Source: Gaiellaceae bacterium (GTDB lineage Bacteria > Actinomycetota > Thermoleophilia > Gaiellales > Gaiellaceae). From it: a stretch of 64,000 bases of DNA. Both the position numbers and the translations under genes were made by a program. Positions 1-64,000 of the stretch are shown in pieces. The notes below the pieces were generated by a model that had not been told where the DNA came from, searched no databases, and saw only the letters and a list, made by a program, of their open reading frames with translations. Numbering within the stretch: position 1 is the first letter of the stretch; every line of letters begins with the position of its first letter. The DNA is taken from positions 42,964 to 106,963 of the forward strand of contig DAITAO010000001.1 in NCBI GenBank assembly GCA_036824245.1, read 5' to 3'.

Positions 1-227
1 TAGAGGCGCTCCCGTTCGCCGGCGTCGGCGGCCGCCGTCTCCGCCTCCTTGAGAGCATCCCGCTGCTCGCGGGTGAAGAGGTCGGCGTGCCGCGCGACGA
101 TCTCCGCGCCCTCCGAGACCTCTTTCTCGCCCACACGCACGGCCCGCGCCTCCTCCATGCGCTCGTAGCGGTAGCGCTGGAGCTGCGACTCGTACTCGGC
201 GGGGCTACGGACGGCGGTGGCGCTCAC
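1..227 (-). CDS. hypothetical protein, N-terminal fragment running off the window edge
   Basis: Frame open from GTG at 227 to position 1 (VSATAVRSPAEYESQLQRYRYERMEEARAVRVGEKEV...), with no stop. It starts 12 nt after the receiver gene stop. It is absent from the ORF track because it is truncated. Confidence 0.35.
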   Translation of the reverse strand, partial: MSATAVRSPAEYESQLQRYRYERMEEARAVRVGEKEVSEGAEIVARHADLFTREQRDALKEAETAAADAGERERL

Positions 228-238
228 GGGGTCGAAAT

Positions 239-622
239 CTAACCCGGCTCAATCAGGCGTCGCACGACGTTCAGCAGCTCGTCGAGCGCGAACGGTTTGA
301 TGATCACAGCGTCGACCCCCTCCGGCTCGCTGAACCGGGCCACGTCCACCGAGCCCGTTAGCAGGGCCACGGCGGGCCGCTCCCCTCCCCCGGGCAATCG
401 ATCGAGGAGTGCGAGGCCGCCCTCGCGTCCTTCGTCCATGCGGACGTCGAGCAGCACCAGGTCGACGGCGGAGGCGGTCGCGTGCGCCGCGGCCTCGTCG
501 ACGGTCGCGGCCTCTAGCACGTGGTACCCGTCCAGCTCCAGGTTGATGCGACAGAGCATCCGCAGCGCAGCGTCGTCGTCGACGACCAGCACCGTGCCGG
601 TCCGGCCGCCGCCGTCCTTCAC
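239..622 (-). CDS. single-domain response regulator (CheY-like receiver)
   Basis: 127 aa. VLVVDDD, DLVLLDVRM, LLTGS and IIKPF give the canonical acidic pocket, phospho-Asp, Thr and Lys. The start overlaps the gltX stop by 4 nt. Confidence 0.85.
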   Translation of the reverse strand: MKDGGGRTGTVLVVDDDAALRMLCRINLELDGYHVLEAATVDEAAAHATASAVDLVLLDVRMDEGREGGLALLDRLPGGGERPAVALLTGSVDVARFSEPEGVDAVIIKPFALDELLNVVRRLIEPG

Positions 623-1884
623 CGGCTTTCTCCCTTCGCGGCACGGATGCGCGCAAGCGATGACTCACGGCCCAGGAGCTCGAGGCTCTCGAAGAGCCCC
701 GGGGAGACGGTCGAGCCGGTCACGGCCACCCGAATCGGCTGAAAGGCCTTGCGGGGGGAGACGTCGAGCCGCTCGGCCAGCCCGCGCAGGGCCTCCTCGA
801 TGCGGTCGGCGGTGTACGGCTCGACGACGGCGAGCTCCTCGGCAGCCGCGGCGAGCACGGGGGCGCCGCCGTCCACCTGCGCCGGGTCGACGCTGACATC
901 CGCGAAGAAGAAGCCGGCAAAACCAGGGTACTGGCCGAGCAGCGAGATCTTGTCCTTGACGAGCGGAACGGTCTTCCGCACGAGCGCCTCATCCCAGTCG
1001 AAGCCCTGGGCTCGCAGGTATTCGACCAGGCGGTCACCGTACTCCTCGTCGGACAGAGCACGCAGGTACACGCCGTTCATCCATTCGAGCTTCTTGTAAT
1101 CGAACGTCGCCGGGCTGGCGCCCACGCGCTCGAGTGAGAAGCGCTCGATGAGCTCGTCGCGCGACATGATCGTGGTGCGGTCGTCGTAGGACCAGCCGAG
1201 CAGCACCAGGAAATTCGTCAGCGCCTCGGAGATGTAGCCGGCCGCGCGGAACTCGTCCACCGACTGAGCGCCGTGCCGCTTGGATAGCTTCTTGCCGTCC
1301 TCACCGAGAACGTCGGGGACATGCGCGTACACGGGCGGCTCGTGTCCGAGAGCGCGCAGGACCTGGATCTGGCGCGGTGTGTTCGAGACGTGGTCGTTGC
1401 CGCGGATGACGTGCGTTATGCCGTCGTCCATGTCCTCGACCGGCGATGCGAAGTTGTACGTGGCGCGGCCGTCCGAGCGGACGATGACGAGATCGTCGAG
1501 CGCATCGTTGGGGAACTCGATGCGGCCGCGCACGACGTCGTCCCAGCCCGTCATGCCTTCGTCCGGCATGCGAAAGCGGATTGCGCCCTCGTCCTCGTAC
1601 GCACGGCCCTCGTCGACGAGCTGCTGCGCGAGCTCGCGGCAGCGCTCCATGACGTCGAGCTGGAAGGTGACCGGGCCGTCCCAGTCGATGCCCAGCCAGC
1701 GCAGCGACTCCTGGATCTGCTCGATCGACTCCGCCACCTCGCGACTCGTGTCGGTGTTCTCGATGCGGAGCCGGCATTCGCCGCCGGCTCTGCGGGCGAA
1801 CAGCCAGTTGAACAGGAACGTGCGGGCGACGCCGATGTGCAGGAACCCGGTCGGGCTGGGCGCCATCCTGACTCTGACGGACAC
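619..1884 (-). CDS. gltX: glutamate--tRNA ligase
   Basis: 421 aa. Has APSPTGFLHIG (HIGH) and KLSKRHG (KMSKS) class I motifs. GTG start. Confidence 0.95.
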   Translation of the reverse strand: MSVRVRMAPSPTGFLHIGVARTFLFNWLFARRAGGECRLRIENTDTSREVAESIEQIQESLRWLGIDWDGPVTFQLDVMERCRELAQQLVDEGRAYEDEGAIRFRMPDEGMTGWDDVVRGRIEFPNDALDDLVIVRSDGRATYNFASPVEDMDDGITHVIRGNDHVSNTPRQIQVLRALGHEPPVYAHVPDVLGEDGKKLSKRHGAQSVDEFRAAGYISEALTNFLVLLGWSYDDRTTIMSRDELIERFSLERVGASPATFDYKKLEWMNGVYLRALSDEEYGDRLVEYLRAQGFDWDEALVRKTVPLVKDKISLLGQYPGFAGFFFADVSVDPAQVDGGAPVLAAAAEELAVVEPYTADRIEEALRGLAERLDVSPRKAFQPIRVAVTGSTVSPGLFESLELLGRESSLARIRAAKGESR

Positions 1885-1889
1885 GCGGG

Positions 1890-1896
1890 TAGGTTA
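1890..1896. promoter_or_regulatory. shared palindromic -10 element (TAGGTTA) for divergent gltX and nfo, leaderless geometry
   Basis: TAGGTT lies 6 nt upstream of the nfo GTG (1902). Its complement TAACCT lies 6 nt upstream of the gltX GTG (1884). The whole spacer is only 17 nt. Confidence 0.4.
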
Positions 1897-1901
1897 CTGG
1901 C

Positions 1902-2765
1902 GTGCTGCTCGGCGCCCACTGCTCGGGCGGAATCAAGACCGCGCTCGATCGAGCCGGCGAGATCGACGCAGACGTCGTCCAGCTGTTCGCCCAGAGCCCA
2001 CGCGCGTGGCGGTTCCCGAACCACGACCCTGCCCTTCTCGCGCGCTTCCGCGAGCGACTCGGCGAGGGACCGGTCCGCGCCGCGCTCGTGCACGCGCTCT
2101 ACCTGGTCAACCTGGCCGCTCCGAACGACGAGATCTACGAGAAGTCGGCAACGACGCTCTGCTCGACCGTCGACGCCGCCTCTGCGATCGGCGCGGACGT
2201 GGTCTTCCATGTCGGCTCGCACCTCGGCGCCGGCTTCGAGGCCGGCCTCGAGCGCGTGCTCCCGGCGATGGCACGCGCACTCGAGCGGTGCTCGGACGGC
2301 ACGTGGCTGCTGATGGAGAACTCGGCGGGCGCCGGCGGCACGATCGGGCGCTCAGTCGAAGAGCTGGCGACCATCTTCGAGCGGCTCGACAGGCACGAGC
2401 GGCTCGGCGTCTGCCTCGATTCCTGCCATCTGTACGTGTCGGGTTGCGATGTGACGAAGCCCGAGGCCCTCGATGCAGTGCTGGAAGAGGTGGATGACGC
2501 GATCGGCCTCGATCGCCTGCGCGCGGTGCACGTCAACGACGCAGCAACTCCCCTCGGCTCGAACCGCGATCGTCATGCCAACATCGGCGAGGGCCTCATG
2601 GGCGAGCAGCTGGGCGTGTTCGTCGGTCACCCGCTGCTGCAGCAACTGCCGGCAGTCCTCGAGGTGCCGGGCAAGGATGGTCACGGGCCCGACGCCGACG
2701 AGGTGCGCAGGCTCAAGGAGCTCCACCGCCGGTGGCGCGGCAAGCGCAGGCGCCGTCCCAAATAG
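1902..2765 (+). CDS. nfo: endonuclease IV (AP endonuclease)
   Basis: 287 aa. Motifs VFHVGSHLG, LMENSAGAGG, CLDSCHLYVSG and HVNDAATPLGSNRDRHANIGEG are typical of the Nfo TIM-barrel family. Confidence 0.9.
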   Translation: MLLGAHCSGGIKTALDRAGEIDADVVQLFAQSPRAWRFPNHDPALLARFRERLGEGPVRAALVHALYLVNLAAPNDEIYEKSATTLCSTVDAASAIGADVVFHVGSHLGAGFEAGLERVLPAMARALERCSDGTWLLMENSAGAGGTIGRSVEELATIFERLDRHERLGVCLDSCHLYVSGCDVTKPEALDAVLEEVDDAIGLDRLRAVHVNDAATPLGSNRDRHANIGEGLMGEQLGVFVGHPLLQQLPAVLEVPGKDGHGPDADEVRRLKELHRRWRGKRRRRPK

Positions 2766-2766
2766 C

Positions 2767-2896
2767 CATGTCCCACTGGGGCCGGCCGCGTGCCTCCCTC
2801 CGGTCCGAGGCTAGCGGCAGGATGCGCACGGGTGGGAGACCAACTCGTACCGAGCCTGTGACGACGCGGCGCCCCGGAGGTCGACCGCACAGCCTG
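2767..2896. repeat. dispersed repeat family 1, copy A (core ctggggccggccgcgNgcctccctccg)
   Basis: About 130 nt alignable by eye with 55092-55207. Shared blocks are catgtcc, ctggggccggccgcg.gcctccctccg, tagcgg, atgcgcac, gtgggagac, gtgacga and cagcct. The core also occurs at 33544-33576. Confidence 0.7.
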
Positions 2897-2906
2897 TCGC
2901 TGCGGG

Positions 2907-3320
2907 CTACGCGTTCGGCGCGATGCGGGCGACGATCCGGAAGCTCGGGCGATCGAGCGCAAGCTCGAAGAACTCGGGATTCACGCAGCCGAGACCATTG
3001 CTCTTGCTCTCGTAGCAACTCGACACGTCCGCCTCGCACATCGGCAGCGGCTCGCGCATGGCCTTCACCGCCCCGAAGCCACCTCTCCGGCGCTCGGCCT
3101 GCTCGAGCAGCTCGACGTCGATCTCAACCTCGTAGACCTTCTGCATGCAGCCGACATACGTGCGCCCGAACTCCTCAAAGGCATAGACGAACGGGCAGGC
3201 TCGCTCGAGGCATGCGGCCGGATAGACGACCTTGTCGCAGTGGACTCCGCAGCGCCGGCACTCGACCTCTTGCTGCGGATGCAGCGGGAGTCGTCGGACG
3301 CTCGGCGCCGTCTGATCCAT
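2907..3320 (-). CDS. hypothetical Cys-rich protein (about 10 Cys)
   Basis: ORF 2907-3356. ATG at 3320 (MDQTAPSV...) is the preferred start and TTG at 3356 the alternative. Non-repetitive composition (CRRCGVHCDK, CLERACPF, CEADVSSC). No family recognised. Confidence 0.5.
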   Translation of the reverse strand: MDQTAPSVRRLPLHPQQEVECRRCGVHCDKVVYPAACLERACPFVYAFEEFGRTYVGCMQKVYEVEIDVELLEQAERRRGGFGAVKAMREPLPMCEADVSSCYESKSNGLGCVNPEFFELALDRPSFRIVARIAPNA

Positions 3321-3632
3321 ACCTGGATTTTGGGCGTTAGGAGCTGCTCCTCGCAAGACTTGACAGGCACAGCCAAAAGTGCTTGTGCTCAGACGCTCGA
3401 TTGCAGCCGGTGGACGATGTTGAGCAGGTCCATCCGAAGGGTGCGGCCGCAGCTGGTCGAACAGCGCCTGCCTCGCCGACTCGACGATGATGAGTCGGAG
3501 CAGTGCTCGTCAGTCGCGTCTACGTGGAGGAGAAGCTCCAACTCGCTCAGCTGCGCCCGGGACGAAAGAGGCTACGAAATGCCCTCGTCCGTCGAACCGG
3601 ACCGCCTCGAGCACGGCGGGTAGGGTAGCCGG

Positions 3633-4673
3633 GTGGCGCGAAAGTTCCTGTGGGCGTCGCTCGCGCTCGCCCCCGTCACGATCCTCTTGCATTACGCCGC
3701 CGACTTCGGCGACACGGTGGACTTCGCGCTCGCCGCCCTCGCACTAATCCCGCTCGCCTGGCTGATCGGCGAGGCAACCGAGCACGCAGCGCATCACACA
3801 GGGCCAGGCATCGGCGGCTTTCTCAACGCCACGTTCGGCAACGCCCCCGAGCTGATCATCGCGCTCTTCGCAGTATCCGAGGCCCAGTTCGAGGTTGTGC
3901 GGGGCTCCCTGTCCGGCAGCGTGATCGGCAATCTGCTCCTCGTGCTCGGCTTCTCGCTCCTCTTCGGAGGCCGAGGTGAGCTCGACCGCTCCTCGACATT
4001 CGTGTCGCTCGGGCTCGTCGCGACCGCGGTGCTCGTCTTCCTCATCCCAGCGGTGCCAGGCTTCGAGGGAGATCCGGAGCGCGATTCCCTCGCGCGCCTC
4101 TCGATCATCCCGGCGGTCGTGCTGTTGGGTCTCTACCTCGTGGTCACATACGTGACTCTGCGCCGGCACCGCGAGCTGCACCTCATGGATGAACCATCCG
4201 ATGCGCGCGCCTGGTCATTGCGGTTCGCGCTCGGCGTGCTGGCGCTGGCAACGGTCGTCACGGCGGTCGTCGCCGAGATCGTGGTTTCCACTATCGAGCA
4301 CTTCGCCGAAGCCACGGGCATGAGTGACTTCTTCGTCGCGGCGGTGATCGTCGCAATCGTCGGCAACGCCGCCGAGCACGGAGGCGCCGTGGTCGTCGCC
4401 GCCCGCGGCAAGATCAAGCTGGCGGCCGAGATTGCGCTCGCCTCGAGCGCTCAGGTGGCTGTCTTCCTCATCCCAACGGTGGCACTGCTGGCCTGGCTGA
4501 TCGAGCCGCTGGCGCTGTCCTTCCGCCCGGTCGAGCTGATCGCGCTGGGCGCCGCCGTGGTGCTGACTACGCTCCTGCTGGGCGACGGGCGCTCGAGCCG
4601 GCTGCGCGGCGTCATCCTCATCGCCGCGTACGTCGCGACCGCGGTCGCGTTCCTCCTCGCCGGCGACCGCTAA
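3633..4673 (+). CDS. Ca2+/H+ antiporter (CaCA/ChaA-Cax family)
   Basis: 346 aa polytopic membrane protein with duplicated alpha-repeat motifs GNAPELIIALFAV and GNAAEHGGAVVVA. GTG start preceded by TAGGGT-N6. Confidence 0.9.
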   Translation: MARKFLWASLALAPVTILLHYAADFGDTVDFALAALALIPLAWLIGEATEHAAHHTGPGIGGFLNATFGNAPELIIALFAVSEAQFEVVRGSLSGSVIGNLLLVLGFSLLFGGRGELDRSSTFVSLGLVATAVLVFLIPAVPGFEGDPERDSLARLSIIPAVVLLGLYLVVTYVTLRRHRELHLMDEPSDARAWSLRFALGVLALATVVTAVVAEIVVSTIEHFAEATGMSDFFVAAVIVAIVGNAAEHGGAVVVAARGKIKLAAEIALASSAQVAVFLIPTVALLAWLIEPLALSFRPVELIALGAAVVLTTLLLGDGRSSRLRGVILIAAYVATAVAFLLAGDR

Positions 4674-5713
4674 GCGCGGGCCAGCACACCGAGCGCTCGT
4701 GGGATCACGTCGATCGCGACCTCGATGTCCTCGTCCGTCACGTCGAGGTGGGTCACGGCGCGCAGCACGTTGGGATGCACCGTGATCGAGAGCGCGACAC
4801 CGCCCGCACGCAGACGGTCGAGAGCTTCGGCGCTCGTCAGGCCGATGAGGCCGACGTCGAGCTGCACGAAGTTGGTCTCGACCTGCGCGACGTCGACAGG
4901 TAGGCCGGCGCCTGCCAGCGCCTCGGCAAGCCTCCGAGCCCGCGCGTGGTCGTCGGCGAGGCGCTCCACGTGGTGGTCGAGCGCGTACACGCCGGCGGCG
5001 GCCACGATGCCGGCCTGGCGCATCGCTCCCCCGAACAAGAACTTGAAGCGGCGAGCCGTGCGCATGCGCTCGGCCGACCCGGCCACGAGTGCCCCGAGCG
5101 GGCAGCCGAGCCCCTTCGAAAGGCAGATGGTGACGGTGTCGAAGCTGCGCGCCAGCTCGGCCGGGGGCACGCCCGAGGCGACCGCTGCGTTGAGGAGCCG
5201 GGCACCGTCGAGGTGCACGCCGAGACCCAGCTCGCGACATGCGTCCGCAACAGCGCGCAGCTCATCCGGCGGCCAGACCCGCCCGCCCGAGGAGTTGTGC
5301 GTGTTCTCGAGGGAAACAAGCCGCGTGAGCGGATGGTGGATCACCTCGTCGTAGCGGACCGCAGCACGAATCTGCTCGGCCGACAGGCGGCCCATCTGGC
5401 CGGGTAGCCCACGCGTGACGAGGCCCGAGTGCGTGGCGGGCCCACCCAGCTCGTAGAGCAGCACGTGAGAGTTCTCCTCGGCCAAAAGCTCGTCGCCGGG
5501 CTCGCCCAGTATGCGCAGCGCGATCTGATTTCCCATCGTCGCGGTCGGGAGGAAGACGGCTTCCTCCTGCCCGAGCAGGGCCGCCACACGCTCCTCGAGC
5601 GCGATCACGGTCGGGTCCTCGCGTTTCTGCTCGTCGCCGACGACAGCCGCGGCGATTGCGGCGCGCATGCCGGCCGTCGGCTGCGTGAGCGTGTCGGAGC
5701 GCAGGTCGATCAC
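4670..5713 (-). CDS. ltaE: low-specificity L-threonine aldolase
   Basis: Homology begins at VIDLRSDTLTQPT (GTG at 5713). Has NTHNSSGG and the PLP-lysine context LSKGLGCPLG. The 135 upstream codons of the listed 482-aa ORF are an Arg/Gly-rich shadow overlapping gcvPB. Confidence 0.85.
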   Translation of the reverse strand: MIDLRSDTLTQPTAGMRAAIAAAVVGDEQKREDPTVIALEERVAALLGQEEAVFLPTATMGNQIALRILGEPGDELLAEENSHVLLYELGGPATHSGLVTRGLPGQMGRLSAEQIRAAVRYDEVIHHPLTRLVSLENTHNSSGGRVWPPDELRAVADACRELGLGVHLDGARLLNAAVASGVPPAELARSFDTVTICLSKGLGCPLGALVAGSAERMRTARRFKFLFGGAMRQAGIVAAAGVYALDHHVERLADDHARARRLAEALAGAGLPVDVAQVETNFVQLDVGLIGLTSAEALDRLRAGGVALSITVHPNVLRAVTHLDVTDEDIEVAIDVIPRALGVLARA

Positions 5714-5724
5714 AGCTGCGATTC

Positions 5725-7218
5725 CTAGACGCCCTTGGGCGCCTCGACCGCCACCGGTCGGTCCGGCCCGGCGCTCAGGTCCGGATGATCCTCGAACCGG
5801 TAGCGAACGACGGCGCGCTTCGCCGCCTTGACCTCGTCGAGCCGGCCCACCATCGCCCGCACGGGCGCGCGCTTGAGCGCTTCGGGATCCTCGCCCGCCT
5901 CGCGGGCGATGTCGACCATCGCTTCGGCGAAGGCGTCCAGGGTCTCCTTGGGCTCGGTCTCGGTCGGCTCGACCATGAGCGCCTCGGGCACCACAAGCGG
6001 AAAGTAGATCGTCGGCGGATGGAAACCGTGATCGATGAGACGTTTCGCAACGTCCAGCGCCGTGACTCCGTGCGCGCGTTTGAGGTTCCGCGCCGAGAGC
6101 ACGAACTCGTGCATGCACAGCCGGTCGAAGGGAAGCTCGTAGGCGTCGCGTAGACGCGCGAGCAGGTAGTTCGCATTCAGCACGGCGGCCTCGGACATCT
6201 CCTTGAGCGCAGGCCCGTAGGCGCGGATGTACGCGTACGAGCGCACGAAGACGCCGAACGGCCCTCCGAACGCACGCACACGGCCGATCGACCCAGGACG
6301 GTCGTAGTCGAGGCGGTAGCGGTCGCCGTCACGAGCAACGACGGGAACCGGGAGGAACGGCTCCAGTGAGCGGCGCACGGCTATGGGGCCGGCGCCCGGC
6401 CCACCGCCTCCGTGCGGCTGCGAGAACGTCTTGTGCAGGTTGAAGTGGACGATGTCGAAGCCCATGTCGCCCGGACGCGAGATGCCGCACACCGCGTTCA
6501 GGTTGGCGCCGTCGTAGTACAGGAGCGCCCCGGCGTCGTGGAAGATGCGCGCCACCTCCTCGATGCCCTCGTCGAAGAGGCCGAGCGTGCTCGGGTTGGT
6601 GAGCATCAGGCCGGCCGTCTCGCTGTCCACCTTGGCGCGGAGCTCCTCGAGGTCGACGTTGCCCCGCGCATCCGTCGCCACGCTTACCACCTCGTAGCCG
6701 GCCATGGTCACGCTGGCCGGATTGGTGCCGTGAGCCGTGTCGGGAATGACTATCTTGCGGCGAGCCTCGGCGCGCTCCGCGAAGTACGCGCGCATGAGCA
6801 GGAGCCCGGTCAGCTCGCCCTGCGAGCCCGCCGCGGGCTGCAGAGAGACGGCATCCAGGCCTGCCACCTCGGCGAGGATTTCCTGGAGGCGCCACATCAG
6901 CTCGAGCGCGCCCTGCGCGCCGTCCTCCTCCTGGAGAGGGTGCAGGTCCCTGAAGCCCGGGAGCGTGACGACTCGCTCGTTGACGCGCGGGTTGTGCTTC
7001 ATCGTGCACGAGCCCAGCGGGTAGAAGCCGGTGTCGACGCCGTAGTTGCGCGACGTGAGCTCGGTGAAGTGCCTGACCAGCTCGGGCTCCGACACCTCGG
7101 CCAGCCGCGGTGGACGCTCGCGGCGAAGCTGGGGTGGCACCTCGGCGGTCGGGAGGTCGTGGCGCGGCAGGGAGTACGCGGTACGACCGGACCTCGACTT
7201 CTCGTAGATCAGGCGCAC
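5725..7218 (-). CDS. gcvPB: glycine dehydrogenase (decarboxylating) subunit 2
   Basis: Conserved from [15 protein letters not shown] (GTG at 7218) to the C-terminus ([36 protein letters not shown]). Overlaps the gcvPA stop by 10 nt. Confidence 0.92.
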
Positions 7219-8546
7219 TCGGCGAGCACCTCCGCGAGGCGGTCGATGTCGGCCGGCGTGCGCTTCTCCGTGACGCAGACGAGCAGCACATCGTCCAGAC
7301 CTGCGTAGTCCCGGCCGAGCGGGTAGCCGGGATGCACGCCTCGCTCGCGCGCGCCGCGAATGACCTCGCGCGCAGGCCGTCCGACTCGGACGGCAAACTC
7401 TTTGAACGTTGTCTGTTCGGGAAACAGCAGTGGAAGCCCTAGCCGTTCCTTGGCGTAGGCCGCGAGGCTCATGCAGGTCTCCCCCACCTCGCGCAATCCC
7501 TGCGGGCCGAGCCATGTCAGGTAGACGAGCCCGCCCAGGGCGAGCAGCGTCTGATTGGTGGTGATGTTGGAGGTTGCCTTCTCGCGCCGGATGTGCTGCT
7601 CGCGCGTCTGCAGGGTCAGTACATAGCCGCGCCGGCCGTGCGCGTCGGTGGTCTCTCCGACAATGCGGCCGGGCATGCGGCGCACATGTTCGGCTCGCGC
7701 CGCCAGGAATCCATAGTGCGGGCCGCCGTAGGAGAGGTGATTACCCGCCGGCTGCCCCTCCCCGACGGCGAGTGCGCACCCGTAGTGGCCGGGCGCCTCA
7801 AGGACGCCGAGCGACATCGGGTCGACGTGCGCGACTACCAGTGCCTCGTGCTCGTTTGCAGCGGCTGCCAGCTCGGGCGCCGGCTCGAGGCACCCGAACA
7901 CGTTGGGCTGCTGGAAGAGCACGCAGGCGGCGTCGCGCGCCGCGTCACCGAGCTCGTCGGGATCGGTCACCCCACCCCGGTGCGGCACCTCGACCACCTC
8001 GAGCCCGAAGCCTGGTGCGTAGGTCTTCACGACCTGTCGTACCTGCGGGTTGACCGCCTCTGCGACGACCACCTTGGAGCGCCCGGTCACGTGTTTGGCG
8101 ACGAAGCACGCATCCGCCGCCACTGTGGTGCCGTCGTAGCCTGAGGCGTTCGAGACGTCCATGCCGGTCAGCTCGCAGACAGCGGTCTGGTACTCGAAGA
8201 TGGCCTGGAGGACTCCTTGGCTCAGCTCCGGCTGGTACGGCGTATAGGCGGTCAGGAATTCCCCGCGCGAGAGCACCGTCTCCACCACCGCCGGTACGTA
8301 GTGGTCGTAGATGCCGGCGCCCAGGAACGACAGCTCCTGGCCCGTGTGGGTGTTGCGGGATGCCAGCTCGCTCAGATGCTCGACGATCTCGAGCTCCGAG
8401 AGCGCAGGCTCGAGGTCGAGCGGGCGCCCCAACCGAACTCCCGCAGGGATGTCGGCGAAGAGGTCCTCGACTGTCGACACGCCGACGGCGGCGAGCATCT
8501 CGTCGCGGTCAGCCTCCGTCAGCGGGACGTAGCGCAGCGAGCTCAC
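7209..8546 (-). CDS. gcvPA: glycine dehydrogenase (decarboxylating) subunit 1
   Basis: Conserved from [18 protein letters not shown] (GTG at 8546). Has [24 protein letters not shown]. Confidence 0.92.
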
Positions 8547-8568
8547 GCTCGGCTCCCGAGCAACGATC

Positions 8569-8964
8569 TCACTGGTCTGCGAGCAGCCGGCGGTACGCCT
8601 CGGCGTCCAGCAAGGATTCGACTTCTGAGGGCTCCGAGAGGCGGATCCGGATGAGCCAGCCTTCGCCGTACGGGTCCTGGTTGACGGTCTCGGGCGCCTC
8701 GACAACCGCCTGGTTCACCGCGAGCACCTCACCGGAGAGCGGCGCGATCACGTCCGAGACAGCCTTGACGGACTCCACCTCGCCGTACGACTCGTCCTTC
8801 GCGACGCTGGCTCCCTCCGCGGGCGGCTCGAAGTGGACGAGCTCGCCGAGGGCGTCCTGCGCGTACCACGTCACTCCGAGCGTGGCCTCGGCGTCCTCGA
8901 GACGGGCCCAGTCGTGTTCGCGGTGGTAGCGAAGGTCCTCCGGGTAGCTCTCTGCAGCCGCCAC
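8569..8964 (-). CDS. gcvH: glycine cleavage system H protein
   Basis: About 131 aa from GTG at 8964, which overlaps the gcvT TAG. Lipoyl-lysine motif GEVESVKAVSDVIAPLSG. Confidence 0.9.
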   Translation of the reverse strand: MAAAESYPEDLRYHREHDWARLEDAEATLGVTWYAQDALGELVHFEPPAEGASVAKDESYGEVESVKAVSDVIAPLSGEVLAVNQAVVEAPETVNQDPYGEGWLIRIRLSEPSEVESLLDAEAYRRLLADQ

Positions 8965-10016
8965 TACTCCTCCTCTCGCCGGTAGATGGGCTTGCGGACC
9001 ACGCGCGCACGGCGCGGACGGCCGCGCACGTCGACGGTCAGCGAGGTGCCGGGCTCGGCGAGCCCTGCTTGCACGTAGCCCATGCCGATGCCCCGCTCGA
9101 GCATGGGCGAGTGTGATCCCGAAGTCACTTCGCCACCCTCGACGATCGCCATGCCCTGCCTGGGAACGGCACGCTCCTCCATGACGAACGGCACCAGTCT
9201 GCGTTCCGGCCCCTCCGTGCGGATGCGGCGGATCACATCGGCCCCCGTGAACTCTTTCTGCTGCGCGCACGTCCAGCCGAGGCCGGCCGAGATCGGATCG
9301 GTGTCGGGGCCGATGTCGTTGCCGTGCAGCGGATAGCAGACCTCGAGCCGAAGGCTGTCCCGCGCACCAAGCCCGCAGGGAGTGGCACCGCGTGCGAGCA
9401 CGCGCTCCCAAAGCGCCTGCGCATCGTCGACCGCGGCCAGCAGCTCGACGCCTTTCTCGCCCGTGTAGCCGGTGCGGTTGACCATGCAGGGAACGCCGTC
9501 GACGTCGCCTTCCGCGAAGGTGAAAGCGGGTGCGTCGTCCAGGCCGAGGCGCTCCAGCGAATGCGGTCCCTGGACGGCGAGCAGCGCATAGTCGTCGGAG
9601 ACGTCGCGCACGTCCGAGCCGGCGATCTCGCGCTCCTTGACCCAACCGAAGTCCGTCTCGCGATTCGACGCGTTCACGATCAGCAGGTAGCGGAAGCTGC
9701 TCACCCGGTACGCGATCAGGTCATCGAGGATGCCTCCGCGCTCGTTGGTGAGCAGCGTGTACTGCGCGTTGCCGTCGTCGATGCGGTCGAGGTCGTTCGA
9801 GAGCAGCGACTGGAGCAGGTCGTACGCCTTCGGCCCTTCCACCTCGAACTCGCCCATGTGGGAGACGTCGAACACGCCGCAGTCGCGGCGCACCGCCCGA
9901 TGCTCGGCGGCCACGCCCTCGTACTGCACGGGCATCTCCCAGCCGGCGAACGGCACCATGCGCGCCCCGGCGGCGCGGTGCAGCTCATCGAGGGGCGTCC
10001 GCCGCAGCGTCTGCAT
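8964..10016 (-). CDS. gcvT: aminomethyltransferase (glycine cleavage T protein)
   Basis: 350 aa. RTPLDELHRAAGARMVPFAGWEMPVQY and DVSHMGEFEVEG are typical GcvT motifs. Confidence 0.93.
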   Translation of the reverse strand: MQTLRRTPLDELHRAAGARMVPFAGWEMPVQYEGVAAEHRAVRRDCGVFDVSHMGEFEVEGPKAYDLLQSLLSNDLDRIDDGNAQYTLLTNERGGILDDLIAYRVSSFRYLLIVNASNRETDFGWVKEREIAGSDVRDVSDDYALLAVQGPHSLERLGLDDAPAFTFAEGDVDGVPCMVNRTGYTGEKGVELLAAVDDAQALWERVLARGATPCGLGARDSLRLEVCYPLHGNDIGPDTDPISAGLGWTCAQQKEFTGADVIRRIRTEGPERRLVPFVMEERAVPRQGMAIVEGGEVTSGSHSPMLERGIGMGYVQAGLAEPGTSLTVDVRGRPRRARVVRKPIYRREEE

Positions 10017-10054
10017 GCGCCGCGGATGCTAGCCAGCTAGCTGGCGGCTGCGAG

Positions 10055-11134
10055 CTAGGAGTCGTCGCGGAGGAACGACGGGATGTCGATCTCCTCCGGA
10101 GTCTCGAAAGGCTCGCCGACCGGCTCGCGCCGCACCTCCACCGGAACGGCCGTTCCCTCGCGGCGCCGGCGGCGCAGGCGTGGGGTGCCGAAGCCGGTCG
10201 CGATCACTGTTACCCGCACCTCGTCGCCCACGGATTCGTCGATCACCGCGCCGAAGATCACATTGGCGTTCTGGTCGGCGGCGCCCGTGACGACCTCGGC
10301 CGCCTCGTTGACCTCGAAGAGCCCCATCTCGGGCGGCCCGGTGATGTTGAGCAGTACTCCCGTCGCGCCTTCGATCGACGCCTCCAGCAGAGGCGAGGAG
10401 ACGGCCGTACGGGCCGCCTCTGCTGCCCGACTGTCGCCTGACGCGACGCCGATTCCCATGAGCGCCGAGCCGGCCTCGCGCATGATCGTGCGCACGTCGG
10501 CGAAGTCGAGGTTGACGAGCCCGGGCACCGTGATCAGGTCGGTGATGCCCTGCACGCCCTGGCGCAGGATGTCGTCGGCAATTCGGAACGCCTCGACGAT
10601 CGACGTCTGCTTCTCGACCACCTGCAGCAGCCGGTCGTTCTCGATCACGATCAGCGTGTCGACCTGTTCGGACAATTCCTGGATGCCCGTCTCGGCCTGG
10701 TCTCCGCGCCGCCGCCCCTCGAAGGAGAACGGCCTCGTGACGACTCCGACCGTGAGCGCTCCAATCTCGCGTGCGAGCTCCGCGACGATCGGTGCGCCGC
10801 CGGTTCCCGTGCCGCCGCCCTCGCCCGCTGTGACGAAGACCATGTCTGCGCCCTTCAGCGCCTCCTTCAGCTCGTCGCGGCTCTCCTGCGCGGCTGCTTT
10901 GCCGACTTCCGGATCAGCGCCTGCACCCAGGCCGCGCGTGACACCCGCGCCCACCTGCACCTTGATGTCGGCGTCCATCATCAGCAGCGCCTGGGCGTCC
11001 GTGTTCACCGCGATGAACTCCACGCCCGACAGGCCGGCCTCGACCATCCGGCTTACGGCGTTCGTGCCGCCGCCGCCTACACCGGCGACCTTGATCACGG
11101 CCAGGAAGTCCCGGCTTTCGTCGCGCACTCTCAA
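10055..11134 (-). CDS. ftsZ: cell division protein FtsZ
   Basis: 359 aa. Tubulin signature [10 protein letters not shown] and [15 protein letters not shown]-terminal DIPSFLR peptide. Confidence 0.97.
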
Positions 11135-11194
11135 GGGTCCTCTACCTCAACCTCAAGTACAAATTGAGCCATTCGTCCATGGGCAGGCGATCAG

Positions 11195-11223
11195 AGGGTA
11201 CGCCTGCCCACCCAACCTGTCAA
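11195..11223 (-). promoter_or_regulatory. candidate ftsZ promoter TTGACA-N17-TACCCT
   Basis: On the minus strand, TTGACA (11223-11218), a 17-nt spacer, then TACCCT (11200-11195), about 60 nt upstream of the ftsZ GTG. The -10 sits in the loop of a perfect 9-bp inverted repeat GGGCAGGCG/CGCCTGCCC (11181-11209). Confidence 0.5.
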
Positions 11224-11243
11224 ACCAAAAAAAGCATGCTCGC

Positions 11244-12095
11244 CTAAAGCTCAACCTGAGAGTTGAGAGTTGCATCTCCACCGCCGACCACTCGTGTTGG
11301 GTCGGTCAGGTCGAGGTAGCGCAGGGCGGCCTGTTCATCCTCTTCGATTGAGCCGAGCACGGCGGCAGCGGCGGCAAGCTTGCTCGCTACCTGGCGCGCA
11401 CTGCCGAGCCGCAGCTGCAACCCTGACTCCCTGAGCACGACGGTGAGCTCGCCGGGGCCGATCTTCACCGTTCGAAAGCCGGGCCGCGCCAGCAGGGAGC
11501 TCTCCGCCCGGAGCGCGTCGGCGAGGACACGGAGAGCCGGCACGATCCGCTCCGGAGCGCTTGCCCCCGGACGGTCGGGAGCCTCGGCGCGCGGCACCCA
11601 TACGCGCGTCAGCGGTGGGTAGGGCTTCTGCACGAGCGGACGCAGTACGGCCCCGTGGGACGAGACGAGCCACGCGTCCGATCCGCTGCGCAGGACCGCG
11701 ACGGCCCTGTCGGGCTTGACCACGATGCGGAGCGTGTTCGGGAACGCACGGTCGTAGCTCACCCCGCGCACCTCACGGAGACCCTCGAGCCGATCGTGAA
11801 CGGCCGACCCGTCTAGCGCCAGCAGGCTCTCGCCCATGAGAGGCGCGAGCGCCCTCCGCACGTCACGCTCGAGGGCGGGCGGCGCGCCCTGCACGGCGAG
11901 TGTACGGATCGCGAACATCGAGGTCTGTCGCGCGAGCGCGAACACGATCAGACCCGCGACCAGCAGCGCCACGCCTGCCGCGAACGATCGGGCTGAAGGG
12001 ACGAACCGCTCGAGGTTCAGGCGTGGGACGCTCGCAGGCGAGCGACGCAGCCTGAGGACAGCCTGGCGGGCAGGGGGGCGACGGCGCTCCTCCAC
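11244..12095 (-). CDS. ftsQ: cell division protein FtsQ (POTRA domain)
   Basis: One TM helix (FAAGVALLVAGLIVFAL) followed by a POTRA-like region (FAIRTLAVQGAPPALERDVRRAL). Position between murB and ftsZ. GTG at 12095 is proposed as the start; the listed ORF start at 12323 overlaps murB. Confidence 0.75.
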   Translation of the reverse strand: MEERRRPPARQAVLRLRRSPASVPRLNLERFVPSARSFAAGVALLVAGLIVFALARQTSMFAIRTLAVQGAPPALERDVRRALAPLMGESLLALDGSAVHDRLEGLREVRGVSYDRAFPNTLRIVVKPDRAVAVLRSGSDAWLVSSHGAVLRPLVQKPYPPLTRVWVPRAEAPDRPGASAPERIVPALRVLADALRAESSLLARPGFRTVKIGPGELTVVLRESGLQLRLGSARQVASKLAAAAAVLGSIEEDEQAALRYLDLTDPTRVVGGGDATLNSQVEL

Positions 12096-12126
12096 GAGCG
12101 CTCTTTCGCCGCCCGCCGCCGCGGTC

Positions 12127-13026
12127 CTACTCCGGGGGCAGCCGCTGGCCCGGCCGCGGAAGCTCGAGCTCCCCGAGCAGCTGCACCTCGTGCTCCAGCT
12201 CCACGCCGAACCGCTCTTGCGCGCGGCGACGGGCGTCGGCCATGAGAGCGAGCGCGTCGCGCGTGCGGGCGCCGTCGGCGTTCTCGATGAAGTTCGCATG
12301 GCGCGGCGAGATCTGGGCCCCACCGAGCCGGTGGCCGCGCAGACCGCATGCCTCCAGAAGGCGGCCCGCGGTGAGCTCGTGCTCCGGATTCTTGAAGACG
12401 CTGCCGAACGTGCGCTTGTTCGTCGGCTGCGCCGCTTTCCGCTGCGTCTGCATCGCCGCGACGGTTGCCTTGATCTCCTCTACCGGGCTCGGCTCGAGCC
12501 GCAGCTCGGCCTGCGCGACGACCTGGCCCGGCCGCAGCTCCGAGTGCCGGTAGCGCATACCGAGCTGCTCGGGCGTAAGCCACTCGGAGCCCTCGGACGT
12601 GACGACCAGCGCTCGCTCGAGTACCCCCGCGAGGTCGCCGCCGTACGCGCCCGCGTTCATCCATACGCCGCCGCCCACCGTACCCGGGATCGCACAGGCG
12701 AACTCGAGCTTGCCCAGACCGGCGGCGCGTGCCCGGTGCAGGCAGACCGCAAGAGCGGCGCCGCCGCCGGCGAGCAGGCGGTCACCCTCAGTCCGCACGC
12801 CCGCCAGCTCACCCTCGAGCCGGAGCACGAGGCCGTCGACCCCGGCGTCGGCGACGAGCAAGTTGGATCCGAGCCCGACGACCGCCACGTCGGTCCCGCG
12901 CTCCGCGGCCCAGCCGAGGGCATCCTCCAGCTCTGCGATCGTCTGCGGCCGCGCGAACCACCGTGCCGGGCCGCCTGTGCCCAACGTGGTGAAACGCGAG
13001 AGAGCAACCTGCTCTTCGATCCTCAA
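12127..13026 (-). CDS. murB: UDP-N-acetylenolpyruvoylglucosamine reductase
   Basis: Homology begins at LRIEEQVALSRFTTLGTGGPA (TTG at 13026, a TTGA overlap with the murC stop). The first ~368 codons of the 667-aa listed ORF are out-of-frame overlap with murC. Confidence 0.9.
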   Translation of the reverse strand: MRIEEQVALSRFTTLGTGGPARWFARPQTIAELEDALGWAAERGTDVAVVGLGSNLLVADAGVDGLVLRLEGELAGVRTEGDRLLAGGGAALAVCLHRARAAGLGKLEFACAIPGTVGGGVWMNAGAYGGDLAGVLERALVVTSEGSEWLTPEQLGMRYRHSELRPGQVVAQAELRLEPSPVEEIKATVAAMQTQRKAAQPTNKRTFGSVFKNPEHELTAGRLLEACGLRGHRLGGAQISPRHANFIENADGARTRDALALMADARRRAQERFGVELEHEVQLLGELELPRPGQRLPPE

Positions 13027-14216
13027 GCAAGCTCCTCGAGCACGAGCGGGACGGCCTGATCGACGTCTCCCGCGCCAAGGGTCAGCAGAGCGTCCCCCGG
13101 GCGGGCCCGGCGCGCCAGGAAACGGGCGCCGTCCGGCGCGTGCGGCGTCCACGCGACCGCCATGCCCGCACGGACCTCCGAGAGGGCGTCCACCACCTGC
13201 TTGCCGGAGACGCCGTCGACCGGCCGCTCGCGCGCGGGGTAGACATCGGTGACCGCCACGGCGTCCGCGTCGGCGAGCGCGGCGGCCAGCTCGCGCGCAA
13301 GATGCCGCGTGCGGGAGAAGAGGTGCGGCTGGAACAGCACGAGCACCCGACCCTCGTGCGCCTCCCGCACTGCCGCGAGGACAGCCGCCACTTTGGCGGG
13401 GTTGTGCGCATAGTCGTCGTAGACCGTGACGCCCGCGACCTCGCCGCGGCGCTGCAGCCGGCGCGCAACGCCCTGAAAGGCGGCCAGGGCCTTCGCCGCG
13501 GCGCTGCTGTCGACCCCGGCCGACTCGAGGGCGGCCAGCGCACAGGCTGCGTTGCGTCGGTTGTGCTCGCCCGGCACGGCCAGCTCGACGTCCACGGCTG
13601 GGAGGCTCGCGCCGTGCACGACCGTCGGCACGTGTGGAAGCCACTCGGCGAACAGTGCTTCGACCTCCGCACGAGAGGCGAACTCCGTGTGGTGGTCGAG
13701 ATCCACGTTCGTGACCACCGCGATGCGCGGACGCAGAGCAGCGATGGTGCGATCGGACTCGTCCCCCTCGACGACCAGCCAGCCCTGACCCGCGCGCGCG
13801 TTGCCGCCCAGCTGCGGCACCTCGCCGCCGATCACGAACGCAGGATCGAGCCCCAGACGATCGAGCGAGAAGGCGATCATCGCGGCGGTGGTCGTCTTGC
13901 CGTGCGCGCCTGCCACGACGATCGAGTCGCGGAGGGTCACCAGCTCGGCGAGCAGCTCGGCGCGCGTACGTCCGCTGATCAGACCGCGGAACGCAGTCGA
14001 GACGACGGTCTCCCAGCCGGCAGGGGCCTGCGGCGGCTCGGGAGCCACGGTCACATCGATGCCTGCCGCGCGCACGGCGCGCAGATAGGACGTCTCCACC
14101 CGGTCCCAACCGGCCACCTCGGCACCCCACGCCTTGGCGAGCACGGCATACCCGGAAAGCCCCGCGCCGCCGACGCCCGCGAACCAGATGCGGCGTCCTG
14201 TCAGACCGTCGCCCAT
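13023..14216 (-). CDS. murC: UDP-N-acetylmuramate--L-alanine ligase
   Basis: 397 aa. Has FAGVGGAGLSGYA, the P-loop VAGAHGKTTT, and DDYAHNPAKV. Confidence 0.9.
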   Translation of the reverse strand: MGDGLTGRRIWFAGVGGAGLSGYAVLAKAWGAEVAGWDRVETSYLRAVRAAGIDVTVAPEPPQAPAGWETVVSTAFRGLISGRTRAELLAELVTLRDSIVVAGAHGKTTTAAMIAFSLDRLGLDPAFVIGGEVPQLGGNARAGQGWLVVEGDESDRTIAALRPRIAVVTNVDLDHHTEFASRAEVEALFAEWLPHVPTVVHGASLPAVDVELAVPGEHNRRNAACALAALESAGVDSSAAAKALAAFQGVARRLQRRGEVAGVTVYDDYAHNPAKVAAVLAAVREAHEGRVLVLFQPHLFSRTRHLARELAAALADADAVAVTDVYPARERPVDGVSGKQVVDALSEVRAGMAVAWTPHAPDGARFLARRARPGDALLTLGAGDVDQAVPLVLEELA

Positions 14217-14217
14217 G

Positions 14218-15291
14218 TCAGGCAGAGGCCAGGCGGATCAACTCGTCTGCCACTTCCGCGGCCGCGTCAGGGCGCGCCGCGGCCAGCTGCGCGCGTGACA
14301 GCGCCGCGAGGCGCTGCGGGTCGTTCAGAAGCGAGCGCACCAGCTCGGGCACGCGGCCGAGCTCGCTCTCGGGCACGACGAGCACGCCGCCCTGCCGCTC
14401 GAAGTAGCCCGCGTTCTTCGTCTGATGGTCGGCGGTCGCGAACGGGTATGGAACGAGCACGGCCGGTAGGCCCGCAGCAGCCAGCTCCCACACCGACCCG
14501 CCGGCGCGTGCCAGCGCGAGATCGGACGCGGCGTAGGCAGCGCCGATCTCGTCCGTGAACGCCACGAGCCGATAGTCCTTGCGTCGCACGCGGGGCGCCA
14601 GGGCCGCATGGTCGCGGTGGCCGGAAAGGTGCAGCACCGGTGGCCCCGCGGCCCCGAAGCTCTCGACGGCAAGCTCGTTGAGCGCGCGTGCGCCCTGGCT
14701 GCCTCCGACCACCAGGAGCACGCGTCCGTCGGCGGGCAGGCCGAAGAGCACACGCGCCTCGACGCGGCCAGCGGGCAGCGACCGGCGCGGGATCGGCCGG
14801 CCGGTGACCAGGAACTTCCCGCCGCTCCGTCCCTCGAGCGGAAAGGAAAGGAAGACGCGCCGAGCGAACCCTGCGGCCAGCCGGTTCGCGAGACCGAGGT
14901 GCGCGTCCGCCTCCAGGAGCGCCGCAGGGATGCGCCGCCTTGCTGCCGCCGCCACCATCGGCCCCGAGACGAAGCCGCCGCCGCCCAGCACGATGTCCGG
15001 CCGGCGCGCCGCGAGTATCTGACCGCACGCGCGCAGCGCGCGCACGTCGGTGAGCAGCGCCCGCGCGAGCGCCACTCCCGGCCGGCGGGGCAGGCCGACC
15101 GCCCGAAACGAATCGAAGGCGTAGCCCGCCTCAGGAACGAGCCGCGCCTCGACGCGTTCCGGCGACCCGGCGAACGTCACGCGGACGCCGCGCTCCAGAA
15201 GCTGCTCCGCGACGGCGAGTGCGGGAAGCACGTGACCGGCCGTCCCCCCTGCCGCGATCAAGCACGCGAGCTCTTGCCGGTGTTGCGTCAT
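14218..15291 (-). CDS. murG: UDP-GlcNAc:undecaprenyl-PP-MurNAc-pentapeptide GlcNAc transferase
   Basis: 357 aa. N-terminal G-loop AAGGTAGHVLPALA and FATADHQTKNA. Confidence 0.92.
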   Translation of the reverse strand: MTQHRQELACLIAAGGTAGHVLPALAVAEQLLERGVRVTFAGSPERVEARLVPEAGYAFDSFRAVGLPRRPGVALARALLTDVRALRACGQILAARRPDIVLGGGGFVSGPMVAAAARRRIPAALLEADAHLGLANRLAAGFARRVFLSFPLEGRSGGKFLVTGRPIPRRSLPAGRVEARVLFGLPADGRVLLVVGGSQGARALNELAVESFGAAGPPVLHLSGHRDHAALAPRVRRKDYRLVAFTDEIGAAYAASDLALARAGGSVWELAAAGLPAVLVPYPFATADHQTKNAGYFERQGGVLVVPESELGRVPELVRSLLNDPQRLAALSRAQLAAARPDAAAEVADELIRLASA

Positions 15292-16366
15292 CTGCGGCGA
15301 TGTTAAGGAGGATGCCGGCGGCAGTGAGGCAGACGACGAGGCTCGAGCCGCCTGCCGACACGAATGGAAGCGGGATGCCGGTCAGCGGGGCGAGGCCGAG
15401 CACGGCCGCGAGGTTGACGATTGCTTGCCCGCAGACGAGCGTCGTGAGCGCCGCCGCGAGCCGCTTGCCGAAGGGGTCGCGGCAGCGCAGCGCGATGCGG
15501 AAGCCCGTGTAGGCGAAGACCGCAAACGCAGCCAGCACGGCCGTCGTGCCCACGAGGCCCAGCTCCTCGCCGATGATGGCGAAGATCATGTCCGTATGAG
15601 CTTCGGGCAGGTAGAAGTTCTTGAGGACGCTCTCACCTAGACCGACTCCGAATAGACCGCCCGAGCCCATGCCGATCATGGCTTGCAGCGTCTGGAAGCC
15701 GGTGCCGTCGGCGTCTTGCCACGGATCGAGGAAGGTGAGAAAGCGCTCGCGCCGGTACGGCTCCACCAGGACGGCGGCGAAGGCGAGTGTCAGCGCAAGC
15801 GCGCCCGCCCCGGCCAAGAGGCGCAGAGGCGTGCCCGCCACCACCAGCAGTCCGCCGACCATCACCATCAGCGTCACGGTCGTGCCGAGATCCGGCTCCA
15901 GCAGGAGCAGGCCGCAGAAGAGCGCCGTCACGACACCGAGCGGCTTGGCAAGCTCGCCGAACGTGCGTGGCGCGGGGCGCCGGCTGAGGTACGCCGCCGC
16001 CCAGACCGCGACGGCCAGCTTGGCCAGCTCGGAAGGCTGGAAGACCGCCGGGCCGACCATCAGCCAGCGCGTGGCGCCGTTGACGGTCTCCCCGACCACC
16101 AGCACCACGACGCAGAGGAACGCAGCCGCTCCGAGGAGGAGTGGCGACAGGTAGCGCAACACGCGGAAGTTGAGCCGTGAGACGGCGATCATCAGCACGA
16201 GCCCGGCGACCGCGTAGACGGACTGCCGCTTGAGGTAGAAGCCGGGGTCGCTGTCGCCGAGCGTCGCCGGTGCCGACGTGGCGCTGTAGACCATGACGAG
16301 GCCGAAGGCGACCAGGCCGAGAGTGACGAGGACGAGTAGCGTGGACTCGAGCTGACCCTTCTTCAC
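15131..16366 (-). CDS. ftsW: peptidoglycan glycosyltransferase FtsW (SEDS family)
   Basis: GTG at 16366 is preceded by AAGGAGG with an 8-nt spacer. About 10 TM helices. Has GLPLPFVSAGGSS. The frame stays open for 54 Arg-rich codons past the last TM, overlapping murG by 161 nt. Confidence 0.88.
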   Translation of the reverse strand: MKKGQLESTLLVLVTLGLVAFGLVMVYSATSAPATLGDSDPGFYLKRQSVYAVAGLVLMIAVSRLNFRVLRYLSPLLLGAAAFLCVVVLVVGETVNGATRWLMVGPAVFQPSELAKLAVAVWAAAYLSRRPAPRTFGELAKPLGVVTALFCGLLLLEPDLGTTVTLMVMVGGLLVVAGTPLRLLAGAGALALTLAFAAVLVEPYRRERFLTFLDPWQDADGTGFQTLQAMIGMGSGGLFGVGLGESVLKNFYLPEAHTDMIFAIIGEELGLVGTTAVLAAFAVFAYTGFRIALRCRDPFGKRLAAALTTLVCGQAIVNLAAVLGLAPLTGIPLPFVSAGGSSLVVCLTAAGILLNIAADDATPARARVLDRGRGDGRSRASRTRRRGAASGARRPRDVRRVAGTRRGAARS

Positions 16367-16436
16367 GCCCCTGGCCTCCTTCGGCTCCCGGCCGGCGGAG
16401 CCGGCGCGGCGAGTCGCCCCAACGACGTGAAGAGCC

Positions 16437-17657
16437 TCACAGTGCCTCCACGAGACGTCGGAAGTCGTCGCCTCGCTGCTCGAAGCTCTCGTACTGGTCG
16501 TAGCTCGCGCAGGCTGGCGACAAGAGGACGACCTCGCCGCGCTCCGCATCGCGGGCAGCGGCGGCAACTGCGCCCGCGATCGTCCCGACGCGCTCGTACG
16601 GCCGGCCCGTCGCACCGAGCGCTTCGGCGAGCTCGTCCGCGGCCTCGCCCACCAGGTAGACGGCGCGCACCCGCTCGGGGAGCCAGCGGGCGAACGCGCC
16701 GAAATCCTCGCCCTTGGCGCGGCCGCCGAGGATCAGGCGCACGGGAGCGTCGTACGCCTGGATGCCGCTCCGCACTGCGAACGTGTTCGTCGCGATCGAG
16801 TCGTTGACCCAGCGGACGCCGTCTCGCTCACGAACCAGCTCCAGGCGGTGCGGAACTCCTGCGAACTCACTCAGGGCGCGCGCGATCGCGTCGTCGCCGA
16901 TCCCCGCCGCCCGTGCCGCCGCGGTTGCCGCCGCCGCGTTCGCACGGTTGTGTGCGCCCGGCAGACGGGGCTCGGCCGGCAGCTCGTCGTCGGCCGCGAA
17001 CTGGATACCCTCGAGTCCCAGCCCGCGCGGCGCGATCTTGTGGCGTGCCCGCTCGAAGATGCGGAGCTTCGCCGCCGCGTACTGCTCGAGCGTTCCGTGG
17101 CGGTCGAGATGGTCGGGCTCGAGGTTGAGCAGCACCGCCACTTCAAGGTCGAGCTCCTGCACGTCCTCGAGCTGGAACGACGACAGCTCGCAGACGATCC
17201 ACGCGTCCTCGGGCGGGCTCAACGACGTGAGCGGCCGTCCCACGTTCCCACCCACGGCGACCGGGCGCCCCGCTGCATGGAAGATCGTCCCCAGCAGCTC
17301 GGTGGTCGTCGTCTTGCCTTTGGTGCCCGTCACGCCGACGAACGGGCGCGGCCGCAGGAGCCGGAAGCCGAGCTCGATCTCGCTCCAAACCGGCACGCCG
17401 GCCGCGCGCGCGGCGACCACCGGCGCTGCCTCGCCGGGTACTCCGGGGCTTTTGATCAGCACGTCGACGTCGCCCTCCACGACTCCCCCTTCGTGTCCGA
17501 GCAAAACTTCGACGCCTGCCGCCACAAGCCTGCCCGCGTCGATGGCGGGATCGCGATCCACGGCCACGACCTGGATGCCCCGACCTGCGAGCGCGAGCGC
17601 AGCCGCCTGACCCGAGCGTGCCAGGCCCACCACGACGGCGCGACGCGGGAGCTCCAC
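16437..17657 (-). CDS. murD: UDP-N-acetylmuramoylalanine--D-glutamate ligase
   Basis: Homology starts at VELPRRAVVVGLARSGQAAA (GTG at 17657, overlapping the mraY TAG). P-loop GVTGTKGKTTT. The upstream 214 codons of the listed ORF are shadow over mraY. Confidence 0.9.
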   Translation of the reverse strand: MELPRRAVVVGLARSGQAAALALAGRGIQVVAVDRDPAIDAGRLVAAGVEVLLGHEGGVVEGDVDVLIKSPGVPGEAAPVVAARAAGVPVWSEIELGFRLLRPRPFVGVTGTKGKTTTTELLGTIFHAAGRPVAVGGNVGRPLTSLSPPEDAWIVCELSSFQLEDVQELDLEVAVLLNLEPDHLDRHGTLEQYAAAKLRIFERARHKIAPRGLGLEGIQFAADDELPAEPRLPGAHNRANAAAATAAARAAGIGDDAIARALSEFAGVPHRLELVRERDGVRWVNDSIATNTFAVRSGIQAYDAPVRLILGGRAKGEDFGAFARWLPERVRAVYLVGEAADELAEALGATGRPYERVGTIAGAVAAAARDAERGEVVLLSPACASYDQYESFEQRGDDFRRLVEAL

Positions 17658-18664
17658 TAGCGTGGGAAGTCGAAGAAGAACTCGCGGTAGAGCGCGAACG
17701 CGATTCCGCACAGAATCGCCGCGGTGATCCAGAACCGCACCATGATCTTGGTCTCTGACCAGGCCTTCATCTCGAAGTGATGGTGGATAGGCGCCATCAG
17801 GAAGATCCGCCGCCCCCAGTACTTGAAGCTGAACACCTGGAGCATCACGGAGAGCGCCGCGATGACGAAGATGCCGCCGACCAGCAGCAGCAGCAACTCG
17901 GTCTTCGTCATCACCGCGAAGCCGCCCAGCGCGCCGCCGATCGCCATGGAGCCCGTGTCGCCCATGAAGATGTCGGCGGGAAAGGCGTTGAACCAGAGGA
18001 AGCCGATCGTCGCCCCCGCCAGCGCGCCGCCCAGCACGGCCATGTCGAGGTACACATCGGTCGGCGATCCGATCTGCGTCACGCGGATGTTCGTGAACAC
18101 GTTGATGGCGGTGAAGGTGATCAGCGCGATGATTCCCGTGCCGGCAGCCAGCCCGTCGATCCCGTCGGTGAGGTTCACGCCGTTTGCCGCCCCGGCGATG
18201 ACGAGGAAGAGCAGCGGATACCAGAGCCACCAGAGATCGATGTCGCCGACGGCCGGGACATAGACCGCGGTCTCGAGGTCCTCGTGCACCGTCGCCCACC
18301 CGAGGAAGAACGTGATGGCGAGGAGGAGGAGCAGCTTCCAGCGGCCTGCCAGGCCGAGCGAGCGCCGGTGTGTGACCTTGATGAAATCGTCCACGAAGCC
18401 GATCGCGGCACAGCCGAGCGTCACCCCGAACACGGCGAGGGCGGACACCGTGTACTCGCTGAGGAGCAGGAACGGCACCGTTGCGCCGATCACGATCAAG
18501 AGGCCGCCCATGACCGGCGTGCCCTGCTTGACCACGTGGCCGGCGGGACCCTCCTCGCGGATCTGCTGACCCAGCTCGTGGCGGCGCATGAACTCGATGA
18601 ACTTGGGGCCCGCGAGAATCGCGATCACCATCCCCAGGATGCCTGCCAGGATGACGCGTTCCAT
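17657..18664 (-). CDS. mraY: phospho-N-acetylmuramoyl-pentapeptide transferase
   Basis: 335 aa polytopic protein. Has KQGTPVMGG, NLTDGIDGLA and FMGDTGS. Confidence 0.95.
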   Translation of the reverse strand: MERVILAGILGMVIAILAGPKFIEFMRRHELGQQIREEGPAGHVVKQGTPVMGGLLIVIGATVPFLLLSEYTVSALAVFGVTLGCAAIGFVDDFIKVTHRRSLGLAGRWKLLLLLAITFFLGWATVHEDLETAVYVPAVGDIDLWWLWYPLLFLVIAGAANGVNLTDGIDGLAAGTGIIALITFTAINVFTNIRVTQIGSPTDVYLDMAVLGGALAGATIGFLWFNAFPADIFMGDTGSMAIGGALGGFAVMTKTELLLLLVGGIFVIAALSVMLQVFSFKYWGRRIFLMAPIHHHFEMKAWSETKIMVRFWITAAILCGIAFALYREFFFDFPR

Positions 18665-19965
18665 CAGACGGTGGCTACTGCAAGCGCCTCGGCGACCGCC
18701 TCCAGGCCGGCCGAGCGCGAGGCCTTGACGAGCACGCAGTCGCCCGGCCGCGCAAGCGTCCCGAGGCGCTCGAGTGCCTCCGGGACGCCGGCCAGCGATT
18801 CGGCTCCAGCCGGGCCCTCCTCGACGTACGCGGCTGCCAACGGTCCGACCGCGAGCACCACATCGATCCCGAGCTCCGCCGCCGCACGACCCACCTGGCG
18901 GTGATAGGCGAGCGCGTCAGGTCCGAGCTCGGCCATCTCGCCGAGCACGGCGACCGTGCGCCGCCCGGCGGCCCGCTCCACGAGATGGACAAGCGCAGCA
19001 CGCATGGAGACCGGATTGGCGTTCCAGGCATCGTTGATGAGCAGCCCGCCCCCCGGCAAGGGCAGTTCGTCGCCGCGCCAGCGCGACATCTCGATCTGCC
19101 CGGCGCCCCGCTGCACGTCCTCCAGCGGCAACCCGAGCGCCTCGTAGGCGAGCAGAGCAGCCGCCGCATTGGCGGCATGGTGGCGAGCAGCCAGGTTGAG
19201 CTCGAGCTCCAGCGAGTGTCCGCGCAGGTCGAATGTGACGCGCGAGCCGTCGTCGAGCGGCTCGAAGGCGACGACACTCGCGTCGCCCCCCTCGCCGAAC
19301 CGGCGCACGTCGAGGTCGGCGCGCAGATGTTCCTCCAGCTCGCCCTCCCCCGCCGGGACGATCGCAACGGCTCCGGAAGCCAGCGCGGAGAGGAGCTCCG
19401 ACTTGGCACGGGCCACGCCGGCCAGGGACTGCACGAACTCCAGATGAGCGGGGCCGATGCTTGTGATCACGCCCACGTCGGGATGGGCGATGTCGCACAG
19501 GGCCGCGATCTGGCCAAAGCCGCGCATGGCAAGCTCGACCACCGCGATCTTGGTGTCGTCCTCCAGCCTGCAGAGGGTGAGCGGCACGCCCAGCTCGGCG
19601 TTGTAGCTCGCCTCGGCGGCCACCGTCCGCGCGTGCGGGCGGCAGAGCGCGGCGAGGATGTCCTTGGTCGTGGTCTTGCCCATCGAGCCGGTGATCCCGA
19701 CCACCTGCGCCGAGCTGCGGTCGCGGACGGCGCGGCCGAGCGCGGCCAGTGCGGCGAAGGCATCGTCGGGCAGCAGCACGGCCGCGGCGCCGCGGGCGAA
19801 GGCGTGGTCGCGGAAGTCCGAGCCGTCCGCGACGGCGACGAACAGATCGCCCTCCTCGATCCGCCGCGAGTCGATCTGAACTCCGGTCACCTGATCCGCC
19901 CACCCCGCCGGCACAAGCCGGCCCGGGCAGAGGGCGGCGATCTCGTCGAGGGCCAGCGGGATCAT
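18664..19965 (-). CDS. murF: UDP-MurNAc-tripeptide--D-alanyl-D-alanine ligase
   Basis: 433 aa. P-loop GITGSMGKTTTKD and DAWNANPVSM. Position between murE and mraY. Confidence 0.9.
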   Translation of the reverse strand: MIPLALDEIAALCPGRLVPAGWADQVTGVQIDSRRIEEGDLFVAVADGSDFRDHAFARGAAAVLLPDDAFAALAALGRAVRDRSSAQVVGITGSMGKTTTKDILAALCRPHARTVAAEASYNAELGVPLTLCRLEDDTKIAVVELAMRGFGQIAALCDIAHPDVGVITSIGPAHLEFVQSLAGVARAKSELLSALASGAVAIVPAGEGELEEHLRADLDVRRFGEGGDASVVAFEPLDDGSRVTFDLRGHSLELELNLAARHHAANAAAALLAYEALGLPLEDVQRGAGQIEMSRWRGDELPLPGGGLLINDAWNANPVSMRAALVHLVERAAGRRTVAVLGEMAELGPDALAYHRQVGRAAAELGIDVVLAVGPLAAAYVEEGPAGAESLAGVPEALERLGTLARPGDCVLVKASRSAGLEAVAEALAVATV

Positions 19966-19971
19966 GCCCTG

Positions 19972-21441
19972 CTAGCGCTCCCTGGCGGCTGCGAGCGACC
20001 GTAGCGCCTCGCGAGCCACCTCGCGGTCGTCGAAAGGCAGGATGCGGCCCGCGATCTCCTGCCCCTGCTCGTGGCCCTTGCCTGCGATCACGACCACGTC
20101 GCCCGGCCCGGCGAGCTCGATCGCGCGGTTGATGGCGGCCCGGCGATCGAGAATGACGTCGACCTCACCCACCACCCCGGTGAGCACGTCCTCGACGATC
20201 GCCTCCGGATCCTCGCTGCGCGGGTTGTCGGACGTCACGATCGCCACATCGGCGAGCTCGCCGGCCGCCCGCCCCATCATGGGCCGCTTGCCACGGTCGC
20301 GGTCACCGCCCGCGCCGAATACGCAGAGAACTCGACCCGTGGCCAGCTCCCGCGCCGTCTCGAGCACGTTGGCCAGGGCATCCGGCTTGTGCGAGTAGTC
20401 CACGATCACTTCGAAGGTCTGGCCTTCGTCGACGGGCTCGAAACGACCCGGCACGCCCGCGACAGCGGCGAGGCCGGAGGCGATCGCGCCGGGCTCGACG
20501 TCGACGAAGCGAGCCAGGCAGACGGCGGCCAGCGCATTCTCGACGTTGAAGCGTCCACGCAGGCGAGTCTCGATCTCGATCCCCGCCGCACGGAAACGCG
20601 CCCCGGCCGCCGTCAGCTCGAGCTCCTCGGGGCGAACGTCCGCGTCGTCCGCGAAGCCGAAGGTAACGAGCTCGCCGCCGGCGACGCGAAGCTCATCGGC
20701 CAGCCGCCGGCCCCATGGATCCGAGACGTTGACTGCGGCCTGCGGAGGCGGCTCGTCGACGAAGAGCCGCCGCTTGGCCTCGAAGTACCGCTCCATGGAG
20801 CCGTGGAAGTCCAGGTGCTCCTGCGTGAGGTTGGTGAAGGCAAGCGCAGCGAAGCGCAGGCCGTCCAGGCGACGCAGCTCGGAGCCGTGCGATGTGGCCT
20901 CGAGCACGCAGCTGCGATTGCCGGCGTCCAGCATGTCTCTCAAGGTTCGCTGCAGATCGACGGATTCCGGCGTGGTACGAACGGCCGGGCGCCGCTCGGC
21001 GCCCACACGACTTTCGATGGTGCCGAGCAGGCCCGGCCGCCGCCCGGCGGCCGTCAGCACCGCGTGTACCAGGAACGCCGTCGTTGTCTTGCCGGTCGTG
21101 CCGGTCACGCCGAGCACCTGGAGGTCGCGGCTCGGGTGACCGAAGAACGCGTCCGCGGCATGTGCCATGGCGGCGCGCGCGTCGGCCACGACGAGCTGCG
21201 GCAGGGCGAGGTCGAGCGGGCGCTCGACGAGCAGGGCCGACGCCCCCCGCTCCAGCGCCTCCCATGCGAACTCGTGGCCGTCGGCCCGAGCGCCCGGGAT
21301 GCATACGAACAGCGAGCCCGGCTCGGCGTCCTGCGCGCGGTACACGAGGGAGCGGATCTCCACCGACGTATCCCCCAGCACGCGCACCGGGCTTACCGCA
21401 TCCACGAGCCGCGACAGCGGTTGCCGGCGCTCCACCGCCAC
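19972..21441 (-). CDS. murE: UDP-MurNAc-L-Ala-D-Glu--2,6-diaminopimelate ligase
   Basis: 489 aa. P-loop GVTGTTGKTTT and DYSHKPDAL, with a DNPRSE-type DAP-specificity motif (TSDNPRSEDP). Confidence 0.92.
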   Translation of the reverse strand: MAVERRQPLSRLVDAVSPVRVLGDTSVEIRSLVYRAQDAEPGSLFVCIPGARADGHEFAWEALERGASALLVERPLDLALPQLVVADARAAMAHAADAFFGHPSRDLQVLGVTGTTGKTTTAFLVHAVLTAAGRRPGLLGTIESRVGAERRPAVRTTPESVDLQRTLRDMLDAGNRSCVLEATSHGSELRRLDGLRFAALAFTNLTQEHLDFHGSMERYFEAKRRLFVDEPPPQAAVNVSDPWGRRLADELRVAGGELVTFGFADDADVRPEELELTAAGARFRAAGIEIETRLRGRFNVENALAAVCLARFVDVEPGAIASGLAAVAGVPGRFEPVDEGQTFEVIVDYSHKPDALANVLETARELATGRVLCVFGAGGDRDRGKRPMMGRAAGELADVAIVTSDNPRSEDPEAIVEDVLTGVVGEVDVILDRRAAINRAIELAGPGDVVVIAGKGHEQGQEIAGRILPFDDREVAREALRSLAAARER

Positions 21442-21486
21442 GCGCGCACCCTAGCTTTTCGAGCCCCTTGCGAAGCGTCGCGATCC

Positions 21487-23148
21487 TCAGGCGTCGGGAG
21501 GCGCGCCGATGTACCGGAGCGCGAAGCGCGCGATCGCGGCAAAGGCCGGCGCCGCCACCTCGCCGCCGTAGATGACCTCCTGCGGCTCGTCCACGGCCAC
21601 GAGGATCACGAGGCGCGGCTTCGATGCCGGCACCACGCCGACGAACGACGCGACGTACTTCTCCTCCGAGTACTGGTTGTGCTCGACCTTGGCCGCCGTG
21701 CCGGTCTTGCCCGCCACGCGGTAGCCGGGCACGGCGGCGAGCTGTCCGCTGCCGCTCGTGACGACGCCCTCAAGCATCCTGAGCAGCTGGCCGGCGGCGC
21801 GCGCCGGCATGATGCGCCGCCGCTCCACACGCCGCGCTGCCTGTCCCTCGACGCGCTCGACGAGGTGCGGCCGCGTCCAGATACCACGGTTCGCGATCGC
21901 ACCGTAGGCGGCCGCCATCTGCACGGGCGTGACGGCGATACCGTGACCGATCGACAGCGTGCCTATGTGCGAGCCGGACCACTTCTTGAGCGGCGGCACG
22001 ATGCCGCGCGACTCACCGGGGAACTCGATGCCGGTGCGTCGGCCGAACCCGAACCGCTGGATCCAGCGGCTGAGCGAGTCCTCCCCCAGCTGTTTCGCGA
22101 GGGTGACCGCGCCGACATTCGACGACTGGGAGACGATGTCCGAGACGCTCATCAGCTCCGTGTCCTCTCGCTCCGACTCGCTGATGGTGCGATTGCCGAT
22201 GCGGATCTCCGGCGGGAGCACGAAACGCATGTCCGGTTGGACGAGGCGCTCGGTGAGGGCCGCCCCAACGGTGACGACCTTGAAGGTGGAGCCGGGCTCG
22301 TAGATATCCGTGACGGCGCGATTGCGGGTCAAGTCGGGCGGCGTGCCGGCGAAGTGGTTGGCATCGAAGGACGGAGCGACCGCCATGGACAGGACGCCGC
22401 CCGTCAGCGGGTCGAGCACGACAGCCGTCGCTCCGCGCGCCTGCCAGCGCTCACGCGTCTGCTCCAGCACCTTTTCGACCTTCGCCTGCAAGAGCCGGTC
22501 GAGCGTCAGATGGACGTCGCGCCCTTCCCGGGGCGGCACCGAGTCGACGAGGTCGATAGCGCGGCCAGTGGGCTCACGGATGAATGTCTCGTGACCGGGC
22601 CGCCCCGCCAGCACGCCGTCGAGCCGGCGCTCCAACCCCGCGAGCCCCTCGTTGTCAAGCCCGGCGTAGCCGACCACGTGCGCACCGATCGTTGCCTGCG
22701 GATAAACACGGCGTTCCTCGGAATAGAAGCCCAGGCCCGGCAGGCGGCGCTGCTCGAGCGCGGCGGCGCGGGTTCGGTCGGCCTGGCGCGCGATGTAGAC
22801 GAACTGCCGCGAGCGGTCGGACAGCCGCTTGAAGAGCTGATCTCCCTCGAGTCCCAGTGCGCTGGCGGCCGCGAGCGCGACATCCCAGGGATTGCGCACG
22901 CGCTGCGGATCCGCATAGACCGTCGTCGCCTGGGTACCCAGAGCGAGCGGTACGTCGGCCCGGTCGTACATCGTCCCGCGGCCGGCGGGCAGCGAGACGG
23001 TCACACGGTGCTGAGTGGCCGCAAGCCGCTCGAGCGAGCCGGCCTGGACGGCCTGCAGCCAGACCGCCCGTCCGAAGAGCGCCGCCAGCGCGACCGCGAA
23101 GATGAGGAGCAGCAGCCGGATGCGGCGGTTGGCGAGCTTCGGCGTCAC
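21487..23148 (-). CDS. ftsI: class B penicillin-binding protein (FtsI-type transpeptidase)
   Basis: 553 aa. N-terminal TM helix, then STFK (EPGSTFKVV), SSN (SQSSNVG) and KTGT (GKTGTA) motifs. Confidence 0.9.
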   Translation of the reverse strand: MTPKLANRRIRLLLLIFAVALAALFGRAVWLQAVQAGSLERLAATQHRVTVSLPAGRGTMYDRADVPLALGTQATTVYADPQRVRNPWDVALAAASALGLEGDQLFKRLSDRSRQFVYIARQADRTRAAALEQRRLPGLGFYSEERRVYPQATIGAHVVGYAGLDNEGLAGLERRLDGVLAGRPGHETFIREPTGRAIDLVDSVPPREGRDVHLTLDRLLQAKVEKVLEQTRERWQARGATAVVLDPLTGGVLSMAVAPSFDANHFAGTPPDLTRNRAVTDIYEPGSTFKVVTVGAALTERLVQPDMRFVLPPEIRIGNRTISESEREDTELMSVSDIVSQSSNVGAVTLAKQLGEDSLSRWIQRFGFGRRTGIEFPGESRGIVPPLKKWSGSHIGTLSIGHGIAVTPVQMAAAYGAIANRGIWTRPHLVERVEGQAARRVERRRIMPARAAGQLLRMLEGVVTSGSGQLAAVPGYRVAGKTGTAAKVEHNQYSEEKYVASFVGVVPASKPRLVILVAVDEPQEVIYGGEVAAPAFAAIARFALRYIGAPPDA

Positions 23149-23507
23149 CGCGCGCCTGGGTCGAGGGCCACGAAGCGGATCGAGTCCGCGCTCACCGGGC
23201 GGTAGCCGTTGGTGTGGAGTTGCGCGCGGATGTGGGCGGGCGTGGACTCGCCCGCCGCACGCGAGTTCAGCTCGTCGATCTGGCTGCGCAGCCGCACGCG
23301 CTCTGTACCCAGCTCGTCGAGGCGCATGTTGAGGCGCAGGACGACCACGTTCAGCGCCACCACGCCGGCGAGCAGCGCGGCGGCGACCGCGATCCAGACG
23401 ACGCCGCCCGCAAGCCGATGCCGCGGCAGTCCCCGCGCCGCTGCAGGCTTTCGGCGCGGCCTGCGGCCGGCTGCGTGTGCACGTACAGATGCCGCCTGGG
23501 TGGCCAT
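23145..23507 (-). CDS. ftsL: cell division protein FtsL-like (bitopic, coiled coil)
   Basis: ATG at 23507 (MATQAAS). Basic N-terminus, one TM helix (VVWIAVAAALLAGVVALNVVVL), then a short coiled coil. Position between rsmH and ftsI. Confidence 0.6.
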   Translation of the reverse strand: MATQAASVRAHAAGRRPRRKPAAARGLPRHRLAGGVVWIAVAAALLAGVVALNVVVLRLNMRLDELGTERVRLRSQIDELNSRAAGESTPAHIRAQLHTNGYRPVSADSIRFVALDPGAR

Positions 23508-23508
23508 C

Positions 23509-24465
23509 TCAGGTCTTGACGGCGGCGCGCAGCCGAGCCGAAGCAGCACGCGGATTGGCCGCCAGCTCGTCGACGCGCGGCCGCACGGCGCGTCGAGTCA
23601 GCAGGCGCAACTCGGGCTCGCGCCCACAGCGGCAGACCGGGAAGTCGGGCGGACACACACAGCCCCGTTCGAGGTCGCGAAGGAAGCTCTTGACGATGCG
23701 GTCTTCGAGCGAGTGGAAGCTGATCACTGCGAGCCGGCCGCCCGGCCGCAGCATGTCGACGGCTGCAGGCAACGCATCCTCGAGCTCGGCCAGCTCGTCG
23801 TTGACGGCGATGCGCAGCGCCTGAAAGACGCGCCTCGCGGGATGCCCGTCACCGAAGCGCGCCGGAGCCGGAATGGCCGCTTTGATCGTCTCGACGAGGT
23901 CCGCCGTGCGCTCGAAGGGCTGTTCGCGGCGACGCCGGCCGATTGCTCGGGCGATCTGACGCGCGTAGCGCTCCTCCCCGTATCCCCGGAAGATGCGCGT
24001 CAGCTCCCGCTCGCTCGCCTCGTTGACGAGCTCGCGTGCCGAGAGCTCGGCCCGCGGATCCATGCGCATGTCGAGGGGAGCGTCTGTCGCGTACGAGAAA
24101 CCTCGCTCCGGCCGGTCGAGCTGCATGCTCGAGACGCCCAGGTCGAGCAGGATCGCGTCGGCGCGGACGCCGTTGTCGGCCAGTTGCCCGAGCACGACCG
24201 ACGCTTCGCCACGCAGGAAGCGGGCCTGCACACCCGCCCGGCGGCGGAAGCGCTCGAAGAACGGGCGGACGGTGGGGTCGCGGTCGACGGCGATGAAGCG
24301 GCCTTCGCCGCGGAGATCGGCAGCCAATTGCGCCGCGTGCCCCCCACCGCCGAAGGTGGCATCGACGACGGTCTCGCCCGGGTGCACGTCGAGCAGCTCG
24401 CGAACCTCGATCGCGAGGGCTGGGACGTGTTCAGTTCCGTCTGCCTGCAAGACGTTCGGCAACAT
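23509..24465 (-). CDS. rsmH: 16S rRNA (cytosine1402-N4)-methyltransferase
   Basis: From MLPNVLQADGTEHVPAL (ATG at 24465). Has DATFGGGGHA, DLGVSSMQLD and SFHSLEDR. The start overlaps the mraZ 3' end by ~35 nt, so it is uncertain. Confidence 0.92.
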   Translation of the reverse strand: MLPNVLQADGTEHVPALAIEVRELLDVHPGETVVDATFGGGGHAAQLAADLRGEGRFIAVDRDPTVRPFFERFRRRAGVQARFLRGEASVVLGQLADNGVRADAILLDLGVSSMQLDRPERGFSYATDAPLDMRMDPRAELSARELVNEASERELTRIFRGYGEERYARQIARAIGRRRREQPFERTADLVETIKAAIPAPARFGDGHPARRVFQALRIAVNDELAELEDALPAAVDMLRPGGRLAVISFHSLEDRIVKSFLRDLERGCVCPPDFPVCRCGREPELRLLTRRAVRPRVDELAANPRAASARLRAAVKT

Positions 24466-24865
24466 GTTCTGCGCTCCCTTCGATCTCGTCTCGCTCCCGG
24501 CTCCACGCGCCGCGGTCCCAGATCTCGAGCCGGTCGCGAACTCCGGCGACGACGACGTCACGCTCGAGCCGCGCGTAACGGGACAATGGTGCCGGAATCA
24601 TGATGCGCCCCTGCTTGTCGGGATCCGCCTCGGCCGCCGCGGAAAAGAAATACCGCTCGAGCTGGCGCCCCTCCGGGCTCAGCGGGTCAAGTTCCCCGAG
24701 CGTCGACTCGACGAGCCGCTCCCACCCGGCGCGCGGATAGACATTGAGGCAGCCGTCCATCCCCCGCGTCACCACGGCGCCCTCCCGGAAGGCCTCTCGG
24801 AACCGGGCGGGAAGGGTGAGGCGGCTTTTGTCATCGATCGTGTGCTCGTACTCGCCAAGCAGCAT
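24431..24865 (-). CDS. mraZ: transcriptional regulator MraZ
   Basis: From MLLGEYEHTIDDKSRLTLPARFR (ATG at 24865). Duplicated SpoVT/AbrB-like DxxxR motifs (DDKSRLTLP, DKQGRIMIP). Confidence 0.9.
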   Translation of the reverse strand: MLLGEYEHTIDDKSRLTLPARFREAFREGAVVTRGMDGCLNVYPRAGWERLVESTLGELDPLSPEGRQLERYFFSAAAEADPDKQGRIMIPAPLSRYARLERDVVVAGVRDRLEIWDRGAWSRERDEIEGSAEHVAERLAGRRN

Positions 24866-24895
24866 CGCGTTGGGCTTTCGTGGTGGCCGGTGCGT

Positions 24896-24945
24896 GCCCC
24901 ACTTTAGACCACTTTCCACCACACCGCAACACTTTTGGACCACCT
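24896..24945 (-). promoter_or_regulatory. candidate dcw promoter (TTGCGG-N17-TAAAGT) overlapped by 10-bp-phased GTGG boxes (MraZ-operator-like)
   Basis: The minus strand reads AAAGTGTTGC GGTGTGGTGG AAAGTGGTCT AAAGTGGGGC, i.e. four to five consecutive 10-nt units each containing GTG(G/T), 30-80 nt upstream of mraZ. The -35 is at 24929-24924 and the -10 at 24906-24901. Confidence 0.45.
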
Positions 24946-25185
24946 CGCCGATGGAAGTATCTGCCGGGTGTGGTGATGCAGATGAGTGAGCTGCCGTTGC
25001 CGGGTGCGGGGCGCGCCGCTGTGGCGGTCCCTGCGCCGGGCGCGGGACCGCAGCATTGAGCGGGCGCGCCGAGTGCGGCTATCGACCACGATGGATCGCT
25101 GCCACCCACTCGACGAGCCCGGCGAGGAAGACCGCATGACGACGGCGGACGCGACGCGGGCCCGGGCGCTGACCCTCGCTAGACC

Positions 25186-26010
25186 TCAGCGGGCCGGGTC
25201 GGCGACGTACACACCCGGACCGGCCAGCGCGGCCGCTCCGCAGGCCGCCGCCAGCTCGAGCGCCTCGTCGAGCGGAGCGCCTCGGCCGAGCGCGAACGTG
25301 AGCCCGGCGGCGAAACAGTCTCCGGCTCCGTAGGCGTCGGAGCGCGGGCCCGGCGGCCGCGCAGCCGGATACGTGCCCACCGGTCCGCCGTCGACGGCGT
25401 ACGTCCCACCCGTCGAGCCGGCTGTGGTGATGATCAGGCCGGGCGACGGCTCGAGCACCCCTTCGTGGTAGCGCTCACCGGGATCGCTTCCCGAATGCAC
25501 GAGGGCATCGAGCCGCACGCGGCCCTCGATCAGCACGGGCAGCTCACGAGCGGTGGCCACGAGCACGCGCGCCCGCCGAGCCTGCGCGAGCGCACCGACG
25601 TCGCGCGCCGTGAAGTAGACCGCGTCGGTGTCGTCGAGCTCCTCCCACGGCAGCGGATCGTCGCCCCGCGGCGAGAGTTTTGGCCCTAACAGGGTGATCG
25701 TCCGCTCGCCGTTGGCGTCCAAGAAGACGAATGCGCGCCGCTGCGGCTCACCCCGGTAGACGGCGACTACGCGGACGCCGCGCGACTGCAGCTCCCGCTC
25801 GGCGCGGTGGCCGAGCTCGTCGTCGCCAAGCGCGGTGTAAAGCGTCGCTTCACCGGCCAGAGCGGCGAGCTGGAGAGCTGCGACGGCGCCGCCCCCGCCC
25901 GCCTGCTCCCAGTGCTCGGTGGCCTGGATGATCTCCCCGGCCGCGGGCAAGCGCTCGACGCGCGCGAAATCGATCCACTCGACGTGGCCGACGACGGCGA
26001 CACGCACCAC
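25186..26010 (-). CDS. PfkB-family carbohydrate kinase
   Basis: Has VRVAVVGHVEWIDF, GGGGAVAA and the C-terminal catalytic motif DAYGAGDCFAAG. GTG at 26010 or 26007 is preferred over the listed start at 26055. Confidence 0.8.
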   Translation of the reverse strand: MVRVAVVGHVEWIDFARVERLPAAGEIIQATEHWEQAGGGGAVAALQLAALAGEATLYTALGDDELGHRAERELQSRGVRVVAVYRGEPQRRAFVFLDANGERTITLLGPKLSPRGDDPLPWEELDDTDAVYFTARDVGALAQARRARVLVATARELPVLIEGRVRLDALVHSGSDPGERYHEGVLEPSPGLIITTAGSTGGTYAVDGGPVGTYPAARPPGPRSDAYGAGDCFAAGLTFALGRGAPLDEALELAAACGAAALAGPGVYVADPAR

Positions 26011-26205
26011 GGCAGTCTCCCAGATGGCGTGCGGCTTCCGGCACTGAGCCGCCACCCAGGGGAGCGTGTTACGAAGCTAGGATCGCATCGGGGAGGAGGA
26101 TTCGGGCACCGAGGTGCATGTCCCCACGGGACGGTGGGCGCCGGTGTACTCGCACCTCACGCGGCGCGGCCGCGCCGCGTTTCAGAGTTGATGGAATTGA
26201 CCGCC

Positions 26206-26664
26206 ATGAGGTCTGGGGTGCCGCCATTCGAGCGCTTCTACACGGAGCACGCCGAAGCGATCTTCGGCTACCTGAACCGGCTTGTCGGGCACTCGCGCGC
26301 CGAGGACGCATTCCAGGAGACTTTCCTGCGCGCCTTGCGTGCGTATCCGCGCCTCGAGCATAGTCGGCACCTGCGAGCGTGGGTCTTCACGATCGCCACG
26401 CGGGTCGCCCTCGACGAACACCGTCGCCGCCGCCCTTTGCCGCTCTTCGACAACCAGGAAGGTGCCCCCGACAGTCGGCCCGCGTATGCCGAGCTGGAGC
26501 ACCTCGCTGCCGAGCTCCCACCCAAGGAGCGTGCAGCGGTGGTGCTGAGGTACGGGTACGACCTTCCTTACGAGGAGATCGGTAACGCGCTCGGCTCGAG
26601 CGAGGAGGCGGCCCGCCAAGCCGCATCGTCCGGCGTCCGAAGACTGAGAAGGAGAATGCAATGA
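26206..26664 (+). CDS. ECF-type RNA polymerase sigma-70 family factor
   Basis: Region 2 (FERFYTEHAEAIFGYLNRLVGHSRAEDAFQETFLRA, WVFTIATRVALDEHRRR) and region 4 (LPPKERAAVVLRYGYDLPYEEIGNALG). The start is ATG at 26206 or 26191. The stop overlaps the ogt ATG (ATGA). Confidence 0.85.
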   Translation: MRSGVPPFERFYTEHAEAIFGYLNRLVGHSRAEDAFQETFLRALRAYPRLEHSRHLRAWVFTIATRVALDEHRRRRPLPLFDNQEGAPDSRPAYAELEHLAAELPPKERAAVVLRYGYDLPYEEIGNALGSSEEAARQAASSGVRRLRRRMQ

Positions 26665-27254
26665 CTGTCCCAACAGAACTTGACCGCCGCTTCCGAGAGG
26701 CGGCCGCCGCCGAAGGCCTCCTCGACGTGGCGTACGACCTTGCCGACTCCCCGCTCGGCCCGCTCCTCCTGGCCCGCAGCGAGCGCGGCGTCTGCCGCAT
26801 CACCTACGACCCAGTCCCCGAGCTGCTCGAGGAGGAGCTGGCCCGCACGTTCGGCGCACGCCTTCTGCGCGTGCCGCGTGCGGTCGACGATGCCCGCCGC
26901 CAGCTGGACGAGTACTTCGAGGGCGGCCGCCACGACTTCGCCCTCTCAGTAGACCTACGCCTCGCGCGCGACTTCAGCCGGCGTGTGCTCGAGGAGCTTG
27001 CCCGAGTCCCCTACGGTGAGCTCACGACCTACGGCACGCTGGCCGCGCGTGCCGGACGCCCACGCGCAGCGCGGGCCGTCGGCACGGTCATGAACCGCAA
27101 TCCCATTCCGATCGTGCTCCCCTGCCACCGCGTCGTCGGCTCGACGGGTGCGCTCGTGGGTTACGGCGGGGGCCTCGACCGCAAGCGACGGCTCCTTGCG
27201 CTGGAGGGCGCCATGCTCGACGAGCGAGCCGGTAGTAGCACGCGTCGACGCTAG
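26661..27254 (+). CDS. ogt: methylated-DNA--protein-cysteine S-methyltransferase
   Basis: 197 aa. Active-site IPIVLPCHRVVGSTG and the N-terminal Ogt domain (SPLGPLLLARSERGV). Confidence 0.92.
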   Translation: MTVPTELDRRFREAAAAEGLLDVAYDLADSPLGPLLLARSERGVCRITYDPVPELLEEELARTFGARLLRVPRAVDDARRQLDEYFEGGRHDFALSVDLRLARDFSRRVLEELARVPYGELTTYGTLAARAGRPRAARAVGTVMNRNPIPIVLPCHRVVGSTGALVGYGGGLDRKRRLLALEGAMLDERAGSSTRRR

Positions 27255-27277
27255 CCGGCCGCGGGTCGGAGTGCCTC

Positions 27278-27296
27278 GCCGCCGGACCCCGGCGGC
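27278..27296 (+). terminator. GC hairpin downstream of ogt
   Basis: GCCGCCGG-ACC-CCGGCGGC, a perfect 8-bp stem 24 nt after the ogt stop. No U-tract. Confidence 0.35.
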
Positions 27297-27391
27297 CCCC
27301 CGCCGCTGTGGCGCCCCCGGAAAGTCGCCTCTGCGAGCTCCTTCGGGCAGTAATAGTTCCCGGAGGTGCGTCCAGAAAGCGCTGCCGGCTA

Positions 27392-28012
27392 CTAGCGGCG
27401 GTTGAGCCGCTCGACGCCGTCGAGCAGTTGCCAGTTGCCGCCCAGCGCCGCCTCTGCCGCCGCGGCCAGCCGGTGGGTGTCCTCGGGCCCCGCCTCTGCG
27501 GCGAGAATCTGCTCCGCCCGCTCCGCATGGTCGTGGTCGCGCTCGGCATGGATCCTGAAGTACGCCAGGGCCGGCGAGCCCTCGTCGAACCCGTAGTGCC
27601 GGACGAGTCCGCGCAGCTTCGTTTCTGCAATCGCCGGCTGGGTCGACTCCACTGCATAGAGAACTGCCGTCGCGACGAGCGGGTCGGAGGGTGCCCAGCT
27701 CTCCACGCAGCGCACTGTCTCCGGCGCGGCCTCGGCAGGATCGCCACCCACAGCGGTGGCCCACGCATCCCAGAGCGTCACGTGCGCGGCCTCCTCGGCG
27801 GCGTGCTCGGGCGTCCCGTAAGCAGCGGACGCGCGCGCGGCGCGGGCGACGGCCGTGACAGCGTGGCGGTACTGGCCTGCGTACGTCTGTAGCTCCTCGG
27901 CGGTCAGCGCGCCGCCGTCCCACCGCTCGTAGAACGAATGCTCAAGGACGTTCCATCGTTCCTGCGCCTCACGAATCCGGGCCGTCAGCTCCACCGAAGA
28001 CTCCTTTCCCAC
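27392..28012 (-). CDS. TenA/PqqC/CADD-like heme-oxygenase-fold protein
   Basis: 206 aa all-helical protein. HSFYERWDGGALTAEELQTYAGQY, EEAAHVTLW and HAERDHDHAE suggest a diiron/TenA-like family. The call is from recollection of family features. Confidence 0.55.
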   Translation of the reverse strand: MGKESSVELTARIREAQERWNVLEHSFYERWDGGALTAEELQTYAGQYRHAVTAVARAARASAAYGTPEHAAEEAAHVTLWDAWATAVGGDPAEAAPETVRCVESWAPSDPLVATAVLYAVESTQPAIAETKLRGLVRHYGFDEGSPALAYFRIHAERDHDHAERAEQILAAEAGPEDTHRLAAAAEAALGGNWQLLDGVERLNRR

Positions 28013-28054
28013 TCGCGTTCGGAACTTCGGACTCTACTGCGAGAGGCGGCGTTC

Positions 28055-28086
28055 TTGACGTCAACATTGGTAAGTGTATCCTTACC
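28055..28086 (+). promoter_or_regulatory. candidate arsR promoter (TTGACG-N16-TATCCT) with inverted repeat GGTAAG-N6-CTTACC
   Basis: -35 at 28055-28060 (inside the palindrome TTGACGTCAA). -10 at 28077-28082, 8 nt before the GTG at 28091. The inverted repeat at 28069-28086 overlaps the -10, as expected for an ArsR/SmtB autorepressor site. Confidence 0.4.
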
Positions 28087-28090
28087 GTAA

Positions 28091-28402
28091 GTGGTGGCTT
28101 ACGGAAAAGGAATCGAGGCATTGGCTGACGGGACGCGCCGTGCAGTCTTCGAGCAACTGCGGGGAGGCCCGCGCTCGGTCGGCGACATCGCGCGGGGGTT
28201 GCCGGTCAGCCGACCGGCCGTCTCGCAACATCTGCGCGTGCTGAAGGACGCGGGGCTCGTGAGCGACGAGCGGGTCGGGACACGGCGGCTGTACCGGATC
28301 GCGCCCGACGGGCTCGCCGAGCTGCGCGCCTACATCAATGACTTCTGGAGCCATGCGCTGGCGCAGTTCAAGCAGGCAGTCGAGGAGGAGGAAGAGCAAT
28401 GA
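28091..28402 (+). CDS. ArsR/SmtB-family transcriptional regulator
   Basis: 103 aa. Winged helix-turn-helix SVGDIARGLPVSRPAVSQHLRVLKDAGLV. Confidence 0.9.
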   Translation: MVAYGKGIEALADGTRRAVFEQLRGGPRSVGDIARGLPVSRPAVSQHLRVLKDAGLVSDERVGTRRLYRIAPDGLAELRAYINDFWSHALAQFKQAVEEEEEQ

Positions 28403-28863
28403 GTACGCAAGCCGAAGCGACCGCCGCCGTCCAGAAAACCGTGACGGTGAAGCGGCCAATCGAGGATGCGTTTCAGGTCTTCACCGAGCGCATCGGCAGC
28501 TGGTGGCCGACCAAGCAGTATTCGCTCGGCCAGGAGAAGGTGAAGACGGTGCTTTTCGAGACCAAGGCGGGCGGACGCATCTATGAGATCCAGGAGGACG
28601 GCACCGAGGCCGACTGGGCCGAGGTGCTCGAGTGGGATCCGCCGCGCCGTTTCGTGCTCGCATGGAATCCGATCGAGAACCCGGACGCCAGGCCGGCAAC
28701 GGAGGTCGAGGTGCGCTTCACGAGCGAGGGCGAGGGGACACGGGTCGACGTGACGCACCGCGGCTGGGAACGGCTCGGCGGCGGGGCCGCGGGGGCTCGT
28801 CGCGGCTACGACAGCGGCTGGGACGAGGTGCTCGGCGAATACGTCGCGGAGGCGAAGCGCTAG
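28399..28863 (+). CDS. SRPBCC/AHSA1-domain protein
   Basis: 154 aa. Has IEDAFQVFTERIGSWWP and WDPPRRFVLAW. 4-nt overlap with arsR, which is the common ArsR-AHSA1 pair. Confidence 0.8.
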   Translation: MSTQAEATAAVQKTVTVKRPIEDAFQVFTERIGSWWPTKQYSLGQEKVKTVLFETKAGGRIYEIQEDGTEADWAEVLEWDPPRRFVLAWNPIENPDARPATEVEVRFTSEGEGTRVDVTHRGWERLGGGAAGARRGYDSGWDEVLGEYVAEAKR

Positions 28864-28872
28864 CGAGAGACA

Positions 28873-28900
28873 GGGGTGAGGCGCACCTGCGCCTCACCCC
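28873..28900. terminator. bidirectional terminator-like hairpin
   Basis: GGGGTGAGGCGCA-CC-TGCGCCTCACCCC, a 13-nt perfect inverted repeat between the convergent SRPBCC and exported-protein genes. Confidence 0.55.
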
Positions 28901-28909
28901 TTCCGGCGC

Positions 28910-29467
28910 TTACCCGTACACGTAGAGAGCGTCGTACGCGGTGTAGTAACCGTGTGCGTCCCAACCGTACGCGTGGTAGCGCGAGTGCAATGCGGCGATG
29001 TCGTACGGGTACGAGATCTTGATGCAGCCGTTCGAGTAGTAGTCGTGGGCGCCGTCCCAGCACCACGGCTCGCACCACTGTCCCTGCCACGGGCTCTCCT
29101 CGGTGTGGATGAAGAGAGCCGTCCGCCACGTGCCGTTGTAGCACTGCCGATCGCTCAGCTGCCAGACGCGGCCCTTGATGTCGCTGTCGTAGCTGTCGAA
29201 GTGCCCGACCGTGTTGTAGCTCCCGCTCGGCAGCCAGCCGTGGTTGATCCAGCACGTGTCGGTCGATACTCCGGATCCGGCGCGCCAGCTGTCGGAGTAG
29301 ACGAGGCCGTCGTAGGGATCCGTCCAACCGAACGTCAGTGTCGAGCTGAGGTTGCTCTGTTTGTAGAAGGTGAAACGCCAGCCGTCGGCGCTCGAGGGAG
29401 CGGCGAGCGCAAGGGCAAGCGCAAAAACTACGGCGAGCACCGCTCGCAGGAGCATCATGGCATGCAT
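28910..29467 (-). CDS. exported Trp/Tyr/Cys-rich protein with YkuD (L,D-transpeptidase)-like H...SNGC(I)K motif
   Basis: Signal peptide MHAMMLLRAVLAVVFALALALAAPSSADG. The mature part has FIHTEES...YYSNGCIKIS. The start overlaps the upstream gene stop. Confidence 0.6.
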   Translation of the reverse strand: MHAMMLLRAVLAVVFALALALAAPSSADGWRFTFYKQSNLSSTLTFGWTDPYDGLVYSDSWRAGSGVSTDTCWINHGWLPSGSYNTVGHFDSYDSDIKGRVWQLSDRQCYNGTWRTALFIHTEESPWQGQWCEPWCWDGAHDYYSNGCIKISYPYDIAALHSRYHAYGWDAHGYYTAYDALYVYG

Positions 29468-30705
29468 CAGCCTTCTCCTCTCTCGCTCGTCAGAACCTCG
29501 ATCCACGTGCGTGGTGCCACGTCCTGACCGCGCCGGCACTCGACCGTTCGCCGCTCGCAGGCGACCACGAAGCTCGCGCCCTGTGCGTCGGCCTCGCCCA
29601 TGCCGCCCTCCACCTGCTTGCGGCTGAGTGGCTCGACGACGGTCGCCACTGCGGCGACGCGCTCTCCGGCGTCGTCGAGGAAGCGCGGTGAGCCGATGCC
29701 CCCTGACCTGAAGGCTCCTGCGCCGAAGTCGAGCACTTGCTCCAGCGCTATCGCATCGTGCAGCCGGAAGATGACGAGCTTCTCGTTGCCGGCAGCAACG
29801 ACGAGGTCATTCACCCAGTCGCCGCCGTACGCGACCGGGCCCACGGCGCCGAGATCGAGCGACCCCACCACTGCACCAGTGGCGGTCTCGAGCACTTCCA
29901 CCCGCGCCGGCTCGGACCGCGAGATGAGCATGCGCTCACCGGAAGGCTCGATCGCGACGATGCTCGCGTCGTCGCTCACGAGCCGCGCACGGCCCGGCCC
30001 GTCGAAGACCAGCACGTCCAGCCGCTCGCCGTGCGGCCGCCGATACGCGACGAGGCGCTTCCCGGCCCAACCGACCACGACGTAGCGCGCCGGGTCCGTC
30101 GTCCAGCGAGTCGGTGACGCCGAGGACGACGCCCGCACGTAGATGTGACCGCGATACGGAAGCGAGGCGCGATAGGCGGGCACGAGCGCCTCCCCGTACG
30201 CGAGAGCGCCGTCGCCTCTCCACGCGAACGAGTCGCCACCGCCGGCGACGACGACCTCGTCGCCCGTACGCTCGTCCCGCAGGCGCAGGGACGGAGTGCC
30301 GATGAGATCGCCCGGCCGGAGCCGGCTCGCGTCCAGGCCGGCGGCGGCGGTCCAGGTGGCATAGAGCAGCCAGCGGCCGTCCGGGGAGCGTGCCGCGTTC
30401 CGCGACAGCTTCCCGACAAGCGGCGCGAATAGGGGAGCGTCGAGGGTCGTGGTGCCGCCGGCGTCCTGCTCGCGCACACTCGCGCCCAACACATGGGCGA
30501 CGCCGACCTCAACGAGGCCAGGTCGTGCGATCGCCCGTTCGACCCTCGGTGACCCGGTCTCCGAAGGCCCGCTCGTGCCTCCGCAGCCGCCTCCGCAGCC
30601 GAGCGTCAGAGCCAGCACGAGGACGATGCACGCGTGTGTCAGGTCTCCCATGCTTCTGGCCGTCTCCGGGCAGCGCCGCAATTGGCTCTTTCGGACGAGC
30701 CTCAT
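29467..30705 (-). CDS. lipoprotein, probable beta-propeller
   Basis: Lipobox LALTLGCGGGCGG. Repetitive beta-strand-like segments (DGRWLLYATW, GDGALAY, RLVAYRR). The start is ATG at 30705 (4-nt overlap with the regulator stop) or 30651. Confidence 0.6.
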   Translation of the reverse strand: MRLVRKSQLRRCPETARSMGDLTHACIVLVLALTLGCGGGCGGTSGPSETGSPRVERAIARPGLVEVGVAHVLGASVREQDAGGTTTLDAPLFAPLVGKLSRNAARSPDGRWLLYATWTAAAGLDASRLRPGDLIGTPSLRLRDERTGDEVVVAGGGDSFAWRGDGALAYGEALVPAYRASLPYRGHIYVRASSSASPTRWTTDPARYVVVGWAGKRLVAYRRPHGERLDVLVFDGPGRARLVSDDASIVAIEPSGERMLISRSEPARVEVLETATGAVVGSLDLGAVGPVAYGGDWVNDLVVAAGNEKLVIFRLHDAIALEQVLDFGAGAFRSGGIGSPRFLDDAGERVAAVATVVEPLSRKQVEGGMGEADAQGASFVVACERRTVECRRGQDVAPRTWIEVLTSERGEG

Positions 30706-31397
30706 GGGTCGAGGAGGCGGTAGCCGACGCCCCAGACGTTGATCACATACGGCCGCTCCGACACCGCCGCGAGCTTGCGCCGCAGGCGTGACGCATGCGA
30801 GTCGAGCGTGCGCGTGCGGCCCAGTGAGCGGAAACCCCACACGTCTCGCAACAGCTGCTCCTTCGTGAAGACCCGCGTGGGCTCGCCCGCCAGTTTCACG
30901 AGCAGCTCGTATTCCTTCGTCGCGAGCGGGACAGCCCGCCCGCGCGCGGTCACATGGCGCGTCCTGCGGTCGACAACGATTTCTGCCGCGTGCAGTTGCT
31001 CCCGCTCCACGCCATTCGTGCGCCGAAGCACGGCGCGTATGCGGGCGAGCAGCTCGTCGTAGACCAAAGGCTGCTCCATGTAGTCATCGCAGCCGCGCGC
31101 GAACGCGCGCACACGATCGACGGGATCCGCCAACTCCTCGCCTAGCAGGATGACGGGCACATCGCGGTCCCACGAGCGGCCCGGTTCCCCCTCGCGCAAG
31201 CGGGCGCACACGTCCAGCCCGGAGGCGTCTGGGAGGCCGCTTCCGAGCAGCACGAGGTCGGGCTGAGCTTGCTCCGCGAGGTCGAGCGCCTCGTAGGCTG
31301 CGCGGGCCTCGAGCACCTCGAAGCCGTCACGGGCGAGGTGGCGGCCGAGGAATCGACGCGTGTCGTTCTCGGATTCGGCAACCAGCAATGCGTTCAT
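30702..31397 (-). CDS. OmpR/PhoB-family regulator with degenerate (pseudo-)receiver domain
   Basis: 231 aa. The C-terminal winged-helix domain is intact (LATKEYELLVKLAGEPTRVFTKEQLLRDVWG...VWGVGYRL). In the receiver, the phospho-Asp position reads LVLLGSG, the Thr position ILLGEE and the Lys position MEQPL. Confidence 0.85.
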   Translation of the reverse strand: MNALLVAESENDTRRFLGRHLARDGFEVLEARAAYEALDLAEQAQPDLVLLGSGLPDASGLDVCARLREGEPGRSWDRDVPVILLGEELADPVDRVRAFARGCDDYMEQPLVYDELLARIRAVLRRTNGVEREQLHAAEIVVDRRTRHVTARGRAVPLATKEYELLVKLAGEPTRVFTKEQLLRDVWGFRSLGRTRTLDSHASRLRRKLAAVSERPYVINVWGVGYRLLDP

Positions 31398-31502
31398 GGC
31401 GCCGAAGGTAGTGGCGGCGAAAGCGCACCGCTAGATGTCCTTTTATGCGAGTTTGCGACGAACGATCGACAGTTTCGTCGACAGCCGTCCGCGCCGGTCA
31501 GC

Positions 31503-31835
31503 TCAGCCGGAGACGATGGCGAGCGCGATCAGGAGCGCGCCGGTGAAGAAAAAGACAGCGCCTGCGCTCAGGCTCGTGTCGCCGGGCTGTGTGCGGAGGT
31601 AAGCAGGCACACCGGGTATCCGACCCGAGGTCTCGACATTTCGCGACCAGGCAGTCTGGCCCGCAGCCCCAAGCAGGATGGTGAGTGCCCCGACGATCCA
31701 GCAAGCGATAACGAAGCCGTCCGCGAACGGCTCATCGCGAGCGAGCGCCAGCAGGCCCGCGAACGCCAGGGCGACAGCCACACCGACAACCACCCGCACA
31801 GCAAGCTGCACGAGCGCCGCGCGGACCGCCCGCAC
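31503..31835 (-). CDS. small integral membrane protein
   Basis: About 110 aa from GTG at 31835, directly after the ubiB TAG. Three to four hydrophobic helices. Confidence 0.5.
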   Translation of the reverse strand: MRAVRAALVQLAVRVVVGVAVALAFAGLLALARDEPFADGFVIACWIVGALTILLGAAGQTAWSRNVETSGRIPGVPAYLRTQPGDTSLSAGAVFFFTGALLIALAIVSG

Positions 31836-31837
31836 AG

Positions 31838-33484
31838 CTAGAGCCGGCCGTGGCGAATCACGCCGAGCAGCAGCCACGCGCCGAGCACGCCGGAGAGCAG
31901 GAAACCGATCACGGACAGGAGGTGGATGCCCAGGAGCTCAGGCCCTCCCTCGGCGAAGATGCCCATCAAGCTCGAGGCGACGAGGCCCGCAGAGACGACC
32001 ATCGCCACGACAAGCCTGTTGAAGACGACGTCCAGCTTGTGCGCAAGCTCGTCGATGCCCTTGTGCACGAAGCCCACCTCGATCTGGCCGTCGCGGGCCT
32101 GCTGGAGCACGTCGTGCAGCTGGTAGGGCAGCTCTCGGCCGATGCGGGCCAGCTCCACCGTCTCGCGTTGCGCGCGGGAAGCGATGCGGCGCGGGCTGTA
32201 GCGCCCGATCATCAGGTTGCGGGCGTACGGCTTGGCGACCTCGAAGACGTTGAAGTCCGGATAGAGCTCGACGCCCACCGACGCGAGGGTGGCGATGGCC
32301 TTGTCGAGGAGCAGGAAGCGCGTGGGCAGCTCCAGGTTGTTCGAGTAGATGAGGTCGAAGCCGTCGCGGATCACCTGAAGCGGGTCGATCTCCGACAACG
32401 CCGCGCCGTAGTAGCGATAGTAGAGCTCGCGTAGCTCCGCCGTGAACTGCGCCTCCTGGTCGAGTGGGTAACGGACGCCCAGCTCGGCGAGGCGCTTGGG
32501 CATCAGATCGACGTTCTCGTTGACAGCGTCGATGAACAGCCGCGTCATCGTCGACATGTCGGCGTCGGTCAGCTTGCCGGCCAGGCCGAAGTCGACCAGA
32601 CCGATCTGCTGCGCTCCGTCCAGAACGAGGATGTTGGCCGGGTGCGGATCGCCGTGGAAGAAGCCGTTGCGGAAGATCATCGTCATCCACGCCTCGGTGA
32701 TGATCTCGGCGAGCCGCGCGCGGTCGGCGACGGCGTAGGTGGACGCGTCCAGGTCGGCAAGCTGGATGCCGTCCAGGAACTCGAGCGTGAGCACCCGCGC
32801 CCGCGTGTAGCTCCAGTAGACCTTGGGGATGCGCACGCGGGGGTGCCCGGCGAAATGGCGCCGGAACGTGTCCGCGTTGCGCGCCTCGTTTCGGTAGTCG
32901 AGCTCCTGGCGGATCGAACGGCTGAACTCGTCGACGATGCCGCGGGCATCGATGAAGTCGAGTCGCCGCACGCGTTCTTTGGCGATCTTGGCCGCTTGGT
33001 AGAGCAGCGCAATGTCGGCCTCGATCTGGCGAGGCGCATTGGGCCGCTGCACCTTGACGGCCACGCGGTGCCCGTTCGGGAGCACGGCGTGGTGCACCTG
33101 GCCGATCGACGCGGCGGCGATCGGCACGGGCTCGAAATCGCGGAAGAGCCGCTCGATCGGTTGGCCCAGCTCGGCCTGCACGACCTGCTCAGCCTCCTCG
33201 TAGGTGAAGGGCCTCACGTCGTCCTGGAGGCCACGCAGCTCGGCGATGATGTCCGGCGGCAGGATGTCCGGCCGCATCGAGAGCAGCTGCCCGAACTTGA
33301 CGAACGTGGGCCCCAGCTCGTCGAGCATGGCCCGCAGGTGGGCGCCGCGCAGCGACGGCTCGCCGTCGACGAGCTCGGCGCGTCGCATCCGGCGTGCCTC
33401 GAACAGGAAGCCGAAGCCGTGCTTTGCCGCGACCTGTGCGATCTCCGACAGGCGGCCAAGGTTGCGTGCCGGCGCCTGCGTCAT
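31838..33484 (-). CDS. ubiB: ABC1/UbiB-family atypical kinase
   Basis: 548 aa. Has FVKFGQLLSMRPDILPPD, AAASIGQVHHAVL, VAVKVQRP and FHGDPHPANILV. Two C-terminal TM helices. Confidence 0.9.
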   Translation of the reverse strand: MTQAPARNLGRLSEIAQVAAKHGFGFLFEARRMRRAELVDGEPSLRGAHLRAMLDELGPTFVKFGQLLSMRPDILPPDIIAELRGLQDDVRPFTYEEAEQVVQAELGQPIERLFRDFEPVPIAAASIGQVHHAVLPNGHRVAVKVQRPNAPRQIEADIALLYQAAKIAKERVRRLDFIDARGIVDEFSRSIRQELDYRNEARNADTFRRHFAGHPRVRIPKVYWSYTRARVLTLEFLDGIQLADLDASTYAVADRARLAEIITEAWMTMIFRNGFFHGDPHPANILVLDGAQQIGLVDFGLAGKLTDADMSTMTRLFIDAVNENVDLMPKRLAELGVRYPLDQEAQFTAELRELYYRYYGAALSEIDPLQVIRDGFDLIYSNNLELPTRFLLLDKAIATLASVGVELYPDFNVFEVAKPYARNLMIGRYSPRRIASRAQRETVELARIGRELPYQLHDVLQQARDGQIEVGFVHKGIDELAHKLDVVFNRLVVAMVVSAGLVASSLMGIFAEGGPELLGIHLLSVIGFLLSGVLGAWLLLGVIRHGRL

Positions 33485-33543
33485 GGTTTCAGTGTGACAC
33501 GGACGCCTGCGGCCGCTGCGGCCGCCACCGGCGATTAAGGCCA

Positions 33544-33576
33544 GTCCCGCTGGGGCCGGCCGCGGGCCTCCCTCCG
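33544..33576. repeat. dispersed repeat family 1, copy B (core only)
   Basis: gtcccgctggggccggccgcgggcctccctccg is near-identical to 2771-2802 and 55105-55131. It lies between the phasin-like and ubiB genes. Confidence 0.65.
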
Positions 33577-33691
33577 CTGAGAGCCTCTTGCGCCGACGCG
33601 CGCGCGTCTGTGGCGACCTGTGCCGGTTCAGTCATGAGACCGTTGCCGAAGGGGGTTGCCGACGGCCCCATGGCCGACCCCACGGCGACGC

Positions 33692-34054
33692 TCAGCGCCC
33701 CGGCGGTGACCCGTCGCCGCCGGCCACCGGCGGCTCCAGCAGCCGCAACCGGTGCTCCAGCTGCGCAACCCGGAGCTCGAGCTCTTCGAAGCGATCGCGG
33801 GTGACGAGGCCGAGGTCGCGGAACAGGCCCTCCAGTGCGGCGCTGGCCCGCTCGCCCATACGGCCGGCCTCGCCGCGCCAGCGGGCCGTGGCCTCGTCGA
33901 TGACGGTCCGGGCGTCTTCCTTGCGCAGGCCGCCTCGCTCGGCAAGCTCCTCGGCCAGGCGGTCGGCGCGCTCAGCGGTCAGCGAGACTGCCCCCACAGC
34001 CGCGAGCCCGAGCTGCTCGAGCAGCTCCCGAGCCGAGTTAGCGGGCTCGGCCAT
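33692..34054 (-). CDS. phasin-like/coiled-coil protein
   Basis: About 120 aa from ATG at 34054 (MAEPANSARELLEQLGLAAVGAV...RFEELELRVAQLEHRL). Helical and charged. The family call is tentative. Confidence 0.45.
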   Translation of the reverse strand: MAEPANSARELLEQLGLAAVGAVSLTAERADRLAEELAERGGLRKEDARTVIDEATARWRGEAGRMGERASAALEGLFRDLGLVTRDRFEELELRVAQLEHRLRLLEPPVAGGDGSPPGR

Positions 34055-36953
34055 GCGGCCTGGATCGCCGCCGCTGGCGGCGTCGTTCGCGACGCGCGTC
34101 GGCTCGGGTGGCACCGTCTCCGCCGGTGTCAACGGTCGGGGCCAGCTCCGGCGGCGGCTCCTGCTCAGCCGAGGCGGTCGGTGGTGCCAGCACCTTCCCG
34201 TCCTCACGCTGCGCCGCACCGTCCCCAGCGGCCAGTGCGGTGCGGCGCTTGTACTCAGGCTCGCGCTCCTTCAGCACGGCCAGGAACGGCGCTGCGATGA
34301 AGATCGTCGAGAACGCACTGACTGAGATGCCCGTCAGGATCGCGAAGGCGAAGTCCTTGAGGGTCTCGCCGCCGAAAAAGAACAGGCAGCTGACCGGGAG
34401 CAGCGTGATGAACGTGGTCGCGAGCGAACGTGGAATCGTCTCCCAGAGCGACACGTTGATGATCTGCGCGATTGTCGAGCGCCGCATCAGGGGGATGTTT
34501 TCCCGCACGCGGTCGAAGATGATGATCGTGTCGTAGATCGAGTACCCGATGATGGTCAGGAAGGCGGCCACAGTGGCCGCTGACACCTCCCGTCCCGACA
34601 GGGCATAGATGCCGACGACGATCACACCGTCGTTGCCGATCGTGCGCAGGATCGGGACCGCGAACCGCCATTCGAAGCGGATCGTCACGTACAGGGCGAT
34701 GAGCAGGAACGAGACGACCATCGCGTAGATCGCGCCACGCAGGATCTGCTCGCTGAAGCTCGCCGACACGTTGCGAATGCCCTCGACTGTGGCGTCGAAT
34801 TCGCGCTCGAGGGCCGTCGTGAGCTGTGTCACGTCCGCCTGGTCGAACGACTCCGCGCGGATCTGGAACTCACGGAAGCTTTGGTTCGGTCCCTCTTCGC
34901 CCCTGCCCTGAATGACGGCGCCTTCCAGCCCAACCTCGGCCGCCTGGTCGCGCACGTTCTCAATTTGCACCGCCCGCGGCGTCTCGAAGGCCAGCTGGCT
35001 GCCGCCCTCGAAATCGATGCCGAGATTCAGTCCTTTGAACACCACCGCGGCGAGCGTGATGGCGATCGAGATGCCTGCCAGGATGAACCAGATGCGCCGG
35101 CGTCCGACGATGTCAACGCGCTGCCACGCCGGAACCTCGCGCGGGCTGGCGCCCATGAAGGCCGGGTTGTCGAACCAGCGGAAGCCCGCGAGGATGCCGA
35201 GCAACGCACGCGTCGCGAGAACGGCCGTGATGATCGAGATGCCCGTTCCGAGCAGCAGCAGCAGGGCGAAGCCGCGCACGCCGGACGTCGCGATCACGAA
35301 GAGAATCACAGCCGTGATCGCCGTCACCACGTTCGCGTCGATGATCGTCGAGAAGCCCTTGGTGTAGCCGTTGGCGATCGCTGCGCGCACTGATTTGCCC
35401 GCGCGCGACTCCTCTTTGATGCGTTCGAAGATGACGATGTTGGCGTCTGCCGCGACGCCGATGGTTAATGCCATGCCTGCGAAGCCCGGCAGGGTCAGCG
35501 TCACGTCGAACAGCACGATCACGGCGTACAGGAAGGCCGCGTAGATACCGAGTCCGATCACGGCGACGACGCCCAGGAAGCGGTAGATGACCAGCAGGAA
35601 GAGCGCGACGAGGATGAGCCCGGCGACGGACGCCTTCAGCGCCTGGCGCAGCGAGTCCTCGCCGAGCGTCGCCGAGACCGTGGTCTCGTCTGCGATCTTG
35701 AACGTGATCGGCAGCGCGCCGGTCTGCAGCACGAGCGCCAGGTCCTTCGCCTCGTTGATCGAGCCGATGCCGGTGATCTGCGCGCCGTTGTCGCCCGGGA
35801 TGCCGTCCGGGTTCTCCTCGAAGTCGATGGTCGGGAACGACTTGATCTCGTCGTCGAGGACGATCGCGAAACGCTGGAACGCGTCCTCCGCCGGCGTTCC
35901 CTGAGGCAGGCGCGGCTGCAGCTGCCGACCGTCCTGGGCGAGGTCGCGCGTGACGTCGTGGAACTTGTTCGCGCCGGCATCGGTGAACTGCATGAGCACG
36001 ATCGGCTCGCCGCCGGCCTGCGTGTCGAAATCCTGGCGAGTTCCGTCGATGTTGAGGTCCTCGCCCGTCATCTCTGGGATGGGCTCCTCGGCGTTCGGCG
36101 TGTAACGGAAGAGGTAGTAGTAGGTCTGGCTGGGCGGAGCCTCCGCGACTGAAGGGCAAAAGCGCGCGCTCTTGTCGCAGGTGATGATCTTGGTGTTGGC
36201 CGGCTGCGCGAGGATGCGGGTGCCCTTCGGGAAGGAACGGCTCGTGTCGGCGGCACGCTCGCCGCTCGACTCGTCGCCGCCCGACGCATCCGGGTTCTTG
36301 TTGCTGCCGCCGCTTGCTGGCGTCGCGCCGGTCCCAGTGCCCCCCGCTGCCTGAGCCGCGCACGCATCTTCGTCACCCTTGAGACACCTCGCCGCTTCGG
36401 TCTGGACCAGCTTCTCGCGTGTCTGCAGCGGCCCGGCGATGAGCTTCTTCTGCGGGTTGAACAGGTAGTAGGCCTCGGCGTTCTCCTGAGCTGCCTTGCT
36501 CACCGGTGCAAGCAGACTGAAGAGACTGTCCTGGGCGACCGGCTGGTGGTACAGCCGGTCAACTGACGGGGGCACGAGATCAGCCTCCAGCTTGTAGAGC
36601 TCGAGCTGCGCCGTCGAGCCGATGATGTTGACGGCGCGCTCGCGGTCGAACACGCCGGCTAGCTGGACGCTGATCTGGTTCGTGCCGGACTGGCGCACCT
36701 CGGGCTCGGAGACGCCCAGCTTGTCGATGCGCTCGCGGATGATGTCGACCGAGCGGTCGAGGTCCTCGTCCGTCAGCTCACGGTCGTCCTTCTGCGGCTG
36801 TGCCTCCAGCACCACCTCGAGCCCGCCCTGCAGGTCGAGGCCGAGAGTCGGCTCCTTGTTGAGCGGCGATGCCGGAACGGCGAGCAGCGCCACGCCGACC
36901 AGGGCGGCGAGGACAGCGAGCAGCATGAGGAGCTGTGAGCGACGGTTCGACAC
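34038..36953 (-). CDS. secDF: protein translocase subunit SecDF (fusion)
   Basis: 971 aa. SecD start LGLDLQGGLEVVL, two 6-TM blocks, and the SecF block (FEGGSQLAFETP). The periplasmic head carries a Gly/Ser-rich, Cys-containing insert. Confidence 0.93.
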   Translation of the reverse strand: MSNRRSQLLMLLAVLAALVGVALLAVPASPLNKEPTLGLDLQGGLEVVLEAQPQKDDRELTDEDLDRSVDIIRERIDKLGVSEPEVRQSGTNQISVQLAGVFDRERAVNIIGSTAQLELYKLEADLVPPSVDRLYHQPVAQDSLFSLLAPVSKAAQENAEAYYLFNPQKKLIAGPLQTREKLVQTEAARCLKGDEDACAAQAAGGTGTGATPASGGSNKNPDASGGDESSGERAADTSRSFPKGTRILAQPANTKIITCDKSARFCPSVAEAPPSQTYYYLFRYTPNAEEPIPEMTGEDLNIDGTRQDFDTQAGGEPIVLMQFTDAGANKFHDVTRDLAQDGRQLQPRLPQGTPAEDAFQRFAIVLDDEIKSFPTIDFEENPDGIPGDNGAQITGIGSINEAKDLALVLQTGALPITFKIADETTVSATLGEDSLRQALKASVAGLILVALFLLVIYRFLGVVAVIGLGIYAAFLYAVIVLFDVTLTLPGFAGMALTIGVAADANIVIFERIKEESRAGKSVRAAIANGYTKGFSTIIDANVVTAITAVILFVIATSGVRGFALLLLLGTGISIITAVLATRALLGILAGFRWFDNPAFMGASPREVPAWQRVDIVGRRRIWFILAGISIAITLAAVVFKGLNLGIDFEGGSQLAFETPRAVQIENVRDQAAEVGLEGAVIQGRGEEGPNQSFREFQIRAESFDQADVTQLTTALEREFDATVEGIRNVSASFSEQILRGAIYAMVVSFLLIALYVTIRFEWRFAVPILRTIGNDGVIVVGIYALSGREVSAATVAAFLTIIGYSIYDTIIIFDRVRENIPLMRRSTIAQIINVSLWETIPRSLATTFITLLPVSCLFFFGGETLKDFAFAILTGISVSAFSTIFIAAPFLAVLKEREPEYKRRTALAAGDGAAQREDGKVLAPPTASAEQEPPPELAPTVDTGGDGATRADARRERRRQRRRSRPHGRAR

Positions 36954-36984
36954 GCGAAAAAGGCCTTACTTCAGCGTAGCTGCA

Positions 36985-37338
36985 CTATGTTCGGCTCGCC
37001 TCCGTGGGCTCCTCGTCCGCCGCGGTCTTGGCCTCGTCCGCTGGGGTCTCGAGCTCGGCCGCGTCCACGTCCACTTCTTCGTCACGATCCTCGGTGAGCA
37101 CGAGCGCTACCGCGCGCTTGTCGAGCCGCACGCTCGTGCCGGCGGCGATCTCCACTGTGAGGTCGTCCTCGCGCACCGCCTGAACCGTGGCGTAGACGCC
37201 GCCTGCGGTCAGCACCTCGTCACCGACCGAGACGTCTTGGAGCATCTGCCGCTGAGACCGCTGCCTGCGGCGCTGCGGCGCGATCAGGAGCACCCAGAAC
37301 AGCAGCACCATGACCCCGATGAAAATCAATGCTTCCAA
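36985..37338 (-). CDS. yajC: preprotein translocase subunit YajC
   Basis: TTG at 37338 preceded by GGAGGAG. Has LIFIGVMVLLFWVLLIAPQRRR...VGDEVLTAGGVYATV. The listed 348-aa ORF is mostly shadow over tgt. Confidence 0.85.
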   Translation of the reverse strand: MEALIFIGVMVLLFWVLLIAPQRRRQRSQRQMLQDVSVGDEVLTAGGVYATVQAVREDDLTVEIAAGTSVRLDKRAVALVLTEDRDEEVDVDAAELETPADEAKTAADEEPTEASRT

Positions 37339-37349
37339 GCCGACTCCTC

Positions 37350-38489
37350 CTACGACCCACGCAGACGGCCGAGCGTCTCGGCCTTGAAGGATGCTAGCTC
37401 CCCGCGCTCGATCGCGGCGCGCGCGCGGGCGGTCAGGTCGAGGAGGAAACGGAGGTTGTGCAGCGTCAGCAACCGGAAACCGAGCATCTCCTGCTGGTTG
37501 ACTAGGTGGCGGACGTAGGCGCGCGAGAAGCGGCTGCACGCCGGGCAAGGGCAGGCTTCCTCGAGCGGGCGCCGGTCGCGCGCGAGGGACGCGTTGCGAA
37601 GGTTCAGCCGGCCGTCGGCGGTGAGCGCCGTCCCCGTGCGGCCGAGGCGGGTCGGCAGCACGCAGTCGAACATGTCGACGCCGCGTTCGACCACCTCGAG
37701 TAGCCCCTCCGGGTCGCCTATGCCCATGAAATAGCGCGGCCGCTCGGCGGGCAGCTGCGGTGTAGCACTTGCAACCGCCTCGAACGTTTGGCCGCGCGGC
37801 TCTCCGACGGACAGGCCGCCGAGCGCGTAGCCGTCGAAATCGAGCGCGACCAGCTCCTCGATCGAGCGACGCCGCAGCTCGTCGTTCGTGCCGCCCTGGC
37901 TTATGGCGAACACGACCTGCCCGGGTGCGCGCTCCGCGGCGCGCTGCCGCGCCGCCCAGAGCGTTGTGCGGCGCACGGCAGCGGCGAGATCCTCGGGCGA
38001 CGATCCCGCCGGCGGACAGACGTCGAGGCACATGGCGATGTCGGCGCCGAGCTCCGCCTGCACGTGCGCGGCCAGCTCGGGAGTGAAGCGCGCGGGCGTT
38101 CCGTCGTAGACGGAGCGGAAGGTGACTCCTTCGTCGTCGGCGCGCACGATCGTGTGGCGCAGCGAGAAGACCTGGAAACCGCCCGAGTCAGTGAGGATCG
38201 GCCCGTCCCACTGCATGAACTCGTGCAGGCCGCCCAGGTCCGCGATCGGCTCAACGCCGGGCCGGAAGAACAGGTGATACGTGTTGCCGAGCACGATCGT
38301 CGCACCCAGCGCGCGCAGCTCGTCAGGGTCGACGGCCTTCACCGTTGCCTTCGTCCCCACCGGCATGAACGCAGGGGTCGGCACCTCGCCGTGCGCCGTG
38401 TGCAACACGCCGGCGCGCGCGTGGCCGTCCGTCGCAGTCACGGCGAAGCCTGGCACGGCCGTCACGCTAACGCCGCCGGCCCGTGTCAA
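37350..38489 (-). CDS. tgt: queuine tRNA-ribosyltransferase
   Basis: 379 aa. Has TPAFMPVGT, LGNTYHL, DSGGFQV and the zinc site CPCPACSRFSRAYVRHL. The true start may be a GTG about 20 nt downstream. Confidence 0.95.
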   Translation of the reverse strand: MTRAGGVSVTAVPGFAVTATDGHARAGVLHTAHGEVPTPAFMPVGTKATVKAVDPDELRALGATIVLGNTYHLFFRPGVEPIADLGGLHEFMQWDGPILTDSGGFQVFSLRHTIVRADDEGVTFRSVYDGTPARFTPELAAHVQAELGADIAMCLDVCPPAGSSPEDLAAAVRRTTLWAARQRAAERAPGQVVFAISQGGTNDELRRRSIEELVALDFDGYALGGLSVGEPRGQTFEAVASATPQLPAERPRYFMGIGDPEGLLEVVERGVDMFDCVLPTRLGRTGTALTADGRLNLRNASLARDRRPLEEACPCPACSRFSRAYVRHLVNQQEMLGFRLLTLHNLRFLLDLTARARAAIERGELASFKAETLGRLRGS

Positions 38490-38589
38490 GAAAGCGGCAC
38501 AAACCAGTCACACCTGTCCTTGCCGGACCCCTCCAGGGCCTGTCCCCGGTTGTGTGACGAATGAGTGGCGGTTCTTCCATAGGTGTGCC

Positions 38590-39531
38590 TCAGAGGACGA
38601 GCATGGCATCGCCGAACGAGTAGAAGCGGTACCGCTCGGCGATCGCGAGGCGGTACAGCTCGCGCGTCTCCTCCACGCCGGCGAACGCCATCACGAGGGC
38701 GAGGAGCGTCGAGCGCGGCAGGTGGAAGTTGGTGAGCAGCGCGTCGACGCGGCGGAATTCGAAGCCGGGCACCACGAGGAGATCCGTGCGGCCCACGAGC
38801 GGTGCCCCGCTCGCGAGCGATTCGAGCACCCGCACGGTGGTCGTGCCGACCGCGAGCACACGTTCTGCGGCGCGGATGCGCTGCCAGGCGCGCGCGCCGA
38901 CCTCGTACCGCTCGCTGTGCAGCCGGTGGCCGGCCAGTGTCGCGGCCGAGATGGGTCGGAACGTGTCCAGTCCCACGTGGAGCGTGACGCGCTCGACATC
39001 CAGCCTGGCCAGGAGCTCCGGCGTGAAGTGCAGCCCCGCCGTCGGCGCTGCCGCCGAGCCCTCCGCGGACGCGTAGACGGTCTGGTAGCGCTCGGGATCG
39101 GCAAGCGGCTCGGTGATGTACGGCGGCAGCGGCATCTCTCCGGACGGCCGCCCCTCGAGCCGCACGCGCCAGCGGCCCTCGCCCAGCGGCTCGACGAGCT
39201 CGGCGGGCCCGACGCGGTCCCCGGGTCGGAGACGACGCGACGGCCGCGCCAGCGCCTCCCACTCGCCGCGCACGTCGAGTGGCTCGAGCAGCAGCACCTC
39301 CGCCTCACCGCCCGTCGCACGGCGGGCACGGATACGCGCCGGGACGACCCGAGTATCGTTGACCACGACCAGCTCACCGGCCAGCTCGACTGGCAGGTCG
39401 CCGAAGCGGCGATGGCGCACGTCACCCGTCGAACGTTCGTAGACGAGCAGTCGCGACTCGTCCCGGCGAGCGGCGGGATGCTGGGCGATTAACTCCGGGG
39501 GCAGCTCGTAGTCGAGCTCCTCGGACCTCAT
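38590..39531 (-). CDS. queA: S-adenosylmethionine:tRNA ribosyltransferase-isomerase
   Basis: 313 aa. Has LDYELPPELIAQHPA, PLPPYI, TAGLHFT, LLTNFHLPRSTLL and YRFYSFGDAMLV. Confidence 0.93.
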   Translation of the reverse strand: MRSEELDYELPPELIAQHPAARRDESRLLVYERSTGDVRHRRFGDLPVELAGELVVVNDTRVVPARIRARRATGGEAEVLLLEPLDVRGEWEALARPSRRLRPGDRVGPAELVEPLGEGRWRVRLEGRPSGEMPLPPYITEPLADPERYQTVYASAEGSAAAPTAGLHFTPELLARLDVERVTLHVGLDTFRPISAATLAGHRLHSERYEVGARAWQRIRAAERVLAVGTTTVRVLESLASGAPLVGRTDLLVVPGFEFRRVDALLTNFHLPRSTLLALVMAFAGVEETRELYRLAIAERYRFYSFGDAMLVL

Positions 39532-39540
39532 CCGACCCGA

Positions 39541-39550
39541 ACGCTAGCGT
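39541..39550. promoter_or_regulatory. palindrome AACGCTAGCGTT giving a TAGCGT -10 on both strands (queA and the divergent 39558 ORF)
   Basis: The plus-strand TAGCGT (39545-39550) lies 7 nt before the GTG at 39558. The minus-strand TAGCGT (39546-39541) lies 9 nt before the queA ATG at 39531. Confidence 0.35.
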
Positions 39551-39557
39551 TGCCGCC

Positions 39558-40004
39558 GTGAACCACGACGCGCTGGAGATGGCGAAGGAGCGACTCGCCA
39601 GAGCGGCCGAAGAGCGCACAGAGGCGGCGGACGTCGACACCGCACTCGAACGCGCACGGGCGCAGATCGAGGCCGTTGCGGAACTCGCCGCGAACCTCGA
39701 ATCGTCGCTCCCGGACCAGGTCGGCAACGCGGTGCGCGAGGGTGTGCGAGCCGAGGCGCTGCCCGTGGCGCGGCAAATGGCCGAGGTACGCGGGCTCGCC
39801 GGCCAGACCATTCGCCGCCTCGAGCGCATGGAGGGACAGCTGGTCGCGGAGCGGCGCGCGCGGCTCGACGACCTCGCATTGCTCGTCGATCTGATCTCGT
39901 CGAGCTGGCAGGGAGCAGATCAGCGGCTCGACCGCATCGAGCGCGGCCTCGAGAGCTCGAGCGGCGCGATCGTCTACCGCATCGAAGAGCGCCGCGCTAC
40001 CTAG
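39558..40004 (+). CDS. hypothetical coiled-coil protein
   Basis: 148 aa with charged helical composition and a GTG start. Convergent with the kinase gene, overlapping it by 4 nt. No family recognised. Confidence 0.45.
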   Translation: MNHDALEMAKERLARAAEERTEAADVDTALERARAQIEAVAELAANLESSLPDQVGNAVREGVRAEALPVARQMAEVRGLAGQTIRRLERMEGQLVAERRARLDDLALLVDLISSSWQGADQRLDRIERGLESSSGAIVYRIEERRAT

Positions 40005-41386
40005 TCCCGGGGCGACGCCGGCAAGACCAGCTCGAAGCGGCTGCCCCGCCCCGGATCGCTCTCGAGGTTGATCCGTCCCCCCAGCGCCACTGCCAGCTCG
40101 TTGGCGATGGCGAGACCGAGTCCCGTGCCTGCACCGTCGTGCGTGAAGAAGGGTCGGAAGATGCGCTCCCGTTCTGCGGGCGCAATGCCGGGGCCGGTGT
40201 CCGCGACGGCCACTGACACTGTGCCGTCCGCCTGCGAGAGCTCGAGCGCGATGGCGCCGCCGTCGGGCGTCCAGCGGAAGGCGTTGGAGAGCAGGTTGGT
40301 GATGATTTGCAGCACCCTGTCGCCGTCCGACAGGATCACCGGCTGCGCGACGAAGTCAGAGCGGTAGTCGATGCCGCGTCGGCGCGCCTCCTCGCCGTAG
40401 CTCGAGTACGCCTGCTCCAGGAGGCGGCTCATGTCCACCTCCTCACGCAGCACCGTGAAACGGCGCATGTCGAGCTTCGCCAGATCGAGTACGTCGCCCA
40501 CGAGGCGCTCGAGACGCGCGGTCTCCGCGGCAATCACGTCGAGCGACAGCGCGCGCGCCTCGGGATGCTCGGCAACGCCCTCCCGCAAGGCCTCGACGTG
40601 TCCACGAATGGCGGTCAACGGAGTGCGCAGCTCGTGCGAGACGGTCATCAGGAAGTTGCGCTCCAGCTCCTCGGCCTCGCTTAGACGATGCGCCATCTCT
40701 CCGAAACGCCCGGCCAGGTCGCCGATCTCGCCGCCCCCGGGCACGTCCGGCACGGCGACGCTGTAGTTTCCAGCAGCGATCTCGTCGGCCGCGTCCGAGA
40801 GGGCGAGAACGGGCTTCGTGATGCGTCGCGACAGGTACCACCCGAGCGCGCCGGCCACGAGGATGCCGATCACGAATGCCACGCCGAGACGCTGCATGAG
40901 CGTCAACCAGCGGTCGCGCAGCTCGTCCTTCGGAGTCGCCACGATCAGTGCGCCGTAGAGCTGGCCCTCGAGGCGAAGCGGATGCGCTACGGCGAAGTAG
41001 GTCTCGTTCGCCGCCGGCGGTACGAACTCGAAAGTGTGCACCCGGCCGTCGCGCCACTGAGGAACGACAGTCTGTGGCAACTCATGGAGCACCGCTTCGC
41101 CCTGGAGCTCGATCGGGGCGCCCAGGTAGAACAGCTGGTTGCCGCTCGCGCGCTCGAGCTCCTCGGTCGCGAACGCCGGCGGCGGCCGATCCTCCTCGAG
41201 GGTGACGATGGCGAGCTTCGCGTACAGGTCTGCGAGGCCGGCTGCGTTCTGACGCAGCTCGCTCTTGGTTCGGTCCTCGACGTAGTTCTGGAAGAGACCC
41301 ACCGCGATCGCCGCCGCGACTACGCCCGACAAGACGATCCCGATCAGGAAGAGGGCCGGAAGGCGGAAGCGGAGCGAGCGGAACAT
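40001..41386 (-). CDS. sensor histidine kinase (2 TM, HAMP, HisKA, HATPase_c)
   Basis: 461 aa. H-box VSHELRTPLTAI, N-box LLSNAFRWT, and G-boxes DTGPGI and GTGLGLAI. Confidence 0.9.
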   Translation of the reverse strand: MFRSLRFRLPALFLIGIVLSGVVAAAIAVGLFQNYVEDRTKSELRQNAAGLADLYAKLAIVTLEEDRPPPAFATEELERASGNQLFYLGAPIELQGEAVLHELPQTVVPQWRDGRVHTFEFVPPAANETYFAVAHPLRLEGQLYGALIVATPKDELRDRWLTLMQRLGVAFVIGILVAGALGWYLSRRITKPVLALSDAADEIAAGNYSVAVPDVPGGGEIGDLAGRFGEMAHRLSEAEELERNFLMTVSHELRTPLTAIRGHVEALREGVAEHPEARALSLDVIAAETARLERLVGDVLDLAKLDMRRFTVLREEVDMSRLLEQAYSSYGEEARRRGIDYRSDFVAQPVILSDGDRVLQIITNLLSNAFRWTPDGGAIALELSQADGTVSVAVADTGPGIAPAERERIFRPFFTHDGAGTGLGLAIANELAVALGGRINLESDPGRGSRFELVLPASPRD

Positions 41387-41399
41387 CGCCGCGCGGTGG

Positions 41400-42113
41400 C
41401 TAGGCGCTCACCGCCCCTTTCGCCGGCGGCGCCACCTTGTAGCCGACGCCCCAGACGGTGACGATCGGCGATGCCTCGCCGAGCTTACGGCGCAGCTGGC
41501 GCACGTGCACGTCGACGGTGCGGGTGTCGCCGGCGAAGGTGTAGCCCCAGACGCGCTCGAGCAGCTGGTCGCGCGTCAGCACGATGCCGCGGTGGTCGAG
41601 GAGCTCCCAAAGCAGGTCGAATTCCTTCGGGGCGAGCTGGATCTCCTCCTCGCCGACACGCGCCTCGCGCCGCCCCGAGTCGATGAAGAGGTCGCCGTGC
41701 TGGATCGTCCGGTTCTCGGCCGGCCGCCGGTCGGCGTTCGAGCGCCGCAGGATCGACTTGACGCGGGCAACGAGCTCCCGCGGGTTGAAGGGCTTCGTCA
41801 TGTAGTCGTCGGCGCCGACCTCCAAGCCGATGATCTTGTCGATGTCCTCGTCGCGCGCCGTCAGCATCAGAATGGGCACGTCCGAGCCGCGGCGGATGCG
41901 CCGGCAGACGTCGATTCCGTCCGAGTCGGGGAGCATGAGGTCGAGCACGACGAGCGCGGGCCTCGCCGCCTCGAGCTTGCCGAGCGCTTCGCCCCCGGTG
42001 GCGGCCGTCTGGACGTCGTAACCCGCGTTCTTCAGGTAGAGCGCGACGAAGGACGCAATCGACTCCTCGTCCTCGACCACCAGCACCGTCTGTGTCTTCG
42101 CGGTTGTAGCCAT
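41400..42113 (-). CDS. OmpR-family response regulator (canonical)
   Basis: 237 aa. Has VLVVEDEE, LVVLDLMLPDSDG, MLTAR, MTKPF and VWGVGYKV. Confidence 0.93.
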   Translation of the reverse strand: MATTAKTQTVLVVEDEESIASFVALYLKNAGYDVQTAATGGEALGKLEAARPALVVLDLMLPDSDGIDVCRRIRRGSDVPILMLTARDEDIDKIIGLEVGADDYMTKPFNPRELVARVKSILRRSNADRRPAENRTIQHGDLFIDSGRREARVGEEEIQLAPKEFDLLWELLDHRGIVLTRDQLLERVWGYTFAGDTRTVDVHVRQLRRKLGEASPIVTVWGVGYKVAPPAKGAVSA

Positions 42114-42138
42114 GCCGTCAGGATGCCAGAGGCACCAG

Positions 42139-42666
42139 TCAGGGCTTGAGCGGCGCCCTCGCCGGACCCGGAGCGCGCAACTGCAGCCACAGCGCCTCGT
42201 CCGGCACCACGACGAGGTCTGCGCCGTTCAAGGAGTACGCGCCGTTCGAAAGACCGAACTCCTCGAGGCCTGCACCTTTCAGCATGGCGCGCCCGCGTCC
42301 CACGGCGCTGAAAGCCACGCCCGTTGCATTCTGGATGCGCGCTGTGAAGCGACCGCCGAGGATACGGAAGCGGATCGGCTTCTTTCCTCCGTAGCTAGTC
42401 GCAGTCGCCGAGAGCGGCTTCGTCCACTGCTGCCCGCGCACGATCGGGACTCCACCGGCAATGGACTGATCCTCGATGATGAGCTTGCCTCGGTCGAGCC
42501 GGCCGATCACCGACCCCCTGTTGATCTGCAACGTGAAGGAGCCCCGGCCGGATTCCACCGCCAGGGTGCCGTCTCCGGTAGCAGACGTAGACCCTCCCGC
42601 GACCGCGGCGGAAACCAGGACGCCAAGAAGTGCGAGGAGAGCAGCGAAAGACCTGCGTGCGCGCAC
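42139..42666 (-). CDS. exported hypothetical protein
   Basis: 175 aa. Signal peptide MRARRSFAALLALLGVLVSAAVAGG. Lies 26 nt upstream of the response regulator on the same strand. Confidence 0.6.
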   Translation of the reverse strand: MRARRSFAALLALLGVLVSAAVAGGSTSATGDGTLAVESGRGSFTLQINRGSVIGRLDRGKLIIEDQSIAGGVPIVRGQQWTKPLSATATSYGGKKPIRFRILGGRFTARIQNATGVAFSAVGRGRAMLKGAGLEEFGLSNGAYSLNGADLVVVPDEALWLQLRAPGPARAPLKP

Positions 42667-42763
42667 GCTTTGGAGTATCGCGGTCGGGAGTGTGCCGCCG
42701 GTGAGTTCAATGTAAAGAACGTGTAAGGCGACCCGCCCCAGCGACGGCTTTTAGAGTCGCTGC

Positions 42764-44239
42764 GTGGACGAGATCACGACCTTCGGCGCGATGGTGCTCA
42801 TCGTGGCGGCCGGGTTCTCGCTCGCCATCCTGGCCAGCAAGGTGACGGAGCGGTTCCCGTTACCTGCGCCGGTCATCTTCCTGCTCGCCGCGGCGGTGGC
42901 CTCCGACGTCTTCACGGGACTCTCCGACGTGCTCAGCGTCCGCGAGGTCGAGCGCATCGGCACGGTTGCGCTCGTCCTCATCCTCTTCGACGGCGGGCTG
43001 CACGTCGGCTGGGGTCGCTTTCGGAGCGCCGCGTTGCCGATCGCCTCACTGGGCGTCCTGGGTACCTTCGCCACGGCCGGCGTGATGGCAGTCGCCGCGC
43101 ACGTGCTGCTCGGCTTCGACTGGACGACCGCGGGCATTTTGGGCGCCGCGCTCTCCCCCACCGACCCGGCCGTGATGTTCTCGGTGCTGGGGAATCGAGA
43201 GGTCGGCGGCCGCGCAGGGACGATTCTCGAAGGCGAGTCGGGCGCCAACGACCCGGTGGGCATCGCACTCATGGTGGGAATGCTCGAGCTCGCGACCGAG
43301 GACGACGCGACCTTCTTGGTGGTCGCCGAGGAGTTCGTACTCGAGATGGCGGTCGGACTGGCTGTCGGCGTGGGCGGCGGATTCCTGCTTCTGCAGCTGA
43401 TACGGCGGTTCTCGCTGCCCAGCGAAGGCCTCTACCCGCTGCGCACGCTCGCCGCGGCGCTCGTGATCTACGGGCTGGCGTCCGTGGCGCACGGGTCGGG
43501 CTTTCTCGCGGTCTTCGTCGCAGCCTTGGTGATCGGCGACGCGAGGGCCCCCTACAAGGCGGAGATCGAGCGCTTCCATACCTCCCTTTCCAGCCTCGCC
43601 GAGATCACCGTCTTCGTGGCGCTCGGACTGACGGTCGACGTCACAGCAGTCCTCTCGGACACAGCCGTTCTGGAGGCACTCGTGCTCGCGCTCGTGCTCG
43701 CGTTCGTGGCCCGGCCACTCGTCGTGGCCGTGCTCCTCTGGCCGGTGCGCATGCGCTGGGGTGAGCGAGCGTTCGTGGCCTGGGGAGGGCTGAAGGGCGC
43801 CGTCCCCATCCTCCTCGCCGCGTTCGCGCTCCTGGCGAACGTCGACGACGCGCAACGCGTCTACGACATCGTCTTCGTCGTGGTCGCCTTCTCGGTCCTC
43901 GTGCAGGGCTCGGCGCTTCCGTTCGTCGCCGCCCGCCTCGGGATCCGGATGCGTGACGTCGAACCGGAGCCGTGGAACATCTCCATCCGCCTGCGCCGCG
44001 AGCCGGCCGGAATCCGACGATTCGAGGTCCGACGAGGGTCACGCGCCGAGGGGCGGCGCATTCGCGACCTGCCGCTCTCCGAGCACAACTGGATCGTGGT
44101 CGTCATTCGCGAGGGTGAGGCGGTTCGCGCTGGTGGATCGACGGTGCTGGAGCCCGGAGACGAGGTCCTGGTGCTGAGCGACGAGGGCGACGCGCCTGCA
44201 TTGCAGCGGCTCTTCGAGGGAAAGCGTCAGTCCTCGTAG
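42764..44239 (+). CDS. K+(Na+)/H+ antiporter, CPA1 NhaP2/CvrA-type with C-terminal TrkA-C domain
   Basis: 491 aa. Has SPTDPAVMFSVL and ESGANDPVGIAL. The C-terminal RCK_C-like region has RIRDLPLSEHNWIVVVIREGEAVRAGGSTVLEPGDEVLV. GTG start preceded by TAGAGT-N6. Confidence 0.88.
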   Translation: MDEITTFGAMVLIVAAGFSLAILASKVTERFPLPAPVIFLLAAAVASDVFTGLSDVLSVREVERIGTVALVLILFDGGLHVGWGRFRSAALPIASLGVLGTFATAGVMAVAAHVLLGFDWTTAGILGAALSPTDPAVMFSVLGNREVGGRAGTILEGESGANDPVGIALMVGMLELATEDDATFLVVAEEFVLEMAVGLAVGVGGGFLLLQLIRRFSLPSEGLYPLRTLAAALVIYGLASVAHGSGFLAVFVAALVIGDARAPYKAEIERFHTSLSSLAEITVFVALGLTVDVTAVLSDTAVLEALVLALVLAFVARPLVVAVLLWPVRMRWGERAFVAWGGLKGAVPILLAAFALLANVDDAQRVYDIVFVVVAFSVLVQGSALPFVAARLGIRMRDVEPEPWNISIRLRREPAGIRRFEVRRGSRAEGRRIRDLPLSEHNWIVVVIREGEAVRAGGSTVLEPGDEVLVLSDEGDAPALQRLFEGKRQSS

Positions 44240-45081
44240 TCGAAGAACCCGCGTCCGGACTTGCGGCCAAGAAGCCCAGCCTGGGCCATACGGACGAGCC
44301 GCGGAGGCGGCGCCATGCGCGGTTCTTGCAGCGCCTCGTAGAGCGCCTCCGACGCGTGCACGTGGATGTCGATGCCGATCAGGTCGAGCAGCTCGCACGG
44401 ACCGAGAGGCCAGCCGGCGCCGTGCTTCATCCCGCTGTCCAGGTCTTGCGGCGTGATGTTGGCCTCGTCCAGCACCCGGACACAGTCGTTCATGAGCGGT
44501 ATGAGGACCCGGTTCACGACGAAGCCCGGCGTGTCGTTGCAACGGATCGGCGTCTTGCCGAGCTGCCCGGCGAAGGCGTAGGCCGTTTCGTATGCGTCGT
44601 CGTCGGCGAGCGCGGTGCGCACGACCTCGACGAGCGGCATCAGCGGCGCCGGGTTGAAGAAGTGCAGGCCGACAAAGCGCGCCGGCCGGCCGCTCGCCTG
44701 TGCGAGCTCGGTGACGGACAGCGCCGACGTGTTCGTGGCCACGATCGCTTCCGGCGCGAGCGCCCGATTGAGCTCGGCCAGCACGTCGTGCTTGACGCCG
44801 GGATCCTCGACGACCGCCTCGATGACCAGGTCGCAGCCGGACAGGTCGAAAAGGTCCGTCGTGAGAGTCAGCCGCCCAGCCGCAGCGTCGCGCTCCTCCG
44901 GCGTGATCCGCTCCTTCTCGACCTTGCGCGTCAGGAAGTGCTCGACGCGCTCCCTGGCACCCTCCGCCAGTTCCATCGACACCTCGCGCCCGACCGTGGG
45001 GAAGCCAGCCTCTACGCAGACCTGCGCGATGCCCGCGCCCATCGTCCCCAAACCGATGACGCCGACCGAGCGAACCTTCAC
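44227..45081 (-). CDS. hbd: 3-hydroxyacyl/3-hydroxybutyryl-CoA dehydrogenase
   Basis: From VKVRSVGVIGLGTMGAGIAQV (GTG at 45081). Has NTSALS and HFFNPAPLMPLVEV. The 106 upstream codons of the listed ORF run through the repeat element and are not coding. Confidence 0.9.
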   Translation of the reverse strand: MKVRSVGVIGLGTMGAGIAQVCVEAGFPTVGREVSMELAEGARERVEHFLTRKVEKERITPEERDAAAGRLTLTTDLFDLSGCDLVIEAVVEDPGVKHDVLAELNRALAPEAIVATNTSALSVTELAQASGRPARFVGLHFFNPAPLMPLVEVVRTALADDDAYETAYAFAGQLGKTPIRCNDTPGFVVNRVLIPLMNDCVRVLDEANITPQDLDSGMKHGAGWPLGPCELLDLIGIDIHVHASEALYEALQEPRMAPPPRLVRMAQAGLLGRKSGRGFFDYED

Positions 45082-45102
45082 CGGCTCGATCCTACGGAAG
45101 TA

Positions 45103-45297
45103 GCACGGGGGAACCCCTGGTTCTCGAACGGGGGAACCCCTGGTTCCCCCGTTGGCCCCCTCCTCGCGTGTGTTTGTGTCTGTTCCAACGCTTGCGGAGC
45201 CGGCGGCTCGCGCAGGAGTCCGAGTGTTGCCTCTCCGTCGTGAGCCTCCCGCCGGGCGAAGCCCGGCTCCGGCGGCAGATCGCGTGGTCTCCGACGG
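45103..45297 (-). repeat. dispersed repeat family 2, inverted copy (hairpin array plus CGGAGCCGG module)
   Basis: Aligns by eye over ~190 nt with the reverse complement of 49602-49816. Two GGGGGAACC-N3-GGTTCCCCC hairpins, then ggccccctcct, cggagccggcggctcgcgc, gttgcctctccg and gcccggctccggcgg. Confidence 0.8.
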
Positions 45298-45392
45298 GCG
45301 GCCGAAACCGAACCGGCGCGGCGGAAGTAGCGAATCTCGACCGGCTTGCCTCACGGAAGAGATTTCGCCCGCGACTCGTCTTGGAGGACACC

Positions 45393-45500
45393 ATGACACG
45401 CCCCCTGCTGATCGTTCTGTTGCTTGCGCTCCTCGCAGTGGCGCTCCTGGGCGCGCTGGCCCAGCTGGTCCGGGGACAGCGGCCCGTCCTCCTCGCCTAG
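45393..45500 (+). CDS. possible 35-aa hydrophobic peptide
   Basis: GGAGGA plus 4 nt precedes the ATG. Sequence MTRPLLIVLLLALLAVALLGALAQLVRGQRPVLLA, i.e. one TM helix. Short, so weakly supported. Confidence 0.3.
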   Translation: MTRPLLIVLLLALLAVALLGALAQLVRGQRPVLLA

Positions 45501-46159
45501 GGCGGCTTCCGCGCCAATACCCAGAGCCACCGGGCCTCGCCGTACTCTGGTCCGATCGAGCCGTCGTCGTGGTATTCCGGCTCGAGCATCGTCTCGAAGT
45601 CGTCCTCGACCACCTCGAGCCCGGCTTCGCGTACCAGACCCAGGGCGACCTCCGGCTCGTAACCGCTGAAGAACGTCTCGACGCCGAGCCACTCGCCGCG
45701 CCAGCCTTCGTTATCGGACCCCGGGAGCGAGGCGAGGAACCAGCCGCCGGGTCGCAGCCACCCGTGGATCCTCTGCAGCAGGGGGCCGAGCTGCTCGCGG
45801 GGCAGGTGGTTGAGCACGTAGAAGGAGACGACCGCGTCGTAGCTCTCGCCCCCGAGCTCGACTTCCATGATGTCGCCGTGCATGAAACGTGCTTCCGGCA
45901 GGCGTTCGCGGGCGCGCCGCGTCTGCTCGGCCGAGATGTCGACGCCGGTCAGCCGGCCGCGCTCTGCCAGTACGCGGGTCGAGCGGACCCCCGCGCCTGA
46001 GCCGAGCTCGAGCACGTCCGGTTGCAACGGGAGCCGCCGCAGCAGGTCGTCGAGGCGTTCGAGCCTCTGCGACCCGCGGATCGCCCGCTGCCACTCTGCG
46101 AAGCGGTCGGCGATCTGGTCGTAGCCCCGCTCGACGAGCCGCTTCGGATCGTCGGTCAC
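45497..46159 (-). CDS. class I SAM-dependent methyltransferase
   Basis: 220 aa. Motif I VLELGSGAGVRS, then GVDIS and DAVVSFYVLNHL. Confidence 0.85.
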   Translation of the reverse strand: MTDDPKRLVERGYDQIADRFAEWQRAIRGSQRLERLDDLLRRLPLQPDVLELGSGAGVRSTRVLAERGRLTGVDISAEQTRRARERLPEARFMHGDIMEVELGGESYDAVVSFYVLNHLPREQLGPLLQRIHGWLRPGGWFLASLPGSDNEGWRGEWLGVETFFSGYEPEVALGLVREAGLEVVEDDFETMLEPEYHDDGSIGPEYGEARWLWVLARKPP

Positions 46160-46569
46160 CCGAGCGCTCCCGCGATCGCCTCACGCGCTGCACGGAACTG
46201 ATCTGCTGTCAGGCGTATGTATGAGTGGCGGCCCAGGCTCCGAGGCAGGACGCCTGCCGCCTCGACCGGCGGCGCGTCGCGCAGGTCGCGCAGAGTGACG
46301 AGCGGACGGATCCCAAAGCGCCACGCCCACCGCGTGCGCGCCGGATCGTTCTCCGGGTCACCTATCACCTCGACCACGGCGAAGATCGCTTTCCAGCCGG
46401 ACGCGTAGCAGACGGCCACATCGCCACGCTGCACGCCGGGCCGCCGCGTTGCAGAGTGGGCACGGAGAGACTCGCGTCGAACGCGAGCATCCAGGCGTCG
46501 CTCGCCGCTGCCTCGCACGAGGAGCCAGTGTTCCCGGAGCGCCCCGGTGCTAGGCACTGGAAACAGCAT
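46156..46569 (-). CDS. EVE/PUA-like domain protein (tentative)
   Basis: 137 aa. HWLLV, GVQRGDVAVCYASGWKAIFAVVEVIGDPENDP and WAWRFGIRPLVTL resemble the EVE fold pattern. 4-nt overlap with the methyltransferase start. Confidence 0.45.
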   Translation of the reverse strand: MLFPVPSTGALREHWLLVRGSGERRLDARVRRESLRAHSATRRPGVQRGDVAVCYASGWKAIFAVVEVIGDPENDPARTRWAWRFGIRPLVTLRDLRDAPPVEAAGVLPRSLGRHSYIRLTADQFRAAREAIAGALG

Positions 46570-47874
46570 AGAGACGCCACTCGCCCGTTATGCCTTTCAG
46601 GACATGCGCCCCGCGGTCCTCGAACTCGATTCCCGAGCCCGCGACGAGATCCTTGACGGTCTGCGAGACGAGCACCTCCCCGCCCCGGGCCTCTGCGGCG
46701 ACGCGCGCGCCCGTGTGCACCGCGACGCCCGCCACCTTCTCCCCGAGCAGCTCGCATTCGCCGGTGTGCAGTCCCGCGCGGATCTCGAGCCCGATCTCGC
46801 CGAGAGCCGCAACGATGGCCCGCGCGCTGCGGATGGCGCGCGCCGGTCCGTCGAACGTGGCGAAGACTCCGTCGCCGGCGGTATCAACCTCGCGCCCGTG
46901 GTAGCGCTCCAGCTCGCGGCGCACCACGGCATGGTGCTGCTCGAGCAGCTCACGCCAGCGACGGTCGCCGAGCTCGGCCGCGCGCTCGGTAGACGCAACC
47001 ACATCGGTGAAGAGCACGGTGGCCAGCACCCGATGGGGCTCCGGGCCGCGCCGCACGCCGGTCAGGAAATCTTCTACCTCGTCGACGATCGCATCCGTGT
47101 CGCCGGCCCAGAGCGTGTGGGCATCGCCGTCCAGCTCCACGTACTTCGCCCCGGGAATCCGGGCTGCGATCCACCGCCCTTCTTCGACATTCACGTCGCG
47201 GTCGCCGGCCCGGTGCAGAACGAGAGTCGGCGCGTGGATCACCGGCAGCACATCGCGCACGTCGATCTCAGTGTTCATGCGCATAAGCGCGACAGCGGCG
47301 CCCGGGCTCGCGCTGCGCCGGAAGTAGGTGGCGAGCCGGCGCTTGAAGGCGTCGTCTTCGCTCGGCGCCATTTGATCGAGGTCCATCCGGTCCGCCCAGT
47401 TGCGCTCGAGCGCCTCGATCTCTCGCCCCCGCGCTTCGGGAGTCGGCGCCCATGGATAGTCGGCGCTCCAGATCCTCTTGGCGAAGCTGCCGTACAGACG
47501 AGCGCGGTCGTCCGCTCGGGATACGTGGCGGTGAAGAGGACGCTCATCAGGCCGCCTTCCGAGAAGCCGAACAGAGCGGCCTGCCGGCACCCGACGGCGT
47601 CCAGCACAGCTCGCACATCGTCCATGCGCTCCTCCATGGTCGGCAGCCGGTCGACAGGAACCGGATCAGAGAGCCCGGTCCCCCGCTTGTCGAAGAGGAT
47701 CAGTCGCGAGAAGCCGGCAAGCCGCCCCAGCACGTGCGCCTGCGCGGGCTCCTCCCACATGAGCTCCACGTTCGAGATCCAGCCCGGCACGTAGACGAGG
47801 TCGAGCGGCCCTTCGCCGACGACCTGGTAGGCGATGTTGACGTCACCCGACTTCGCGTAGCGCGTCTCCGGCAT
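46550..47874 (-). pseudogene. LipJ-like alpha/beta-hydrolase--class III adenylate/guanylate cyclase gene split by a 1-nt frameshift
   Basis: Frame A (47874-47497) reads ...GFSEGGLMSVLFTATYPERTTALV. Frame B (from 47497) reads LYGSFAKRIWSADYPW...VLFTDVVASTERAAELGD...GDGVFATF...RAGLHTGE. The junction GCGCTCGTCTGTACGGC lacks one base relative to GTC-CTG. Confidence 0.8.
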
Positions 47875-47985
47875 TCAGGTGAAGGCCTCCATGCGGGAGT
47901 GAGGGACGCTTGCTCGTGTGGTCAGGCTAAAGCTTGCCCCACGTCTCAGGGTGGTCAGAGAGGTACGCGAGCTTAGACTTCCGGC

Positions 47986-49413
47986 GTGGCGGTCACCGCG
48001 CTCGAGAAGCGACTCCTGATCGGCGGTGAGTGGGTAGAGACCGGCGAGTGGGGCGAGGTGCGCTCGCCCTACTCCAGAGCCGTCGTCGGCCGGGTCGCGA
48101 AGGCCGGGGCGCCGGAGGCACGCCGCGCGATCGACGCTGCCGAATTGGCCATGCGCGAGCCGCTCCCGGCTCACAAGCGCGCGGAGATCCTCGTGCGCGT
48201 CGCGGGAGCGCTCGGACGTCGTCACGACGAGGTGGCGCGGCTCGTCTCCGACGAGGCCGGCAAGCCGTTGAAGGCCGCTCGGATCGAGGCCGCTCGTGCC
48301 ATGTCGACCTACACGATGGCCGCCGTCGAGGCACGCAAGCTCGCCGGCGAGGTGGTGCCCATGGATGCGTCTCAGGCGGGCGAGGGGAAACTCGCCTTCA
48401 CGCTGCGCGTGCCGCGAGGCGTGGTCGGCGCCATCTCACCCTTCAACTTCCCGCTCAACCTGGTTGCGCACAAGATCGCTCCCTCGCTCGCGGCCGGCTG
48501 CGCCGTGGTGCTCAAGCCGGCCTCGCAGACCCCGCTCTCCGCGCTCCTGCTAGCCGAGCTCGAGGAAGAGGCGGGCTTGCCGCCCGGCTGGCTCAACGTG
48601 CTCGTCGGCCCGGCCTCGGAGATCGGCGACGTGCTCGTCGAGGACGAGCGCGTGGCTGTGCTCACGTTCACCGGCTCCGGAGATGTGGGCTGGGGGCTTC
48701 GCGAGCGCGCGCCACGCAAGCACGTGCTTCTGGAGCTCGGCAACGCAACGCCGGTGATCGTCGAGCCCGATGCAGACATCGACAAGGCCGCGCAGGCGAT
48801 GGCGCAGCACGGGTTCTCGTTCGCCGGCCAGAGCTGTATCTCCGTGCAGCGTGTCTACGTGGCGCGAACGGCCTACGAGCGTTTCCTGGAGCGCTTCGTA
48901 CCGCGCGTCAAGGCGCTGAAGGTCGGCGACCCCGCAGATGAGGGCACTGACGTCGGCCCGGTGATCGACGCGGACGCGCGCGAGCGCATCCTGGCCTGGA
49001 TCGACGAGGCGCGAACTGCCGGCGCGGAGGTGCTTGCCGGAGGCGAACTGGACGGCGAGCTGATCCAGCCGACGGTCATCGCCGACCCGCCGCGTGATGC
49101 CAAGGTGTCCTGCGAGGAGGTCTTCGGCCCAGTGGTGACGGTAACCCCGTACGACTCGCTCGACGAGGCTATCGAGCTCGCGAACAGCACCCGCTACGGC
49201 CTCCAGGCGGGAATCTTTACCGCCGGGCTGAACACGGCGCTGCAGGCCGCACGCGGGCTCGAGTTCGGCGGCGTCACCGTGAACGAGGCGCCCACGTTCC
49301 GCGCCGACCAGATGCCCTACGGAGGAGTAAAGGCATCGGGAAACACGCGCGAAGGGCCCGCATACGCCGTTCGCGAGCTCACCGAGCAGCGCCTCGTCGT
49401 CATCGACACCTGA
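47986..49413 (+). CDS. NAD(P)+ aldehyde dehydrogenase (GapN/lactaldehyde-DH-like)
   Basis: 475 aa. Has SPFNFPLNL, VLKPASQTP, LELGNATP and the catalytic Cys in FAGQSCISVQRV. GTG start preceded by TAGACT-N6. Confidence 0.92.
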   Translation: MAVTALEKRLLIGGEWVETGEWGEVRSPYSRAVVGRVAKAGAPEARRAIDAAELAMREPLPAHKRAEILVRVAGALGRRHDEVARLVSDEAGKPLKAARIEAARAMSTYTMAAVEARKLAGEVVPMDASQAGEGKLAFTLRVPRGVVGAISPFNFPLNLVAHKIAPSLAAGCAVVLKPASQTPLSALLLAELEEEAGLPPGWLNVLVGPASEIGDVLVEDERVAVLTFTGSGDVGWGLRERAPRKHVLLELGNATPVIVEPDADIDKAAQAMAQHGFSFAGQSCISVQRVYVARTAYERFLERFVPRVKALKVGDPADEGTDVGPVIDADARERILAWIDEARTAGAEVLAGGELDGELIQPTVIADPPRDAKVSCEEVFGPVVTVTPYDSLDEAIELANSTRYGLQAGIFTAGLNTALQAARGLEFGGVTVNEAPTFRADQMPYGGVKASGNTREGPAYAVRELTEQRLVVIDT

Positions 49414-49423
49414 CCCCCACGCA

Positions 49424-49816
49424 GTCGGACCGGAGCCGGGTTTGTCCCGGCGGGAGTCCGACTGCGGAGAGGCAACGCTGGAAGCCGCGCGCGAGCCGCC
49501 GGCTCCGACCACCCTGAACCACGCCGCCGCCCGCAAGGAGAGGGCCATGGAGGAACCACGGGTTCACCCGTGCGAGATCCGCAGGTTCCCCACTAGCCGC
49601 CGTCGGAAACCAGGCGAATCGCCGCCGGAGCCGGGCTTGTCCCGGCCGGAGGCCGACTGCGGAGAGGCAACGCTGGAAGCCGCGCGCGAGCCGCCGGCTC
49701 CGACCACCCCTGAACCACGCCGCCCCCCGCAAGGAGGGGGCCCACGGGGGAACCAGGGGTTCCCCCGTGCGAGAACCAGGGGCTCCCCCCGTGCGAGAAC
49801 CAGCGGTTCCCCGTGC
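49424..49816 (+). repeat. dispersed repeat family 2, two tandem units (about 49424-49593 and 49602-49816)
   Basis: Each unit has gtcgga..ccggagccggg-yttgt-cccggc, then gactgcggagaggcaacgctggaagccgcgcgcgagccgccggctccgaccac, caaggag(a/g)gggcc, and finally 2-3 copies of a 23-24-nt unit GAACCAGGGGTTCCCCCGTGCGA. Confidence 0.85.
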
Positions 49817-49832
49817 TAACTTCGTGCGGCGG

Positions 49833-50405
49833 ATGGCGAGACTCCAGCGCCTACGGGGGCGCGGCCGACCGCCCGCCTCTGACGAAGAGCAGGCCCACAA
49901 GCCGCCTGCGCTGCGCGCGCCGGCGCCGGGCGCTCTCAGGCGCGAGCGGAGGGCGCTCACGCGCGTGCGCGAGGAGCGGATCCGTGACCTGGGCGGCCTC
50001 GCGCTCGAGATGGTGCGCCGCCAGCGCTTCCGCCAGGACCTCCTTTTCGAGCAGTGTCACGAGATCCTCGTGCTCGAGCAGCGCCTGCACGAGATCGAGT
50101 CCTCGCTGGCCAGGGCGGCAGCGGCGCGGCATCGCGGAGGCGCCCCTCGCTGCGACTGCGGCGCGCCGCTCGCCTGGGGAGCACACTTCTGTGCCAACTG
50201 CGGCCGGCCCACGGGCGAGGCGGTCGTCACCTGCGCCCAGTGCGGCACGCCCCTGCCCGCAGACGCCAAATTCTGCGCCCGCTGCGGCACCGTCGCCGAG
50301 GACACCGCCGGGCCCGAGCACGTATCGGCGACCTACGAACAGACGGCCTCCGGTGAGCAGTTCTGGCACGACGTCGCCTCCGAACAGGATCCGTGGGAGC
50401 GGTAG
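49833..50405 (+). CDS. coiled-coil protein with double zinc ribbon
   Basis: ATG at 49833 (MARLQRL). CDCGAPLAWGAHFCANCG and CAQCGTPLPADAKFCARCG. Confidence 0.65.
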   Translation: MARLQRLRGRGRPPASDEEQAHKPPALRAPAPGALRRERRALTRVREERIRDLGGLALEMVRRQRFRQDLLFEQCHEILVLEQRLHEIESSLARAAAARHRGGAPRCDCGAPLAWGAHFCANCGRPTGEAVVTCAQCGTPLPADAKFCARCGTVAEDTAGPEHVSATYEQTASGEQFWHDVASEQDPWER

Positions 50406-51079
50406 GTCCTCCCCGCCGCGGCGTCGATGCCTGTCCGCGCTGCGCCGCAGACGTGGAGCAGGGCCAGGAGTACTGCCTGGAGTGTGGCGGTCGACTTCCG
50501 TCGGCGCGCGGCGTCCTCCCGGCCCTGGCCGGCGCCTGGCGGGCGCGCTTGCGCTGGTATCCGGGCGACTGGATCTGGTCGGCGTTGCTCCTCCTCGGGA
50601 TTGCCGCGGCGGGTGGAGCCGTCGCAATGGCCGCGACCGAGGCCGACGAGCCGCGCACGCAACTGCTGGTAGCGACCGCCGATCGCCCTGTGCCCGCGCC
50701 GCCGCGCCCCACTCAGCGGCCCACCCCACCGCCGGAGGAACGAACGGGCAGCACCGCGACACAGACAGAGACGTCGGCCGAGTCACGCCCGCGCAAGCTC
50801 GTCGCCTGGCCGCCGGAGACGAGCGGGCACACCGTGGTGCTCGTATCACTGCCGGCAAGTGCGGGCAGAGCGCAGGCAACGCGGATTGCTCGGCGGGCGC
50901 TACGCGCCGGGCTTCCTGACGTCGGCTTTCTGGACTCCTCGCAGTACGCGAGTCTCCATCCCGACTACTACGTCGTCTTCAGCGGCATCTACGAGTCGGC
51001 GGACGACGCGGCAAGCGCGCTCGCGCAGGCGCAGCAATTGGGCTTCCCCCGCGCCTACACGCGCCAGATCGTCTCGTAG
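50393..51079 (+). CDS. zinc-ribbon / TM / SPOR-domain protein
   Basis: CPRCAADVEQGQEYCLECG, a TM helix (WIWSALLLLGIAAAGGAVAMAA), a Pro-rich linker, and a C-terminal SPOR-like fold (GHTVVLVSLPASAGRAQA...YYVVFSGIYESADDAASAL). Overlaps the upstream gene by 13 nt. Confidence 0.7.
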   Translation: MGAVGPPRRGVDACPRCAADVEQGQEYCLECGGRLPSARGVLPALAGAWRARLRWYPGDWIWSALLLLGIAAAGGAVAMAATEADEPRTQLLVATADRPVPAPPRPTQRPTPPPEERTGSTATQTETSAESRPRKLVAWPPETSGHTVVLVSLPASAGRAQATRIARRALRAGLPDVGFLDSSQYASLHPDYYVVFSGIYESADDAASALAQAQQLGFPRAYTRQIVS

Positions 51080-51122
51080 GGGCGCCTCCGGCCCGGCCGT
51101 GCGAGCAACAAGCTGAGTGGAA

Positions 51123-51156
51123 GGGAATGGCGGCCGCCGTATCGGCCGCCATTCCC
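51123..51156. terminator. perfect 14-bp stem hairpin between convergent genes
   Basis: GGGAATGGCGGCCG-CCGTAT-CGGCCGCCATTCCC, 44 nt after the SPOR gene stop. Followed by the 16-nt palindrome GGCATCGCGCGATGCC. Confidence 0.55.
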
Positions 51157-51375
51157 GGCATCGCGCGATGCCCCAATCGCGCTGCTTGTTAGACAGATGC
51201 GCCGTTGGGGCAAGACTTGCGGCCGAGCAGACCGGCACCACGCTGCAGGGACTGTCCCCACAGCGGACTGCCCCGCGAGAAAGCGCCCGTGTGAGGCTCC
51301 GCGTCGGGCGGCGGGTAAAGCGCGTGACCCGGCGTCAGTCCCCGTTCGGGGATAGACCGTGCAGGGACAGCGCCG

Positions 51376-51870
51376 CTACGCGGCCTTCGCGCCTTCGAGG
51401 TGCTGGTGCGACGGGCAGTAGTCGCGATCGGGCAGCGGCGTGCGCTGGCACGGCTTGCCCTTGCGCGTCGTGGCACGGCAACGCGGCACGCCGCCGTCGA
51501 ACGCACCGGCCTCGATCTGCTCTTCGACGAAGGAGACCGCGGCGTCTACTCCCTCCTGCACCGTCCACGCCACCTGCGCCTGCGCGGTGATGGGGAAGTA
51601 ACGACGAATGTCCTGGAAAAGTGCCTTGTCCGGCTTCGAGAAGTACTGCGGATCGCGGGCCAGACGCTCCATCGTCTGCTCGCACTCCCAGAGCACCGCA
51701 CGGCGGTACTCGAGGCGGACGTCATCCGGCACATACGGGTCGATCAGATCGCGAATCGAGCGATAAATCGCTCGCGAGTACTGATACATACATGTCTGGA
51801 TAAGCTCCGCCCGCTCGTCCAGATCACCCCGTCCATTCGGGTTGCCGGTGGTCGCGAAGCTCGTGCTCAT
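51376..51870 (-). CDS. hypothetical protein with C-terminal CCCH motif
   Basis: 164 aa with complex composition (CMYQYSRAIYRSIRDLIDPYV). The C-terminus is CRATTRKGKPCQRTPLPDRDYCPSHQH. Divergent from pafBC. Confidence 0.6.
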   Translation of the reverse strand: MSTSFATTGNPNGRGDLDERAELIQTCMYQYSRAIYRSIRDLIDPYVPDDVRLEYRRAVLWECEQTMERLARDPQYFSKPDKALFQDIRRYFPITAQAQVAWTVQEGVDAAVSFVEEQIEAGAFDGGVPRCRATTRKGKPCQRTPLPDRDYCPSHQHLEGAKAA

Positions 51871-51906
51871 GGGGAGTTGCGGGGCCTACGCGCCGCTGTG
51901 CCGTTT

Positions 51907-51936
51907 AGTTTAACGGTTTTCACCACGCTGTCACAA
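51907..51936 (-). promoter_or_regulatory. candidate promoter TTGTGA-N18-TAAACT for the 51376-51870 gene
   Basis: An AT-rich island in otherwise GC-rich DNA. -35 at 51936-51931 and -10 at 51912-51907, about 37 nt upstream of the ATG. The -10 lies within the small inverted repeat CCGTT-N6-AACGG. Confidence 0.35.
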
Positions 51937-52074
51937 ACTTGACCGCTCGGTTGTCCCAGCTGGCAACTGGTCGGGCGGACGGGGAGGTCGAACCGGAAGC
52001 GCCGAGGAGGGTGAATACCGCACTTTGCGATGGATTGCAAGGGGTGCGCCCGAATCCGATTGAATAGGGGGTGC

Positions 52075-54078
52075 GTGTCACACGACACCGACAAGCTCAT
52101 CCGGCAGCTCTCACTCGTCGCGTTCCTGATGGCGGAACGCCGGCTGATCACTGCGCGGGACGTGAAGCAGAACGTGGAGGGCTATTCAGAGATGTCGGAC
52201 GAGGCGTTCGCGAGGCGCTTCTATTCCGACCGGGCCGAGCTGCTGGCGCTCGGCGTGCCGCTCGACTCGCAGCGGGACGAGTTCACCGGCGAGGAGCTGT
52301 ACACGCTGCGCTCGGAGCGCTACTTCCTGCCTCCGCTCGAGCTTTCGGACGACGAGCTTGCGGCCCTGCAGACGTGCCTCTATCTGCTGGAGGGCAAGTT
52401 CGCCTACGCGGAGCCGTTACGCCTCGCGCTCCAGAACCTTGCGCTGGGCCGACCGGGCTTCCGCGAGCCTGCCACGGAGACTGCCGTCCGGGTGGAGGTC
52501 TTCGATCCGGACTACTCGCCCGAGATGCCCGGCCGGCTCGCCAAGCTCGAGGCTGCCATCTCCAAGCAGCGCACCGTCAAGTTCTCCTACTGGTCGATAG
52601 CCCGCGACGAGGTTGCCGAGCGGCTGGTCAATCCCTATGCGCTGCTCTCGGACAACGGAGTCTGGTACCTGATCGGCTTCGACCTCGAGCGCGAGGCGAT
52701 ACGCACCTTCCGCGTCTCGCGCATCCGGGGCGACATTCGACTGGCCACGCGGCGAGAGCGCGACTTCCGGCTGCCGGCGGAGTTCGAGGTGGAGGAGTTC
52801 CGCGGACGCCCGCCCTGGCAGATCGGCGACATCGCCGGCGATGCGCGCATCGCAGTGGCCGGTGACACCGCCTGGTGGGTGAAGCGTGTCTTCGGCGATC
52901 GCGGCAAGGTCGTCGACGGCGTCTTCACCACGGAGTACGCAAGCCTTCCGCTCCTGGCGGCCTGGATCCTGCGTCAAGACGGGCGCGCCGTCCCGCTCGA
53001 TCCGCCCGAGCTCGTCCGCGAGGTGCAGGACTCGCTGGCCCGCGTCCGGGAGCGCCACGCCGGCGACCCGCCCGAGCTGAGCCGCGAGGCGAGACCTGTT
53101 GTCGGCGAGCCGGCCGAGCGCCCCGCCGGGCCGGTGGCTCCCGAGCGCTTCGGTGTGCTGCAGGCGCTCCTCGCGTATCTGCTCGACCGCTGCGGCGACC
53201 GCACGTCGGCCGACATCCCCGCCGCCGAGCTGGTCGAGCGCTTCCATATCCCGCACGAGGCCCTCGAGGAGCACCTCTCACTGCTCAACCTCGTGAACTT
53301 CGGCGGCGGCTGCTACGCCGTCTACGCGCAGCTGGACGGCGAGACCGTGCACGTCGAGAAGGAGCTTTTCGGCGACACGTTCAGGTCGCCTCCACGGCTC
53401 ACGCCCCTCGAGGCTCGTGCGATCCGGCTGGCGCTCGAGTTCGTGGGGCCGATGATCGCGGCCGACGCACACACACCGCTCGATCGCGTGCGGCGCAAGC
53501 TCGAGGAGACATTCGGCGAGTTCGAGCTTGCGCAGACGCCGGAACCGCACGGCAGCGCCGCCGAGGAAGGGCTCCTCTCCACGCTCACGACCGGGATACG
53601 CGACCGTCGCCTGGTCGAGCTCGAGTATCTGAAGGGCGGCGAGGAGACGCCGTCTCAGCGGGTGGTCGAGCCGTATGCGATCGAGCGCCGTCTGCCCTTC
53701 TGGTACGTCCACACGTGGGATACGACGAGCGGCGGCGAGCGCAGCTTCCGGCTCGACCGGATGCGTCGTGCGAGGCTGTCGCGCAAGCACTTCGAGCCGC
53801 GCGAGGGCTTCGAGCCACAGGGGCTACGCGACGCGCGCCGGGCGCGCATCTGGTACTCGCCCGCGGTGGCCCGCTGGAAGATCGAGCGCGGGGCACGGGC
53901 GCTCGTGGACGGTTCTGCGGTGGCGGAGCCCGCCGTCGGGAGCCCGGAGTGGCTGGTGGGCGAGATCCTCTCCGACCGCGGCGAGGCAGTCGTGCTCGAG
54001 CCGGGTGACCTGCGGCGGCAGATTGCGAAGCGGGCCGCGGCGCTCGCCAAGGAACTGAAGGTCGCCGCGCCGGCCTAG
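52075..54078 (+). CDS. pafBC: fused PafB-PafC-type WYL-domain transcriptional regulator
   Basis: Two tandem HTH-WYL-WCX halves in one ORF. The first has LIRQLSLVAFL..., VKFSYWS...NPYALLSDNGVWYLIGFD...RTFRVSRI. The second has VLQALLAYLL..., VELEYLKG...VEPYAIERRLPFWYVHTWD...RSFRLDRM. The start is GTG at 52075 or the listed 52030. Confidence 0.8.
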   Translation: MSHDTDKLIRQLSLVAFLMAERRLITARDVKQNVEGYSEMSDEAFARRFYSDRAELLALGVPLDSQRDEFTGEELYTLRSERYFLPPLELSDDELAALQTCLYLLEGKFAYAEPLRLALQNLALGRPGFREPATETAVRVEVFDPDYSPEMPGRLAKLEAAISKQRTVKFSYWSIARDEVAERLVNPYALLSDNGVWYLIGFDLEREAIRTFRVSRIRGDIRLATRRERDFRLPAEFEVEEFRGRPPWQIGDIAGDARIAVAGDTAWWVKRVFGDRGKVVDGVFTTEYASLPLLAAWILRQDGRAVPLDPPELVREVQDSLARVRERHAGDPPELSREARPVVGEPAERPAGPVAPERFGVLQALLAYLLDRCGDRTSADIPAAELVERFHIPHEALEEHLSLLNLVNFGGGCYAVYAQLDGETVHVEKELFGDTFRSPPRLTPLEARAIRLALEFVGPMIAADAHTPLDRVRRKLEETFGEFELAQTPEPHGSAAEEGLLSTLTTGIRDRRLVELEYLKGGEETPSQRVVEPYAIERRLPFWYVHTWDTTSGGERSFRLDRMRRARLSRKHFEPREGFEPQGLRDARRARIWYSPAVARWKIERGARALVDGSAVAEPAVGSPEWLVGEILSDRGEAVVLEPGDLRRQIAKRAAALAKELKVAAPA

Positions 54079-55094
54079 GGACCAGCCAGGCGATCAACCG
54101 CCCACGAAGCGGCTTCCGCGATCACCGAATCGGGATCACCGGCCAGGCGCTCCGCGTGGTGGCGCTGCTCTGGGCGACCGTTGTTGCCGAGTGCCACAAG
54201 CGCATTGCGCGTGAGATAGCGGCCCTCGTTGCGCGGCACGAATAGGCGGTCATAGCGGCGCGCGAGCTCGGCCGGGTCGGCTTCGAGCCAGTCGACGAGC
54301 GACACGGTCGGCTCGGCACCGGCAGGGAGCGGCTCCCCGGCGCGGCGCTTCTCGATGCCGCGGTTCCACGGGCAGACGTCCTGGCAGATATCGCAGCCGT
54401 ACACCTGGGCACCGAGCTCGGAGCGGTACTCCTCGGGCATCGCGCTCGATGACTGCGTCCAGTAGGAGAGGCACTTGGTGGCATCGAGCGTCCCGGGCTC
54501 GTCGAGCGCTCCGGTCGGGCAAGCGTCGATGCAGAGCGTGCACGTGCCGCAGTCGAGCTGCAGCCGTGGAGTTGCCTCCACCAGGACGTCGGTGACGAGC
54601 GTGCCGAGCACGACCCACGAGCCGTAGCGGCGGGTAATCAGCATCGTGTTCTTTCCGTAGAAGCCGACTCCGGAGCGCGCTGCGCCCTCGCGGTCGACGT
54701 GTTGGTTCGCGTCGACGAGCACGCGGTATGCGCCGCCGAGGCGGCGGCCGAGCGCGTCGAGCTTCTCACGCAGCTCGCCGTAGGCGTCGTACCACGTATA
54801 GCGCGGGAGACGGCCCTCCCCCGGTCCGGGCTCCCGACCGCTCGCGTAGTAGCAGAGCGCGGCGGACACCACCGTGCGCGCCCCCGGGAGCAGCGTCTCG
54901 GGGTGACACGAGACCTCCGGATGGGCCATCGTGAAGCGCATGTCGGCGAAGAGCCCACGCGCACGCCGCTCGTGAATGTGCCGCTCGGTGTCCTGGTAGG
55001 GCTCGGCGGGTGCCGCGCCGATGACGTCGATGCCGAGCTCCTCAGCGAGCCGCTCGAGCTCGGCGGGGGTCACACGGGTGTCCTGTACAGACAT
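54075..55094 (-). CDS. queG: epoxyqueuosine reductase
   Basis: From MSVQDTRV (ATG at 55094, GAAGGA SD). Ferredoxin motifs CGTCTLCIDACP and CDICQDVCPWN. Has GFYGKNTMLI. Confidence 0.9.
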   Translation of the reverse strand: MSVQDTRVTPAELERLAEELGIDVIGAAPAEPYQDTERHIHERRARGLFADMRFTMAHPEVSCHPETLLPGARTVVSAALCYYASGREPGPGEGRLPRYTWYDAYGELREKLDALGRRLGGAYRVLVDANQHVDREGAARSGVGFYGKNTMLITRRYGSWVVLGTLVTDVLVEATPRLQLDCGTCTLCIDACPTGALDEPGTLDATKCLSYWTQSSSAMPEEYRSELGAQVYGCDICQDVCPWNRGIEKRRAGEPLPAGAEPTVSLVDWLEADPAELARRYDRLFVPRNEGRYLTRNALVALGNNGRPEQRHHAERLAGDPDSVIAEAASWAVDRLAGP

Positions 55095-55207
55095 GTCCTT
55101 CGGTCTGGGGCCGGCCGCGGGCCTCCCTCCGATTCCACGGTAGCGGGGAAATGCGCACATGTGGGAGACGATTTCGAGGCGGAAGCGTGACGAATCGTCC
55201 GCAGCCT
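55092..55207. repeat. dispersed repeat family 1, copy C (covers the queG leader and start codon)
   Basis: See copy A. Similarity runs from the catgtcc block (complement of the queG GGACATG) through the core to cgcagcct. Confidence 0.7.
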
Positions 55208-55220
55208 ACGATCCGCACCC

Positions 55221-56210
55221 GTGAAGGCGATCCGCATCCACGAGGACGGTGGCCCCGAGGTGCTCCGCTACGAGGACGCTCCAGACCCACGTCCGGCGGC
55301 GGGTGAGGTGCTCGTTCGTCTGCGCGCCGCCTCGCTCAACCGACTCGACATCTGGGTGCGCCGGGGCCTGCCGTCAGTACCGAAGCCCCGCATCCTGGGC
55401 GCGGACGGCGCCGGCACGGTCGAGGAGGCGGGAGAAGGGGTCGACGGGCTCGGGGCCGGCCAGAGGGTGGTGATCAACCCTGGGCTCGAGCACGGCTCGC
55501 GGATCTCCGTGATCGGCGAGCACACGGACGGGACGCATGCCGAGCTGATCGCCGTTCCCGCGACGAACGTCTACCCGCTGGTTGACGGCCTCGGCTTCGA
55601 GGAGGCGGCTGCGTTTCCGCTCGTGTTCGAGACCGTCCATCGCATGCTCGTGCGGAAGGCGCAGCTCGCCGAGGGCGAGTGGGTGCTGGTCTGGGGCGTG
55701 GGCAGCGGCATCGGGTCGGCCGCCCTGACGATCGCCAAAGCGCTGGGCGCGCGCGTCCTCGCCACGTCGTCGAGCGACGAGAAACTGGCGCGTGGACGCG
55801 AGCTAGGCGCCGACGAGACCGTCAACCACGCCTCAGGCGACGTCGCCGCCGAGGCGAAGCGAGTCACGGACGGCCGCGGCGTCGACGTCGTCGTCGAGCA
55901 CGTGGGCGAGGCGACCTGGCAGACCTCGCTCCAGGCGGCGCGCCAGGAGGGTCGAATCGTCGTCTGCGGTGCGACCACCGGCCCGAACCCGCCCGCCGCG
56001 CTCCACCGCATCTGGTGGAAGCAGCTCGTCGTGTACGGATCGACGATGGGTACTCCCGCTGACTTCGAGGCGGCTTACCACCTCGTGGCGACGGGCCGGG
56101 CCCGGCCGGTCGTGGACAGCGTCTTCCCGCTCGCGGAGGCACGCGCCGCCCACGAGCGCATGGAGAGCGGCGAGCACTTCGGCAAGATCGTGCTGCAAAT
56201 CCTGGAGTGA
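55221..56210 (+). CDS. zinc-type/MDR NAD(P)H-dependent oxidoreductase (quinone reductase-like)
   Basis: 329 aa. Has EVLVRLRAASLNRLD, LGADGAGTV and the Rossmann motif VWGVGSGIGSAA. GTG start. Confidence 0.88.
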   Translation: MKAIRIHEDGGPEVLRYEDAPDPRPAAGEVLVRLRAASLNRLDIWVRRGLPSVPKPRILGADGAGTVEEAGEGVDGLGAGQRVVINPGLEHGSRISVIGEHTDGTHAELIAVPATNVYPLVDGLGFEEAAAFPLVFETVHRMLVRKAQLAEGEWVLVWGVGSGIGSAALTIAKALGARVLATSSSDEKLARGRELGADETVNHASGDVAAEAKRVTDGRGVDVVVEHVGEATWQTSLQAARQEGRIVVCGATTGPNPPAALHRIWWKQLVVYGSTMGTPADFEAAYHLVATGRARPVVDSVFPLAEARAAHERMESGEHFGKIVLQILE

Positions 56211-56295
56211 GCAGCGCGCGGCTCGCCTGCCGTCGGCTGAGACGACCCCGCCCGTGCGATTTCCCACGAGCGGGCGCTGTCCGGCGAATAGGACA

Positions 56296-56394
56296 GTCGG
56301 CGGAGCCGGGCTCAGCCCGGCGCAGCCACACCGCGGCCGCGGCGCGTCATTCTCTGAAGAAGGGGGTCAACGGGGGAAACATGGTTTCCCCCGT
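56296..56394 (+). repeat. dispersed repeat family 2, short variant ending in a hairpin at the DUF59 gene 3' end
   Basis: gtcggcggagccgggctcagcccggc ... gggggtcaACGGGGGAAAC-ATG-GTTTCCCCCGT. The 11-bp hairpin (56370-56394) begins 5 nt after the minus-strand DUF59 stop. Confidence 0.6.
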
Positions 56395-56398
56395 TCTT

Positions 56399-56698
56399 TC
56401 AGCCGAAGCCGAGGATGAACTTGGCGTCTTCGGACATGCGCTCGGGCGTCCAGGGCGGATCCCAGGTGAGCTCGATGTCGACGCGCTCGACGCCCGGCAC
56501 GGAGGCAGCCGCTTCGTGGAGGCCTTCCTGGATCATCGGGCCTGCAGGGCAGCCCATCGACGTCAGCGAGTGGATGACCTTGACGCTCGAGTTCTCGACC
56601 TCGACGTCGTAGACGAGCCCCAGCTCGACCACGTCCATGCCCAGCTCGGGGTCTTCGACCGTGCGCAGCGCCTCGAAGACCTCTTCCTTGGTCGCCAT
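56399..56698 (-). CDS. DUF59/SufT-like Fe-S assembly protein
   Basis: 99 aa. Has VEDPELGMDVVELGLVY, LTSMGCPAGPMI and WDPPWTPERMSEDAK. Confidence 0.85.
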   Translation of the reverse strand: MATKEEVFEALRTVEDPELGMDVVELGLVYDVEVENSSVKVIHSLTSMGCPAGPMIQEGLHEAAASVPGVERVDIELTWDPPWTPERMSEDAKFILGFG

Positions 56699-56752
56699 GC
56701 GGTCAGCGTACCTGTGTGCCGCTGCCCGTGAGGGTCAGCCTGGCTCGCTCGG

Positions 56753-57763
56753 CTAGAACCCCGGGAGACGGACTTCCTCGCGGCGTTCGCGCGCGAAGAA
56801 GTGGACGCCGTCGACGAAGCGCACCCAGCTGCACCTCGTGCACATGACCAGCGTGTGCGTGAGGGCGCTGTCCGCGTGGTAGCGCACGCCGCGCAGCAGA
56901 TCCCCGTTCGACACGCCCGTCGCGGCCACGATCACCTCGCTGGGGGCCAGGTCGTCGATGGTGAAGACCCGCTCGATGTCGTCGATCCCCTGCGCCTCGG
57001 CCTCCTCGATCTGACGGCGCGACGTTGGCCACAGCTGCGCCTGCAGCTCGCCTCCCAGACAGCGCAGCGCCGCCGCCGCCAGGACGGCCTGGCGCGTGCC
57101 GCCGATGCCGATCGCCAGGTGATCGTTGGTGCCGCGGATAGCCGCCGAGACCGAAGCGGTGACGTCGCCGTCGGCAATCAGCTTGATGCGGGCGCCTGCC
57201 TGGCGGATCTCCTCGATCAGGTCGTGATGGCGAGCCCTGTCGAGGACAATCGTGGTGATGTCTTCGGGGCGCCGCCCGAATGCATCGGCAATTGCGCGGA
57301 TGTTGTCACCGACCGGCGCGAGCAGATCGATGCGGCCGCGTGCGCGGGGGCCGACGGACATTTTGCGCATGTACATGTCGGGCAGTGTCTGGAGGGATCC
57401 ACGCGGGCCGACGGCGATCATCGACATCGCTCCGCTCGCCCCGCGCGCGACGATGCCGCTGCCCTCGATCGGGTCGACGGCCAGATCGACCGCTTCGCCG
57501 CCGGCGCCGACCTGCCGGCCCGGTGCGAGCTCCTCGGGCCCCTCGGCGGCTCCGATCACGACCTGCCCGTCGATCGGCTGGATCTGGAGCGCCTCCCACA
57601 TTGCACGCGCGGCGGTGGCGGCGGCCGCCTCATCGTCGGCTCGCCCCAGCCACCGGGCGCCGGCGAGTGCCGCGCGCTCGGTCACGCGTGCGTACGTCTC
57701 GCAGCCGCACGCGCGCTCCTGCCCCACCTCGGTGGGCGTCGTCTCGGGCACCGTCTGCGTCAC
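56753..57763 (-). CDS. glpX: class II fructose-1,6-bisphosphatase
   Basis: 336 aa. Has DLAVDPIEGS, IADGDV, GIGGTRQAV and ATGVSNGDLLRGV. Confidence 0.9.
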   Translation of the reverse strand: MTQTVPETTPTEVGQERACGCETYARVTERAALAGARWLGRADDEAAAATAARAMWEALQIQPIDGQVVIGAAEGPEELAPGRQVGAGGEAVDLAVDPIEGSGIVARGASGAMSMIAVGPRGSLQTLPDMYMRKMSVGPRARGRIDLLAPVGDNIRAIADAFGRRPEDITTIVLDRARHHDLIEEIRQAGARIKLIADGDVTASVSAAIRGTNDHLAIGIGGTRQAVLAAAALRCLGGELQAQLWPTSRRQIEEAEAQGIDDIERVFTIDDLAPSEVIVAATGVSNGDLLRGVRYHADSALTHTLVMCTRCSWVRFVDGVHFFARERREEVRLPGF

Positions 57764-58665
57764 GACACCGTTTGTACTCGTTGCGCAGCGTCCAACACAA
57801 GCTCCATTACAGCTGCGACAGCAGCTTCCACGCCGGTGTTGACGATCACCGGCACGTCGCTGCGCCGGGCGCGCTCGAGGATGTAGCCCTGGAGGGCCCT
57901 GATGTTCGTGAAGTGCGAGACGTACTTCTCGAGCGGACGTAGGCCCTGGGACGCCGCATCACGGATGTAGAAGTGACCGAGGTGCTCGTCCTCGTCCTGG
58001 ATCGAGATCACGCACTGCACGACGAGCGGGCCCTCGATGGGCGGCAGCATCCCCGGCACGAGATGGACGCCCTCGATCACCATCGACCAGCCCTCCTGCA
58101 GCGCCCGGTCGATGGCCGCCCGCACGCCGACCAGCACGTTGCGTGTCTGATCGAGGAAGCCTGGCAGCATCCCCTCGGGGACATCGTCCTGATCAACCGC
58201 AACACGCGCCTCGAAACTGGAATCGTGGACCGACGGCATGAATTCGCGGGTGAAGAAGGCCCGCATCGTCTGGCGGATGAAATCCGTCGACGTCACCCGC
58301 GTGATGCCGAGCCGGTACGCGGCCTCCGTGGCGACTGTCGACTTGCCCGTGCCGGTGGCGCCGCCGACGAGCAGGATGATCGGAACGTCGAGCTGCTGGA
58401 GGTTGCCGTAGCGCCGCAGCCTGCTCGCAACCCGGCCTCCCTCATCGGCGCCCAGCACCTCGACCGCCAGCTCCTCGACACGGTCCAGCGAGACCGGCCC
58501 GCCGCCCTGGTTGGTCAGGTCGACCTCGATACGGCGTGCAAGCTCGTAGGCGCGATCGGGGGCGAGACCGGTGGCCATCATGGCCCGGGCCATCAGGCCC
58601 TTGGAATACGGCGGGCCTTCGTCCCCGCCGAGCGGCAGCGGATCAAGTCGCCGCGGCTCGCTCAT
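57760..58665 (-). CDS. 2-phosphoglycerate kinase family protein
   Basis: 301 aa. Has PYSKGLMARAMMATGLAPDRAYELARRIE, the P-loop LVGGATGTGKSTVA, TSTDFIRQTMR and MVIEGVHLVPG. 4-nt overlaps with both neighbours. Confidence 0.75.
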   Translation of the reverse strand: MSEPRRLDPLPLGGDEGPPYSKGLMARAMMATGLAPDRAYELARRIEVDLTNQGGGPVSLDRVEELAVEVLGADEGGRVASRLRRYGNLQQLDVPIILLVGGATGTGKSTVATEAAYRLGITRVTSTDFIRQTMRAFFTREFMPSVHDSSFEARVAVDQDDVPEGMLPGFLDQTRNVLVGVRAAIDRALQEGWSMVIEGVHLVPGMLPPIEGPLVVQCVISIQDEDEHLGHFYIRDAASQGLRPLEKYVSHFTNIRALQGYILERARRSDVPVIVNTGVEAAVAAVMELVLDAAQRVQTVS

Positions 58666-59927
58666 CGGCCGTAGCTCGGCTCATGCGTGTCAGTGAGTGC
58701 GCGCAGATGCTCGTCCAGGTCCGGCTCGCCGGGCAGAGGGCGCAGCTCGCTGTCTGCGAGTACGAGCTCGGCTCCGCGCTTCACTGCGGTCTCGGCCACC
58801 ACGTCGATCGCGGCAGCCTTCAGCTCGACGAGGAAGACATCCGCATCGACTCGCTCGAGGTCCTGCCGCAGCTCCTCGCGCCGCGCGAGGTTGCCCGAGA
58901 CGGTCACCTCGGCGGCGCCGAATTCGCTGCGCAGGTGCTCGACGAGGAGGGGGTGTGTGTCGGGAGGTGCGGTCACGAAGTAGGCGACGCGCCGTCCCGT
59001 CACCGTACGGAGCGGGCGCGGCCGCAGGGCCACCGCAACGACCGGCAGCTCTTTCACGGCCAGGATCTCGCTCCGGACATCCTCGTATGCGTTGTCCTGC
59101 TCGCTCATCGTCAGCACGACGAGGTCGGAGACGAGGATGCGGTAAGCGTTCAGGAATCCGGCCGCCAGCTCCGGCGGCTGGTGGGCCGGCACGACGAGCA
59201 CCCGGGCGTCGGCGGCCACGGGCGGTAGCGCCGCGCCGCTGCCGTCCAGCACGAGGAGGGCGGGGCTACGCTCGCGGGCGAGCTCGAGGCCCGCAGGCAC
59301 GTTCGAGATCGACGTGGCTCCCGCCAGCCCACCACCGCAGCGGCGGCAGCCGATCGTCGGCACGCCGGTCAGCGCCGCGGTCTCCAGGTAGTCCGATGCA
59401 GCATGATGCCCCGCTCGCGAGCGTTCGAGCAGATCCTCGAGCGTCGGTGGATGCTCCACGAGCTCCGGCTCGGGTGGCCCTCCTCGCCCCATGGCGAGCA
59501 CCAGCACGTCCCTGTCTCGCGCCAGAAGCCTGGCGACGTGCCCTGTCACGGCGGTCTTACCGACGCGCTTGCCCGTTCCGATCACCGCCAGAGTCGGCAG
59601 CTGCACCTCCTCGAAGCCCGGTGGCTCCAGGTAGAAATCCGGTCCGGCATACGGAAGCCCGAGTGCGAGCACGCGGCTCGCCATGCGGAAGCGCTCGCGC
59701 GGGCCGAGCACCGGCTCGTCGGAGAGGTCGACAACCACCTCGGGCTCGTGCTCGGCGATCCCGGCCTCGAGGTCGGGGACGAGCCTGACACCGTAATCGT
59801 CGTCGCCGCGCAGCTTCTCGCTGCCGCCCGCCAGGTAGGCGGCCACGACCTCGTATGAGAGGGCGCGGAGCGCGTCCCGCACGACGGGCGGGTAGTGCTC
59901 CCCGTCGATTACTGCCAGGGCTTTCAT
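58662..59927 (-). CDS. cyclic 2,3-diphosphoglycerate synthetase-like P-loop protein
   Basis: 421 aa. N-terminus MKALAVIDGEHYPPVV and the P-loop VIGTGKRVGKTAV. Size and pairing with 2PGK match my recollection of the archaeal CpgS family. Not verified by search. Confidence 0.65.
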   Translation of the reverse strand: MKALAVIDGEHYPPVVRDALRALSYEVVAAYLAGGSEKLRGDDDYGVRLVPDLEAGIAEHEPEVVVDLSDEPVLGPRERFRMASRVLALGLPYAGPDFYLEPPGFEEVQLPTLAVIGTGKRVGKTAVTGHVARLLARDRDVLVLAMGRGGPPEPELVEHPPTLEDLLERSRAGHHAASDYLETAALTGVPTIGCRRCGGGLAGATSISNVPAGLELARERSPALLVLDGSGAALPPVAADARVLVVPAHQPPELAAGFLNAYRILVSDLVVLTMSEQDNAYEDVRSEILAVKELPVVAVALRPRPLRTVTGRRVAYFVTAPPDTHPLLVEHLRSEFGAAEVTVSGNLARREELRQDLERVDADVFLVELKAAAIDVVAETAVKRGAELVLADSELRPLPGEPDLDEHLRALTDTHEPSYGR

Positions 59928-59970
59928 TCAGGCTCCCGGCCGGAAAATGCGCAGCATTTTCCGGGAGCCA

Positions 59971-60774
59971 TCAGCGAGTCGTGACCTCGTCCTCGATGCG
60001 GTCGGTGTATTTCTCGAAGGCGCGGGTCTCGGTGGAGAACTGGATGATGCGCTCCTGGCCGTGGAACGGGTACTTGCGCCAGACGTCGACATGCTTGTCG
60101 ACGATCTCGATGAGGTTGTAACAGGGCCGTGTGTTACCGCGCAGTCGCGTCGACGAAACCGTGCCGGTGTTGACGACGAAGAGGTTCTCGAGGCGCCAGG
60201 CATACGGGACGTGCTTGTGGCCGCTGAGCACCATGTCGACCCCTGCGCGCTGGAGGCACTCGATCGCGTCGCCCGCATCGTTGACGATGTTTCGCTCGCG
60301 CCCGGTCCCCGGCACGGGCAGCAGATGGTGGTGCATTACGAAGATGTTGACCCCCGAAGGCTCGGCGAACTGCTGCTCGATCCACGAGTAGCGCCCCCGG
60401 CCGATCTGGCCTTCGTCCAGGTCGGGTTGCGTCGAGTCGACGGCGACGACCGTGATGCCGTTCAGGCGCAGCACCGAGTTGCGATCGCCGAACAGCTGCT
60501 CGAAGTGGAGGTAGCCGACGTTCCGTGAGTCGTGGTTGCCCGGGATGATCACAAACGACTCGCACTGGATCCTGTCGAGGTACGACTTGGCCTCGAGATA
60601 CTCCTGCCGGAAGCCGAAGGTCGTGAGATCGCCCGTGCAGATGACGATGTCGGGCTCCATCTCGTTGATCTCGCCAATCGCCCGATCCATGAGGCTGGGC
60701 ACGAAATGCGCTCCACCACAGTGGATGTCTGAGATGTGGGCGATCAGAAACGCATTGTTCTCCGCCATCCACAC
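59971..60774 (-). CDS. calcineurin-like metallophosphoesterase
   Basis: 267 aa. Has ISDIHCG, CTGDLT, GNHD, VMHHH and GHKH. Its composition looks less GC/Arg-biased than its neighbours by eye. Confidence 0.85.
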   Translation of the reverse strand: MWMAENNAFLIAHISDIHCGGAHFVPSLMDRAIGEINEMEPDIVICTGDLTTFGFRQEYLEAKSYLDRIQCESFVIIPGNHDSRNVGYLHFEQLFGDRNSVLRLNGITVVAVDSTQPDLDEGQIGRGRYSWIEQQFAEPSGVNIFVMHHHLLPVPGTGRERNIVNDAGDAIECLQRAGVDMVLSGHKHVPYAWRLENLFVVNTGTVSSTRLRGNTRPCYNLIEIVDKHVDVWRKYPFHGQERIIQFSTETRAFEKYTDRIEDEVTTR

Positions 60775-60825
60775 AAGTCTAGAGCGCGCGCATGACGCTC
60801 ATCCGACGGCGCTGCTAGCCTTCCG

Positions 60826-61194
60826 GTGCGTGCAGAAATGCCCGTTTTCCAGGCATATTCAGGAATTGAGGAACCGCGCTTTGCGAACGACGTCGAGCTC
60901 GAGTGCGCGAAGATCCTCGACTACCACGGCGTGCCGTGGGAGTACGAGCCGCGCACATTCGTGCTCGAGCGCGATAGCGAGGGCCGGGTGGTCGAGGCGT
61001 TCACGCCCGACTTCTACCTGCCTGAACAGGACCTCTACCTGGAGGTCACGACCATGAAGCAGTCGCTCGTCACCCGCAAGAATCGCAAGCTGCGCAAGCT
61101 GCGTGAGCGCTACCCCGAGGTGCGGGCGAAGCTCTTCTACAAGCGCGACATCGAGCGTCTGGCGCAACGATACGGTCTCGACCTAGCCAGCTGA
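60826..61194 (+). CDS. hypothetical protein with PD-(D/E)xK-like motif
   Basis: 122 aa (start at 60826 or ATG at 60838). FTPDFYLPEQDLYLEVTTMK resembles TnsA/Vsr-type nuclease cores. Basic C-terminus. Confidence 0.45.
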   Translation: MRAEMPVFQAYSGIEEPRFANDVELECAKILDYHGVPWEYEPRTFVLERDSEGRVVEAFTPDFYLPEQDLYLEVTTMKQSLVTRKNRKLRKLRERYPEVRAKLFYKRDIERLAQRYGLDLAS

Positions 61195-61214
61195 GCGACC
61201 CGCGGATCGGCGAC

Positions 61215-61766
61215 GTGTACCTCTCCGCCGGGGAGATCGCAGCCCGCGTCTCAGAGCTCGGAGCGACGATCGCCGGGGACTACGAGGGGCGCGAGCCGCT
61301 GCTCGTGGCGCCGCTCAAGGCGAGCCTCGTCTTTCTGGCCGACCTGTCGCGCGCAACGCCGATCCTGCACCACCTCGACTTCGTCGAGCTCGCCCCGTAC
61401 GAAGGGGGCGGCAACGGCGGCTCGATCCGGCTGCTCAAGGATCTCGACGCACCGATCGAAGGCCGTCACGTGCTCGTCGTCGAGGACGTGATCGACACCG
61501 GCCTCACGCTCAACTACCTGCGCAAGACGTTCACATTGCGCCGCCCGGCCTCGCTCGCCGCCGTGACGCTGCTCGACCGGCCCTACCGACGCCTCGTGGA
61601 CGACCTGCCGGTCCCGTACGTCGGCTTCACGGTGCCGGACGAGTTCTTCGTCGGGTACGGCTTCGACCTCAGCGAGCGCCACCGCAACCTTCCCGATCTC
61701 CACATCGTCCTGTCCCCCGAAAGTCAGGCGCGCTTCGCGGGCCATGACGACTTTCCGGGTGGTTGA
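61215..61766 (+). CDS. hpt: hypoxanthine phosphoribosyltransferase
   Basis: 183 aa. PRPP motif VLVVEDVIDTGLTL, then FVGYGFDLSERHRNLPDL. The last ~17 codons lie inside the family 3 repeat. Confidence 0.92.
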   Translation: MYLSAGEIAARVSELGATIAGDYEGREPLLVAPLKASLVFLADLSRATPILHHLDFVELAPYEGGGNGGSIRLLKDLDAPIEGRHVLVVEDVIDTGLTLNYLRKTFTLRRPASLAAVTLLDRPYRRLVDDLPVPYVGFTVPDEFFVGYGFDLSERHRNLPDLHIVLSPESQARFAGHDDFPGG

Positions 61767-61830
61767 CAGACAGACGCCGCGAAGTCCGTCTGCGGCGGCC
61801 CGGCGCGTCGCTTGCAAAGCGGCGAGGGCA
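61714..61830 (-). repeat. dispersed repeat family 3, diverged inverted copy
   Basis: cccccGAAAGTC-aggcgcgcttcgcgggccatgac-GACTTTCcggg, then gacagacgc..gcggcggcccggc. Alignable with the reverse complement of 62963-63071. Confidence 0.6.
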
Positions 61831-61914
61831 CAACCGGATCCGCTCTTTACACTGACTATCACTGTTAACTTCGCGGCCTGCACATCGTCGCGATGCTTCA
61901 CTCGGCCGCGTAGC

Positions 61915-62313
61915 GTGGTGCGGTACGCGGCGACCGTTCTGTACGTGCCCGACGTCGCGGCCGCGGTCGCGTTCTACGAGCGTGCGTTCGGCCTGGAGCG
62001 CGTGCATCTCGACGAGCACGAGAACGGTGCGTACGCCGAGCTCGCCACGGGCGCGACCGTCATCGCCTTCGCATCGCACGACCTCGTCGAGCGTCACGTG
62101 CCTATGCCGTTCAGCAACGCGAGCCGGGAGACGTCTCCGCCACCCGTCGACCTTCTGTTCGTGACGGGCGACGTCCATGCCGCGTACGAACGAGCGGTCG
62201 AGGCTGGTGGCGAGCCGATCACGGCACCGGAGCGCAAGCCCTGGGGTCAGACCGTGGGTCTCCTCCGCGACCTGAACGGATTTCTCGTCGAGCTGTCCAG
62301 CCCGGATAGCTGA
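61915..62313 (+). CDS. glyoxalase/VOC-family protein
   Basis: From VVRYAATVLYVPDVAAAVAFYERAFG (GTG at 61915 or 61918), through PWGQTVGLLRDLNGFLVEL. The upstream part of the listed ORF is repeat-encoded. Confidence 0.8.
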   Translation: MVRYAATVLYVPDVAAAVAFYERAFGLERVHLDEHENGAYAELATGATVIAFASHDLVERHVPMPFSNASRETSPPPVDLLFVTGDVHAAYERAVEAGGEPITAPERKPWGQTVGLLRDLNGFLVELSSPDS

Positions 62314-62347
62314 CAATCACGATTGGCCCTCCAGCAAGCAAAGATTG

Positions 62348-62947
62348 TTACATGCTCTTGTCCCAGCCGGACGGCAGCGAAGGCAGTGGCCAGGCCGGGT
62401 CGGGCCGCCAGTCCTCCCAGCCGGTTGGGACGAGCCGGTCGAGGTCGGCAACAACGCTCTCGGCCTCGCAGCGGACCGCGCGTGCTTCCTCGGCCGTGAA
62501 GTGGCCGTGACGCGTCGCTTCTTCGAAGTGTTCCTCGTCCTTCCATGACCAGGAGCCGTCCGGCTTGATCACGACGTCGAGTGCCTGATCGCGCGTATCG
62601 AAGCCGAACGGCGTCCGCCGTAGCTGCTCTTGGAGGTTCACGTACCAACATCGGAACCGCCAGTCTTCCTCGTCCCAGAACAGGTCGAGCGAATGTGCCT
62701 CATGTAGCGGCGTCAAACAGAGCCGGTGCGTGCGGCTCCAGACGACGTCCCCAAGCGACCAGTCCTCGCCTCCGACGTCTGTGATCCTGTGCAGCGGCGC
62801 CCCGGAGAACAGCTTCCCGCGCGTACCCGGCGCCAGGTAGAGCACGACGAGATCTGCGGTCTCCTCGACAAGGGTGTGCGGCATTGCCGCCCGCACGTGT
62901 CCGCGAAAGACGCTCCGCACGAGCACGGGACCGCCCGGACATCGCAC
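62348..62947 (-). CDS. DUF402-family protein (FomD-like nucleotide phosphatase fold)
   Basis: 199 aa. Has DLVVLYLAPGT, WYVNLQEQLRRTPFGFDTRDQALDVVIKPDGSWSWKDEEHFEEA. Confidence 0.7.
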   Translation of the reverse strand: MRCPGGPVLVRSVFRGHVRAAMPHTLVEETADLVVLYLAPGTRGKLFSGAPLHRITDVGGEDWSLGDVVWSRTHRLCLTPLHEAHSLDLFWDEEDWRFRCWYVNLQEQLRRTPFGFDTRDQALDVVIKPDGSWSWKDEEHFEEATRHGHFTAEEARAVRCEAESVVADLDRLVPTGWEDWRPDPAWPLPSLPSGWDKSM

Positions 62948-62962
62948 CGCGAGAGTAAACCA

Positions 62963-63181
62963 CCGCCGGAGCCGGCTTTGCCCGGCGGCGGCACACCGCG
63001 CGAAGCCGCGTCTGTCCTCAAAGACCTCCGAAAGTCGTCATGGCGCGCGCAGCACGCCGGACTTTCGGAGGCGAGCAGCCGGGCTTTGCCTGGCGCAGGC
63101 ACCGCGCGAAGCCGCGTCTGACTCAAATCCCCTCTGAAAGTCGTCATGGCTGCGGCGAAGCCGCAGCCGGACTTTCAGAGG
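62963..63181 (+). repeat. dispersed repeat family 3, two tandem ~110-nt units
   Basis: Each unit has (c)cggagccgg-ctttg-cccggcg, caccgcgcgaagccgcgtctg, and a long hairpin CCTC(C/T)GAAAGTC...GGACTTTC(G/A)GAGG (63025-63071 and 63131-63181). The 5' module resembles that of family 2. Confidence 0.8.
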
Positions 63182-64000
63182 TAGCCCAGCGGATCGACGG
63201 CGGCGCCGTTGACTCGCACTTCGAAGTGCAGGTGCGGGCCGAAGCAGTGGCCCGTGCAGCCCACGTAGCCGATCGTCTGGCCCTGCGAGACAGAACCGCC
63301 TGACACGGCGAAGCCGGACAGGTGGGCATACGCGGTGGCGAGCCCGCCCCCGTGGTCGATGACGATCAGGTTGCCGTAGCCGCCCAGCCAGCCGGCCGAG
63401 ATGATCGTGCCGCTGGCAGCGGCGAAGATCGGCGCGCCGTGACCGGCGGCGATGTCGATGCCCTCGTGCATTCGGCCCCAGCGCCAGCCGAATGAGCTCA
63501 CCACGGTCCCAGAGACCGGCCAGACGAACCCGGACGAGGAGGGAGCGTCGGTCGATACCGACGCGCTGGGCGAGACCGACTGTGTGGTAGCGGACTGGGC
63601 CGCCTGGATCTGGGCCGTGAGCTGCGAGCTGACCGCCTCGAGCGCACGCGCCTCGGCAGCGTAGCCGTGGTGTGCTTCCTCCACCGAGGCCAGCGTCTGC
63701 TCGCGTGAGCGGTGTGCCGCCGTCAAACCTTCCTTGCGCGAGACGAGCTGTGAGTGGAGCGCGAGCTGCTGGGTCGTGCGGATCGCGATCACGCGCGTCG
63801 CCGCTGCCACGCGCGACTGCGTGCGCTTGGTCTTTGCACGGAGGGCGCGCATCTGGTCGCGGGCAGCTTTCACCTGCGCAGAGATGTGCGCATCCTGATC
63901 GCCGATGTCGCGCACGAAATCCAATCCGTCGAGCATGTCGGAGAAGCTCGCCGCCGAGACGATCACGTCGAGCGCGTCGGGATCGTCCCGCTGATAGAGG
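63175..64000 (-). CDS. M23-family peptidoglycan endopeptidase with N-terminal coiled coil (partial, continues beyond the window)
   Basis: Has HEGIDIAAGHGAPIFAAASG, GNLIVIDHGGGLATAYAHL and GPHLHFEVR. The frame is open to 64000. Confidence 0.9.
   Translation of the reverse strand, partial: LYQRDDPDALDVIVSAASFSDMLDGLDFVRDIGDQDAHISAQVKAARDQMRALRAKTKRTQSRVAAATRVIAIRTTQQLALHSQLVSRKEGLTAAHRSREQTLASVEEAHHGYAAEARALEAVSSQLTAQIQAAQSATTQSVSPSASVSTDAPSSSGFVWPVSGTVVSSFGWRWGRMHEGIDIAAGHGAPIFAAASGTIISAGWLGGYGNLIVIDHGGGLATAYAHLSGFAVSGGSVSQGQTIGYVGCTGHCFGPHLHFEVRVNGAAVDPLGYL

Follow-up and report, generated by a model that had tools for sequence, protein, structure and literature searches.

A dispersed modular hairpin repeat of Gaiellales, probably a present or past non-autonomous mobile element kept at gene ends

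REP/BIME sequences are G+C-rich extragenic hairpins with a bias towards the 3' ends of genes, and roles in termination and RNA stability have been proposed for them (PMC3184786); bacterial MITEs are understood here as defined in the same review (PMC3184786). Direct repeats of variable length (8-514 bp) are generated on insertion by IS1549 and IS1634, DDE elements of the IS1634 family (PMC2266710). The repeat family described here, for which a new REP/BIME/MITE-like family is the best reading, was analyzed starting from a window of 64,000 nucleotides of a Gaiellaceae draft genome. Within this window, a reverse copy (45105-45321) faces a tandem pair of forward copies (approximately 49424-49815), with units of roughly 160-215 nt. 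A repeat search of the window and BLAST bore out the positions given in the preliminary description, as well as its account of an inward and outward orientation around a 4-kb gene block: the opening GCCGGAGCCGGG hairpin modules are directed toward the block and the tails with GAACC-N3-GGTTC hairpins away from it. The repeat search detected the inverted pairs 45195-45297/49600-49702 (103 nt, 82% complementary), 45195-45272/49430-49507 (78 nt, 81%), and 45107-45168/49728-49789 (62 nt, 94%), and the tandem direct pair 49430-49514/49625-49709, which is 96% identical with a period of 195 nt. The 217-nt unit matched the 45.1-kb copy with E = 5e-43, a likeness far above chance.

The full long-form unit starts with an optional 5' module, consisting of a purine-rich AGGGAGGGGGC block and a GGGGAACC-N3-GGTTCCCC hairpin, and a spacer of about 35 nt. 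It is followed by an opening hairpin of 30 nt that hardly varies (module H; GCCGGAGCCGGGCTT-NN-CCCGGCGGGAGGC), a core with the conserved blocks GGAGAGGCAAC and CGCGAGCCGCCGGCTCCG, whose spacers are fixed in length and free in sequence, and a 3' module (M') made of GCAAGGAGGGGGC and a hairpin of 12 bp with a 3-nt loop, after which zero to three extra 23-nt hairpin units are found. The terminal hairpin (27 nt, 12-bp stem) is found on its own and in the tail units too; of the 58 GAACC-N(2-5)-GGTTC sites in the genome, 45 lie inside or adjoining the element. Copy 1 (45105-45321, minus strand; nhmmer hit C42:88090-88246, E = 1e-36) reads on that strand as a 5' extension (45321-45274), H (45273-45244) with the core coming next, a Shine-Dalgarno-like block plus terminal hairpin forming M' (45163-45131), and a single extra tail hairpin unit (45130-45105). 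Copy 2 (49424-49599, plus strand; E = 9e-30), the first of the tandem pair and supported by its alignment with copy 3, is shortened at its 5' end, the 17 nt before H being missing; it contains H (approximately 49430-49456), a degenerate M' (49537-49567) and a degenerate linker hairpin (49570-49592). Copy 3 (49600-49815, plus strand; E = 3e-36) carries H (49624-49653), then the core, M' (49733-49765) and two further tail hairpin units of 23-24 nt (49766-49815). The window also contains a short-form relative of the same superfamily between convergent genes (56300-56395, plus strand; C42:99263-99358), with an H variant (56300-56323), a spacer of about 35 nt and a purine block plus terminal hairpin (56359-56390), located 4 nt from the stop codon of an opposite-strand gene. 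A second repeat family (family 3) has different cargo; it is represented by a diverged unit with a GAAAGTC...GACTTTC hairpin (61714-61830, minus strand), in which the terminal hairpin is the only part clearly recognized, and by two tandem units (62963-63181, plus strand), each opened by an H-type hairpin. This H variant was verified in the tandem units and in other genomic copies.

Searching the 3.2-Mb draft assembly (143 contigs, 89% complete) with nhmmer yielded 41 hits. The full copies number 32 and occupy 24 loci or arrays on 19 contigs; partial copies occur as well, so the element is dispersed and not confined to the locus where it was noticed. Tandem arrays hold two to four units, and unit length is 95-215 nt when short and long forms are taken together. 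Full copies were present in all 11 congeners searched; beyond the genus, Gaiellales of other genera and families carry full copies or the M' module alone. The exact 30-nt H motif had at least 116 matching stretches, nearly all of them in MAGs of Gaiellaceae, Gaiellales or Thermoleophilia.

As in the REP/BIME sequences of E. coli, Pseudomonas and Stenotrophomonas, these are G+C-rich extragenic hairpins, single or in multi-motif clusters, with compensated stems and a bias towards gene 3' ends and convergent pairs, and the 27-nt terminal hairpin is itself an extragenic, G+C-rich imperfect palindrome of 20-40 nt, as REPs are. The mosaic build (H, blocks, M', tails) is a further likeness, H being shared with at least three other repeat families of the same genome. 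Unlike the 20-40-nt REP palindromes, the 95-215-nt units include long conserved non-palindromic blocks; there is no GTAG-type head, and the genome has tens of copies (about 40-60 hairpin modules in 3.2 Mb) instead of the hundreds of REP/BIME. The BOX element of Streptococcus pneumoniae is comparable in its modularity, with a fixed head, a variably repeated unit and a fixed module, as here the core, M' and zero to three 23-nt tails, and it is also dispersed, intergenic and devoid of an enzyme gene of its own. The sequences and the host phylum are unrelated to those of BOX, however, and the head module H also heads families with different cargo. To our knowledge, BOX makes no target duplication.

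Conservation is concentrated in the blocks and hairpins: median identity between copies is 88% in conserved columns and 38%, near random, in spacer columns, and no conserved ORF was found in the element alignment. Across 131 units, Watson-Crick pairs make up 95.5% of the terminal stem, whose three basal pairs covary freely. In the H stem, two pairs each showed 10-11 doubly compensated variants. Both hairpins thus show compensatory change, which suggests selection. The nested complementarity pointed out previously holds in part. The GCCGGG-N5-CCCGGC stem is general and conserved, with compensatory changes, but the 9-bp outer stem GCAGTCGGA/TCCGACTGC is confined to the copy at 49421-49465, and the long-range pair CGGAGCCGG/CCGGCTCCG, present in 95% of cells and almost invariant, overlaps the inner stem, one pair being lost where that stem changed compensatorily. 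The GGGGAACC-N3-GGTTCCCC hairpin module stands at both ends of 16 of the 32 copies; since these modules are palindromic, they are formally direct and inverted repeats alike.

Selection on folded strands raises the possibility, which we consider worth weighing although rather doubtful, that the copies are a structured RNA gene family or cis-acting RNA modules functioning mainly at the RNA level, new copies being rare. Three or four Shine-Dalgarno-like purine blocks on one strand, or CCUCC anti-Shine-Dalgarno-like blocks on the other, could bind ribosomes, mRNAs or a common protein, and the handle for a protein would be the H hairpin, which contains a purine internal loop. The blocks are strongly conserved while the spacers keep length and not sequence, positional orthologues retain the blocks although their spacers are saturated with changes, and the stems are maintained by compensatory change, which implies that single-stranded folding is required. 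H occurs in at least three other families, as a handle might, and some short forms place a Shine-Dalgarno-like block plus hairpin directly before start codons (fabH, tsaD, cysH-like). Nevertheless, no Rfam match was obtained for the window at gathering thresholds or for the element at E up to 10, and the other H-bearing repeats gave nothing relevant in Rfam at E up to 1. Compared with shuffled sequences, the whole-unit fold was no better on the plus strand (z = -1.1) and marginal on the minus strand (z = -2.0), and covarying helices were limited to the two local hairpins, with no whole-element RNA fold found. A proposed pairing of the 5' extension with the middle region did not pass its control (-28.2 versus -27.5 kcal/mol, p = 0.66). 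Also at odds with RNA modules are the absence of a conserved promoter, the random orientation relative to genes, and the lack of a strand signal in G-U versus A-C mismatches (19 versus 12). The spacers have no excess matches elsewhere in the genome and, being unconserved between positional orthologues, are not target-specific seeds.

The same compensatory variation bears on another explanation, that a sequence-specific protein complex with a nucleoid, replication or segregation role binds the copies, which would be host DNA sites under selection as double-stranded binding sites. This would account for the fixed spacing of the conserved blocks and the neutral orientation relative to transcription, and also for a non-random distribution on one complete chromosome, where a 1.27-Mb stretch (1.23-2.50 Mb) contains none of the 20 hits. 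The freely varying yet complementary pairs at the foot of the terminal stem, and those in the H stem, indicate folding within a strand; a dimer binding a double-stranded palindrome would have no need of them. Arrays of two to four units with variable tails are atypical of such sites, and the flank duplications and empty sites described below indicate insertion events. Accordingly, we regard this explanation as improbable.

The two sites in the window bracket genes for a 35-aa peptide, a SAM methyltransferase, an EVE-like protein (a weak match, E = 4e-4, below the Pfam cut-off), a hydrolase/cyclase and an aldehyde dehydrogenase, a content that agrees with the one listed in the preliminary description. 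The alpha/beta hydrolase ORF overlaps the ORF with the adenylate/guanylate cyclase domain in an apparent frameshift, and a 3-hydroxyacyl-CoA dehydrogenase and a zinc-ribbon protein are encoded outside the block. The gene for the hydrophobic 35-aa peptide (45393-45500, plus strand), which has no Pfam match, is a neighbor of the element and lies outside it; at the same position, G003, G006, G007, G009, and G011 have a small homologous ORF (about 36 codons) that possesses a Shine-Dalgarno sequence of its own. The inverted copies had been thought possibly to mark a composite mobile unit at its two ends, or to serve as crossover sites for a 4-kb segment prone to inversion or recombination. They are indeed inverted, 81-94% complementary and 4.1-4.6 kb apart, and inversion by homologous recombination would be possible in principle. 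However, the genes hbd-methyltransferase-EVE-hydrolase/cyclase-aldehyde dehydrogenase-zinc-ribbon are collinear and in the same orientation in G001, G003, and G005-G011, with no element sequence at either junction (nor at the hbd junction of G004). The hbd junction measures 23-183 nt in congeners versus 425-480 nt here, and the aldehyde dehydrogenase junction 101-276 nt versus about 510-520 nt. In G002 and G004, the aldehyde dehydrogenase gene alone lies elsewhere, which does not resemble movement of a whole block, and the enclosed genes are of housekeeping type, with no transposase or recombinase among them. Moreover, with 24 arrays in 3.2 Mb, about 0.9 array pairs within 5 kb are expected by chance, half of them inverted, so neither the closeness nor the inverted arrangement of the two sites is significant. 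The collinear, repeat-free block in at least nine congeners refutes a composite or invertible segment for the genomes searched, and we give that idea next to no credence. Since these congeners share block order and orientation, the 45.1-kb copy and the 49.4-49.8-kb array are best explained as separate, lineage-specific insertions, each in its own intergenic spacer, in a block that is otherwise ordinary and stable and that the repeats neither carry nor invert. Simple local duplication, the fallback considered earlier, fits only the two forward copies at 49.4-49.8 kb, which are a local tandem duplication; for the pair of sites as such it fails, since the family occurs genome-wide. What stands of the earlier interpretation is the MITE/BIME-like part: the element is dispersed, intergenic, modular, hairpin-rich and patchy between species, with target duplications at some copies.

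Evidence for insertion came from empty sites and from duplicated flanks. Empty orthologous sites were found for both window insertions and for two further loci, one on C76 (element present in G000, G002, and G009, absent from G010, G004, and G011) and one on C86 (present in G000 and G010, absent from G004). Such insertion polymorphism between relatives is evidence of mobility, each difference being either a gain or a loss. The two sides of copy 1 carry the same 10 bp (CGGAAGTAGC) as a direct repeat. In this candidate target-site duplication, the left copy (45095-45104) abuts the 3' hairpin tail and the right copy is at 45322-45331; these are its only two exact copies, the probability of chance recurrence is about 0.003 per locus (about 0.07 after 24 loci), and congeners have ACGGAAGGAGG once only at this site. 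In this genome, two of the 24 arrays have flank direct repeats, the 10 bp at copy 1 and 9 bp at the C106 array, each beginning exactly at the 3' hairpin. Using mismatched flanks as control, 12 of 103 copies in other MAGs showed flank duplications (20-75 bp) above the 99th percentile, and in 10 of these 12 the downstream copy begins 5-9 nt past the terminal hairpin. These duplications regenerate the 5' part of tRNA-Ile, the C-terminus of one gene, the start of metH (three MAGs) and the atpH/atpA junction (two MAGs). Taking this genome and the other MAGs together, target duplications accompany a minority of copies and range from 9 to more than 70 bp with no fixed value; REPs make none. Gene conversion, and not youth, could lie behind the high identity of the flank duplications.

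Bacterial MITEs such as Correia/CREE, ERIC, RUP and Nezha are likewise shorter than 400 bp, non-coding, intergenic, stem-loop-forming and multi-copy, and the patchy occurrence between relatives, the target duplications at some copies and the lack of an internal transposase are also MITE-like. In contrast to MITEs, with their fixed duplications of 2-10 bp, neither a consistent terminal inverted repeat nor a conserved 5' terminus was found among the duplication-bearing copies, whose 5' termini are unrelated, and no parent insertion sequence with matching ends was found. Nor are the copies alike along their whole length, as products of a transposition burst would be; they share the blocks and not the spacers. 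The best spacer similarity between non-tandem copy pairs was 61%, and copies with nearly intact flank duplications of 57-64 bp had no relative above 84% in their own genomes, so no recent copy-and-paste event is visible. Since same-site copies from different species are no closer than any two copies, ancient insertion with repeated loss and repeated insertion fit alike.

SINE-like retroposition could also produce such ends. In that scheme, reverse transcription into staggered nicks, from a transcript that stops at the terminal hairpin, would leave a sharp 3' end, 5' ends that vary, and target duplications without a set length. In its favor are a precise 3' boundary 0-4 nt past the hairpin, 5' ends that vary or fall into two classes, and flank duplications of 9 to more than 70 bp. 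Yet the 5' ends form discrete classes and no continuum, donor copies are not identifiable, and a reverse transcriptase domain is absent from this genome. The weaker flank similarity reaches module H, so it is no real evidence for carried-along 5' sequence. Taken together, this makes such an origin extremely unlikely. Among bacterial elements, long variable direct repeats are documented here only for IS1549 and IS1634, one of which is actinobacterial. Those elements are autonomous, measure 1.5-2 kb and encode a DDE transposase, whereas no ends in common with them were found and no DDE_Tnp_1 was detected in this assembly or in the contiguous, element-rich G001 and G002; RVT_1 was also absent from this assembly (89% complete). 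Unlike the situation in REP/BIME, none of the four Y1_Tnp (RAYT-like) genes of this genome has a hairpin within 2.5 kb. Co-occurrence of Y1_Tnp with the element among 40 relatives was weak (19 of 23 element-positive versus 9 of 17 element-negative genomes), and Y1_Tnp is missing from G002, the genome richest in element copies. No trans-acting partner enzyme was therefore found among DDE_Tnp_1, RVT_1 and Y1_Tnp. On one complete chromosome, replication-strand bias was absent (10 versus 6), and a single-strand DNA transposase route thus receives no support.

The genomic position of the copies suggests what may have retained them. Orientation relative to neighboring genes is neutral (14 sense, 16 antisense), and among 45 long forms 14 lie between convergent genes and one in a divergent promoter region, which is close to avoidance; several copies are 2-4 nt from the stop codon of an opposite-strand gene. 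In this they resemble SPRITE, the pneumococcal element similar to rho-independent terminators, which is dispersed and places a strong terminator-like hairpin after genes. Unlike in SPRITE, the hairpins are joined to a large conserved non-hairpin core and have no U-tract, so the consensus of intrinsic terminators is not matched. On the evidence assembled here, the element, a dispersed, non-coding, modular Gaiellales repeat, probably is or once was mobile and non-autonomous and would be recognized through its single-stranded hairpins. Its entry points may be gene boundaries, where insertion would create a staggered target duplication whose length varies widely (9 to more than 70 bp) and so let it land in gene ends while the gene survives. 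After insertion, selection would keep it as a hairpin module at gene ends, most likely to terminate or insulate transcription and to shield the 3' ends of RNAs; either orientation would serve, since the terminal hairpin is palindromic. The family seems to be undescribed; it is oddly well conserved and spread through the soil actinobacterial order Gaiellales.

A repeat search of the window located the repeats at 45103-49816, where the preliminary description had placed them, and returned three inverted pairs (62-103 nt, 81-94% complementary) that link 45107-45297 with 49430-49789 and a tandem pair, 49430-49514 and 49625-49709, with a 195-nt period and 96% identity. Alignment of the three units, one reverse (copy 1, ~45105-45321) and two forward (copies 2 and 3, ~49424-49815), revealed the orientation already described: the GCCGGAGCCGGG opening hairpins point inward, and the GAACC-N3-GGTTC hairpin tails point outward. 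The gene content was also as first read. The 3-hydroxyacyl-CoA dehydrogenase gene (hbd) lies to the left of the block, the block itself contains genes for a 35-aa peptide, a SAM methyltransferase, a protein with a weak EVE match, overlapping alpha/beta-hydrolase and cyclase-domain ORFs and an aldehyde dehydrogenase, and a zinc-ribbon protein is encoded to its right. No transposase or recombinase was found inside the 4-kb block. The ORF for the hydrophobic 35-aa peptide (45393-45500) has positional homologues of ~36 codons in five congeners (G003, G006, G007, G009, and G011), each with its own Shine-Dalgarno sequence, and is missing from three others (G001, G004, and G010). It has the look of a genuine gene for a small membrane peptide, divergently transcribed from hbd. 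Mechanical ORF lists contained long open frames across the repeats at 44227-45399 (minus strand), 49442-49819 (plus strand), and 49400-49960 (minus strand), and in them hbd was lengthened by 106 codons through the repeat. Gene callers may therefore misplace start codons beside these elements.

It had been proposed that the inverted repeats could be the boundaries of a composite element or of an invertible segment. In order to compare the locus among same-genus species, a 9-kb BLAST across it was carried out, and both junctions of 9-10 congeners were retrieved and aligned. The block genes were found in identical order and orientation. The junction next to hbd was a spacer of 43-47 nt in G010 and G004 and of 23 nt in G001, and in G003, G006, G007, G009, and G011 it measured ~170-180 nt and held only the homologue of the 35-aa peptide gene. 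The aldehyde dehydrogenase junction was 101-276 nt and element-free in the congeners, versus ~510-520 nt in the genome under study (G000), where the hbd junction is 425-480 nt. Since the block is collinear and the congener junctions are short and free of the element, both sites are insertions specific to the G000 lineage, into a stable block. The comparison of related genomes gave a difference in presence or absence of the element at both junctions and no inversion of the block, which, among the genomes searched, refuted the composite or invertible-segment reading. At 24 arrays per 3.2 Mb, ~0.9 array pairs at most 5 kb apart are expected by chance, so that the bracketing of the block needs no special explanation. 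The aldehyde dehydrogenase gene (47986-49413) does not lie between the hydrolase/cyclase and zinc-ribbon genes in G002 and G004, its best match in both being on another contig; as only this gene is displaced, the block varies gene by gene and not as a unit. The 4-kb block is neither a mobile nor an invertible cassette; it is ordinary chromosome, and its annotation should say so.

The repeats belong to a dispersed family. In the G000 assembly (3.24 Mb, 143 contigs, 69% G+C, 89% complete), two rounds of nhmmer gave 41 matches, 32 of them covering at least 130 of the 158 model positions. These full copies form 24 loci or arrays on 19 contigs, the arrays having two to four units, which bore out the genome-wide dispersal that a mobile-element reading had implied. 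By BLAST, full copies were present in all 11 same-genus species, and other genera and families of the order carried either full copies or just a ~40-nt 3' module. Gaiellales is an abundant and barely cultured order of soil actinobacteria. Scanning one genome per GTDB species, the exact 30-nt opening hairpin was found in at least 116 stretches, and among the matches listed nearly all came from MAGs labelled Gaiellaceae, Gaiellales, Thermoleophilia or unclassified Actinomycetota. One typical Gaiellales long-form element lies on a 2.6-kb contig that was assigned to Allosphingosinicella (L119, DASQKE010000153.1), probably through a binning error in that MAG. Viral contigs contained no exact match to the hairpin motif. 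In a complete 3.0-Mb chromosome (G043, containing locus L074), all 20 element matches lay at 0.10-1.23 Mb or 2.51-2.83 Mb and the 1.27 Mb between those stretches was element-free; given the position of dnaA (0.957 Mb), the element appears to be missing from most of one replichore in this single genome.

The long form is modular. A 5' module, present in 16 of the 32 copies, consists of AGGGAGGGGGC, ~3 nt and a GGGGAACC-GCA-GGTTCCCC hairpin; ~35 nt containing CGCTCYCGAGAGCC follow, then the opening hairpin (H), the blocks GGAGAGGCAAC and CGCGAGCCGCCGGCTCCG with spacers of near-fixed length between, a 3' module made of GCAAGGAGGGGGC, 4 nt and a 12-bp stem with an AGG loop, and 0-3 further 23-nt hairpin units. 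A short form of ~95 nt, comprising H, 25-35 free nucleotides and the 3' module, occurs in other Gaiellales, and a short-form relative is located at 56300-56395 of the window. At least two other G000 repeat families have a variant of H as their opening hairpin, one of them (family 3) at 62963-63181 of the window. The GAACC-N(2-5)-GGTTC hairpin is nearly private to the element in G000 (45 of 58 sites, ~12 expected by composition). The other of these two G000 families, with at least 15 copies on C1, C13, C25, C34, C46, C49, C76, C84, C107, C117, C128, and C143 (loci L206-L212), has an H-type hairpin (GCGGAGCCGGGCTCTGCCCGGCGG) enclosed by a flanking stem whose sides change together (e.g., GGCGGCG/CGCCGCC, CCTTCG/CGAAGG, and GGCTTCG/CGAAGCC) and a ~40-nt conserved segment 5' of the hairpin; it had no Rfam match. 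At C133:59493-59540 and C2:7062-7140 of G000, an H variant is followed by two terminal-type hairpin modules without the long core. In the second C133 hairpin, a PAPS-reductase-like gene appears to start at the ATG of the 3' foot, and another ATG, in the 5' foot, opens an 8-codon mini-ORF that ends in an ATGA overlap with this start codon.

Evidence of insertion was sought in the flanks of the copies. On either side of copy 1 stands CGGAAGTAGC, a direct repeat of 10 bp without mismatch (45095-45104 and 45322-45331); its left member abuts the end of the 3' hairpin tail, and congeners have a single ACGGAAGGAGG at this site. The chance of such a recurrence is ~0.003 per locus and ~0.07 over 24 loci (G000 sampling), and this trace of insertion is by itself no more than suggestive. 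A comparable repeat, of 9 bp, marks the 3' boundary of the C106 array. Firmer support came from 103 MAG copies (55 short and 48 long), in which 160 nt upstream were locally aligned with 160 nt downstream, using mismatched flanks as controls. Flank similarity exceeded the 99th percentile of controls in 12 units (10 short and two long); in 10 of the 12 the downstream repeat starts 5-9 nt past the terminal hairpin, and the repeats show 20-75 nt of high identity, with weaker similarity onward toward H. Candidate target-site duplications, a check raised in the preliminary description, were seen at these sites, in a minority of copies and with no fixed length. Several duplications rebuild the end of a gene, namely the first two-thirds of tRNA-Ile from its 5' side (L068), a gene C-terminus with its stop codon (L070), the metH start in three MAGs (L078, L132, and L165) and the atpH stop/atpA start junction in two (L080 and L113). 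The short forms inside essential loci are antisense, seven codons into atpA, ~14-25 codons into metH and in tRNA-Ile; there, the duplicated gene end restores an intact gene, and upstream remains a short pseudo-start that may be translated.

Copies in G000 had a median identity of 88% in conserved columns and 38% in the 79 variable columns, the best non-tandem pair reaching 61% in the latter. The freshest-looking insertions, with nearly intact flank repeats of 57-64 nt, had no donor copy in their own genomes, where the best non-self matches were 83-84%. Copies that share a site across species (C76 in G000, G002, and G009; C86 in G000 and G010) were no closer to one another than any other pair, with 83-88% identity in the conserved columns and 35-42% in the variable ones. 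Presence or absence at orthologous sites was patchy and did not track flank similarity; the C90 locus has an empty site in G004 by BLAST coordinates and is otherwise ambiguous. These data allow two histories. Copies may be old and vertically kept under purifying selection, with precise loss between flank repeats and with gene conversion keeping the repeats alike, or insertion at favoured sites may have recurred, with copies arriving by cut-and-paste or from a source outside the genome. Because the contrast between blocks and spacers is sharp, selection on the blocks is argued under either history. The family differs from a simple MITE in that its copies have blocks in common but not spacers. 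Six congeners conserve a ~60-90-nt stretch just downstream of the C76 element (CCTGCCAAGCAGGAGCGGACCCGTTCCTCACCTCCCGGGCG...; L003:1680-1800, ~83.41-83.53 kb of C76) far more strongly than the spacer around it; the stretch had no Rfam match and may correspond to a leader or small RNA that is not yet annotated.

The terminal stem was 95.5% Watson-Crick in 131 units, with its three basal pairs freely variable, and two of the H-stem pairs each had 10-11 doubly compensated variants. Compensatory change in both hairpins indicated that within-strand folding is required, as RNA or as single-stranded DNA. Of the conserved RNA structure considered earlier, these two covarying local hairpins stood and a global fold did not: RNAalifold gave just hairpins and weak long-range pairs, a column-pair scan found no covarying helices in the spacers, and whole-unit fold z-scores were -1.1 (plus strand) and -2.0 (minus strand). 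On inspection, several copies seemed convincingly to pair the variable middle with sequence 5' of H in a long stem; this stem was rejected, own and mismatched partners giving -28.2 versus -27.5 kcal/mol (p = 0.66). G-U wobbles versus A-C mismatches (19 versus 12) gave no strand signal. The element and the other H-bearing repeats had no Rfam match at gathering or permissive thresholds. A role of the variable segments as guides or spacers was rejected for G000, since the three segments per copy had no more BLAST matches than reversed sequences.

Several candidate mobilising enzymes were considered. Insertion of IS1549 and IS1634 makes long direct repeats of variable length, 8-514 bp (PMC2266710). 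An IS1634-type DDE partner as the source of the long duplications was not supported, DDE_Tnp_1 being absent from the G000 assembly (89% complete) and from the contiguous, element-rich G001 and G002. Spread mediated by a reverse transcriptase was rejected on the absence of RVT_1 from the same G000 assembly. A RAYT/Y1 transposase was not supported either: none of the four Y1_Tnp genes of G000 has the hairpin within 2.5 kb, co-occurrence among 40 relatives is weak (Y1_Tnp in 19 of 23 element-positive versus 9 of 17 element-negative genomes), and the G043 chromosome shows no replication-strand bias (10 copies with the replication direction and six against). G002 has the most element matches, yet no Y1_Tnp.

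In tallies built on gene calls from a crude GC3-based ORF picker, orientation relative to neighbouring genes was neutral, with ~9 sense and 8 antisense copies between co-directional genes in G000 and 14 sense and 16 antisense MAG long forms. By the same tallies, long forms nearly avoid divergent promoter regions (1 of 45; copy 1 of the window is among the few found there) and 14 of the 45 are flanked by convergent genes; short forms do not avoid divergent regions (11 of 49). The stop codon of an opposite-strand gene lies just 2-4 nt away from the end of several copies. The hairpins have no U-tract, and scans over 44.9-50.1 kb for intrinsic terminators and sigma-70 promoter consensus gave no sites.

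The MITE- or BIME-like interpretation was supported in outline, and the family is best filed as a new, order-specific bacterial intergenic repeat of REP/BIME/MITE/BOX-like type. It is unusual in its block-wise purifying selection, in a handle hairpin common to several families and in its long target duplications of variable length; known REP, BIME, and MITE families do not combine near-invariant blocks beside randomised spacers, a cross-family handle hairpin and gene-end-regenerating duplications. We infer that the element has been mobilised, and its function is most likely that of hairpin modules at transcript ends. A broader proposal, which we consider rather improbable, is that the modular hairpin elements of Gaiellales form one superfamily and represent domesticated mobile elements of a new class, with a hairpin-binding partner dedicated to them. 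One 30-nt handle hairpin would serve several cargo types, and purifying selection would maintain the elements copy by copy. They would enter by a not-yet-described mechanism duplicating 10 to >70 bp of target, which would let them occupy essential operons and gene ends undamaged (atpH/atpA, the metH start, and tRNA-Ile), and the moving enzyme would be none of the tested DDE (IS4-type), Y1 or reverse-transcriptase candidates.

The repeat family matters more than its local arrangement, and it marks the order Gaiellales. Gene calling should mask or model it, since long spurious ORFs cross the element. If the long duplications stem from insertion chemistry, an enzyme with unusual staggered cutting is still to be found. 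If the selection is real, every copy serves the cell, probably at transcript ends.

Follow-up and report, generated by a model that had tools for sequence, protein, structure and literature searches.

A conserved bacterial gene cluster predicted to make, and probably turn over, cyclic 2,3-diphosphoglycerate

We analyzed a 64,000-nucleotide stretch of DNA from a Gaiellaceae bacterium (the window), in which a preliminary description had placed an operon of four minus-strand genes. An open reading frame check found all four at their claimed coordinates. The first gene of the operon (59971-60774) encodes a calcineurin-like metallophosphoesterase (MPE), a candidate cDPG/2,3-BPG phosphohydrolase, which has 267 amino acids from a GTG start, or 265 from the ATG at 60768 used in a database gene call. 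The others encode a homologue of cyclic 2,3-diphosphoglycerate (cDPG) synthetase (CpgS; 58662-59927, 421 amino acids), a homologue of 2-phosphoglycerate kinase (2PGK; 57760-58665, 301 amino acids), and the class II fructose-1,6-bisphosphatase GlpX (56753-57763, 336 amino acids), all on the minus strand. The motifs quoted earlier are present, GTGKRVGKT in CpgS and the P-loop GGATGTGKST in the kinase. So are the two reported 4-nucleotide overlaps: the 2PGK start overlaps the cpgS stop in ATGA at 58662-58665, and the GlpX start overlaps the 2PGK stop in GTGA at 57760-57763. Stop-start overlaps of this kind among co-directional genes imply a single mRNA and coupled translation.

Another gene lies on this strand 54 nucleotides beyond GlpX and encodes a SufT/DUF59-like Fe-S assembly protein (56399-56698, minus strand, 99 amino acids; PF01883, E = 1.8e-20). 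The only terminator-like site within 56100-61300, a palindrome at 56372-56391 (GGGGGAAACATGGTTTCCCC), lies past this gene, between the convergent operon end and an ADH gene. Therefore, the transcription unit probably comprises five genes, with the SufT-like gene last. At the other end, a 51-nucleotide divergent intergenic region (60775-60825) separates MPE from a conserved gene encoding 122 amino acids. From the gene arrangement, we infer that this is the operon promoter region; we found no sigma-70-type consensus and no Rfam match in it. The 43-nucleotide spacer between MPE and cpgS contains a strong stem-loop (59931-59969, minus strand; centroid structure -25 kcal/mol, z = -2.3 versus shuffles) that overlaps the cpgS Shine-Dalgarno sequence GGGAG, lacks a T-tract, and has no second copy in the window. 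It is not conserved, and because most relatives have a 4-nucleotide gene overlap at this junction instead, we read it as a lineage-specific insertion. These overlaps (4 nucleotides in 58 of 81 Gaiellales loci and 1 nucleotide in 12) strengthen the operon reading, and CpgS and 2PGK also overlap by 4 nucleotides in 65 of 79 loci.

The 421-amino-acid protein had been assigned to the cDPG synthetase family, and our searches agree. With phmmer, residues 2-393 of CpgS matched the crystallized Methanothermus fervidus cDPG synthetase (PDB 8ORU/8ORK; E = 5e-81), and every PDB match at E <= 1 was named cDPG synthetase. Identity to the M. fervidus enzyme is 41% over 392 aligned columns, and identity to methanogen cDPG synthetases is 38 to 41%. 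Of the M. fervidus residues that bind ATP, Mg, or 2,3-DPG, the 11 that could be checked are all conserved: E45, K46, K145, R146, K149, T150, D208, E305, T353, E404, and K406 correspond to E37, K38, K120, R121, K124, T125, D179, E276, T319, E368, and K370 of the window protein. K38, K120, R121, K124, T125, E368, and K370 are invariant in a family alignment of 53 sequences, and CpgS relatives at 70% identity carry PF27272 (CpgS_N). These sequence data support the prediction that the protein is a genuine counterpart of the archaeal synthetase.

The protein could nevertheless have diverged so that it makes no cDPG, being an ArcE-like ADP-forming ligase or cyclizing or phosphorylating a different bisphosphorylated acid. 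Assays cover only a few cDPG synthetases of methanogens, to which CpgS has the identity given above. ArcE (TK2200) is a P-loop enzyme detectably similar to cDPG synthetases; many bacteria, Actinomycetota among them, have it, and it was overlooked for decades (PMC11032458). However, its authors term the similarity "low," and a BLAST search with TK2200 gave no protein of known function (PMC11032458), whereas the window protein matches cDPG synthetases over its full length. Furthermore, it keeps the 2,3-DPG contacts K145, R146, and trans-acting E45 (M. fervidus numbering) as well as the Mg-binding T150 and D208. Its constant neighbor is 2PGK, the enzyme that supplies CpgS with its substrate, and neither arcB nor arcC lies nearby. 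An ArcE-type function is unlikely, and we consider divergence of either kind improbable.

For the 301-amino-acid protein, the best model is NF003259 (2PGK), matched across profile positions 15-296 of 306 (E = 7.2e-79), although its 265 bits fall below the curated cutoff of 343. Every other kinase encoded beside cpgS in a non-methanogen, that of the Asgard archaeon among them, is also below this cutoff (281 to 313 bits). The 2PGK family also holds kinases that act on other substrates, for example, mevalonate-3-phosphate 5-kinase, but the model for that enzyme, the next best outside 2PGK, reached only 70 bits. The protein belongs to the 2PGK family, as first proposed.

The identity of GlpX (TIGR00330, 274.6 bits against a cutoff of 259.3; PF03320, E = 2e-103) and its place in the operon were likewise upheld, but it is not a fixed partner. 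It occupies this position in 55 of 81 Gaiellales loci, and in a second synteny type a TAL/FSA-family gene takes its place. Because MPE is constant (81 of 81 loci) whereas GlpX is optional, the core of the operon is MPE-CpgS-2PGK. The SufT-like gene is found in 76 of the 81 loci and is absent from the clusters of other lineages; its functional link to cDPG is doubtful.

As the preliminary description stated, cDPG has been reported only from (hyper)thermophilic methanogens (De Rose et al. 2023, PMC10690619), and our literature search found no paper discussing bacterial cDPG. The accompanying claim that the gene pair is unusual in bacteria had to be abandoned. In sequence space it belongs to the conserved core of Gaiellales and occurs in other bacterial lineages too. 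Relatives are present in at least 462 species-level genomes, and the best 80 of these are all Gaiellales/Thermoleophilia MAGs, many of them soil derived. The genes cpgS and 2pgk are adjacent in 80 of 81 Gaiellales loci and in all eight other non-methanogen lineages compared, which range in GC from 35 to 70% and differ in flanking genes. Annotation pipelines already name these bacterial proteins cDPG synthetase.

This family was first defined in archaea, and bacterial and archaeal branches interleave in the star-like CpgS tree, as might be expected if the locus had come recently from archaea by horizontal transfer or were a contaminant introduced in assembly or binning. However, the GC content of the locus (0.69 to 0.70) matches that of the window, core bacterial genes flank it (gltX, gcvP, mur genes, secDF, queG, and hpt), and CpgS sequences from high-GC bacteria group in a clade of their own. 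About 80 Gaiellales genomes, closed chromosomes among them, share both the locus and its flanks, and this conserved synteny effectively refutes both a recent acquisition and contamination. The absence of paralogs also fits a core chromosomal location.

The link between MPE and cpgS extends beyond Gaiellales. An orthologous MPE lies beside cpgS in six of the eight other lineages, Cloacimonadota and an Asgard archaeon among them; it is missing from the cluster in two bacterial lineages (L084 and L091). Orthologs adjoin cpgS in L082 (52% identity), L090 (61%), and L086, and those of Cloacimonadota (L089) and Ca. Borrarchaeum (L085) are tandem-double fusions. In a reciprocal, MPE-led metagenome scan, cpgS was immediately downstream in 60 of 60 evaluable loci. 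The adjacency survives altered gene order, fusion state, flanks, and GC (35 to 72%), and even a change in the domain of life. These genomic patterns strongly support a predicted functional link between MPE and the cDPG genes.

MPE matches PF00149 (E = 7.6e-20), in line with its original description. Its binuclear-metal motifs (D16-x-H18, G48-D49, G79-N80-H81-D82, H148-H150, and G185-H186-x-H188) are invariant in an ortholog alignment, and a subfamily signature, DS[ST]xPD..G..G plus HHH..P.P..GRER...AGD, is invariant from Gaiellales to Asgard. Within Gaiellales, MPE is more conserved than CpgS (76 to 85% versus 65 to 70%). The nearest PDB folds to its AF2 model (pLDDT 79.7) are Rv0805 and GpdQ (TM about 0.7, 18 to 20% identity). 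These and CpdA-type enzymes are its closest structures and sequences, and JGI names its orthologs "CpdA" or "Icc," so MPE might be a 3',5'-cAMP (class III) phosphodiesterase that neighbors cpgS by inherited synteny and shares no function with it. We regard this as very improbable. The identity to Rv0805 and GpdQ is low, MPE scores 38.7 bits against the CpdA model (cutoff, 225), and its gene is as a rule translationally coupled to cpgS by a 4-nucleotide overlap. Inherited synteny does not account for an adjacency that outlasts so many changes in its surroundings.

The explanation that we favor, and consider fairly probable, is that the locus is a chromosomal, vertically inherited Gaiellales-like (Thermoleophilia, Actinomycetota) operon forming a complete module that makes, and probably turns over, cDPG. 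2PGK would phosphorylate 2-phosphoglycerate from the glycolytic/gluconeogenic C3 pool to 2,3-bisphosphoglycerate. Dimeric CpgS would then spend a second ATP to close an intramolecular pyrophosphate ring, yielding cDPG, ADP, and Pi. GlpX, where present, would couple the module to gluconeogenic flux; cDPG synthesis leaves gluconeogenesis at 2-phosphoglycerate (Roberts 2005, PMC1224877). Less certain is the role of the binuclear-metal MPE as the hydrolytic arm, which might open cDPG to 2,3-BPG or dephosphorylate 2,3-BPG and so free the pool as carbon, phosphate, or energy. Its substrate can be inferred only weakly, because its nearest characterized relatives are phosphodiesterases of such low identity.

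Members of the MPE superfamily such as LpxH, ApaH, and ADPRibase-Mn hydrolyze pyrophosphate bonds. The sole step of the pathway without a gene is cDPG breakdown (PMC1224877). Both points argue for MPE as a candidate, with a less certain predicted activity, for the cDPG/2,3-BPG hydrolase. They also count against a reading to which we give a modest chance, namely, that the pair makes 2,3-BPG/cDPG but MPE has another pathway-linked role. It could be a phosphatase that adjusts the intermediate pool by acting specifically on 2,3-BPG or phosphoglycerate, remove side products, or scavenge organophosphates for phosphate to be stored as cDPG. Tight linkage shows a functional connection and not the reaction, and co-expression with the synthetase suits a helper enzyme more than an antagonist. 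Further phosphoester-cleaving genes in the clusters, for a GDPD in the Asgard archaeon and for an MPE of the 5'-nucleotidase type in Cloacimonadota, hint at phosphate scavenging.

Without regulation, a hydrolase co-transcribed with a synthetase would risk a futile cycle that consumes ATP. This weighs against the favored explanation, as do the subcutoff kinase score, the lack of MPE in the clusters of L084 and L091 and beside cpgS in cDPG-accumulating methanogens, and the contrast between a soluble-looking MPE and the membrane-bound hydrolase activity described below. If MPE is the hydrolytic arm of a cDPG module, as we favor, then its co-expression with the synthetic enzymes suggests that its activity is presumably regulated at a posttranslational level. 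The hosts live in soil and are mesophilic, so a role in osmotic or desiccation protection or in phosphate or carbon storage is likelier than thermoprotection. The operon predicts cDPG production by common mesophilic bacteria and provides, in MPE, a candidate gene for the cDPG breakdown enzyme.

Compared with the M. fervidus synthetase (8ORK/8ORU), window CpgS shows full-length homology, with the Walker A motif GTGKR[IV]GKT and an N-terminal dimerization domain with the trans-acting E/K pair, but loop deletions shorten it by about 40 residues, and its host is a high-GC, mesophilic bacterium. ArcE (Michimori et al. 2024, PMC11032458) is a distantly related enzyme of the same P-loop superfamily, and both are widespread in bacteria, but ArcE associates with arcB and arcC and is remote from cDPG synthetases, whereas window CpgS is a close relative of them encoded beside 2PGK. 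The window kinase resembles archaeal 2PGK (NF003259/COG2074) in best family, end-to-end alignment, P-loop, and genomic coupling to cpgS, and differs in its subcutoff score. The cDPG-accumulating methanogens have neither MPE nor 2PGK beside cpgS. In M. fervidus and Methanothermobacter, cpgS and 2pgk are at separate sites and a RimB-like gene comes after cpgS, and Methanobacteriales do not encode MPE beside cpgS, unlike the window operon. The reaction proposed for MPE (cDPG to 2,3-DPG, in regulated turnover of the pool) is that of the Methanothermobacter thermautotrophicus cDPG hydrolase activity, which is membrane bound, is inhibited by K+ and Pi, and has no named gene (Roberts 2005, PMC1224877), whereas MPE looks soluble. 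Finally, MPE shares the calcineurin-like fold and complete metal-binding motifs of the class III phosphodiesterases (Rv0805, GpdQ, and CpdA/Icc), but it is set apart from them by its distinct invariant subfamily signature and its strict linkage to cpgS.

Four co-directional genes lie on the minus strand, encoding a metallophosphoesterase (MPE; 59971-60774, 267 aa), a CpgS-like P-loop protein (58662-59927, 421 aa), a P-loop kinase resembling 2-phosphoglycerate kinase (2PGK; 57760-58665, 301 aa), and GlpX (56753-57763, 336 aa). MPE is the first gene of the operon. All four open reading frames are exactly where the preliminary description placed them, and direct reading of the sequence bore out both of the 4-nt overlaps claimed there. 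The CpgS stop and kinase start codons share ATGA (58662-58665), and the kinase stop and GlpX start codons share GTGA (57760-57763). MPE-CpgS-2PGK-GlpX is a single co-directional unit with translational coupling. A SufT/DUF59-like gene (56399-56698, minus strand) follows 54 nt after GlpX, and the sole terminator-like palindrome of the region is just past this gene. Therefore, the transcription unit probably comprises five genes, with the SufT-like gene as the last. A sigma-70 promoter scan of the operon region found nothing. Divergent from the operon, and 51 nt from the MPE start, is a gene for a 122-aa protein (60826-61194, plus strand) that had no Pfam, NCBIfam, or PADLOC match.

The 421-aa protein had been recognized as a member of the cyclic 2,3-diphosphoglycerate (cDPG) synthetase family, and its full-length homology and retained ligand residues uphold that assignment. 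It matched PDB 8ORU/8ORK by phmmer over query residues 2-393 (E = 5e-81) and is 41% identical to the Methanothermus fervidus cDPG synthetase over 392 columns. The preliminary description had asked whether another P-loop family might provide the best match, but among PDB sequences the only matches were entries named cyclic 2,3-diphosphoglycerate synthetase. There was no match in NCBIfam or in Pfam, using a model set without PF27272. That CpgS_N domain model is precomputed on relatives that are 65-70% identical to the window CpgS, and an exact-sequence look-up of the window protein itself returned no record.

To examine the active site, we used the ligand residues listed in the structure paper (PMC10690619). 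The M. fervidus numbering was reconstructed from the printed alignment, and an alignment of 54 sequences then gave the equivalent window positions. Each of the following is conserved (M. fervidus residues first, window residues second): the trans-subunit pair of the N-terminal domain (E45 and K46; E37 and K38), the 2,3-DPG contacts (K145 and R146; K120 and R121), the Walker lysine (K149; K124), the Mg ligands (T150 and D208; T125 and D179), and the nucleotide contacts (E305, T353, E404, and K406; E276, T319, E368, and K370). Most are invariant across the family. The Walker A motif of the window protein is GTGKRVGKT, and the K120, R121, K124, and T125 columns are invariant in the 54 members. 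The ADP contact printed as P335 in PMC10690619 could not be matched, because residue 335 of the 8ORK chain is Phe. This is probably a numbering slip, and the nearby M. fervidus prolines P337 and P339 have conserved counterparts in window P303 and P305. Judged by these residues, the CpgS active site is intact. A second solved structure named cDPG synthetase, PDB 9sxb, is of a 436-aa, K/E/I-rich protein that shares 49% identity with the methanogen enzymes and 39% with the window CpgS. We considered whether it might be a prior bacterial cDPG synthetase structure, but its composition and its grouping with archaeal-type members argue otherwise, and so the finding is not pre-empted.

Homology to cDPG synthetases could also be explained if the 421-aa protein were the arginine synthetase ArcE (TK2200), a distant homolog of these enzymes that is widespread in bacteria (PMC11032458). 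However, the authors of that study described the similarity between ArcE and cDPG synthetases as low, and BLAST with TK2200 gave them no protein of known function. The window CpgS, which is set apart from TK2200 here by that published description, is a close full-length homolog of cDPG synthetases. It also keeps the 2,3-DPG contacts and is coupled to 2PGK rather than to arcB or arcC, and Pfam and NCBIfam annotation of the window revealed no OTC or carbamate kinase near the operon. An ArcE identity is unlikely, and we treat the protein as a cDPG synthetase homolog.

Assignment of the 301-aa protein to the 2PGK family held in part. NF003259 (2PGK) is its best family model and matches it end to end (E = 7.2e-79, 265.3 bits, profile positions 15-296 of 306), whereas the next non-2PGK model reached 70 bits. 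Its P-loop is GGATGTGKST. However, 265.3 bits is below the curated NF003259 cutoff of 343 bits. The kinases adjoining cpgS outside methanogens that we examined scored 281-313 bits, and all of them, including the one from an Asgard archaeon, also fell short. Therefore, the cutoff appears to be tuned to methanogens, and the profile match and P-loop indicate a kinase of the 2PGK type. The identification of GlpX as a class II FBPase was more straightforward, with the curated equivalog cutoff passed (TIGR00330, 274.6 versus 259.3 bits; PF03320, E = 2e-103).

The 59971-60774 product was correctly described as a calcineurin-like metallophosphoesterase. It scored 72.6 bits against PF00149 (gathering score 21.5), and all five metal-binding motifs (DxH, GD, GNH[DE], H, and GHxH) are present, with D16/H18, G48-D49, G79-N80-H81-D82, H148-H150, and G185-H186-x-H188 invariant. 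The enzyme looks catalytically competent from these motifs. Its AlphaFold model is reasonably confident (pLDDT 79.7, pTM 0.84), and the nearest solved folds are Rv0805 and GpdQ (TM about 0.7, only 18-20% identity). Two signatures are invariant from the Gaiellales orthologs to a fusion protein in an Asgard archaeon: DS[ST]xPD..G..G, in a low-confidence loop (residues 116-127), and HHH..P.P..GRER...AGD. The loop is Arg-rich in the Gaiellales orthologs, with R126 invariant, and the basic residues of the two signatures could bind a polyanionic substrate. Within Gaiellales, MPE is more conserved than CpgS (76-85% versus 65-70% identity).

JGI pipelines name the MPE orthologs "3',5'-cyclic AMP phosphodiesterase CpdA" or "Icc protein." This label is probably wrong. 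The window MPE scored 38.7 bits against the CpdA/Icc model NF008359, for which the cutoff is 225 bits, and a generic cAMP phosphodiesterase would not be expected to have a linkage to cpgS that survives rearrangement, fusion, and inter-domain transfer. The top NCBIfam matches were the DS-8/DS-9 "anti-phage" models, but these were partial and far below the cutoff (67 versus 420 bits for DS9_1). PADLOC returned weak generic matches for MPE and none for the neighbouring genes. Together with the linkage to cpgS, this led us to reject a role in anti-phage defence.

The nearest relatives of CpgS share 65-72% identity with the window protein and, where named, come from Gaiellaceae, Gaiellales, or Thermoleophilia metagenome-assembled genomes (MAGs). 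When each species was represented by a single genome, a scan detected a CpgS relative in at least 462 genomes, and the best 80 of these all belong to the Gaiellales/Thermoleophilia group. Closed chromosomes are among them, as are many "MFD" MAGs, whose source we assume to be the Danish Microflora Danica soil survey. The CpgS family is compact, forming 282 clusters (50% identity) at E <= 1e-30 among 1.84 billion representatives. Its members are from Methanobacteriales, including Methanobacterium and Methanobrevibacter, from the Asgard archaeon Ca. Borrarchaeum, from Cloacimonadota, and from several other bacterial lineages. The Methanobacterium and Methanobrevibacter cDPG synthetases (retrieved sequences P0289, P0307, P0370, P0371, and others) share about 70% identity with their M. 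fervidus counterpart. These two genera are largely mesophilic. Therefore, cpgS is not a marker of thermophily even within the archaea.

The window is ordinary core chromosome of uniform GC, with gltX, glycine cleavage, mur genes, secDF, queG, and hpt, and it has no paralogs of the operon genes. The GC, the flanking genes, and conserved synteny rule out a recent horizontally transferred island or contamination. The operon is native to a Gaiellales-like actinobacterium and has been inherited vertically. Some of the surroundings recur as well. The gene for the 122-aa protein and hpt are kept at the same position in 77 of 81 Gaiellales loci and not in other cpgS-carrying lineages. A gene for a 682-aa double-WYL, PafBC-like regulator (52030-54078, plus strand) and queG (54075-55160, minus strand) are convergent, with stop codons that overlap by 4 nt, and many Gaiellales genomes have this pair in the flank of the cDPG locus.

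Gene presence in the 81 Gaiellales-type loci was determined by tblastn. MPE and CpgS were found in all 81 and 2PGK adjoined cpgS in 80, whereas GlpX was found in 55. GlpX is absent from the cluster at the other 26 loci, and in another lineage a TAL/FSA gene takes its place, so we do not regard it as a core member. The constant partner of cpgS is MPE. The MPE stop and cpgS start overlap by 4 nt at 58 loci and by 1 nt at 12. Overlaps of 4 nt were also usual between CpgS and 2PGK (65/79 loci) and between 2PGK and GlpX (42/54 loci). Our window differs at the first of these junctions. Its MPE and CpgS genes are separated by 43 nt, which are filled by a strong hairpin (59931-59969, minus strand, about -25 kcal/mol) in which the Shine-Dalgarno sequence of cpgS (GGGAG) is base-paired. 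The hairpin has no second copy in the window and no Rfam match. We considered a conserved RNA thermometer or attenuator, but in most of the 81 relatives the two genes overlap here by 4 nt instead. Few have any spacer, and the structures of those spacers are unrelated. Because overlap is usual, the hairpin spacer departs from the general pattern and is not a conserved regulatory element. It resembles an insertion particular to one lineage, and it could uncouple cpgS translation or modulate it.

We also compared eight further non-methanogen contexts beyond Gaiellales, with 35-70% GC and differing flanking genes. A 2PGK homolog adjoins cpgS in all eight, and an MPE ortholog does so in six. The linkage of MPE, cpgS, and 2PGK is conserved across lineages. 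The complete single-domain MPEs (comparison loci L082, L083, and L090) are 52-65% identical to the window MPE, and the L086 copy is partial only. Tandem-double MPE fusions are encoded in the Asgard locus L085 (6550-8067, 505 aa) and the Cloacimonadota locus L089 (7733-9232, 499 aa). These fusions are 35% identical over their full length, suggesting that the cluster has moved between domains. In the C-terminal half of the Asgard fusion, the GNHD motif is degenerate (GHRD). Extra genes in these clusters encode a CBS-domain protein (L089 and L084), a GDPD protein (L085), and a 5'-nucleotidase-type MPE (L089). MPE is absent from the cluster in the other two of the eight lineages, and one of those has a cofactor-independent phosphoglycerate mutase, which makes 2-phosphoglycerate (2-PG), instead. 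A second common gene order is (hom-thrC ...) MPE-CpgS-2PGK-TAL/FSA-Rho, in bacteria with 36-71% GC (L082, L090, L092, L096, L101, and others). Here, a transaldolase/F6P-aldolase-family gene occupies the position that GlpX has in Gaiellales. For a reciprocal scan, metagenome MPE orthologs were retrieved by the MPE motifs alone. Among orthologs at least 52% identical to the L082 MPE, which led the query alignment, cpgS immediately followed MPE at all 60 loci with enough downstream sequence.

All functional proposals for the operon draw on homology and gene linkage. By analogy with the established archaeal pathway (PMC1224877, PMC10690619), 2PGK would convert 2-PG and ATP to 2,3-bisphosphoglycerate (2,3-BPG), and CpgS would convert 2,3-BPG and ATP to cDPG, ADP, and Pi. 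The cDPG branch diverts carbon from gluconeogenesis (Roberts 2005, PMC1224877), and such a branch point fits the recurrent GlpX, TAL/FSA, or phosphoglycerate mutase neighbours. MPE would hydrolyse cDPG or 2,3-BPG and so mobilise the pool. We are less confident of this last step, for which MPE is a candidate because degradation is the only step of the pathway without an assigned gene. The MPE superfamily also includes hydrolases of pyrophosphate bonds (LpxH, ApaH, and ADPRibase-Mn), which is consistent with the proposal. On the other side, a hydrolase expressed together with the synthetase would have to be controlled after translation if a futile cycle is to be avoided, and the activity in M. 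thermautotrophicus is membrane bound (PMC1224877). The hosts are mesophiles, and a role for cDPG in storage or in osmotic or desiccation tolerance therefore seems more plausible than thermoprotection. In its full form, our proposal is that Gaiellales, several other mesophilic bacterial lineages, and an Asgard archaeon make cDPG for stress protection or for phosphate or carbon storage, rather than as a methanogen-specific thermoprotectant, and that the cpgS-linked MPE subfamily is the cDPG hydrolase, completing a three-gene module for synthesis and mobilisation. We put this forward tentatively, as a conjunction that is somewhat more apt to fail than to hold.

Published work describes cDPG as exclusive to hyperthermophilic methanogens (PMC10690619), in agreement with the preliminary description, which had regarded the pathway as established only in hyperthermophilic or thermophilic methanogens and the gene pair as unusual in a bacterium. 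The second point is true of the literature, in which we found no paper on cDPG or cDPG genes in bacteria, including Gaiella. It is not true of genomes. In Gaiellales the pair is a core trait, conserved and encoded in an operon, and it also occurs in other bacteria from non-thermal settings. Annotation pipelines already name bacterial relatives cDPG synthetase, so the gene-level identification is not new. What appear to be new are the operon organisation, its universality in a major Actinomycetota group sampled largely from soil, and, most significantly, a dedicated MPE subfamily strictly linked to cpgS. One prediction from the operon is that common bacteria contain a metabolite not expected of them. 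Should the pair prove active, views on where cDPG occurs and what it does in the cell would have to be revised. The cDPG synthetase gene, which has served as a thermophily marker in evolutionary reconstruction (PMC7554672), would then be unreliable for that purpose. The MPE subfamily is a concrete, easily cloned candidate for a cDPG hydrolase gene that has been missing for decades, and it makes this gap testable. There is also a practical aspect. cDPG is under development as a commercial extremolyte (PMC12136491), and enzymes from mesophilic bacteria, already arranged in an operon, could be easier to use for its production than those of hyperthermophilic archaea.

The arrangement differs from that in the organisms in which cDPG is experimentally established. 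In Methanothermobacter and M. fervidus, neither 2pgk nor MPE is beside cpgS. Instead, a small RimB-like (PF05618) gene directly follows it in both (L087, 7405-7935; L088, 5914-6492). The encoded proteins, of 176 or 192 aa, are 56% identical to each other, and this gene may represent a partner of cDPG synthetase that is conserved in methanogens and specific to them.
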